Source: Chrysomallon squamiferum (Eukaryota > Animalia > Mollusca). From it: a stretch of 64,000 nt of DNA. The translations under genes were made by a program, and so were the position numbers. Below, one piece after another: positions 1 to 64,000 of this stretch (its first letter is position 1; the number at the start of each line of letters is the position of its first letter). The stretch covers positions 1,922,001 to 1,986,000 of the forward strand of contig CM022678.1 in NCBI GenBank assembly GCA_012295275.1, in the 5' to 3' direction. The notes under the pieces were generated by a model. It worked only from the letters and a program-made list of their open reading frames with translations, was not told where the DNA came from and searched no databases.

Positions 1-77
1 CACTTACTATTTATGACGTCACATGAAGATAAACTGAAATATTTAAGATCTCAACTGATGTTTTTATGTTGACACAG

Positions 78-588
78 GTCTCTCAGTACAAATGACATCT
101 TCGGCGAGTAAAGTTGAAAGAGGACAGCCAGTCACCTTAAACATCACCGTGGAGAACATCGAGAATCCTGATAAATACCTAAACATGTATGTGTATTTGG
201 TAAGAAATGAAGCGAATGTGCATTTGGTAAGCAATCTACCGTACAGTGACAATAGACTGTTTAATTTTTATCAGTATTCAACAGATTGTTATGTGTATAT
301 AAACGATGGTTATATGCCACTCATCATAAGCGCATCCTGTGGATCAGGGACGAAGGACACATCTAGAGTTAAAGAATACACAGTTGTCATGACAACCGCT
401 GCGACGCCTTATTTAACCTCCTTTTATAGCCGGACACATCACGCCGACAGAGAATATTCCACCAACATTATGACTCTTACCACAACACGTACGTACCAAA
501 TATATATTTTGTAAATAATCACTTTTATTATTTAAATTATTTTAATTTATTTCATTTTATTTTATTTCATTTCATTTTATTTATTTAC

Positions 589-619
<31 letters not shown>

Positions 620-3050
620 TTATATTATATTTTATTTTATTTTATTTTTTACTTTATTTTAACTGTCCTGATAACCTTTGATAAAACTAAAAGTTATATT
701 ACACACATAAACACACCCACCCACTAAAACACACACATACATACATACACACACATACATACATACACACACATACATACATACATACATACACATACAT
801 ACATAATACATACATACACACATACATATATACATACATACACATACATACATAATACATACACACACATACATACATACATACACACATACATACATAC
901 GCACACAGAAACACACATACATACATAAATAAATACATACATACATACATACACACACATACATACAAACATACACATGCATATACATACACACAGACAC
1001 ACCTATTAAATATAAATTTATGCAGAATTAGCAAAACAGACGTGTAATTATTTAATCCTGATTTCAGACAAAGTCGACTGCTGTGTGTTGTCTGTATCTG
1101 AGGGTGGGGATTTTCTGACGGTGGTTGAGGGAAAGAGATATGACGGTTTTACCTGCAAAGTTGGTGGTGCGAGTCCAGAACCAGAAACAAAACTGAAAAT
1201 GAACGAGACAGATCTGAGAGTTACAACACGAAAATTCGTGACAAGTTCCGAGTTTGGCATAACTCTTTGTAGTCCTCTCAAATATGAAATATTCTCACCA
1301 AAAACTGAGGTTTCCTTCACCTACATTCCTGAGAGAAGTCATCACAACAAGGAGATTTACTGTTCAGCCAGAAACAGTGAAATGAGAACTGACGAAGAAG
1401 TGAAATCTAACAGAATACGTCTAGTTGTTCATTGTGAGTCTAATTAGTAATATATAGGAACACACACATACACACATACCTACAAACACACATAAACACA
1501 TTTATGGATAATTACAGACATATAAAGAGGTCGATGTACATGCTCCAATTGATGAAGTGAATCAGTATTTTAACCGTTGATGGTCCAGTCACTATAGAAA
1601 ATCACTATTTTTACTGTAGATAAACACGTTTCTCAATATAATCATGGTTTTAAATGTTGGAGGTCCAGTCACTAAACAGAAACACTATTTTTGGTCACGT
1701 TTCTAAAGATAATCACCATTTCAAATGTTGTGATCCTATCACTAAACAGAATCCTGTTTTAACTCTAGATGGACCAGTCACTAAAGAGTATCACTATTTT
1801 AGCTGTAGATGGTCTACTTACTAAAGAGAATGACTGTTTTAACTGTTGATGGTCAAGTCACTAAAGAGAATCACTATTTTAACTTTAGATTGTCAAGTCA
1901 CTAAAGAGTATCACTATTTTAACTGTAGATGATCCAGTCACTAAAGATAATCACTATTTTTACTATAGATGGTCCAGTTGATGAACAGACATCACTGAAG
2001 CCTGATAAAACAACTCACACTCTTACCGAGTTTGGATCTTTACGTGTTTCCTGTGTAGCTGACTGCAGACCCGGATGTACGTACACGTGGTCGTTCTTGG
2101 ACCACAACTTTGCAGCTGGAGAGAACTTGAGTCTTTCTGACGTCACACAACAACAATCAGGATACTACAAGTGTACCGCGAGAAATCCAGCAACTGGAGC
2201 AAAAGTGGAGAAATTCTTCAGGCTAAATGTAGTCAGTGAGTTATCTTAGATCGAACTTTAATTTATTTATTTGTTTGTATGTTTGTTTATTAGATCATTT
2301 CTTTCTTTCTTTCTTATAATTGGTATAACATTTAAAAATAGTTCTTTTACTTTATAATAAATAAAATGCAAAACTCTTACGAGTGTGTGTGTGTATGTGT
2401 GTGTGTTTGTGAATGCGTGTGTATGTATGAGCGTGTGTGTGTTTAGGAAGGAAAATTCTGTTGTCTTATGTACTTCTGATTTAGGGAACACAATGCCACA
2501 GGATGACGAAGGGAGGTCACGACCTCACAAAAGTCATATGCCACTGATGACGTGGTCACCTTGACAACCTTGTATACATGTCTGTCTGTTCATGAAAACC
2601 TGTACACATATGTCTCTGTGTAGAAATGAAGGGGCGTTTCTCTGTCTGCTTAAATAGGAAATAAATACACATACATTTTTTTCTTTTTTGACTTAGCAAA
2701 TGGAAAACTCTCATTCTGGGCTGCTGTTGGAGGAGGTACATCATGCGGTGTTGTTGTTATCTGTTTTGTTGTTGCTGTTGTCACTTGCATCTTCAGAAAA
2801 CGAAGAGAATCAGCAAAGGGTAAATAATAAATTGTTGTTTTAGACTGGCAAAGTGAATGAAAGAAATAACAGAGTAGTAGTAGTAAAATAGAAAACAAAC
2901 AAACACATAAACAAACAAACAAACAAATAGAAAAATTAATTAACTAATTTATTTACATAAATTCCACTGCTTATTTTATTTTCAGGGAAATCCCCAAATT
3001 CAACAGATGAAATGTAAGTTATATTTTATTGTATTGAATTTTATTTTATT

Positions 3051-3117
<67 letters not shown>

Positions 3118-3513
3118 TATTTTATTTGTTATTATAATCTGTTATATGAAAATATATTTATTTTTTTTATTTATAATTTTTTATATAACTAAAATCAAAA
3201 GATAAATAGATTAAAATAAATGAGAAAGTTTTCGGTAGTTCCTTCGACGTCCGCTTCAGGCAGTTCAATACAGAAATGATTTTCGATCAGGGTAATTAAA
3301 AGAATGTTAAATATTTGATAATTTCAATTTTGATTTTACAGTTATTTTATCATTAGGTGTATTTTGTTAAAATGTTTCCTTTTAATTGTTTTAATCCTTA
3401 TTTTATTTTTATTTTAAGTTTATGTTTTTTTGTTGTTTCTTTCATTAGATATGAAAACGCAGCTTTCGAGAATTGTAGTGAGTATTATTTTATTGTTTTC
3501 CTTTCGCGAAAAT

Positions 3514-3556
<43 letters not shown>

Positions 3557-3849
3557 TAATAACAATAATAATAATAATAATAATAATAACAATAATAATA
3601 ACAATAATAACAATAATAACAACAATAATAATAATAATGATAATAATAATAATAATAATAATAAATTAATTAATTAATTAATTAATTAATTGATTAATAC
3701 ATTTTTATTTGTTTGTTTGTGGGTTTTTCTTTTTTATTGATTGGTTTTATTTTATTTTATTTTATTTTATTTTATTTTTTGTTTTGATTAATCTAGGTCC
3801 AGGAAATGTAAACCATGAAAACGTGTATGAAGATCTACATCAGGAATAA
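78..3849 (+). CDS. Ig-superfamily type I membrane receptor, paralogue 1 (5'-partial: signal-peptide exon lies upstream of the window); 3 Ig-like domains, TM, Tyr-motif tail
   Basis: Phase-compatible GT-AG exons: 78-488 (D1), 1068-1433 (D2, FTCKV..PEP..IYCSARN), 1969-2235 (D3, YGP..VSCVADCRPGCTYTW..QSGYYKCTARN), 2697-2819 (TM FWAAVGGGTSCGVVVICFVVAVVTCIF then RKRR), 2986-3013, 3449-3477, 3797-3849 (TAA). Spliced tail: GKSPNSTDEIYENAAFENCSPGNVNHENVYEDLHQE*. Exon sizes other than D1 match paralogue 2. Confidence 0.88.
1560..1978 (+). repeat. Degenerate ~40-bp minisatellite containing the D3 splice acceptor
   Basis: About 10 diverged copies of actgtagatggtccagtcactaaagataatcactatttta ending at the D3 exon start (1969). 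Confidence 0.85.
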
Positions 3850-4243
3850 GAGCAATATACTCAACTACTTCTACTACTACTACCACTACTGCTCCTAAGA
3901 CTACTATAGTACAAACAACAGTACCACTACTACTACTCTAGTAACGACAATACTAGAACTAAGTAACTATAATAGTAACAAATGTACGACTACGACTACT
4001 ACAACTATTATTACTACTGCTCTGCTGTTGCTGCTGTTTGTGATGTTCACACATTTATTTTTTAGTTAATATTTCTCTTGTATTGTTAATTGTTTGCTAG
4101 ATTAGAAAGAGATATATATTTTTATACTGATTTGTAGTTTTGTAAATATTAATAAACAGACTGTTACTACTGCAACCACTACCACTACAATTGTTACTAT
4201 TACTACTACAGTTTTATTTATTAGTTTAATAATAAAGGTTGTG

Positions 4244-4286
<43 letters not shown>

Positions 4287-4608
4287 ATTCCATTGTACTT
4301 GCTAATTTATTTCTCTGTTTCTGTTAATTTGATATATAAAGAGCTGTCAAAATTTTGTTATGTAAGGCTTTTGTATTAAATAAAAATAACTTGTACAAAT
4401 ATTTATGTGTCGTTCCTTTTTTAACACAAATTCATTTCAGTTGCTTGTTACAGTGATCAAATCTGCCATCGTATAATATTTAAATTAGCCATATTTTTAT
4501 ACTAGAAGTGATATCTTTATAAATTTTGAGTGTTTTCTTTATTTGTAGGACAAATACTCTTTTCGTCATTACATTCTTGTACATTCTTAAATCATAGAGA
4601 GAGAGAGT

Positions 4609-4702
<94 letters not shown>

Positions 4703-4808
4703 ATTCTACTAAAAACAAGTTACAAGATATGATGATATTTAAGAACATATAATTTAAAAATGTAAATAAATAAAAAGAAACTACATAAATAATAATAATA
4801 GTAATATT

Positions 4809-4856
<48 letters not shown>

Positions 4857-5040
4857 GCAATAATAATAATAATAATAAATAAAGAAAGAAAGAAAGAAAG
4901 AAATCAATTGCGAATTATTAGAAAACTGGCATATGCGTTTGTCATATTCTGTAATAAATATGTTTCGTAAACATTATTATTATAAATAAAATAGGACTGA
5001 CTGTAAGATACATATAATACAAATGAACACACACCTTTAT

Positions 5041-5563
5041 ATATATATATATATGTATGTATGTATGTGTGTATGTATGTATGTGTGTATGTATGTATTA
5101 TGTATGTATGTATGTATGTATGTATGTATGTATGTATGTATGTATGTATGTATGTGTGTATGTGTGTATGTGTGTGTGTATGTATGTATGTATGTGTGTA
5201 TGTATGTATTATGTATGTATGTATGTATGTATGTATGTTTGTATGTATGTATGTATGTGTGTATGTATGTATTATGTATGTATGTATGTGTGTATGTATG
5301 TATGTATGTATGTATGTGTGTATGTATGTATGTGTGTATGTATGTGTGTATGTATGTATTATGTATGTATGTATGTATGTATGTGTGTATGTATGTATGT
5401 GTGTATGTATGTATGTATGTATGTGTGTATGTATGTATTATGTATGTATGTATGTATGTGTGTATGTATGTATGTGTGTATGTATGTATGTATGTGTGTA
5501 TGTATGTATGTGTGTATGTATGTATGTGTGTATGTATGTATGTGTGTATGTATGTATGTATGT
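5041..5563. repeat. (TATG)n/(TG)n compound microsatellite
   Basis: Directly visible. One of many simple repeats; others include 725-1000, 3525-3690, 25500-25865 and 56045-56470. Confidence 0.95.
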
Positions 5564-6301
5564 TTAAATAACATTTTCTGTCTTCCAACTTTACACGAAT
5601 GTACCCGATTCCACTGAGTTTTGTCAAAACAGACTGTTTGATTGAAGCTGGGCAGATATAGTTGAAAGTTAGTAACGAAAGCACGATGGTTTAACTGTAT
5701 TGTTGACAGTCACAGAGGACGGAAATATCATAGTTCTACTTTTACAGTTGATAGTCACAGAGCAAAGAACGATGCTTTGGGGGGGGGGGAAACTATCACT
5801 GACAGAAGGACGTACGGTAGTTCAACGTGCGTTCACGACCACTGCTTTGTTGACACTTTAATTTTCAGTCACAATAGTTTAACTGTTGACAGTCACAGTG
5901 ACGGTTTAACTGTAGTTTTGACAGAAAACTGTTAGCTGTAATGTTGACAGTCAGAGAATGTGAGCATATAAATGTATGTGTTTAAACACACATATAAACA
6001 TACACACACACATATGTGAGCAGATAATGTATTTTATGAGGTTAGATATCCAAACAAACTTAATAAAATTACGTCAGCTCGTGGACTATTTTTCATTCCA
6101 ACATGTGCTCCACAACTGGTGTGACAAAAGCTGAGGGGTATAGTGTCCATATCAACTGAAGATTTATAACTCAGTAAAACGTCATCAGTGCATTGTTAAA
6201 TAAAAGTGTCCTTCCCTTGCAGTTTACCTTATATGTAGATTTTTCTGAACATAAAAACAGGTAAATCAGGAAGAAATATTTTCGATAGGCGTTGCCAAAT
6301 A

Positions 6302-6304
<3 letters not shown>

Positions 6305-6389
<85 letters not shown>

Positions 6390-6868
6390 ACTATATAAAA
6401 ACGCAGAGTTCTATCTTCTACTAGGTTCAGAACGCTGTTTCATATACTTTAAATTAATTTTGAATAAATTAAACAAATAAAATTAGTGGAAGTGAGTGTA
6501 TTAACATTTAAACAGAAGTCAAAATAATAAACTTCTATATAAAAACATAATAATAATAATAAAGATGATAATTATAAAATTGGTTATATTTAAATGGTCT
6601 GTTTTCATTTATTGCCATCGCCGGAAGTTGATATCTACTAGACATGGCTCATGGAGCTGTACGTATTTTAACATCACGGGAGATAACTCTATTTCTCTAT
6701 TTGGTTGAGTGTACAGCCAGGAAGCTTCTTTTTTTTTTCAGGGAAATCTCCAAATTCAGAAGATGAAACGTAAGTTTTCCTTTATTTTATTTATTCATTT
6801 TCTTATTTTGTTTCTTTGTTTGTTTATTTATTTATTTATTTATTTATTTATTATTATTATTATGATTA

Positions 6869-6941
<73 letters not shown>

Positions 6942-7358
6942 GTTGGGTTTGTTGTTGTAGTTGTTGTTGTTGTCGTCGTTATTGTTATTGTAAAATATGA
7001 TAGTTTTGATGAATGATTGTGTTATAACGGAGAACAAAACATAAATAGATTGAAATCAGTTGGTTCTTTGCCAAAACACAAATTTTCAGTGTTTTCTCTA
7101 ACATCCGGGTGAGGCAGTTCAGTGTACGCGGGAAACATTTTTAAGATATCAGACCATTTAACTCAAACTTTCCTAGCTACTGCAGAACAAAATCTTTATC
7201 ACAGACTAAATCAGTTTATTAATATGCACAAAATTACAAATCAGTATAAAACTATATATCTCTTTCTAATCTAGCAAACAATTAACAATCAAGAGAAATA
7301 CAAATAAAAAGAAACAAAAAGTAAATGTGGGAACAACAAACAACAGCATCATCTGCAA

Positions 7359-7390
<32 letters not shown>

Positions 7391-7679
7391 CTTTTGTTGC
7401 TATTATATTAGTTGTAATAGTCGTAGTGGTTCAGTTGTTACTAGTATAGTAGTAGTAGATGTGTTGTTACTACAGCAGTAGTAGCAGTAGTGGTAGTAGT
7501 AGTTGTTGTTCTTGTTGTTGTAGTTGAATGTGTTGCTCTTATTTCTCACGTAGATCTTCATACTGTTCTTCAGGGGCTACATCTGCTGGGCCTAGTTTAA
7601 ACAAAACAAATAAAAAAAATGACATGGCTGAGAAAAACATTATATATATATGCTTATATAATGGAGACAAAACACACAC

Positions 7680-7761
<82 letters not shown>

Positions 7762-7962
7762 GTTATTATTTCTGAGAAAAGGAAAATAATAAATAAATAC
7801 TCACTGTGACTCGCAAAAGTTGTGTTTACGTATCTAATTGGGGAAAAGAAAAAAAAAAACGTTGCAATAATATCACCAACATTAAAAATATGGATCAGAA
7901 GTACGAAACTACAAAAAAATAATTTTATTATTTTTGAAAAACATATTTAAAAAAAATAATAA

Positions 7963-8005
<43 letters not shown>

Positions 8006-10930
8006 ATTTAAAAAACTCACAAACATAAAATAAAAATAGAATAAGGATTAAGATAATTAAAATCAAAATAGACATAAAAATAAAAGAACAATAAAATCAG
8101 GATGAAAAATATTAACTTTCAAACATGATGAAAAATCAGTTTTACATTGAACTGCACGATGCGGACGTCGGAGGAAACACCGAAAAATTTCTAATTTATT
8201 TTAATCTAATTGTTTTATACATACTTATAAGATGATCAATCTTTTAAAATAATAATAATAATAATAATAAGAATAATAATAATAATAATAACAAAATAAG
8301 TAAATAAATAAATAAATAAATTAATTAATTAATTAAAAATAAATTTAAAAAAAAATAAATAATAAAAAATTAAACTTACATGTGATCTTTTGAATTTGGG
8401 GATTTCCCTGAAAATAAAATAAGCAATAGAAGGTAATTATCGTTATTTAAATAAATTAGTTAATTAACTTTTGATTTGTTTGTTTGTCTGTTTCTTTCTT
8501 TATTTTAGTACTATTACTATTTTATTGTTTTTACTTTCATTCACTTCGTCTGTCAAGAACAACAATTTATTATTTACCCTTTGCTAGTTCTTTTCGTTTT
8601 CTGATGATGCAAATGACAACAGCAGCAACAAAACAGGAAACAACGACACCGCATGATACACCTACTCCAACAGCAGCCCCGACTGAGAGTTTTCCATTGG
8701 CTAAGTTAAAATAAAAATATAAAATTATTTTATAAATTAAACACACAAAGCAAAAGTCCTTTCATTTCCACACACACATACACACAAACATAACACATAC
8801 ATCCACACACACGTACACGAGGTTGTCAAGGTGACCATGTCATCAGCGGCATCTGACGGGGTTTTTGCGAATATTTGACCGAAAGACACACACACACACA
8901 CACACACACACAGACCTAACAGTTTTACAGTTTATTTCTCATAAAGTAAAATTAAATACTTTTAAGTGTTACACCGATTATAATGAAAAGATAAAATAAA
9001 ACAAAAATAAATAAATACATAAAAAAGACACAAACAAACAACCAAATAAATACATAGATAAATAAATATATAACGTTTGATGTAAGATAACTTACTGACT
9101 ACGTTCAGTCTGAAGAATTTCTCCACTTTTGCTCCAGTTGCTGGATTTCTCGCGGTACACTTGTAATATCCTGATTGTTGTTGTGTGACGTCAGAAAGAC
9201 TCAGGGTGTCTCCGGTAGAAATGGCACGGTCAGTGAACGACCACGTGTACGTACATCCGGGTCTGCAGTCAGCTACACACGAAACACGTAAAGATCCAAA
9301 CTCGGTAAGAGTGTGAGTTGTTTTATCAGGCTTCAGAGATGTCTCTTCATCAACTGGTCCATCTACAGTTAAAATAGTGATTATCTTTAGTGACTGGACC
9401 ATCTACAGTTAAAATAGTGATTTTCTTTTCTTTGCTGACTGGGCCATCTACAGTTAAAATAGTGATTCATGTCTAATAATTGGTCAAGCTACACTTAAAA
9501 TAGTGATTTTCTTTAGTGACAGGACCTTTTGCCGTTAAACTAGTTAATCTCATTAGTGACTGATCCCTATACAGAAATGTTGTGATTCTCCTTAATGACA
9601 GGGCTATCTACACTTCAAGTGGCGATTCTGTTTAGACATCTACATTTAAAATTGTTAATGTATTTAATGACTGGGCCATCCACAGGTGAAACAGTTACAA
9701 CATCTTTCTGTCTTCGTATCTCACTATAATTATTATGTTTCTGTTAGTTTATAGATACCTACATGTACCTAATAAGACTCACAATGAACAACTAGACGTA
9801 TTCTGTTAGATTTCACTTCTTCGCCAGTTCTCATTTCACTGTTTCTGGCTGAACAGTAAATCTCCTTGTTGTGATGACTTCTCTCAGGAATGTAGGCGAA
9901 AGAAACCTCAGTTTTTGGTGAGAATATTTCATATTTGAGAGGACTACAAAGAGTCCTACCAGTTTCAGAACTTGTCACTAATTTTAGTGTTGTAACTCTC
10001 AGATCTGTCTCGTTCATTTTCAGTTTTGTTTCTGGTTCTGGACTCGCCCCTCCAACTTTGCAGGTAAAACCGTCATATCTCTTTCCCTCCACCACCGTCA
10101 GCAAATCCCCACCCTCAGATACAGACAACACACAGCAGTCGACTTTGTCTGAAATCAGGATTAAATAATTATACGTGTGTTTTGCTAAATCTTTATGAAT
10201 TTATGTTTAACAGTGTGTAAATGTGTGCGTTCGTATGTATGTATGTTTGTATGGGGTATGTGTTCGTATGTAAGTAGGTACGTACGTATACATGTAATAA
10301 ATCATTTAGTTTTATCAACATTTAGTTTTAACAACAATAACAATCATTTAGTTTTAACAACAATAACAATTAATAAAATAAAATAAAATAAAATAAAATA
10401 AAATAAAATAAAATAAAATAAAATAAAATAAATAAATAAAATAAATAAATAAACAAAAATATTATATATTTACAAAATAATTGTTTGGTACGTACGTGTA
10501 ATCCTAAGAGTTACAGTGTTGCTGTAATAGTTTCGGTTGTCATGACGTGTCCGGCAATAAAAGCCTGTTAAATGAGTCATCGCAGCTGTTGTCATGACAA
10601 CTCTGTATTCTTTCAGTCGAGATCCGCGTACTTTTGTCCCTGATCCACAGTATGCGTTTATGATAACTGGAACATTTTCATCGTATGTATACACAGAACA
10701 GCTTGATGAATGGTGATTAAACTGAACTATGTAGCTTCCATGAGGCGCTAGATTTGTCATCATATACACATAAATACTCGAGTAGTGATTAGTGGTGTCC
10801 ATGTTCTCCACTCTGATGTTAAAGCTGACTGACTGGCCTCTTTCAACTTTACTCGCCGAAAAACTCATTTGTATAGAGACACCTGTGTCAAAATAAAAAC
10901 ATAAGATGAGATTTTAAGTAAAAAGGAAGT
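6305..10930. repeat. Segmental duplication, copy 1 (copy 2 at about 17461-21670)
   Basis: 6305-8420 aligns by eye with 17461-19692, and 8853-10930 with 19693-21670, introns included. Copy 2 lacks the equivalent of 8421-8852. Confidence 0.9.
6741..6768 (+). pseudogene. Orphan 28-nt cytoplasmic micro-exon, relic of a further + strand Ig-receptor paralogue (second copy at 17919-17946)
   Basis: ttttcag|GGAAATCTCCAAATTCAGAAGATGAAAC|gtaagt is homologous to exon 2986-3013. No TM exon lies upstream and no further + strand tail exons lie downstream. Confidence 0.7.
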
Positions 10931-11496
10931 AGAAAAAATAATAATAATAAGAAGAAGTTTTATTTAATAAAGTTGTTTGACAAAGGTGACGTGACGTCAG
11001 AGGTAACAGTGGTTAAGGACTAAACACTACTAGGGTCCAGTGCTATTTTTAGAGCACGACCTTCCCCGGTACAGACAGAGGTGTCCGCCCTCAGTTAGTA
11101 AGACAAAGCGTCTACCACCACCCTTTTAATCAGACTACCACCACCCTTTTAATCAGACGTCGCAGCTGTTTTGTTTTATTCGCTTACAGAAACTTTATGT
11201 GTTTTCTAGAAATAAATAAGAGTCAAACAGCAGATCGCTATGCAAACAACTCTGTGTTTACTTCCTGTTTTATCAGAATTGTATTTCATCTGTACACACG
11301 ATTTAATGCTAAGAAGTATTAAATGATTTAGAATAAATGTGTAAATTTATAATAAATAGTCTATATTCTTATATAAATTTTCATTCTTAAACTATGTCGT
11401 TATTTTTACACACAAGTAAATCAAACACTTACCTGTACAAGTAGTAAACATCACTAAACAAAACAAAAACACGAGTGAAAACTTTCTAAGAGCCAT
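7539..11496 (-). CDS. Ig-superfamily type I membrane receptor, paralogue 2 (complete, 438 aa): SP, 3 Ig-like domains, TM, Tyr-motif tail
   Basis: Exons 11496-11433 (signal peptide MALRKFSLVFLFCLVMFTTCTG), 10882-10496, 10148-9783, 9362-9096, 8700-8578 (TM VGAAVGVGVSCGVVVSCFVAAVVICII then RKRK), 8407-8380, 7833-7805, 7591-7539. Total 1317 nt = 439 codons, all GT-AG. Tail: GKSPNSKDHIYVNTTFASHSPADVAPEEQYEDLREK*. Confidence 0.92.
11255..11270 (-). promoter_or_regulatory. Conserved intron-1 ETS/FOX-like motif (AAACAGGAAGTAAACA)
   Basis: The core CAGGAAGTAA is kept in the same gene-relative orientation at 12733-12745 (paralogue 3) and 22271-22284 (paralogue 4) while the flanks have diverged. Confidence 0.4.
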
Positions 11497-12051
11497 TGAC
11501 CAAATCTCTGTCACCGTCAGAAATTGAAAAATGATTCAAATTTTAGTAATAAAAATATTTGTCAACGTCTGTTGATCGTCTCCGAAATCTTATTAAAATA
11601 CACCTTCCTGCTCTACCTGTTCTTATGTTTATAAATATCTAACACAACGTTTTGAACGTTTTCTATTCAGTTTACGCTATTAATTTTTATATGAATTGAA
11701 AAGTGGGTCGGGGTGAAACGAGGTGACACAGAAAGAGAACAGTTGAATATTTTCTTTTCAGTGAATCTTCATATGATAAAGAAAGACAAAATACATCTAC
11801 ATACTGTAAGGTAACTGGAAGAAGAGGAATGTTTTACTTGATACTCAACACGTGTTATTTATGGTTGTTTCATCAGAATGAATATGAAAATAAAGACTGT
11901 TTCTTACATTTCTTATATGATTCAAATCACACTAAGTCGACAAAGAAAGGTCGCCTTTTCTCACTTCTGAATATGTCTATGTTTTTATCTGTCTGCCGTT
12001 CTATATATGTCTACGTACCTTCCATCTATCTATGTATTTAAAATTACACAC

Positions 12052-12095
<44 letters not shown>

Positions 12096-12327
12096 CAAGC
12101 AAATATACGTATGGATATTTATGTTGTATGCTTGTTTATATTTACGTGTTTGTTCTATAAATGTGTTTCAGTCACTCTATACATATATATTACAATCACA
12201 GATATGATGATCAGATACATTTTTATATTTTCGGGCACTAATCGAATAAAGAGCCTTTTGGAAGGGAACTACATTTACCTCGAAAAATTACTTACTGTTC
12301 ACACACAAACACACACACATACACCCT

Positions 12328-12388
<61 letters not shown>

Positions 12389-13554
12389 TTCAAAGTTTCT
12401 TATTTAGTGTTTAATTGCTTAAAAGACATTTTGAAAAGGTTTTCATTGAGAAAACAACGAGTAGCGGTGAGATGAGAAATAAAACAGTTAATTTCGTTTA
12501 GTTTTTGAATTACTTAGCACTGTAGGATAAAATAAATAACTCGACACAGCCTCGCAGTCTCGGGACATTCGAACCTTCGCAAGATAGCGCTGATATGTTA
12601 AGACAGTAAACAGTTATTGCCTCCAAAAGATTTCCTCTCAAACGTAGAACACTTTTTTTTTCTTTCTTTTTTTTTGCGAATGTATTTTCGCTGCAAGTCT
12701 GGTGAAAAACGTGTAACTGAAATCTCGTAATACAGGAAGTAAACATGGAGGTATTTCGAGAGCCGTCTGCTGTTTGACTGGTACGTCACAGGCGCTGTTT
12801 TGTAACTGGTTCAAAGATCATACTGCTTTTGTATGCGTATACACTGTTACTAACATATAGCACAACAGAAACAAAACAAAAAATGGTAGTGGTAGACAAG
12901 TTTTAATGAAGGGACAGATTCACGCTGTCTCTACTGGGAAAAGTAGCCCTCGCCTGATCCCTTCCTGACCCCTACCTCTTTAGTCACCACCCATTATCAC
13001 TTATGACGTCTGATGACAGGGGACTAAAATATATTAAATAAAACATATTTTTATTTATATATTTTTTCCTTTCTTTCTTTCTTTTATTATTATTATTATT
13101 ATTTTTTTGTTTTTTTTTTCTGGCTTTGTTTTTCTACTTCCTTTTCATTTAAAATCTCAACTGATGTTTTTATTTTGACACAGGTGTCTCGGTACAAATG
13201 AGATTTTCGTCGAGTAAAGTGGAAAGAGGCAAGTCAGTCACCTTAAACATCAGAGTGGAAAACATCGAGAATCCTTGTACTGAAATAAATATTCTTGTGT
13301 ATGTGCTAAGGAATAATGACAACTACGTGGTTCACTTTAATCAGTATTCATCAAGTTGTTCTGTGTATACAAACGATCACAATGTCCCACTCTTCATAGA
13401 CGCATACTGTGGATCAGAGCCAAATGTACGCGGAACTCGATTCAGAGAATACAGAGTTGTCATGACAACCGCTCATATCATTATAGGAGCCGCTATTTAT
13501 TGCCGTATTCGACAAGAAAGTGTAACAGCAATATTGTATCTCTCGCGACAACAC

Positions 13555-15650
13555 GTACATAGCTACCTACATACATACACACACAGAAACATGTATAAAT
13601 ACGTACATACCTACCTACCTACATACATACACAGAAACATGTATACATACGTACATACATACCTACCTACAAACACAGAAACATGTATAAATACGTACCT
13701 ACATACATACATACATACAAACACAGAAACATGTATACATACGTACATACAAACACAGAAACATGTATACATACGTACCTACCTACCTACCTACAAACAC
13801 AGAAACATGTATACATACGTACATACAAACACAGAAACATTTATACATACGTACCTACCTACCTACCTACAAACACAGAAACATGTATACATACGTACCT
13901 ACATACCTACATACAAACACAGAAACATGAATACATACGTGCATACATACCTGCAAACACAGAAACATGTATACATACGTACCTACATACCTACATACAA
14001 ACACAGAAACATGTATACATACGTACATACATACATATATACAAACACAGAAACATGTATACATACGTACATACATACCTACATACAAACACAGAAACAT
14101 GTATACATACGTACATCCATACATATATACAAACACAGAAACATGTATACATACGTACATACATACATATATACAAACACAGAAACATGTACACATACGT
14201 TCATACCTACCTACATACAAAACAGAAACATATATACATACGTACATACATACATACATACATACACAGAAACGTATACATACGTACCTACATACATACA
14301 TACAAACACAGAAACATGTATACATACGTTCATACAAACACAGAAACATATATACATACGTACATACATACCTACATACAAACACAGAAACATGTATACA
14401 TACGTACCTACCTACCTGCATACAAACACAGAAACATGTATACATACGTACCTACCTACATACATACATACACAGAAACATGTATACATACGTACATACC
14501 TACCTACATACAAACACAGAAATATGTATACATACGTACATACCTATATATATATACATACAAACACAGAAACATGTATACATACGTACCTACCTACATA
14601 CATACAAACACAGAAACATGTATACAAACGTACCTACCTACATACATACAAAGACAGAAACATGTATACATACGTACATACATACCTACATACAAACACA
14701 GAAACATTTATACATACGTACCTACCTACCTACCTACAAACACAGAAACATGTATACATACGTACCTACATACCTACATACAAACACAGAAACATGAATA
14801 CATACGTGCATACATACCTGCAAACACAGAAACATGTATACATACGTACCTACATACCTACATACAAACACAGAAACATGTATACATACGTACATACATA
14901 CATATATACAAACACAGAAACGTATACATACGTACATACATACCTACATACAAACACAGAAACATGTATACATACGTACATCCATACATATATACAAACA
15001 CAGAAACATGTATACATACGTACATACATACATATATACAAACACAGAAACATGTACACATACGTTCATACCTACCTACATACAAAACAGAAACATATAT
15101 ACATACGTACATACATACATACATACATACATACACAGAAACGTATACATACGTACCTACATACATACATACAAACACAGAAACATGTATACATACGTTC
15201 ATACAAACACAGAAACATATATACATACGTACATACATACCTACATACAAACACAGAAACATGTATACATACGTACCTACCTACCTACATACAAACACAG
15301 AAACATGTATACATACGTACCTACCTACATACATACATACACAGAAACATGTATACATACGTACATACCTACCTACATACAAACATAGAAATATGTATAC
15401 ATACGTACATACCTATATATATATACATACAAACACAGAAACATGTATACATACGTACCTACCTACATACATACAAACACAGAAACATGTATACAAACGT
15501 ACCTACCTACATACATACAAACACAGAAACATGTATACATACGTACATACATACCTACATACAAACACACAAACATGTATACATACGTACCTACCTACCT
15601 ACATACAAACACAGAAACATGTATACATACGTACATACGTACCCACATTC
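13555..15650 (+). repeat. ~2.1-kb minisatellite (acaaacacagaaacatgtatacatacgtac plus variable atac/ctac; unit about 32-48 bp)
   Basis: Directly visible tandem array in the D1-D2 intron of paralogue 3. It explains the 881-aa and 671-aa HTY-rich ORFs. Confidence 0.95.
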
Positions 15651-16360
15651 ATACAAATGCATACCTTCATTCATACATACATACACATACACTCATAGGC
15701 ATACAATTATTCTTACTATGGTAGGTAAGGGGAATTGTCTCGTGGCAGGGGGGGAATATCTACGGGGGAATTCACCACGGGGAAAATTGTCTGGGAAAAA
15801 TATCAAGGAGGAAAAACACACAAATATAAAAGTAAACGTGTAGTTATTTAATCCTGATTTCAGACAAAGTCGACTGCTGTGTGTTGTCTGTATCTGAGGG
15901 TGGGGATTTTCTGACGGTGGTTGAGGGAAAGAGATATGACGGTTTTACCTGCAAAGTTGGAGGGGCGAGTCCAGAACCTGAAACAAAACTGAAAATGAAC
16001 GAGACAGATCTGAGAGTTACAACTCGAAAATTCGTGACAAGTTCTGAAACTGGTTTAACTCTTTGTAGTCCTCTCAAATATGAAATGTACTCACCAAAAA
16101 CTGAGGTTTCCTTCGCCTACATTCCTGAGAGAAGTCATCACAATAAGGAGATTTACTGTTCAGCCAGAAACAGTGAAATGAGAACTGGCGAAGTGAAATC
16201 TAACAGAATACGTCTAGTTGTTCACTGTGAGTCTAGTTAATTATATATTGTAGCACAAACACACTTACAAACACATGTATGCATAATTACTGACATATAA
16301 AGAGGTCGATGTGATTGTTATACTGTACATGCTCCAGCTGATCAAGACAATCACAAGTTT

Positions 16361-17095
16361 AACTGTAGATACTCTAGTCACTAAATATAATCACTAGTTT
16401 AACTGTAGATGGTACAATCACTAAAGAAAATAAATATTTAACTGTAGATGGTCCAGTCACTAAAGATAATCACTATTTTAACTGTAGATGGTCCAGTCAC
16501 TAAAGATAATCACTATTTTAACTGTAGATGGTCCAGTCACTTAAGATAATCACTATTTTAACTGTAGATGGTCCAGTCACTAAAGATAATCACTATTTTA
16601 ACTGTAGATTGTCAAGTCACTTAAGATAATCACTATTTTAACTGTAGATGGTCCAGTCACTAAAGATAATCACTATTTTAAGTGTAGATTGTCAAGTCAC
16701 TTAAGATAATCACTATTTTAACTGTAGATGGTCCAGTCACTAAAGATAATCACTATTTTAACTGTAGATGGTCCAGTCACTAAAGATAATCACTATTTTA
16801 ACTGTAGATGGTCCAGTTACTAAAGATAATCACTATTTTAACTGTAGATTGTCAAATCACTAAAGATAATCACTATTTTAACTGTAGATGGTCCAGTCAC
16901 TAAAGATAATCACTATTTTAACTAGATGGTCAAGTCACTAAAGATAATCACTGTTTTAACTGTAGATGGTCCAGTCACTAAAGAGTATCACTATTTTAAC
17001 TGTAGATGGACCAGTCACTAAAGATAATCACTATTTTAACTGTAGATGGTCCAGTCACTAAAGATAATCACTATTTTAACTGTAGATGGTCCAGT
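16361..17095 (+). repeat. Homogeneous 40-bp minisatellite whose unit contains the D3 3' splice site
   Basis: About 18 copies of actgtagatggtccagtcactaaagataatcactatttta. The last copy runs into the D3 exon. Related shorter arrays lie at 9355-9690 and 20230-20530 (minus strand) and at 17301-17445. Confidence 0.95.
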
Positions 17096-17457
17096 TGATA
17101 AAGAGACATTTCTGAAGCCTGATAAAACAACTCACACTCTTACCGAGTTTGGATCTTTACGTGTTTCCTGTGTAGCTGACTGCAGACCCGGATGTACGTA
17201 CACGTGGTCGTTCTTGGACCGCGTCATTGCTACCGGAGAGAACTTGAGTCTTTTTGACGTCACACAACAACAATCAGGATACTGCAAGGATATCAGGATA
17301 ACTATAGATGGCCCAGTCAGCAAAGAAAAGAAAATCACTATTCTAACTGCAGATGGTTTAGTGACTAAAGATAATCACTGTTTTAGCTGTAGTTTGTTCA
17401 GTCACTAAAGATAATCACTATTTTAACTGTAGATGGTCCAGTTGATGATTAGACATC

Positions 17458-17526
<69 letters not shown>

Positions 17527-17666
17527 CTATATAAAAACGCAGAGTTCTATCTTCTACTAGGTTCAGAACGCTGTTTCATATACTTTAAATTAGTTTTGAA
17601 TAAATTAAACAAATAAAATCAGTGAAAATAAACAGAAGTCAAAATAATAAACTTCTATATAAAAAC

Positions 17667-17716
<50 letters not shown>

Positions 17717-17874
17717 GATGATAATTATAAAATTAGTTATATTTAAATGGTCCGTTTTCATTTATTGCCATCGCCGGAAGTTGATATCTACCTGACATGG
17801 CTCATGGAGCTGTGCGTATTTTAACATCACGGGAGATAACTCTATTTCGCTATTTGGTTGTGTGTACAGCCAGG

Positions 17875-17915
<41 letters not shown>

Positions 17916-18022
17916 CAGGGAAATCCCAAAATTCAGAAGATGAAACGTAAGTTTTTCTTTATTTTATTTTATTCATTTTCTTATTTTTTGGTTTATTTAT
18001 TTATTTATTTATTTAATATTAA

Positions 18023-18055
<33 letters not shown>

Positions 18056-18472
18056 GTTGTGTTTGTTGTTGTAGTTGTTGTTGTTGTCGTCGTTATTGTT
18101 ATTGTAAAATATGATAGTTTTGATGAATGATTATGTTATAACGGAGAACAAAACACAAATAGATTGAAATCAGTTGGTTCTTTGCCAAAACACAAATTTT
18201 CAGTGTTTTCTCTAACATCCGGGTGAGGCAGTTCAGTGTACGCGGGAAACATTTTTAAGATATCAGACCATTTAACCCAAACTTTCCTAGCTACTGCAGA
18301 ACAAAGTCTTTATCACAGACTAAATCAGTTTATTAATATGTACAAAATTACAAATCAGTATAAAACTATATATCTCTTTCTAATCTAGCAAACAATTAAC
18401 AATCAAGAGAAATACAAATAAAAAGAAACAAAAAGTAAATGTGGGAACAACAAACAACAGCATCATCTGCAA

Positions 18473-18525
<53 letters not shown>

Positions 18526-18690
18526 CTTTGTTGCTATTATATTAGTTGTAATAGCCGTAGTGGTACAGTTGTTACTAGTATAGTAGTAGTAGATGTGTTG
18601 TTACTACAGCAGTAGTAGCAGTAGTGGTAGTAGTAGTAGTAGTAGTAGTAGTAGTTGTTGTTCTTGTTGTTGTAGTTGAATGTGTTGCTC

Positions 18691-18871
18691 TTATTTCTCA
18701 CGTAGATCTTCATACTGTTCTTCAGGGGCTACATCTGCTGGGTCTAGTTCAAACAAAAGAAATAAAAAAATGACATGGTTGAGAAAAATATTATATATAT
18801 ATATATATACTTATATAATGGAGAAAAAACATACACATTTATTTTTTTTTACTTATTATTATTATTATTAC

Positions 18872-18916
<45 letters not shown>

Positions 18917-18925
18917 TACTACTAC

Positions 18926-18977
<52 letters not shown>

Positions 18978-19177
18978 GTTATTATTTCTGAGAAAAGGAA
19001 AATAATAAATAAATACTCACTGTGACTCGCAAAAGTTGTGTTTACGTATCTAATTGGGGAAAAGAAAAAAAAAACGTTGCAATAATATCACCAACATTAA
19101 AAATATGGATCAGAAGTACGAAACTACAAAAAAATAATTTTATTATTTTTGAAAAACATATTTAAAAAAAATAATAA

Positions 19178-19228
<51 letters not shown>

Positions 19229-19514
19229 ATTTAAAAAATTCACAAACATAAAATAAAAATAGAATAAGGATTAAGATAATTAAAATCAAAATAGACATAA
19301 AAATAAAAGAACAATAAAATCAGGATGAAAAATATTAACTTTCAAACATGATGAAAAATCAGTTTTACATTGAACTGCACGATGCGGACGTCGGAGGAAA
19401 CACCGAAAATTTTCTACTTTATTTTAATCTAATTGTTTTATATTTAGTTATAAGAAAATCAATCTTTTAAAATAATAATAATACTAATACTAATACTACT
19501 ACTACTACTACTAC

Positions 19515-19605
<91 letters not shown>

Positions 19606-19724
19606 ATCAAAACGAAATTTAAAAAAATAAATAATTAAAAATTAAACTTACATGTGATCTTTTGAATTAGGGGATTTCCCTGAAAATAAAATCTCACGGG
19701 GATTTTGCGAATATTTGACCGAAA

Positions 19725-19789
<65 letters not shown>

Positions 19790-22700
19790 CTAACAGTTTT
19801 ACAGTTTATTTCTCATAAAGTAAAATTAAATACTTTTAAGTGTTACACCGATTATAATGAAAAGATAAAATAAAACAAAAATAAATAAATACATAAAAAA
19901 GACACAAACAAACAACCAAATAAATACATAGATAAATAAATATATAACATTTGATTTAAGATAACTCACTGACTACGTTTAGTCTGAAGAATTTCTCCAC
20001 TTCTACTCCAGTTGCTGGATTTCTCGCGGTACACTTGTAGTATCCTGATTGTTGTTGTGTGACGTCAGAAAGACTCAGGCTGTCTCCGGTAGAAATGGCA
20101 CGGTCAGTGAACGACCACGTGTACGTACATCCGGGTCTGCAGTCAGCTACACACGAAACACGCAAAGATCCAAACTCGGTAAGAGTGTGAGTTGTTTTAT
20201 CAGGCTTCAGAGATGTCTCTTCATCAACTGGACCATCTACAGTTAAAATAGTGATTATCTTTAGTGACTGGACCATCTACAGTTAAAATAGTGATTCATG
20301 TCTAATAATTGGTCAAGCTACACTTAAAATAGTGATTTTCTTTAGTGACAGGACCTTTTGCCGTTAAACTAGTTAATCTCATTAGTGACTGATCCCTATA
20401 CAGAAATGTTGTGATTCTCCTTAATGACAGGGCTATCTACACTTCAAGTGGCGATTGTGTTTAGTCACTAGACATCTACATTTAAAATAGTTAATGTATA
20501 TAATGACTGGGCCATCCACAGGTGAAACAGTTACAGCTTCCTCCTTCTATATCACTATAAATAATATTATGTGTGTTTCTGTTAGTTTATAGATACCTAC
20601 ATATAACTAACTAGACTCACAATAAACAACTAGACGTATTCTGTTAGATTTCACTTCTTCGCCAGTTCTCATTTCACTGTTTCTGGCTGAACAGTAAATC
20701 TCCTTGTTGTGATGACTTCTCTCAGGAATGTAGGTGAAGGAAACCTCAGTTTCTGGTGAGTATAGTTTATATTTGAGAGGACTACAAAGAGTTAAACCAG
20801 TTTCAGAACTTGTCACTGAGTTTCGAGTTGTAACTCTTAGATCTGTCTCGTTCATTTTCAGTTTTGTTTCTGGTTCTGGACTCGCCCCTCCAACTTTGTA
20901 GGTAAAACCGTCATATCTCTTTCCCTCCACCACCGTCAGCAAATCCCCACCCTCTGATACAGACAACACACAGCAGTCGACTTTGTCTGAAATCACGATT
21001 AAATAATTACACGTGTGTTTTGCTAAATCTGCATGAATTTACGTTTAACAGTGTGTATTTGTGTGCGTTCGTATGTCTGTAGTGTGTATAGGGTATGAGT
21101 TTGTATGTAAGTATGTACGTACGTATACATGTAATAAATCATTTAGTTTTATCGAAGTTTACCGGGAGAACAACAATAACAATTAATAAAATAAAATAAA
21201 ATAAAATAAATATAAATGTTTGGTACGAACGTGTTATTGTAAGAGTTACAATACTGCTGTAATAGTTTCGTCTGTCATATGTTCCCCGACAATAGAAAGC
21301 GGCTCCCTTAGTCATCGCAGCTGTTGTCATGACAACTCTGTATTCTTTGAATCGTGATGCGGGTAAACTTGTCCCTGATCCACAGTGTGCGTTTATGAAG
21401 ACTGGAACATTGCGATTATTTGTATACGCAGAACAGCTTGATGAATACTGATTAAACTGAACTATGTAGCTATCATGATCCGCTAGATTTTTCATCATAT
21501 ACACATAAATATACAGGTTGTGATTAGTGGTGTTGATGTTGTCCACGGTGATGTATAAGGTGACTGACTGGCCTCTTTCCACTTTACTCGCTGAAGATGT
21601 CATTTGTACCGAGAAACCTGTGTCAAAATACAAATATCAGTTGATATTTTAAATAAAAAGGAAGTAGAAAAAAAATAAAATAATAATAATCGCGTGACGT
21701 CATAAGTAATAATGGGTGAGGACTAAACAATGTAAGGGTCGGGTGAGGGTAACCCTCCCTAGTAGAGAGACAGAGGTTGTCCATCCCATTGTTAAAACTG
21801 TTCTACCATTACCTTTATAACCAGACGTTCCAGCTCTTTTCTTATAGACCACACAGAAATTGTGTTTTCTAACAGTAAATACAAAGTTTAAAATAATGCA
21901 GTAATTTCTTCATGTTAATGAACCTCCTGAACCACATTTTAACACTAAATTACGTTTTTTTTTAATATAATTAAAAAAAATAATAATAATAAAATCATTT
22001 GTAAGAACACAGACTTTTCTTCCTACGTTCTTTTTAAATATGACGTGAAATCTTTACATCGTTTCTAAAAATTGTTTTTTTCTTTTTCAGTTCCCTCCAC
22101 CCAGTCTGTTCTTGTTCGGCGAATTACCGCGTACTGCACGGTCCAGTGAACACACGTGTGAGGTAAGTAGACTGAAAACTTACTTTGTGAGACAGGAATG
22201 CCTGTGACGTAACAGTCAAACAACAGGTTGCTATGGAAACAACTCGGCCACCCTACATAACCAATCTGAATTACTTCCTGTTTTACGATTTACAGCGAAA
22301 TTATATTGGTATATATGCGTAGGTGTATAAGTGTGTGCTTGCGTGTATGTGTGTGGTTGTGTGTGTGGATGTGTGTGTGTATGGGTGTGTGTGTGTGAAA
22401 CTGATCGAAGTAAATATAGTTACGTCTCAAAAGGCTCTATATTTTGGTTAATGCCCCAAAATATGGAGATGTATTTACTCATTGAATCTTGTCAATAATA
22501 AAGTGATTGCCCTGAATATCTATTTAAAATAATGAGAAACGTGTTTGCACAAATGCTGCACATACAGACATACATATCTTTGAGAATATGTATTATTTAG
22601 GTATATACTGTAACATACAATAATACTACAGATATGGCATAGAAAATCATATATCACAAACTTTAATATATAAAATAAACCAACACAAGAGTGACAGAAA

Positions 22701-23001
22701 CACATTTATAGAACAAACTTATGTAAGTATAAACAAGCATACAACATAAATATACGTGTGTATGTGTACGTGCGCATGTTAGTGTGCATTTGTGTACAGA
22801 CAGATTAAAACATAGAAACATTCAGAAGACAAAGACAGTGATATTTGAATCATATAAGAAATGTTAGAAATAGTCTTTATTTTCATATAAATTTTCATTC
22901 TTAAACTATGTCGTTATCTGGTAAATCAAACACTTACCTGAACAGTTAGTAAACATCGCTAAACAAAACAAAAACACGAGTGAAAACTTTCTGAAATCCA
23001 T
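18691..23001 (-). CDS. Ig-receptor paralogue 4 lacking the TM exon (predicted secreted 397-aa form, or incipient pseudogene)
   Basis: Exons 23001-22938 (SP MDFRKFSLVFLFCLAMFTNCSG), 21617-21231, 20986-20621, 20236-19970, 19679-19652, 19049-19021, 18743-18691. Total 1194 nt, open frame. The TM exon is absent. The D2 B-strand Cys is Tyr (FTYKV) and the D1 donor is the weaker gttcgt. Confidence 0.78.
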
Positions 23002-23532
23002 TGACCAAATCTCTGTAATCGTCAGATATTGTAAAATTATTTGCGGGGTGTTTTGATAGTGATCTGTGGTTTGACTGGTATGTCACAGACAGACGTTCTT
23101 GTTTGATTTGGATTTACGTTTTTGTCTCACTAAATAAGTTTTCAGTCTAGTTACCTAATAGGTGTGTTCACTGAACCGTGCAGTGCGCTGTATATCTCTG
23201 CTCAATAAATATAATATTTTTTTTTTTTTTTTTTTTGCAACAGCTATTATTATTATTATCGTCGTCGTCATCGTTATTTTACATTTATTTATTTTTCGAA
23301 ACACGTATAATGTTGAAATATAACAACAACGTAACAACATGAAACCTTGACACTGTTTGTTACATATTTAATCTTCATTGCGTCAAAATGTTCACTAAGC
23401 TTTGACACAGCAGTATCGTGTTCCATCTTCTAAAACCCGACGTCGTCACGCGACAACAGCGCCATTTGAACCAGGAAGATATGACTCTTGTCATTTATAA
23501 TGTTATTATCATTATCATAATCATCATCATCA

Positions 23533-23591
<59 letters not shown>

Positions 23592-24559
23592 TTAATCTTT
23601 CATTAAAAAATCAGAAAAGACAACATTAACAAAGCTGCCAAGATTGAATTACTTAGGTCCTGACTGAGGTGTTGGTAGTTATGTATGAAAAACTATTCTG
23701 ATTATTTTAGTTTTCGGAGCTGAAGTTACTTCCAAACAGAAACACAGACGTGGCCAAGAAAAGTGTTCACCTTTTCAACACAAGACGTTTTCAGTTTCAT
23801 CTCGAGGTTACTGAATAAATTAATAAAATTTATAAGTTTTTCAAATCATTGTTGTGGAACGAAAGAAAGAAAAATAATAAAACTGATATTTATAACTACA
23901 CGAAAAACAAACAATAAAACCACAACAATAAAATAATAAAACTGATATTTATAACTACAAGAAAAACAAACAATAAAACAACAACTATAAAATAATAAAA
24001 TTAAATTAAATTAAATTAAAATTAAATTAATAAATAAAACATACATTTAATAATAATAATAATAATAATAATAAGCACAACGACGACGACGACAACAACA
24101 ACGACAGCAATAATAATATGAATGATGATGATGATGACGATGAACTTGATAACGATAAAAACAGAATAAATTAATCAAATTAAATTAAAAAGCTAAATCA
24201 ATTTGTATGAATAAATTTAATTTCAAACTTGTGAGTAATTAGAATGTCGTACATAATGTTTAATTACTGGAAAACAACAAATATGTTTTAAAATATTCTT
24301 ATCAATAAATGAAAATGGGCTGATGACAATGAACACAGAAAACATGAAAACATCTTATATTAAAAATAGATTTTAATTCTATCACTGAAATAAAATAGTT
24401 TATCGTGTTGTTTGAACACTTTTTAGGAAAAAATACGATTAACTTATTTGTTAATTATTCTTTTGACAGTCTCATTATGACTGAATAAATTTTTTTTAAA
24501 TTAAACAAATAAAATAAGAATGAAAATGGGCTGATTAACATTTAAAGATAACACAGGTA

Positions 24560-24765
24560 AAAATAATAAATTTCTATATAAAACATAACAATAATGAATG
24601 ATGGTGATGATAAAATTAGTTTATTTAAATCGGTCAGTTTTCATTTATTGCCATAGCCGGAAGTTGACTTCTACTGGTCATGGCTCAGAGGGCTGTGCTT
24701 ATTTTTGAACTCACGGGAGATAACTCTATTCTGCTATTTGGGGCACGAGCGCAGCCGGGAAGGCA
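24560..24765 (+). promoter_or_regulatory. Putative proximal promoter of SLC17 gene 1 (ETS ccggaagt, GATA gagataac); diverged copies at about 6520-6725 and 17640-17877
   Basis: GC-richer island 75-280 bp upstream of the ATG. Colinear similarity with two segments inside the Ig cluster (ttttcatttattgccat.gccggaagttga...tcacgggagataactctatt). Confidence 0.5.
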
Positions 24766-24839
24766 AAGTTCAGCACAATTTTCTGTGTATCTTAACTGAA
24801 ACTGAATTAAAAGAAAATGTTTACATGAAACATTAAAAA

Positions 24840-25500
24840 ATGAATTCAGGATCAAAAGATGAAGTCACTGAGCGTCTTCTACCACAACGGGATTCTGCTG
24901 CAGAAAACGAATCGTTTCGTAAGTCCGTATATTACTAATATAGTATATTAATATGATAATTTAAAATATTTTATTTTGTTTTATTTTGTTTGGCAAGCTC
25001 CATGGCAAGCTCCAAATTTCAGTAAATAGATATTATTTTATTTTATTTTATGTTATTTTATTTAGTCGTTTATTATTATTATTATTATTATAATAGTTAA
25101 TACTAATACAAAAACCACCGTTACTGCTGCTACTACTGTATTTTGAATATTACTATTATTAATTTATTGTGTATGTTGTTGTTGCTTCAGACTTAATCTA
25201 TATTAGTTAATATCATTTAGATATCGGGGTTCTGAATGTGTTTAATATTTTCAATGGTACTGTTTCAGAGTTACCTCCCTGCATTTTAAAGCGACATGTT
25301 CTGACTTTGTGGGCATTCCTCGGTTTCTTCAACATCTACTGTCTGCGAGTCAATCTCAGTGTTGCGTTGGTTGCCATGGTGAACAACACCAGCCCAGCTA
25401 ACAGCTCGGAGAACAGAGAATGTTTGGAAGCAAACCAGACAACTTCGTCAAAATCCTCAGTAATATGATTCATGTATAATACTCATATCTTCATCTACAA

Positions 25501-25557
<57 letters not shown>

Positions 25558-28504
25558 AACCACACACACACAGACATACACACATAACCACACACACACC
25601 TACAGACATACACACACAAACACACACACATACACAGACATACACACACACACACACATACACACACAAACACACATACACAGGCATACACACACAAACA
25701 CACATACACATATACACAGACATACACACACACATACACACACACATACACATACATACATATACATACACATACACACACACAAACACCCATACATATA
25801 TATATACATACACATGTTCAAACACACACATATGCAAATGCATACAACCACACACATATACAGACACAAAAAGTGATACTTGCAATTATTATTTAAACTT
25901 TCAGACAGGAGAGTTCCAGTGGGATCAGGAAACTCAGGGATGGATTCTGGGAGCATTTTTCTATGGTTACATCGTGACTCAGATACCTGGAGGTTACCTG
26001 GCTGCCAGGTTTGGGGGGAAGCGACTGTTTGGTTTTGGGGTTCTGTCCACCTCCCTCCTCACTCTTCTCACCCCCCTAGCTGCTAGGAGTGGTCATGTTT
26101 GGGTTCTTATTCTGCTTCGAGTTCTCGAAGGACTTGGAGAGGTGACTTCATATCTATTATTTAGTTTATTATTAATTGTTATGCTGTCTATTTTATTGTG
26201 TTATCTTATAAGATGGTTTGTTTATTTTTTAAATTTAATTTATATTAATTTAAAAAAAAAAAAAATTAATTTATTACTTATATATATTATTTTTGTTATT
26301 ATTTTAGGTGGTGTTTTTTTTGTTTTTTTGTTTTATACAATTATCTTCTTTCTTTATCATTTATTTTTTATTTTATATTTATTTTTGTATTACTTTATTT
26401 TATATTTTATATTTATTTTTGTATTACTTTATTTTATATTTCACTTTACTTTATTACATTTGATTTTATTGTTTTACTTTACATTACATTATATTTTGTT
26501 ATATTAAGTTACGTTACATTACGTTACATTATATTATATTATATTATATTAAATTATGTTACATTACATTTTATTTTATTTTGTTAATTTTGTTTTGTTT
26601 CGCAGGGTGTCACTTTTCCGTCGATGCATGCGATGTGGGGAAACTGGGCTCCTGTATGGGAGCGTACAAAACTTGCAGGTTTCGCTTACGCAGGTTTGTA
26701 CAGGTTTGTACTTGTTCCTATAGGTTTTGTACAGGTTTTTATAGGTTCTGTACATGTTTATACAGGTTTTGCCTTGTTCATATAGGTTTGTATAGATTTA
26801 TACATGTTTTTGTAGCTTTATGTAGATTTACATTGGTTTCTAAAGGTTTATATCTAGGTTTATACAGGATGAAATACATGTATACAGGTTTATGTAGGTT
26901 TATTTAGGTTTCTGTAGGCTTATATGACTAGTGAAAGATACGACATTCAACGATATCAAATAAAACACTTCTTTTGTTCTCATTGCTTACAAGTTTTTAT
27001 TTTCAAAGTTTTTGACTTTACTCAGTCTACTCACATTTATACAGCATTACCCATGAAACATTTGCTTGTTCACAGAACAGTTTTATCTTTTATAATCTGT
27101 TTTAGATTTACAGATGTTGTTGTTACTGACAGAATATTTTCTCTTTCACAGAACGATTTTAAAAATTTCTGATTTCGTTATGATCAGAGAGGAATTGTTG
27201 CTGTTGTTGCCGACATTTTACGTGATTGTTCACAGAATGATTTTTAAACTGGGTTTTTCAGGGTCTCAGATAGGAACAGTTGTGTCAATGCCTCTGTCAG
27301 GTTTGTTGTGTGACTCGGACTTCCTGGGAGGTTGGCCCTCAGTGTTTTATGTTTTTGGTGAGTTACTTTGTCTTCTGAATTTTCATTTATTATTTTTGTA
27401 TTTGTTAAATTGAAAAAAAAAAAAAAAAATTTTTATCATTTGTTTTGTATCTTTAGAATGTAAGGTTTTGTAAATTGTAAAAAAGTTTTTTGATTAAAAG
27501 ATGAAAAAAGGTTAATTATAGAATAAATTTTATTTTATTTTATTTTGTTTATTTTACAAATAAATAAATAAATAAATAAATAAATATTGTATCAGAGAAA
27601 CAAACAAATAAATAAATACAAAAATGATACAAATTAATAAATAAATATATCAGTAAATATGTAATCAAATAAATAAATAAATGTAGAGGTATCATTTTTA
27701 ATTCTGTTTTAGTATTATGTTTTATACAATGTTTCAATGTATGTGTTCTGTCATGTTTTAAGTTATTTTGTAGATGTCCTGATTTATGTTTCCTTGTAGG
27801 TGCTATAGGTGTCATATATTATGTTATATTGTAGATGCTATAGGTGTCATGCTTTTTGTTATATCATAGGTACTGTAGGTGCTATGATTTATTATTTCTT
27901 GTAGGTGCTGTAGGTGCTATGATTTATTATTTCTTGTAGGTGCTGCAGGTGTGGTGTGGTTCGTATTCTGGATGTTGATAATTCACGAAACACCTTCAGA
28001 GCACCCAACAATAACAGAGAAAGAAAAGGATTTCATCGAAACATCCGTCGGGAAGAAGCAAGTAGGTGATAAGATAACATTCACTGTTAATAATCTTTAG
28101 CAGGATAATAATGTTCTGTATTACAAGTAATAATAATAATAGTGTAAATAACTGTACTAATACTGTTTAGTATTTTTATTATAATAATTAAATGATGGTG
28201 TCAGTGGTAATGATAAGAAAAACATAATAAAAAAGATAAAATGTTTTTTTTTTTTATGACAGTATTTTCGGACACCGTGGTTGAAGATGTTGAAGTGTCC
28301 TGCGCTGTGGGGCATTGCCGCTGCTCATGTCTCTGCAAACTGGCTCTTCTACATGACCTTGACCTGTTTACCCACCTACATGAAAAATATTCTCAAATTT
28401 GACATGAAATCAGTGAGTGGATAAAATGTTGATCGATTGTATCTGTGATTAAGTAAGTAAATAAAAAAATAAATTAAGAAATAAAAAAAAAAAATTAAAT
28501 AAAT

Positions 28505-28545
<41 letters not shown>

Positions 28546-29409
28546 AAATCAATCAATCAATCAAAAATAAAAAAAATAAAAAAAAATAAAATTAAAAAAA
28601 ATTAAATTAAATAATGAAAATTAACTAAAATTAAAATTAAAAAAAAAAAAAATAAAAATGAAATAAAACGAATAAAAAATGTACAAATTAACCATGATAT
28701 ACATAATTAAATTAATTAAAATCAATAAATAAATGTACATATATTCTTGATTATGAGTTGTAGTTTGTGAACTGGCTGTGGTAGTAGAATTGTTATTAAT
28801 ATTTGTATTAGTAGTGGTGGTGGTGTAGTAGTAGTTGTAGTAGAAATAGTACAATGTTGTAATAGTTTTAGTAAAACTGTAGTCATAAATTTTGGTTATT
28901 TTTTATATATATATTATTTCTTTCTTTCTTTCTTTCTTATTATTAAAACATTTTTTATTTATTTATTTATTTATTTTTTTATATTTTTTTTTTTTTTTTT
29001 TTTTTTTTCAATGGGTTTCTGTCAACGTTGCCGTACTTGGTGTTGTGGATGGTTCAGGTGGTTTCCAGCTACGTGGCTGACGTCATCAGAAGAAACAACT
29101 ACCTCTCCACTGAACACACAAGAAAGGTGATGAACACTGCAGGTGAGCTGTGTGTGTGTGTTTGTTTTATTTCTATTTATAATTTAGTCTGTTAATATTT
29201 TTGTTTATTTATTTTTTAGTTTTCATTTATTTTATTTCTGTTAATAAATTTACTTTATTTATTTATTTATTTGTTATTAATTCATTTTAATATATTTATT
29301 TTTCTATTTTTATTTATTAAATTCATTTTATTATATTTAGTTTACTGTTATTTTTTATTTTTGTGAGGGGTATTTATTTTATTTATTATTTATATTATTA
29401 TCCTTGTTG

Positions 29410-29465
<56 letters not shown>

Positions 29466-29483
29466 ATTACTATTACTATTATT

Positions 29484-29528
<45 letters not shown>

Positions 29529-31363
29529 AATTTTAGTTTATTAAATTAACACTTTCATTTTTTTTTCCAGGTCTTCTTCTCCCAGGGGTGTTTATTGTGG
29601 GTGCTGGTTACACTGGCTGTGACCACACCCTGGCTGTTGTGTTGCTCACTCTGTCTGTGGGGTGTGGTGGAATGACGATGCCTGGTTACGCAATCAACCA
29701 TCTTGACATCGCGCCAAAATTTGCAGGTTTTTTAATATTTTTAAAATTTTCATTTTAATCTCATTATATTTGGATTAAATGCTTCATTTAAGAAATTCTT
29801 TGCCTATCTGCTTGAATTGTTCCATCAAGTTTAGCTGTGAATGAGTTCACGTTCCAACCACTGTCAGTGATTATTATGATTTTTCCAGTTTATGGAAAGT
29901 CCTTATAAATTATACTTACTGCTTTCTAATGACAGTTTTATTTTACTTTCTTTTTTCTTTTTTTTTTCTTTTTTCTTTTTTTTTTTTTTTTTCTTTTTTT
30001 TTTTTTTTCTTTTTTCATATTTTATATTTAAAGGGAATGGGGTGTAAGGGGAGAGCATCCACTCAAGCCTGATTGTTTCTAATTCCAGTGTAACAGAGGT
30101 TGTAGTATGTGTACTTGTGGGAAGGTTTAAATAAATGATTTCTTACTGCTAGCTGAAAAGAGTAACACACAAAGTGTTAAAAGCAGGTTTACTCTTTCTT
30201 CGTCTCATGAGTTTTTAGTCATTTTTCTGTCTATCCTTCTTTCCTTCCATCATTCCTTCTTTCTTTCCTTTTCTCCTTTCTTCTTTTGTTCTTTCCTTTC
30301 TTTTTACTTACCTTCTTTGCTTCCTTCTTAAATACAAATTACCGTAAATTCTATTGCATCTGCTAATAATTAAAAATAAAAAAAAGTTCTGTTCATTTAC
30401 TGTTCAGCTTATTCTGAACAAAACTGTAACATTAAAAAGTATTTTTGTTATTTTTCTGTCTTTTCAGTGTTGGTTAATAATTAACTACCAGTTATTTTTC
30501 CTTGTAGCAGTGCATTTTGTTTATAAATAAATGTTTTTTTCATTTTGTTTCTTGTTTTTTGACAGGTGTTTTGTTTGGTATCACTAATGCCTTGGCAACC
30601 ATTCCTGGATTTTTGGCTCCAATAGTAGTGGGAATTCTTACTAATAATAATGTAATTATTTTTATTTACTGCTTGTGTGATGTTGTTACTACTACTACTA
30701 CTACTACAACTTGTACTACTTGTACTGCTATCACTGCAACTATTATTATAATACATCATCATCATCATCATCTTCATCATTATTATTACTACTACTACTT
30801 CTACTATTACCACTATTGCTTTTGCTACTAATACTGCTACTACTAATAACTAATACTATTATTATTATTATCATCATTATTATTATTATTACTATTACTA
30901 CTACTACTACTACTATAACTGCTATTACTATTACTATTATTATTATTAATGTTTTCGTTATTATTTCTATTATTATTAATGTCTTTACTATTATTATTAT
31001 TATTATTATTATTATTACTCCTACGATTATAATTACTATTATTATTTTTATTTATGATGATTATTGTTATTTTTATTGTTGTTGTTGTTGTTGTTGTTTT
31101 TGTTGTTGTTTTTGTTGTTGTAGTTGATGTAGTAGTAGTAGTAGTTGTTGTAGGAGTTGTTGTTGTTGTTGTTGCAGGAAACCAGTTCCCAGTGGAGGAT
31201 AATATTTGACATGTCAGGTGGGTTCATGTTGGTTGGTTCCTTTCTCTTTGTTCTTCTGGCTCGTGGTACAGAAATGTCGTGGGCGAGACTTGAACCCAGA
31301 ACTGGAAGTTGGACTCAGGTGATCCCAGAACCAGACGACAGCATTCAGAAAACACGTTCCTGA
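24840..31363 (+). CDS. SLC17A5: SLC17 family (sialin-like) MFS anion transporter 1, about 507 aa, 11 exons; one-to-one orthology unproven
   Basis: Exons 24840-24918, 25269-25459, 25905-26141, 26606-26693, 27262-27357, 27940-28061, 28263-28412, 29010-29142, 29571-29726, 30566-30651, 31178-31363; total 1524 nt, in frame. SLC17 motifs: [74 protein letters not shown]. The exon 8 acceptor lacks AG in this sequence. Confidence 0.93.
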
Positions 31364-32524
31364 TCCAGAGAGTTCTCAGTCCATGAAACCAGCAAAACGT
31401 TCAGCAGATTCTCAGCAGATTCTCAGCAGATTCTCAGCACATTCTTCATCCGTGATGTCAACAGCAAATTATTGCTGTCAAAAAATGTTGACATAAAAAT
31501 GAACAGATGTTTTTTGACTTATGCAGTCAGCAGGTTTTTAATTGATCTATTTATTTATTTATTTATTTACTTACCTACTTACTTATTTAGTTATTTGTTT
31601 ATTTATTTGTTTGTTTATTTATTTATTTGTTTATTTGTTTGTTTGTTTATTTATTTATTTGTTTGTTTATTTATTTGTTTATTTATTTGTTTATTTATTC
31701 AAAGTCATTCAGTTAATTTATGATCAAGTTTAGTATGAGGAAATTTTACATGAATTGAGAATTAGTTTATAATTTGTTAAAAATCATAATAAAAAAAAAT
31801 AGTAATAGTTTATAACACATTAACATATTTTCAGTTAGTTTCATGATTATAGTTTGCCCAGTAACATTTTTATTTTATTAAGAGAACAATTTATATAAAT
31901 ATTTTCACAGCTGAAATGAAACACAAAGTGTTTAACTAATTATGTATCCTAATTTCTATAAACAGCACAACTTCTTTTATTATTTTTATATTTACATCAA
32001 ATACTCTAACAAAGTTTTATTATTTTTTATTTAAAACTGTAAATCCTGTGATATATTTGTTACTAAACACCTGTAATTTTGAAAAAAATGTAAATCCTAT
32101 AGATGTACAATCAGAATAAAATACCTTTGTCTTTCAGTTAAAAAAATTAATACTTAATATCCATATATATATATCAGTGCAATAAGTATATATAACAATC
32201 AAAATAGTATACCTTTGTCTTTCAGTTAAAAAAATTAATACTTAATATCCATATATATATGCAATAAGTATATATAACAATCAAAATAATGTACCTTTGT
32301 CTTTCAAAAAATTAAAAATTTTAAAAATAACACACACAGAGACATGTACAAACATACAGACAGTATTACAAACACACACACAGTATTACAAACACATACA
32401 CAAAATAAAACATCTTTGGAAACCAATGCACATAGGAATGTTTTTATATATTATTTTTGAATATATATTGTTGTTATTATCATTATCATTATTATTATTA
32501 CCATCATTATCATTATTATTACTA

Positions 32525-32634
<110 letters not shown>

Positions 32635-32709
32635 AAGTTTAACATTCCACTCAGAATAAACAGGTTGTTTGTCTATATATATATATATATATATATATAG
32701 ACAAACAAC

Positions 32710-32750
<41 letters not shown>

Positions 32751-33028
32751 TATTTTTACACATAATTTTCCAGTTTTTCAAGGGTCCCGACCCTATAAAC
32801 AATTACAGGGTTTATTTTTGAAACATGCTCAGTTTTTCACCAGACCCTAGTAAAAAATTTGCCAGTTTTTCAAGGGTCCAGACCCTAGTGAAACATATGC
32901 TCGATTTTCTGACAAATTTTGTAATAAATTATTTTTGCCAGTAAAATGAATTTGAAGAGTTATTTCCCTTCTTCTAACTTGGGTTATATTCTCTATTGTA
33001 TTACCATTTATATAATATAACGTGAACA

Positions 33029-33068
<40 letters not shown>

Positions 33069-33090
33069 ATTATCATTATTATTATTATTA

Positions 33091-33124
<34 letters not shown>

Positions 33125-33151
33125 CATTATTATTTATTATTATTATCATCA

Positions 33152-33194
<43 letters not shown>

Positions 33195-33830
33195 CATTAT
33201 TATTATTATTATTATTAAAGTTATAATCGTCTTTATTATCATCATCATCATCTCGTTAACGTTTGTTATTTTTATTACTTTATTTCTTTCCCTCGTACAA
33301 ACAAAACAGAACAGTTTCTAAAATACTGGATCCGCTCCTGATTTGTTAACAGACTGAGTCTGACGTATTTTGAATTCTACAAAACGTATTAACAAGCTGT
33401 TTACTCATTCCTTATACCGCAGACCGCATCCGTATTATCTCGTCTAATGTTGACAGTACCTGATTACGTATCCCGCTTACCGCGTGCGTGTCTGCGGAAA
33501 CTGGCTTTGTGTTGTTTAGGGTACGGAAAGGCTGCGGGCGTATTTCTGTTTTCACTTTTCCACTCCTGTTCAGTTATAACGGAAATGTAATTGACGATAA
33601 CTTGAGATCTCAGAATATTTCCGCTTCCAAACTGCGTAGAGAAAAAAAACCTAATTTCTTTACGAGCTATTTATAGACGAAAAGATTTAAAACGTAATAG
33701 TAGTTTGTTTTAGAGTGATAGTTTTTTATTTATTTAAATTTTATATAAGAATTGTTTATATATATTTATGTATATCTATCTATCCATCTTTCTGTCTATC
33801 CTATATCTATCTATACTATATATACCTATC

Positions 33831-33893
<63 letters not shown>

Positions 33894-34412
33894 TATTATG
33901 TTACTCGGTTTGATGAAATACAATATAAAATAATATAATATATTTAATATATTGCAATAAAGTACAGTACATTGTTAAAACGTAATGTTACTTAATACAA
34001 TGTAATTTAATATGATACTCAATATAATCGGTAATATGATACACTATAATACGTGATATGTAATACAAAGAAACATCTCTCTCTCTCTCACACACACGCA
34101 CACGCATTCACCTACCTACCTTCAGAAGAGTATAAATACATTACACACACACACACACACACACACGCGCGCGTAGAGAAAATAAATCATAACTCAGGAC
34201 ACAACTTTGATACATCTGCTTCAACCAAATCAAAGCGAGCAGCAGATAAAACTTTGATTAAAAACAAAAGTCGATGCAGCAGAAACGCGACTACCTCCAC
34301 ACCTGTTACAAGATCACTACGTCACACACACGCACACGCACAGCGTGACTGCAGGCGAGGTGTGTAGAGGTGAGAGATCGCGACTGAGGTTTCTGGGATA
34401 CGAGAGAGTGAG

Positions 34413-50445
<16,033 letters not shown>

Positions 50446-51204
50446 GAGTGCCCGCAATCCGCAGTATGCAGGTGACCCGATAAAAGAGTTCGCGTGACGT
50501 CTGAGAACGTGACTACGTCATTGTTTGACAAAAACGTTGCGAGAAAGTGTGGTGAAAATGTGATGTCGTTGAAATATATATATTTTTTTTTTTTTTTTTT
50601 TTGTAGAATGGCTTGAGAGAAAGATAAGTTCGTGGAATCTGATATATTCTCAATTTATTATCAGACCCGTTCCGATAACACTGTTTTATGTGATCACGTG
50701 ATTAACTCATATTATTTTTGTAAGGAAAAAAAACAAAAAACACATTATTTATAATATGTTTTATAATGTAAAATGATATTGCTACATTTTCAGACACATT
50801 CCTAGAAAATTACAATTTTAATAAAAGTTTCATATTAATTGAAACATTTTCCTAGAAAAATAGAGCTTCTGAGAAAATGTATGTTACGATGATACGATAT
50901 GTTACAATGTAAAATATTCTAAGAATCTGATGTGTTGGCACTGTCTGATCAGAAAACGTGATATGAGAGAATGAACTGATATTATGAATAGTGCAGAAAG
51001 TACTCTGATAAAACGATAGATAGGTAATTATATCATATCAAAAATGTTGGTCATGTCAGAGGGGGAATAACTCGCGATGACCTCTGTATTAAGTAACATT
51101 ACATCTTAGCGTAAAATCGTGAAATGTTTTCAAGTTAAAAAAAAATATTTAAAAAAAAGTGTCAGTTCCACAGAAAATAAGGTAACAATTGTACTGACAT
51201 TTTT

Positions 51205-51242
<38 letters not shown>

Positions 51243-52281
51243 TTTTTTTTTTTTTAAGATTACTTCATTTTGAATGTTAAAAACCACAATTTTCTATTTT
51301 TTATTTTATTTACAGATTCAAAGTAATAATGAATTTCTTCTTATCATTATCAACATCATTCATCCTCATCATAATCGTCATCATCATCAAAACAACAACA
51401 ACAATAACAATAATAATAGTAATAATAATAATAACAACAACAACAACAATAATAATAATAGTACATACTCGTGTAGATACACAGAAACTTAAGATACATA
51501 AAAATACTTTTTATCAGTTTATATATGTACATAATATAAAAACATATTAGTGGCTACATACACACACACGCACACACACACACGCAAATGTACGTACGTA
51601 CATACTGACATACCTACATACATGCACGTTTTTCTTTTCTTACTTTTAAATTTATGTAAAAACATTTTAACAACAAGTTTAACAATTGATACATCGAAAA
51701 TATTAAGAGAAAAATGTCCCCAACATGACTGTGGTTTGTATATTAAAATAAATTATTTATATTTTTATTGTTTTTAAATTAATCACAGGTGTTTACTCTT
51801 GTATATTTAATTATTTACATGCTGCCAAAGAATGATATTTGTAATAAACTTTACAAACGTCACTGGTCTTATTGTTTATGTTTTTGTTTATTTTGTGTAT
51901 CATCTAGGTAACCATCGCTTCTAGAAAAGTTAGACCAGTCACAGAAAAGTATTTAAGTATTTATTTATTTATTTATTTATTTATTTATTTGTATGTTTGT
52001 TTGTATGTTTGTTTACTTGTTTACTTGTTTGTTTGTTTGTTTGTTTGTTTGTTTCTTGTTAGTATTTCGTTATCTTTAATCCACCTAAAGAGCGCGTGAG
52101 ACAGTTAATTAGTTCTGAGATAGTTATGTAATACTTCTGATGAATTACGATGTTACTGTTCTCACATCTGTATTTTCTGAAAAAGTTATTAGTTCTTAGA
52201 AAATACCGGGACGAGGTTGGGGGGGGAGTTATATATTTTCATTAACAACAGCCAAAAAATAATAATGAAAACAAAAAATCG

Positions 52282-52369
52282 TGCCCCAAGTGAGGATCGA
52301 ACTCACGACCTTCAGATATCTCTGTTTGTGATTATGAGACTGACGCGCTACCTACTGCGCTATCGAGGC
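52282..52369 (-). tRNA. tRNA-Met-CAT: Elongator tRNA-Met(CAT) with 15-nt intron (C67T variant, G6:U67 wobble)
   Basis: As 45110-45197 with one acceptor-stem substitution; T6 terminator. Confidence 0.93.
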
Positions 52370-52810
52370 TACGATTAAACGTAACTTAATTAACATAGCA
52401 GTTAAAACCAGAATTAATGTTAAATATGTGTAATAACACAGGCAATTAAATTGTTTATGTGATATTTTAAAAGATAATTGGCGTTATTTTTAGAAAAAAA
52501 AATTATCGATTTCTGGTGATGGAATTCAGTTGCGATGGTGTAAATTATTTTCGTTTTTTATTATTATTATTATTATTTATTTATTTTTGCAATTGTTACT
52601 GTTTTTGTAAATAAATAATAATCGTATAGTATGGAGAGAAAATCAAATAAAAGACTATTTGAAATTTATATAAGCAGATTAATAATAATGATTCTAATTA
52701 TAACAACAGCTACAACAACGTCAACAGAAATAATAATGTAGTATTAATTACAAATAAATAAATATCAAATAAACATCAACAACTACTAAAAGAATAATAA
52801 TAAAAATAAA

Positions 52811-52904
52811 TGCCCCGAGTGAGGATCGAACTCACGACCTTCAGATATCTCTGTTTTACTTTGTGATTATGAGACTGACGCGCTACCTACTGCGCTATCG
52901 AGGC
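52811..52904 (-). tRNA. tRNA-Met-CAT: Elongator tRNA-Met(CAT) with 21-nt intron
   Basis: Identical to 45602-45695. Confidence 0.95.
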
Positions 52905-53221
52905 TACGACTAAACATTAATCAGTTAACACAGCAATTAAAAGTCAGAATATTTACACTAATAATTACTTAATTAAACATATTTATATCTATCTATCTAT
53001 GAATCTATCTACTTATCTGTCTAACTATCTGTCTGTCTGTCTATCATATCCACACGCCCACACGCACACACACAAATGTTACTGTGCGTTTTTCGGTGTT
53101 AATATTTATCCATTTTAATAAAATTTTAAAATTAACTTTAGCAAAATTAAGATAATGTGCCTAGGCTATATCTGAAAATATTTGCCTTAATGAATTAATA
53201 AATGTATGATTAAAAATAATA

Positions 53222-53269
<48 letters not shown>

Positions 53270-53479
53270 GTAATAATAGTAGTAGTTGTAGTAGTACTAG
53301 TTGTAGTAATAGTGTTCTTATTGTAGTTGTTGTTATTGTTATTCTTCTTTTTCTTCATTTTCTGCTTTTTTATTACTATTGTTGTTGTTGTTGTTGTTGT
53401 TGTTGTTTTATTAGACAGACAAACAACAGAGCTCAAATTTGTTCTACTAGTTTATTTGTAAACTGTTCTCCAACACAAT

Positions 53480-53527
53480 TTATTTGAATATGTTGCTGTA
53501 ATTTTCATCTGCTGAAAAAAAAGAAGA

Positions 53528-53560
<33 letters not shown>

Positions 53561-53731
53561 GTGTCTATGTGTGTGTGTGTGTGTGTTGTGTGTATATTAT
53601 GAAAATATATGCAGATTTATCTAAATAACGTTATTCTTAGACATACATATAGACAGATGGACAAACGCATGCATGGAGATCTTCAATAATAATAATAATA
53701 ACTATAATAAAAATAATAATAACAATAAAAA

Positions 53732-53788
<57 letters not shown>

Positions 53789-53806
53789 TAAAAATAATAA
53801 TAATAA

Positions 53807-53837
<31 letters not shown>

Positions 53838-53870
53838 AATAACAACAATAATAATAATAATAATAATAAC

Positions 53871-53901
<31 letters not shown>

Positions 53902-54093
53902 GTAATAATAATAATAATAATAATAACAATAAAAATAATAGTAATAAATCTTACCGTGTCTACGTTCTAATGCTAAAGATTTCTCTTCTCCTGTATCTGA
54001 CACTGAAAAGAACAGGTTTTAAGAAACTGCAGAAAAACACAGAAAAACGTTTTAAAAAAAGGTGAAAAAATAAGAACAAGAAAGAAAAAGAAA

Positions 54094-54187
<94 letters not shown>

Positions 54188-54503
54188 GTTCTTTGTCGTT
54201 GTCTTTCTGTGTTTGAGTATATGTCTGTGTGTATATGTGTACGTGTATGCATGTGTGTATGTGTATGTGTGTCTATGTGTATGTGTATGTATATGTGTAT
54301 GTGTGGGTGTATATGTGTGTATATATGTATATGTATATGTATTTAGCTGTACGTGTGACTATACCTATTTGGAAACGTTGTGACTGTAGTTGTGGAGACG
54401 ATACTGACTTCATGAATCTTCGCCAGTGATGTCTGCCACACTCAGTCGGCACAGTGACCAACAAACAGACCAACAACATCATCATACACAACGTCAGCCT
54501 CAT
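53480..54503 (-). CDS. Small secreted peptide precursor A (72 aa), function unknown
   Basis: Exons 54503-54365, 54002-53955 and 53511-53480; both introns phase 1 GT-AG; 219 nt. Protein: MRLTLCMMMLLVCLLVTVPTEC-GRHHWRRFMKSVSSPQLQSQRFQIVSDTGEEKSLALERRHADENYSNIFK*. Probable non-coding first exon about 54905-54873 (AAG|gtattt) with GATAAAA about 35 nt upstream. Confidence 0.7.
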
Positions 54504-54714
54504 CTGAACACAAATAAAGTAAATAAATAAGTTATATGGAATTATCAAAAACAAACAAACAACAAGAACAATAATAATGATGTTGATGATGTCTGTGAAT
54601 AAAATAAAATAGTATTTATTCAGAAAAGAGAACAAAATTCTTACCTTCGTTTTAATAGTATTTGTAGAAACAACAGCAGCAAAAAAAAAAGAGTAAAATA
54701 ACAGTAATAATAAC

Positions 54715-54761
<47 letters not shown>

Positions 54762-55630
54762 CAACAACAACAATAATAATAATAATAATAATAATAACAA
54801 TAATAATAATAATAATAACGATGATGATGATGATGATGATATCTAGAATATACAGTGAGTGAAAACAAATACCTTTCTTGTTCTGTTATCTGGCTTGTTA
54901 GTGAACACGTGTGACAGCTGCTGCGAGGTCACGTGACGTTTTATCTCTGGCACGCGGATCTGACACCGTCTGCTTCTCACACCTCGATTCAAAGACCTCC
55001 TAATTTGTTTGTTTGTTTTGTTTGTTTTGTTTTTATGCTTATTTGTTTCTCTGTTTTGTTTTATTTTATTTTTATTTTTATCTTTATTTGTTTTGCTTTG
55101 CTTTGTTTTATTTTATTTTATTTTATTTGTTTGTTTGTTTTATTTATTTGTTTAGTTTATTTATTTGTTTGTTTAGTTTATTTATTTGTTTGTTTGTTTG
55201 TTTTATTTATTTGTTTGTTTGTTTGTTTAGTTTATTTGTTTGTTTGTTTTGTTTGTTTGTTTTTTTGTTTATTTATGGACTCTATATATCTAGAGAGAAT
55301 AATAATTTGTTCTGAGAAAATGTATTGAATTATTTTGATAAATTTTGTTTTTATTATTAATATGACTATAAATTAATACGTTTCTGTAAAGTCATATACG
55401 ATGGTCATATAAACACATTAACAACAACTACTACCACTATAGAGATATATAAATCGTGATGTCATCAGTTCATGATTAAAACTTCAGTAACACGATGTTA
55501 TAACTTCACCCATTTCAAATAAATAAATAAATGATTAAAATTTTAAAATAATTTAAAAAAAATACATAAACAAATTTAAAAATAATAATAATAATAATAA
55601 TAAATAAAAAAAATAAAAATAAAATATTGA

Positions 55631-55724
55631 TGCCCCGAGTGAGGATCGAACTCACGACCTTCAGATATCTCTGTTTTACTTTGTGATTATGAGACTGACG
55701 CGCTACCTACTGCGCTATCGAGGC
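55631..55724 (-). tRNA. tRNA-Met-CAT: Elongator tRNA-Met(CAT) with 21-nt intron, between the two peptide genes
   Basis: Identical to 52811-52904; TTTT downstream. Confidence 0.95.
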
Positions 55725-55995
55725 TACACAAGTCAAACGTTCGGTTGACATAGTAACCAAAAATAAGAGTACAGTGAAATATCTGATTAATTTAAAGACT
55801 GGAAGAACATAAAACAATTTGGAAAACACAAGTATTATTAAAAACCAGAAAACGTTTCGAAAACGAGATCGTCAAAGGATGTGCATAGTTACGAGTACAT
55901 GTACTATAAATAAGTGAAAACACAACAAAACAAAACAAAAACGTGTTCAGAAACTAAATTCTTTATTTCTTGTTGTAACTGTTCATTGCAGACAT

Positions 55996-57002
55996 CTAGA
56001 GCGCCTCTTCAGCAACTACAAAATAAAGTTTAATAATTTTATATATACACACGTACACACACACACACATACACACGTACACACACACATACATACACAC
56101 ACACATATACACACACACACATACACACACACACACGTACACACACACATACACACGTACATACACACACATACACACGTTCACACACACACACGTACAC
56201 ACACACACACACACACATACACACATATATATTTACATAGGTACAAACACACATACATACATACACATACATACACACACACACGTACCTGCACACACAC
56301 ATATATACATACATACATACATACACATAACACATATATAGACATACTTACATACACACACACACACACACTACTACATACATACACACGCACACCTATA
56401 TAGACATACATATATACACACACACATATATATTTACATACGTACACACATACATACATACACACACATCTATCTACATACATTGTCTACTAGCTTTACA
56501 ATACTTTGCTGCAACTGCTGTTACTACGACCTCTATTGCTACTACTACAGCTCCTATAATTACTACACTCACTACCGCTACTACTATTATTACATTTACT
56601 ACTACTATAACCACTGCTGCTACTACTACTACTGTTGCTGATGCTACTACTACTACTACTGCTACTGCTACTACTACTACTACTATTACTGCTTCTATTA
56701 CTATTACTACTATTACTATTAATACTACTATTACTACTACTACTGCTGATGCTACTACTATTACTACTACTACTACTAATATTACTACTACTACTACTAC
56801 TATTACTACTACTACTACTACTATTACAACTACTACTATTACTACTACTACTACTACTACGACTATGACTATTATTATTTTTGCTGCCGTGGTAACTACT
56901 ATTATCTAATTCAGAATGTGACACAAACACAAACAGATACGCGCGCGCTCTCAGAAACACACACATGTACACACACGTACGCACACACACACACACACAA
57001 AA

Positions 57003-57033
<31 letters not shown>

Positions 57034-58752
57034 GAGTTAAACCACTGTCTAACAAAGACGTTTTTGTACACAAAAGCTACTCTACATAAAAATGTTTGAA
57101 GCTGTTTTTTTACTTACGATCATGCAGATCTCTTAAGTTTCTCTCAAACCGCTGAACTGGAATGCGTTCAACTGAAAAAGTAAATAAATAAATAAATAAA
57201 TATACAGTAATGAAAAATTTTGAAAGATATTAAATTTGTAGATATCAGGATGTTGGCCTGTTTTGAGATTACGAAGTTAACGCAAGAGTTTATTTTTATT
57301 TTATTTATTTTATTTTATTTCACCGAGACACACGGAAGGGAGAGTACTCTTAGTTACATTTACAGAGTTGTCTCCCTTTGGTACTTTTTTCTATTTTTTT
57401 AGTTACTTTCACCGTTATTTAATTTGCGTTTACAGAATTTTCTCTCTCACTGAAGTTTACGCAGAGTTATCTGAAGTACGATTACAGAGTTGTCTTTCTT
57501 AGTTATGTTTAACCAGTTTTGGACGGATGAATGTTTCAGAATCTCAGTGATGTTTAGGCATAAAAGAATAAAATTGTAACACAGTCACATATCATCCATA
57601 TTAGTGCGAGTTATCTATTTATTTAGCTATCTCTGTGTCTATATGTCTACCTATCTATCTATCTATCTACCTATATATATATATATATGTCTATCTATCT
57701 ACCTATTTATATATCTATCTATGGATCTATCTGTCAGTCTATCTGTTTACTCATTTATTTATCTATCTAGCTATTAAATATTTACTGTTTATTTATTTAT
57801 ATATTTTGTTTATGTATTTACCATTCTGTTAAATATCTATTGTTTTACCGTTCCACATGTGTCTCTTTATTCATCTGTCATACTTACACGATGAAGACAT
57901 CTCTTCAAACAGGTCACGTGCATCGCGCTCTCCAATCGCCTTGCTGAGCTCATCTACGTCAATGTGTCCGTCATTGTTCAGATCGAGGCTGGTGATGTCT
58001 CGTTTTCCGCTTCTCTGCTTGACGTATTCCCATATCTTTTTCACCGTGTTCCAGACTGCGGAACACAGAAACAGAAAACAAAGTCAGAAAAACCAATTTA
58101 AAAATTCAGATGTTGAAAAATGCCGATTTTTGTTTAATATCTTTCTCTCTCTCTCTTTATTTATCTCTTTCTGTCTTCTTCTGTCGTTTTCTCTGCGTAT
58201 CTATCTATCTAAGTATGTATCTAAGTATGTATGTATCTATCTATCTATTTATCTATTTATCTATCAGTCTATCTACTACTCTATCTATCTATCTGTCTAG
58301 CTATCAGTCTGTCTATCTATCTGGCTGTCTATCTCTTTCTATATATTTGTATTTTTGGATGTCTTTGTATCTATCTATATTTTAAACACAGAGACACACA
58401 CACAGATACACACACACACACTACACACAGACTCAGAGACTCACACACAGACGCACACACACACACAGACACACGCACGCACACACACTACACACAGACA
58501 CACACACACACTACACACACACAGACACACACACGCACACAGACACACACACACACATACACACACACACACAGTTTATTTTCGTGCTGTCAGACCCGCC
58601 CCGTGTTTCTCACCTTTGACGATCCTCGTCACTGTTCTGCCCACGCGTTTCACCGCGTTCTTCACGCGATTCCAGAACCGACGTCCTCGCCACGCGTCCA
58701 CGTCCTGAACAACCAGCAACGTCACCAGCAGGAAGACGACGGCAAGTTTCAT
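55996..58752 (-). CDS. Secreted peptide precursor B (126 aa): SP, cationic amphipathic peptide, GKR, acidic EF-hand propiece; candidate antimicrobial/cytolytic peptide
   Basis: Exons 58752-58614, 58055-57888, 57171-57118 and 56015-55996; all introns phase 1 with strong sites (gtgaga, gtaagt, gtaagt); 381 nt. Protein: MKLAVVFLLVTLLVVQDVDA-WRGRRFWNRVKNAVKRVGRTVTRIVKVWNTVKKIWEYVKQRS-GKR-DITSLDLNNDGHIDVDELSKAIGERDARDLFEEMSSSFERIPVQRFERNLRDLHDLAEEAL*. Confidence 0.9.
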
Positions 58753-58848
58753 CTGAAATTAAATCAGAGCAGTATCAGTCTGAAGAGTGTGCAGATAAAT
58801 AAATAAATAAATAAATATTTAACAAGCAAAGAAATGTATATGCATGTT

Positions 58849-58923
<75 letters not shown>

Positions 58924-59135
58924 GTATATATATATGTACGTAAATGTGCAAATTAATTTTATATTTTCTTGAGTAATTAACACACTGATATATATATAAT
59001 AATAGAAACAGAAATCAACTACATCAAGAATTTTGTGCTAAAACAAGTAGAACACAAAGATAACTGACAGTTTAGTTTTAATTTTTATTGTAGGAAAATA
59101 GTATTAACAATAAATAAACAACAGTAAATAAATGA

Positions 59136-59223
<88 letters not shown>

Positions 59224-59268
59224 GGAACAGATATTTGGATAGACAGAAAGAGACAGAGAGAACAGAAG

Positions 59269-59365
<97 letters not shown>

Positions 59366-59391
59366 TCAATAAGAAAAATCGTACAATTTAC

Positions 59392-59494
59392 CTTCAGTTG
59401 TTTCAGAACTCAACAAAAACAGTCAGAGAGAAACGAAATTTGATCAGCTGCTGATTTCTGTTTCAGCAAACGATTCTTTTAAAGTCTGCTGGTG
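59392..59494 (-). promoter_or_regulatory. Putative core promoter and non-coding exon 1 of peptide gene B
   Basis: Minus strand: TTTAAAA (about 59483-59477), then tcagc about 25-30 nt downstream, about 60 nt of leader and donor GAAG|gtaaat at 59392/59391. The coding exon begins cag|ATG, so an upstream exon is required. Confidence 0.55.
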
Positions 59495-59792
59495 ATAATT
59501 TTTAATTTACTCGCAGATTACTTTTCACGATAAAGACGGACATAACACTCAGAACCTGTGTGAAAATTGCCTCAAGAAATTCGCTGATTACTTCCAGGAA
59601 GACCGGGCAGCCAATGGAATTGTTCTGTGTAGCAGGTATTAATCTAATGTGTTAATATTCCGACACTGGAGTCATTTATCTTTGTGTCGTTGCTCACCAT
59701 TTGTGTTTGATGGTGCCTGTGCTAATGATAGGTGATAACAACAGTAATAAAAATAACAATATTATTAATAATAATATTAATAAAAAAAAAAA

Positions 59793-59829
<37 letters not shown>

Positions 59830-59914
59830 TCAATAAATTAATGAATAAATAAGTATTTAAATAAATTGTATTACACATTCTCGACACAGAAACAATGTTT
59901 GCTTTTATCTCTTA

Positions 59915-60007
<93 letters not shown>

Positions 60008-60348
60008 GTTGTTGTTGTTGTTGTTGTTTATTTATTATTTGTTATTTATTTACTTATTTATAGCTGTATAAGCACGTGTGTCTGTATGTATGTGTTTGTG
60101 TACTTTCAGTTTCACTCTAAGGACGGTGTACTGAACTTGCGCAGTGACAAATGTAAAAAAAAAAAAATAACAATGATGATTATGCAGTTATAAAAATCAC
60201 GTGACAAGAAACGTGTGTGTTTTAAAAGAGTAAATTTTTACAATAAACGTTGCTGATAAATAAATCATTTACAAAATAAATAAATAAACAAACAAACAAA
60301 CAAACAAACAAATAAATAAATAAATAAATAAACAAACAAACAAACAAA

Positions 60349-60379
<31 letters not shown>

Positions 60380-61476
60380 ACAAACAAATAAGTAAATAAA
60401 CAAACAAATAAATAAATAAACAAACAAATAAATAAGTAAATAAATAAATAAATAACCGAAATTAAAAGACGTGAAACAAACTACGCAATATTTTACAGAA
60501 ACCAAACAGTCGGCGTCCATAATACGGAGGTGGTCGCTGTACTGAATATTGAATTGAAGAAGTGAACTAGAAGGACGTTAAACGCCATCACAAAGAAAGA
60601 GATGAAAAAAAAATGATCACCTGGCGAAAGAAACAATTTAAAATCAGGTATAAATAAGAAGTAAAAAAAAAAAAGCACAAAGAAAACCCGCAGATTGCTT
60701 TTTATGTGTCGAGTCTGTATTAGACACGTGACGGAGAATATCGCTGATAAAACACCGTGCCCGATGAAGCGTGACGTTGGTACTGACGTCACTGTATTGT
60801 AACGAGTATATGAATGTACGTGTACGTATATATATATATTTATTTATTCTTTCTTTTCTTTTCTTTTCTTTTCTTTTTTTCTATATATACACAATGTATC
60901 ACAGACGTGGGTGGGAATCCTCAGCTAAACAAAAGAAAATTTACCTGTACGCGTCGTAAAGTACAGGTGTAACTTATGGGAACCGTTATTATTCCCAGGT
61001 AGAAATAATAATTAATGTCAAAAAAAATAAAAAAATAAAAAATACCTGTAACAGTAAGAAACAAAGCTAACAGGTGTAGAAAGGAATAAAACGTGGGATG
61101 TACCCGCTTGGGTGGAAAGGTGAAAAGTGTGAAAATTACAGGTGCAAGAAGTACCTGTGCGTTGAAGAGGTGATAGAGATTATAACGGGTATTGACAGGT
61201 GTAACTTGTCAGTGATTATGATTGATTGATTTGTTTATCTGGGGGATTTTTTTTATATATATATATATATATAAGGGAAGAGAGACTATGTGGTGGGGGA
61301 TTGTTGGTTTTTCTGTTATCACGTGATAGTTGAGATTATTTTATAAATGAAAAATAAAAATGTTGTTTTTCGTTATTTTCCATTCCTTTCAGACAGCTAT
61401 GACTGTTTATCATTAATTTTGATTTTGTGATTTGTTTGTTTGTTTTATTATTTGTTTGTTTAATGTGTTTTATTAT

Positions 61477-61539
<63 letters not shown>

Positions 61540-62451
61540 TTAATATTTTTTTATTTATTTGTTTGTTTGTTTGTTTGTTTATTTTATTTTATTAATTTAT
61601 TACATCTACATTTTATAACCGTCTTTTTTATATTTATTTATTTGTGTTCTTGCTTTATTTTAATGTTAGCTTATGTTTTCTTTTTAAATATTTATTTATT
61701 TACATGATTTATTTGTTTGTTCATTTATTTATTTATTTATTTATTTGTTCATTTATTTATTTATTTATTTATTTGTTTATTCATTCATTCATTTATTTAT
61801 TTATTCGTTTATTTATTTATATAACATTTTTCTCTATTAACTGTATTATTTTTCAAAAGCAAATGTAATTTCTTTTCAACAAGAAATACCAGGGCTCGAA
61901 CTCGTGACCTGCAGGGCCTCAGTAACATTCTTTACGTCGCGTTTCCACCTGACACAAAACGCGTCAGACTCGACAGACAGAACAATACGCGGGACGCGGT
62001 TTCTTTGTCTTTCAACAAACGGCGATATGTGTCCGTCGACAATACAGCGCTCGGCGCGAGATCATTGACTGATACGCTTACACGGTTAACATAAGCCCTG
62101 TCCGCGGCGCAACTCCACTCGCACACTGGTCTATTGTCTCGGTAAGCGTAGACTGACAAGGGGGGAGGGGTGGGGGACACGAGGTCACGCGGTCTCTGCG
62201 TGGTAAACGAGGCTAGAACAATACCAGGGCTTAACAATGTCCATTGTGAGCTGCGAAATTTGTGCTGAGTCATTTACCGAGATAAACATCAGTGATTTTT
62301 TTTTTTTTTTTTTTTTTAAATTTATTGTTATTATTATTATTATTTTTTTTTTTTTAATTTGTATATAGGTTATAGCAGAAGCGCTACATTGAAGATTTGT
62401 CATTTGTGGAAGTAATAAAATTACAATTCTATCTTACCTACCTTAAAATAA

Positions 62452-62490
<39 letters not shown>

Positions 62491-62801
62491 ATGTATGATG
62501 TAGCAAAACCCTTTTTTAAAATAATTTTATTTATTTATTTATTTTATTTTATTTTATTTTATTTTATTTTATTTTATTTTATTTCACTTAATTTTAATTT
62601 TATTTATTCGTTTATTATATATCTCTTTTTTGTTTATTTCTTATTTCTTAAAACTTAATTCTAGTATTCGAATTTACAAAACAGAAATAAAATAAATAAA
62701 AAAATATAAAAAATAAAATAAAATAAATAAATGAAATAAAATATTATTCTATTAAATTAAATAAACAAACAAACAAACAAACAAACAAACAAACAAACAA
62801 A

Positions 62802-62832
<31 letters not shown>

Positions 62833-63116
62833 AGTCACTTAAAAGGAAACGTCATGAAAACACTTTTTTTCAGTAATAGTCGGGGATTTCCGTCAGCTTA
62901 CCGAACAAATCCGAGCACTAAATACGTAATTAGTAACTTATGAGAGATTAGCAGTAATCTGTTTACTTAGGCTTTGTTTGAAAACCAACCAAGCAATCTA
63001 CGACTTATGTACTTTTCTCAATTCCACACTTTAAGTCTTTTTGCAGAAAGAACAATAAAACTGTTTTACCTGCAGTCCCAGATTATCTTATATCAATATT
63101 TTAACAGAATAGAGTC

Positions 63117-63207
<91 letters not shown>

Positions 63208-63372
63208 ATAGACAGAAAGAGACAGAGAACAGAGAAGAGAGAGACGGAACAGAGATTTGATAGACAGAGAGAGAACAGAAGGACAGATAGAGAAAGACCG
63301 AGAGAGAGAGAGAGGAGAGGGATATTTGGATAGACAGAGAGAACAGAAGGACAGATAGAGAAAGACAGAGAG

Positions 63373-63467
<95 letters not shown>

Positions 63468-63536
63468 GGAACAGATATTTGGATAGACAGAAAGAGACAG
63501 AGAGAACAGAAGGACAGAAAGAGAAAGACAGAGAGA

Positions 63537-63750
<214 letters not shown>

Positions 63751-64000
63751 TAAAAATTGTTTTGTTGTAGAAAACACAACGTCACTTTTTAACTCGCAGT
63801 CCCTCATTATTTTACATCTTTCTTTCTTTTTCTTCATTTTTTTTGTTTTTTCATCCACAAGTTTTTATTTTTTTATTTGTTATAAAACTGTGGTATATAA
63901 CTTGTAGTTAATAACTGCTGATACAAAAATGTATATGGGCATGATTGAATGTGTGTGTGTGTACGTGTGTGAGTGTCTTTATATATATATATATTTGTAT

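Follow-up and report, generated by a model that had tools for sequence, protein, structure and literature searches.

A spliced molluscan gene encodes a likely linear helical defence peptide with an EF-hand tail

The window (the whole stretch of 64,000 nucleotides analysed here) is AT-rich, microsatellite-laden animal DNA, and one small gene on its minus strand raises the question why the precursor of a short cationic peptide should end in an EF-hand module. A preliminary description made from the letters alone had read this gene as encoding an amidated, cysteine-free antimicrobial peptide (AMP), here called the cargo. Its acidic EF-hand tail was thought to act as a charge-complementary, perhaps Ca2+-dependent, intramolecular inhibitor or chaperone. 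The points at issue are therefore whether the gene is real, to what family it belongs, and whether tail and cargo work together.

The gene is genuine and spliced. Its four coding exons add up to 381 bases and encode 126 aa with a single stop, and all three coding introns are GT-AG introns in phase 1. Its parts, and a copy of one of them, lie as follows:

63637-63750: copy of the 5′ non-coding exon and its donor, 114 bases, 99% identical by blastn
59392..59490, minus strand: 5′ non-coding exon with donor at 59392, its upstream end left undefined; joint seen in a contig of run X1
58752-58614, minus strand: coding exon 1, 139 bases; signal and cargo residues 1-26, the ATG being its first codon
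58693..58752, minus strand: signal peptide, 20 aa, 80% identical to the signal of the relative P0078
58009..58692, minus strand: the 42-aa cargo, amphipathic and cationic (net +13); intron 1 interrupts it, leaving 57% in exon 1
58055-57888, minus strand: coding exon 2, 168 bases; end of the cargo, Gly-Lys-Arg, EF loop 1 and the invariant R[ED]ARD helix
58000..58008, minus strand: Gly-Lys-Arg, conserved across the family; likely convertase site and amide donor
57949..57984, minus strand: loop 1 of the EF-hand (residues 71-82), canonical at each of its six ligand positions
57171-57118, minus strand: coding exon 3, 54 bases; remnant of loop 2 and exiting helix
56015-55996, minus strand: coding exon 4, 20 bases including the stop, predicted from canonical signals, frame and relatives
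55962-55967, minus strand: AATAAA, about 30 bases downstream of coding exon 4

The four-coding-exon gene first proposed is borne out as one 126-aa frame by spliced public contigs, which show three of the four splice joints, including that of the 5′ non-coding exon, a fifth exon beyond the original four. This exon is joined to the ATG exon in a contig of run X1, where the 11 letters past the ATG exon fit the donor at 59392 and the copy at 63648 equally well. Contigs from X1 and X3 run from exon 1 into exon 2, and one from X2 runs from exon 2 into exon 3. The last joint, between exons 3 and 4, is predicted from canonical signals, the open frame and likeness to the C-terminus of the relatives. 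Four runs (X1-X4) were compared with two short stretches, and loose contig ends were matched to the window. Since X2 and X3 come from one sample, splicing was seen in two samples from two studies; the runs carry no RNA label on record, but the joints are exact nonetheless. In run X4 a contig covering exon 1 is unspliced and exon 2 has no contig; contig depths are unfit for ranking expression. An Arg-to-Lys variant at cargo residue 23 (precursor residue 43) occurs in X3 and X4, and a silent variant in X1 and X4. Spliced contigs, the intact frame and a relative with 70% identity rule out a chance ORF or a pseudogene.

Two irregularities were seen at the locus. In the X2 contig the first 15 bases of exon 3 (57157-57171) are doubled, giving an in-frame repeat of five residues where the window has one copy; this may be an allele or an assembly artefact (one contig, depth 3.3). 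The copy at 63637-63750 is followed by a similar GA-repeat intron start, with no coding exon behind it, and may have arisen by partial tandem duplication or serve as another first exon. No second copy with an EF exon was found within the 64-kb window.

All residue and charge counts given earlier for signal, cargo, Gly-Lys-Arg, tail and canonical loop were reproduced; the signal cleavage point was placed from the pattern of small residues and the family alignment. The cargo contains 8 R, 6 K, 1 E and 4 W, lacks Cys and Pro, and presents the cationic amphipathic helix of linear α-helical AMPs (net +13; moment 0.71). The hydrophobic moment of its five-heptad core, 0.71 at 104 degrees, was reached by none of 20,000 shuffles, and that of the entire 42-mer by 3 of 2,000. 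In amidated form the 42-mer has a calculated mass of about 5,285 Da. Judged from these sequence features, the precursor is very probably cut at Lys-Arg and amidated, and the cargo is probably antimicrobial. The tail (61 aa; 17 D/E, 7 K/R; net −10) carries a canonical 12-residue EF-hand loop at residues 71-82, the one loop found in the window protein by a PROSITE-type pattern. The Pfam EF-hand match of the window exon falls below the cut-off (22.8 bits versus 25.9; E 5.9e-5), that of the relative P0079 lies above the curated cut-off, and coding exon 3 alone scored E 0.11 against the family profile. No Pfam AMP family matched.

A search with the tail had been proposed as a way to find families with variable N-terminal cargo. 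By sequence, the gene is a member of an uncharacterised family with cargos of 18-44 aa, and its closest named relatives come from the vent snail Gigantopelta aegis. The nearest, P0078, is 70% identical over 126 aa, and public annotation calls the members 'uncharacterized' or 'oncomodulin-like'. An exhaustive HMMER search with exon 2 gave 66 matches, of which five short ones (P0001, P0002, P0003, P0014, P0034; three of them uncharacterised G. aegis proteins) span the basic site and the loop; the other 61 were read as general EF-hand proteins by length and matched stretch. Two profile rounds, retaining 9 of 2,916 and then 20 of 5,089 candidates, collected 13 G. aegis proteins from 12 genes, four single-exon fragments and three weak matches (E 0.25 or worse), one of which proved on inspection to be a general EF-hand protein. 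Ten of the G. aegis genes lie on one 47.5 Mb record and two on one 120.6 Mb record (equal length being taken to mean the same record), and nine more fragments form another cluster, in which a single contig carries several members.

Searches of limited sensitivity returned no named matches from species other than G. aegis. A word-seeded protein search of exon 2 against longer proteins scored none of seven candidates and is weak, because relatives exist yet were missed. A scan of metagenome contigs (6 of 64 parts) gave 13 loci, all general EF-hand genes and none with the family motif, and the 67 matches of a PDB sequence search were likewise all general EF-hand. In the ESM Atlas, P0034 found leads under 0.9 only, including several clusters of 133-145 aa that are mostly molluscan, and the signal plus cargo of P0078 found no usable match.

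The AMP-type precursor layout first described for the window gene is kept across the 12-gene G. aegis family, every gene having (a signal,) a cationic cargo, a basic site and an EF-hand tail; the signal is missing from the P0002 model. In a set of 13 proteins (the window protein and the 12 G. aegis genes, isoform P0084 left out), the basic site stands exactly five residues before EF loop 1 in every case (KR in 12, GR in one), and Gly precedes it in all except P0080. The D, N, G, D and E positions of loop 1 are invariant in 15 of 15 aligned relatives, which also share the R[ED]ARD motif, the most conserved part of the tail. A tree of the first 52 tail residues separates long- and short-cargo groups at 100/100. 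The seven long-cargo members, the window gene included, have cargos of 34-44 aa at +11 to +13, each with a moment reached by at most 3 of 1,000 shuffles. None of them keeps loop 2, which agrees with the degenerate second helix-loop-helix noted at the outset. The six short cargos (18-31 aa, +4 to +10) include one that is clearly amphipathic (6 of 1,000 shuffles; 80-872 for the others), and four of the six members keep loop 2. Loop 2 follows loop 1 by 29 residues in these four, by 33-38 in P0088 and by 36 in troponin C. With only one short cargo clearly amphipathic and no Gly before the site in P0080, AMP-like character is not uniform across the family.

We counted for the AMP reading that this is a clustered multigene family with cargos of 18-44 aa and tails that are on average more conserved than the cargo. 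Mean identity is 0.55 for the tail and 0.37 for the cargo (28 pairs of eight sequences, P0002 left out), the closest pair being reversed at 0.63 and 0.74, respectively. In the available text on myticalins the same pattern is described, with clustered genes and a cargo less conserved than the tail (PMC5577615, PMC12294457). A single Cys near the C-terminus occurs in the cargos of P0001, P0075, P0076 and the P0014 cluster. By analogy with halocidin or centrocins, as the accessible part of a review presents them, these cargos could form disulfide-linked dimers (PMC10608444).

An amidated cargo need not be a defence peptide, and the precursor might instead release a neuropeptide or hormone, which we consider very unlikely. 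The amide signal would suit such a role, nucleobindin-2/nesfatin is a signalling-peptide precursor with an EF-hand, and Bogdanov et al. reportedly described in 1998 a snail gene for a precursor of putative neuropeptides with an EF-hand region. The existence of such a snail precursor is known from its title (PMC11359391, PMC8398477). However, no conserved C-terminal motif precedes the Gly, and cargos of 18-44 aa and net +4 to +13, with strict heptads in the long subfamily, are unlike receptor ligands. A structural role seems hardly likely at all; here the heptad cargos would form coiled-coil bundles as part of mucus or of the matrix of shell or scale, with Ca2+ or another metal bound by the tail. 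The 104-degree period is close to that of a coiled-coil heptad and mollusc shell matrices contain secreted EF-hand proteins, but a net charge of +13 would disfavour self-bundling, and the conserved signals for cutting and amidation are in keeping with a peptide that is set free. Overall, we lean towards a new family of host-defence peptides that are linear and amidated and whose tail, built like a calmodulin lobe, acts as a chaperone.

Several known defence peptides resemble such precursors. The tunicate styelins and clavanins have anionic C-terminal extensions, in which we know of no EF-hand. Together with cecropin-like helices they are linear, amidated and helical peptides of 23-32 aa, according to the accessible review text (PMC10608444), and none of these AMPs gave a sequence match in Pfam or ESM Atlas searches. 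Mytimycin of Mytilus, in the portion of the source available, shares a signal, a defence peptide, a basic site and, behind it, an anionic C-terminal tail with an EF-hand pair, the role of which is stated to be unknown (PMC8004829). Its antifungal cargo is Cys-rich, with about 12 Cys against none in the window cargo and at most one in all 13 family cargos. Mytimycin A1, counted by eye from the same portion, lacks Gly before the site and has 17 residues between site and loop 1 and loops 35 apart, whereas the family usually has the Gly, five residues, and loops 29 apart or loop 2 lost. Membership of the mytimycins was rejected, the mature peptide not being cysteine-rich; mytimycin was absent among the matches of the HMMER and profile searches, themselves limited, and homology of the two tails beyond the general EF-hand fold is no more than a possibility.

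The myticalins and modiocalins of the Mytilidae, as far as the available text describes them, share a linear cationic cargo (23-42 aa), an anionic tail, a Lys-Arg site often with Gly, a clustered multigene family, a 5′ non-coding exon and a phase-1 intron (PMC5577615, PMC12294457). They differ in a cargo that is mostly Pro/Arg-rich, whereas that of the window has no Pro, and in a tail described there as low-complexity, with no mention of the EF-hand module seen here. Their three exons have one coding intron, after the dibasic site, in the part of the report seen (PMC5577615); the window gene has three coding introns, the first within the cargo, and its signal differs by eye from the myticalin consensus as available. 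Exon plan, EF-hand tail and signal consensus led us to reject myticalin membership despite the common precursor layout. The family is neither a mytimycin nor a myticalin family but probably works like them. The available text on Equinin B of Actinia equina describes a six-Cys AMP of weak activity (0.25 mg/mL) that shares a signal, a cationic AMP and a prodomain (PMC11051070). Its nearest homologue (147 aa) is annotated there with EF-hand domains, and Equinin B's own prodomain probably carries an EF-hand, too.

Whether tail and cargo interact was approached with AlphaFold models. As a stand-in for the window protein we used P0078 minus its signal (11 sequences; pLDDT 76, pTM 0.54), which was modelled as a helix spanning residues 3-40 and a compact EF-hand pair, with an open turn where the basic site lies. 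Among 48,161 chains 6hr1 matched best (Z 8.0, rmsd 2.1, 72 residues, model residues 25-96), followed by 6xyr, CDPK regulatory domains, Case-16 and GCaMPs. These chains carry a target helix linked to a lobe of the calmodulin type, and 6hr1 and 6xyr are an MLCK calmodulin-binding peptide fused to calmodulin. For plain lobes, at Z about 5, the alignment began no earlier than model residue 39-43. A second comparison, with 957 chains, gave the same order (CDPK 3o4y, Z 8.2, rmsd 3.0, 88 residues), and Foldseek against the PDB gave no match at E 0.001 or better. In this model, cargo residues about 25-40 would lie in the lobe cleft much as a calmodulin target does, and Lys-Arg would align with residues 13-14 of calmodulin, within the helix that leads into the first EF-hand (model 43-102 mapped onto chain 13-80). 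The predicted geometry resembles calmodulin with its MLCK peptide, or the CDPK junction helix with its calmodulin-like domain, in seating a basic, Trp-bearing amphipathic helix in the cleft of an EF-hand pair. Unlike those, it involves one lobe, secretion, shortened helices and a likely convertase site between tail and target.

A Z of about 8 is borderline, the level at which the comparison tool warns of a common arrangement, and AlphaFold might seat any amphipathic helix in the cleft. Models of both relatives, P0078 and P0034, match calmodulin-type lobes at Z 5-8, but that of the short-cargo P0034 (pLDDT 60, signal included) matches a lobe only, over residues 40-104, and shows no docked cargo. 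A two-chain prediction of P0078 cargo and tail with Ca2+ scored 0.16 against a mark of 0.34 and favours neither reading. The intramolecular grip proposed earlier thus finds support in the P0078 model and none in the low-confidence P0034 model, and we regard it as evenly balanced. Charge complementarity as such, the other half of that proposal, found no support: cargo and tail charge do not co-vary (rho −0.04, p 0.90, n = 13). The long/short tree is a single split and therefore cannot show co-evolution.

These results bear on a rather unlikely alternative in which the cargo is defensive and the tail does not grip it, serving instead in sorting, Ca2+-dependent granule packing, bulk charge shielding or a job of its own after the cut. 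The lack of charge co-variation and of docking in the P0034 model would agree with this, as would the R[ED]ARD motif, the most conserved in the tail, which has no assigned partner, and the mytimycin EF-hand, whose role the available text gives as unknown (PMC8004829). Set against this, the fixed five-residue spacing between site and loop, together with the P0078 pose, points to structural coupling of tail and cargo. Marine AMP prodomains are also presented as neutralising chaperones in the accessible part of a review (PMC10608444).

Under the chaperone-tail reading that we favour, the precursor would enter the secretory pathway and the tail, with Ca2+ bound in loop 1, would adopt the fold of a single calmodulin lobe. 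Its cleft would hold the C-terminal half of the cargo, shielding hydrophobic face and charge and keeping it harmless in the secretory pathway. A convertase would then cut at Lys-Arg, and a carboxypeptidase and PAM would leave the amide, a pathway described for myticalins in the available text (PMC12294457); the freed helix would attack microbial membranes. The likely release step would be the cut itself, which would untether the cargo and shorten the lobe's first helix because the basic site is part of the helix that leads into the first EF-hand.

For the Ca2+ at loop 1, a structural role is more likely than that of a switch. A calcium-gated tail, as the preliminary description envisaged, would grip the cargo in one Ca2+ state only, and a change in Ca2+ on secretion would arm or disarm the peptide. 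This is unlikely in our estimate, even though all 15 aligned relatives keep the ligands of loop 1 unchanged and the predicted pose resembles Ca2+-calmodulin/target and CDPK complexes. All seven long-cargo members, the window gene among them, have lost loop 2, and the subfamily with the highest cargo charge is the one missing one of its two loops. The secretory lumen, seawater and haemolymph are all rich in Ca2+; because lumen and outside both are, a Ca2+ switch would need a low-affinity, millimolar site. Equally improbable, we think, is a self-sheathing one-lobe calmodulin with its own target, whose tail would clamp a lytic helix, with the cut site in the first helix and the Ca2+ of the single loop timing release.

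The family is new and likely consists of linear helical defence peptides with an EF-hand tail, the tail type itself being already known on Cys-rich cargo. The novelty claimed at the outset stands for the Cys-free pairing, of which no description was found in a literature search that covered subscription papers thinly; it does not extend to the tail, since mytimycin has been described with an EF-hand tail after a dibasic site, and a homologue of Equinin B with an EF-hand annotation has been reported. The literature search likewise found no description of this family, although the supplements of vent-snail genome papers may list these genes. Two reviews of marine invertebrate AMPs make no mention of EF-hands in their accessible text (PMC10608444, PMC12466427), and linear helical AMPs are scarce in molluscs according to the available part of a further paper (PMC5577615).

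The family offers natural long cationic helices from a seawater animal. With its 42-aa Cys-free cargo and 61-aa tail, the gene makes a simple system for the role of the EF-hand tail in mytimycin-type precursors, and the family supplies one-loop and two-loop tails for comparison. Gigantopelta aegis bears bacterial symbionts, and the expanded vent-snail family, if it is indeed defensive, could help police them. If the self-sheathing mechanism were true, EF-hand tails, counting those of mytimycin and the Equinin B homologue, would be a class of AMP prodomain that recurs in molluscs and cnidarians and has gone unrecognised, comparable to BRICHOS in polychaetes.

Just downstream of the gene, also on the minus strand, a second small candidate gene (54503-53480) would have three exons with phase-1 GT-AG introns and encode 71 aa. 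It has a putative non-coding exon (donor near 54872), and the exon that follows opens directly with the ATG, an arrangement shared with the main gene. Its product has a signal-like start, a short cationic Trp/Arg stretch and an acidic tail with no EF loop; likeness to the family profile was not significant (domain E 0.42). Five near-identical CAT-anticodon tRNA genes lie on the minus strand (45110-45197, 45602-45695, 52282-52369, 52811-52904 and 55631-55724). Each has a 15- or 21-base insert after the anticodon, and we read them as intron-bearing tRNA-Met; ARAGORN classed two as tRNA-SeC and did not detect the other three. In animals, tRNA-Met genes seldom have introns. Within positions 59-21636 a multi-exon gene recurs in several copies, both tandem and inverted; by eye, its exons resemble immunoglobulin-type domains. 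On the plus strand, at about 25800-31000 and 43800-50500, exons resemble by eye those of two transporter genes, which we take to be of the sialin/SLC17 type.
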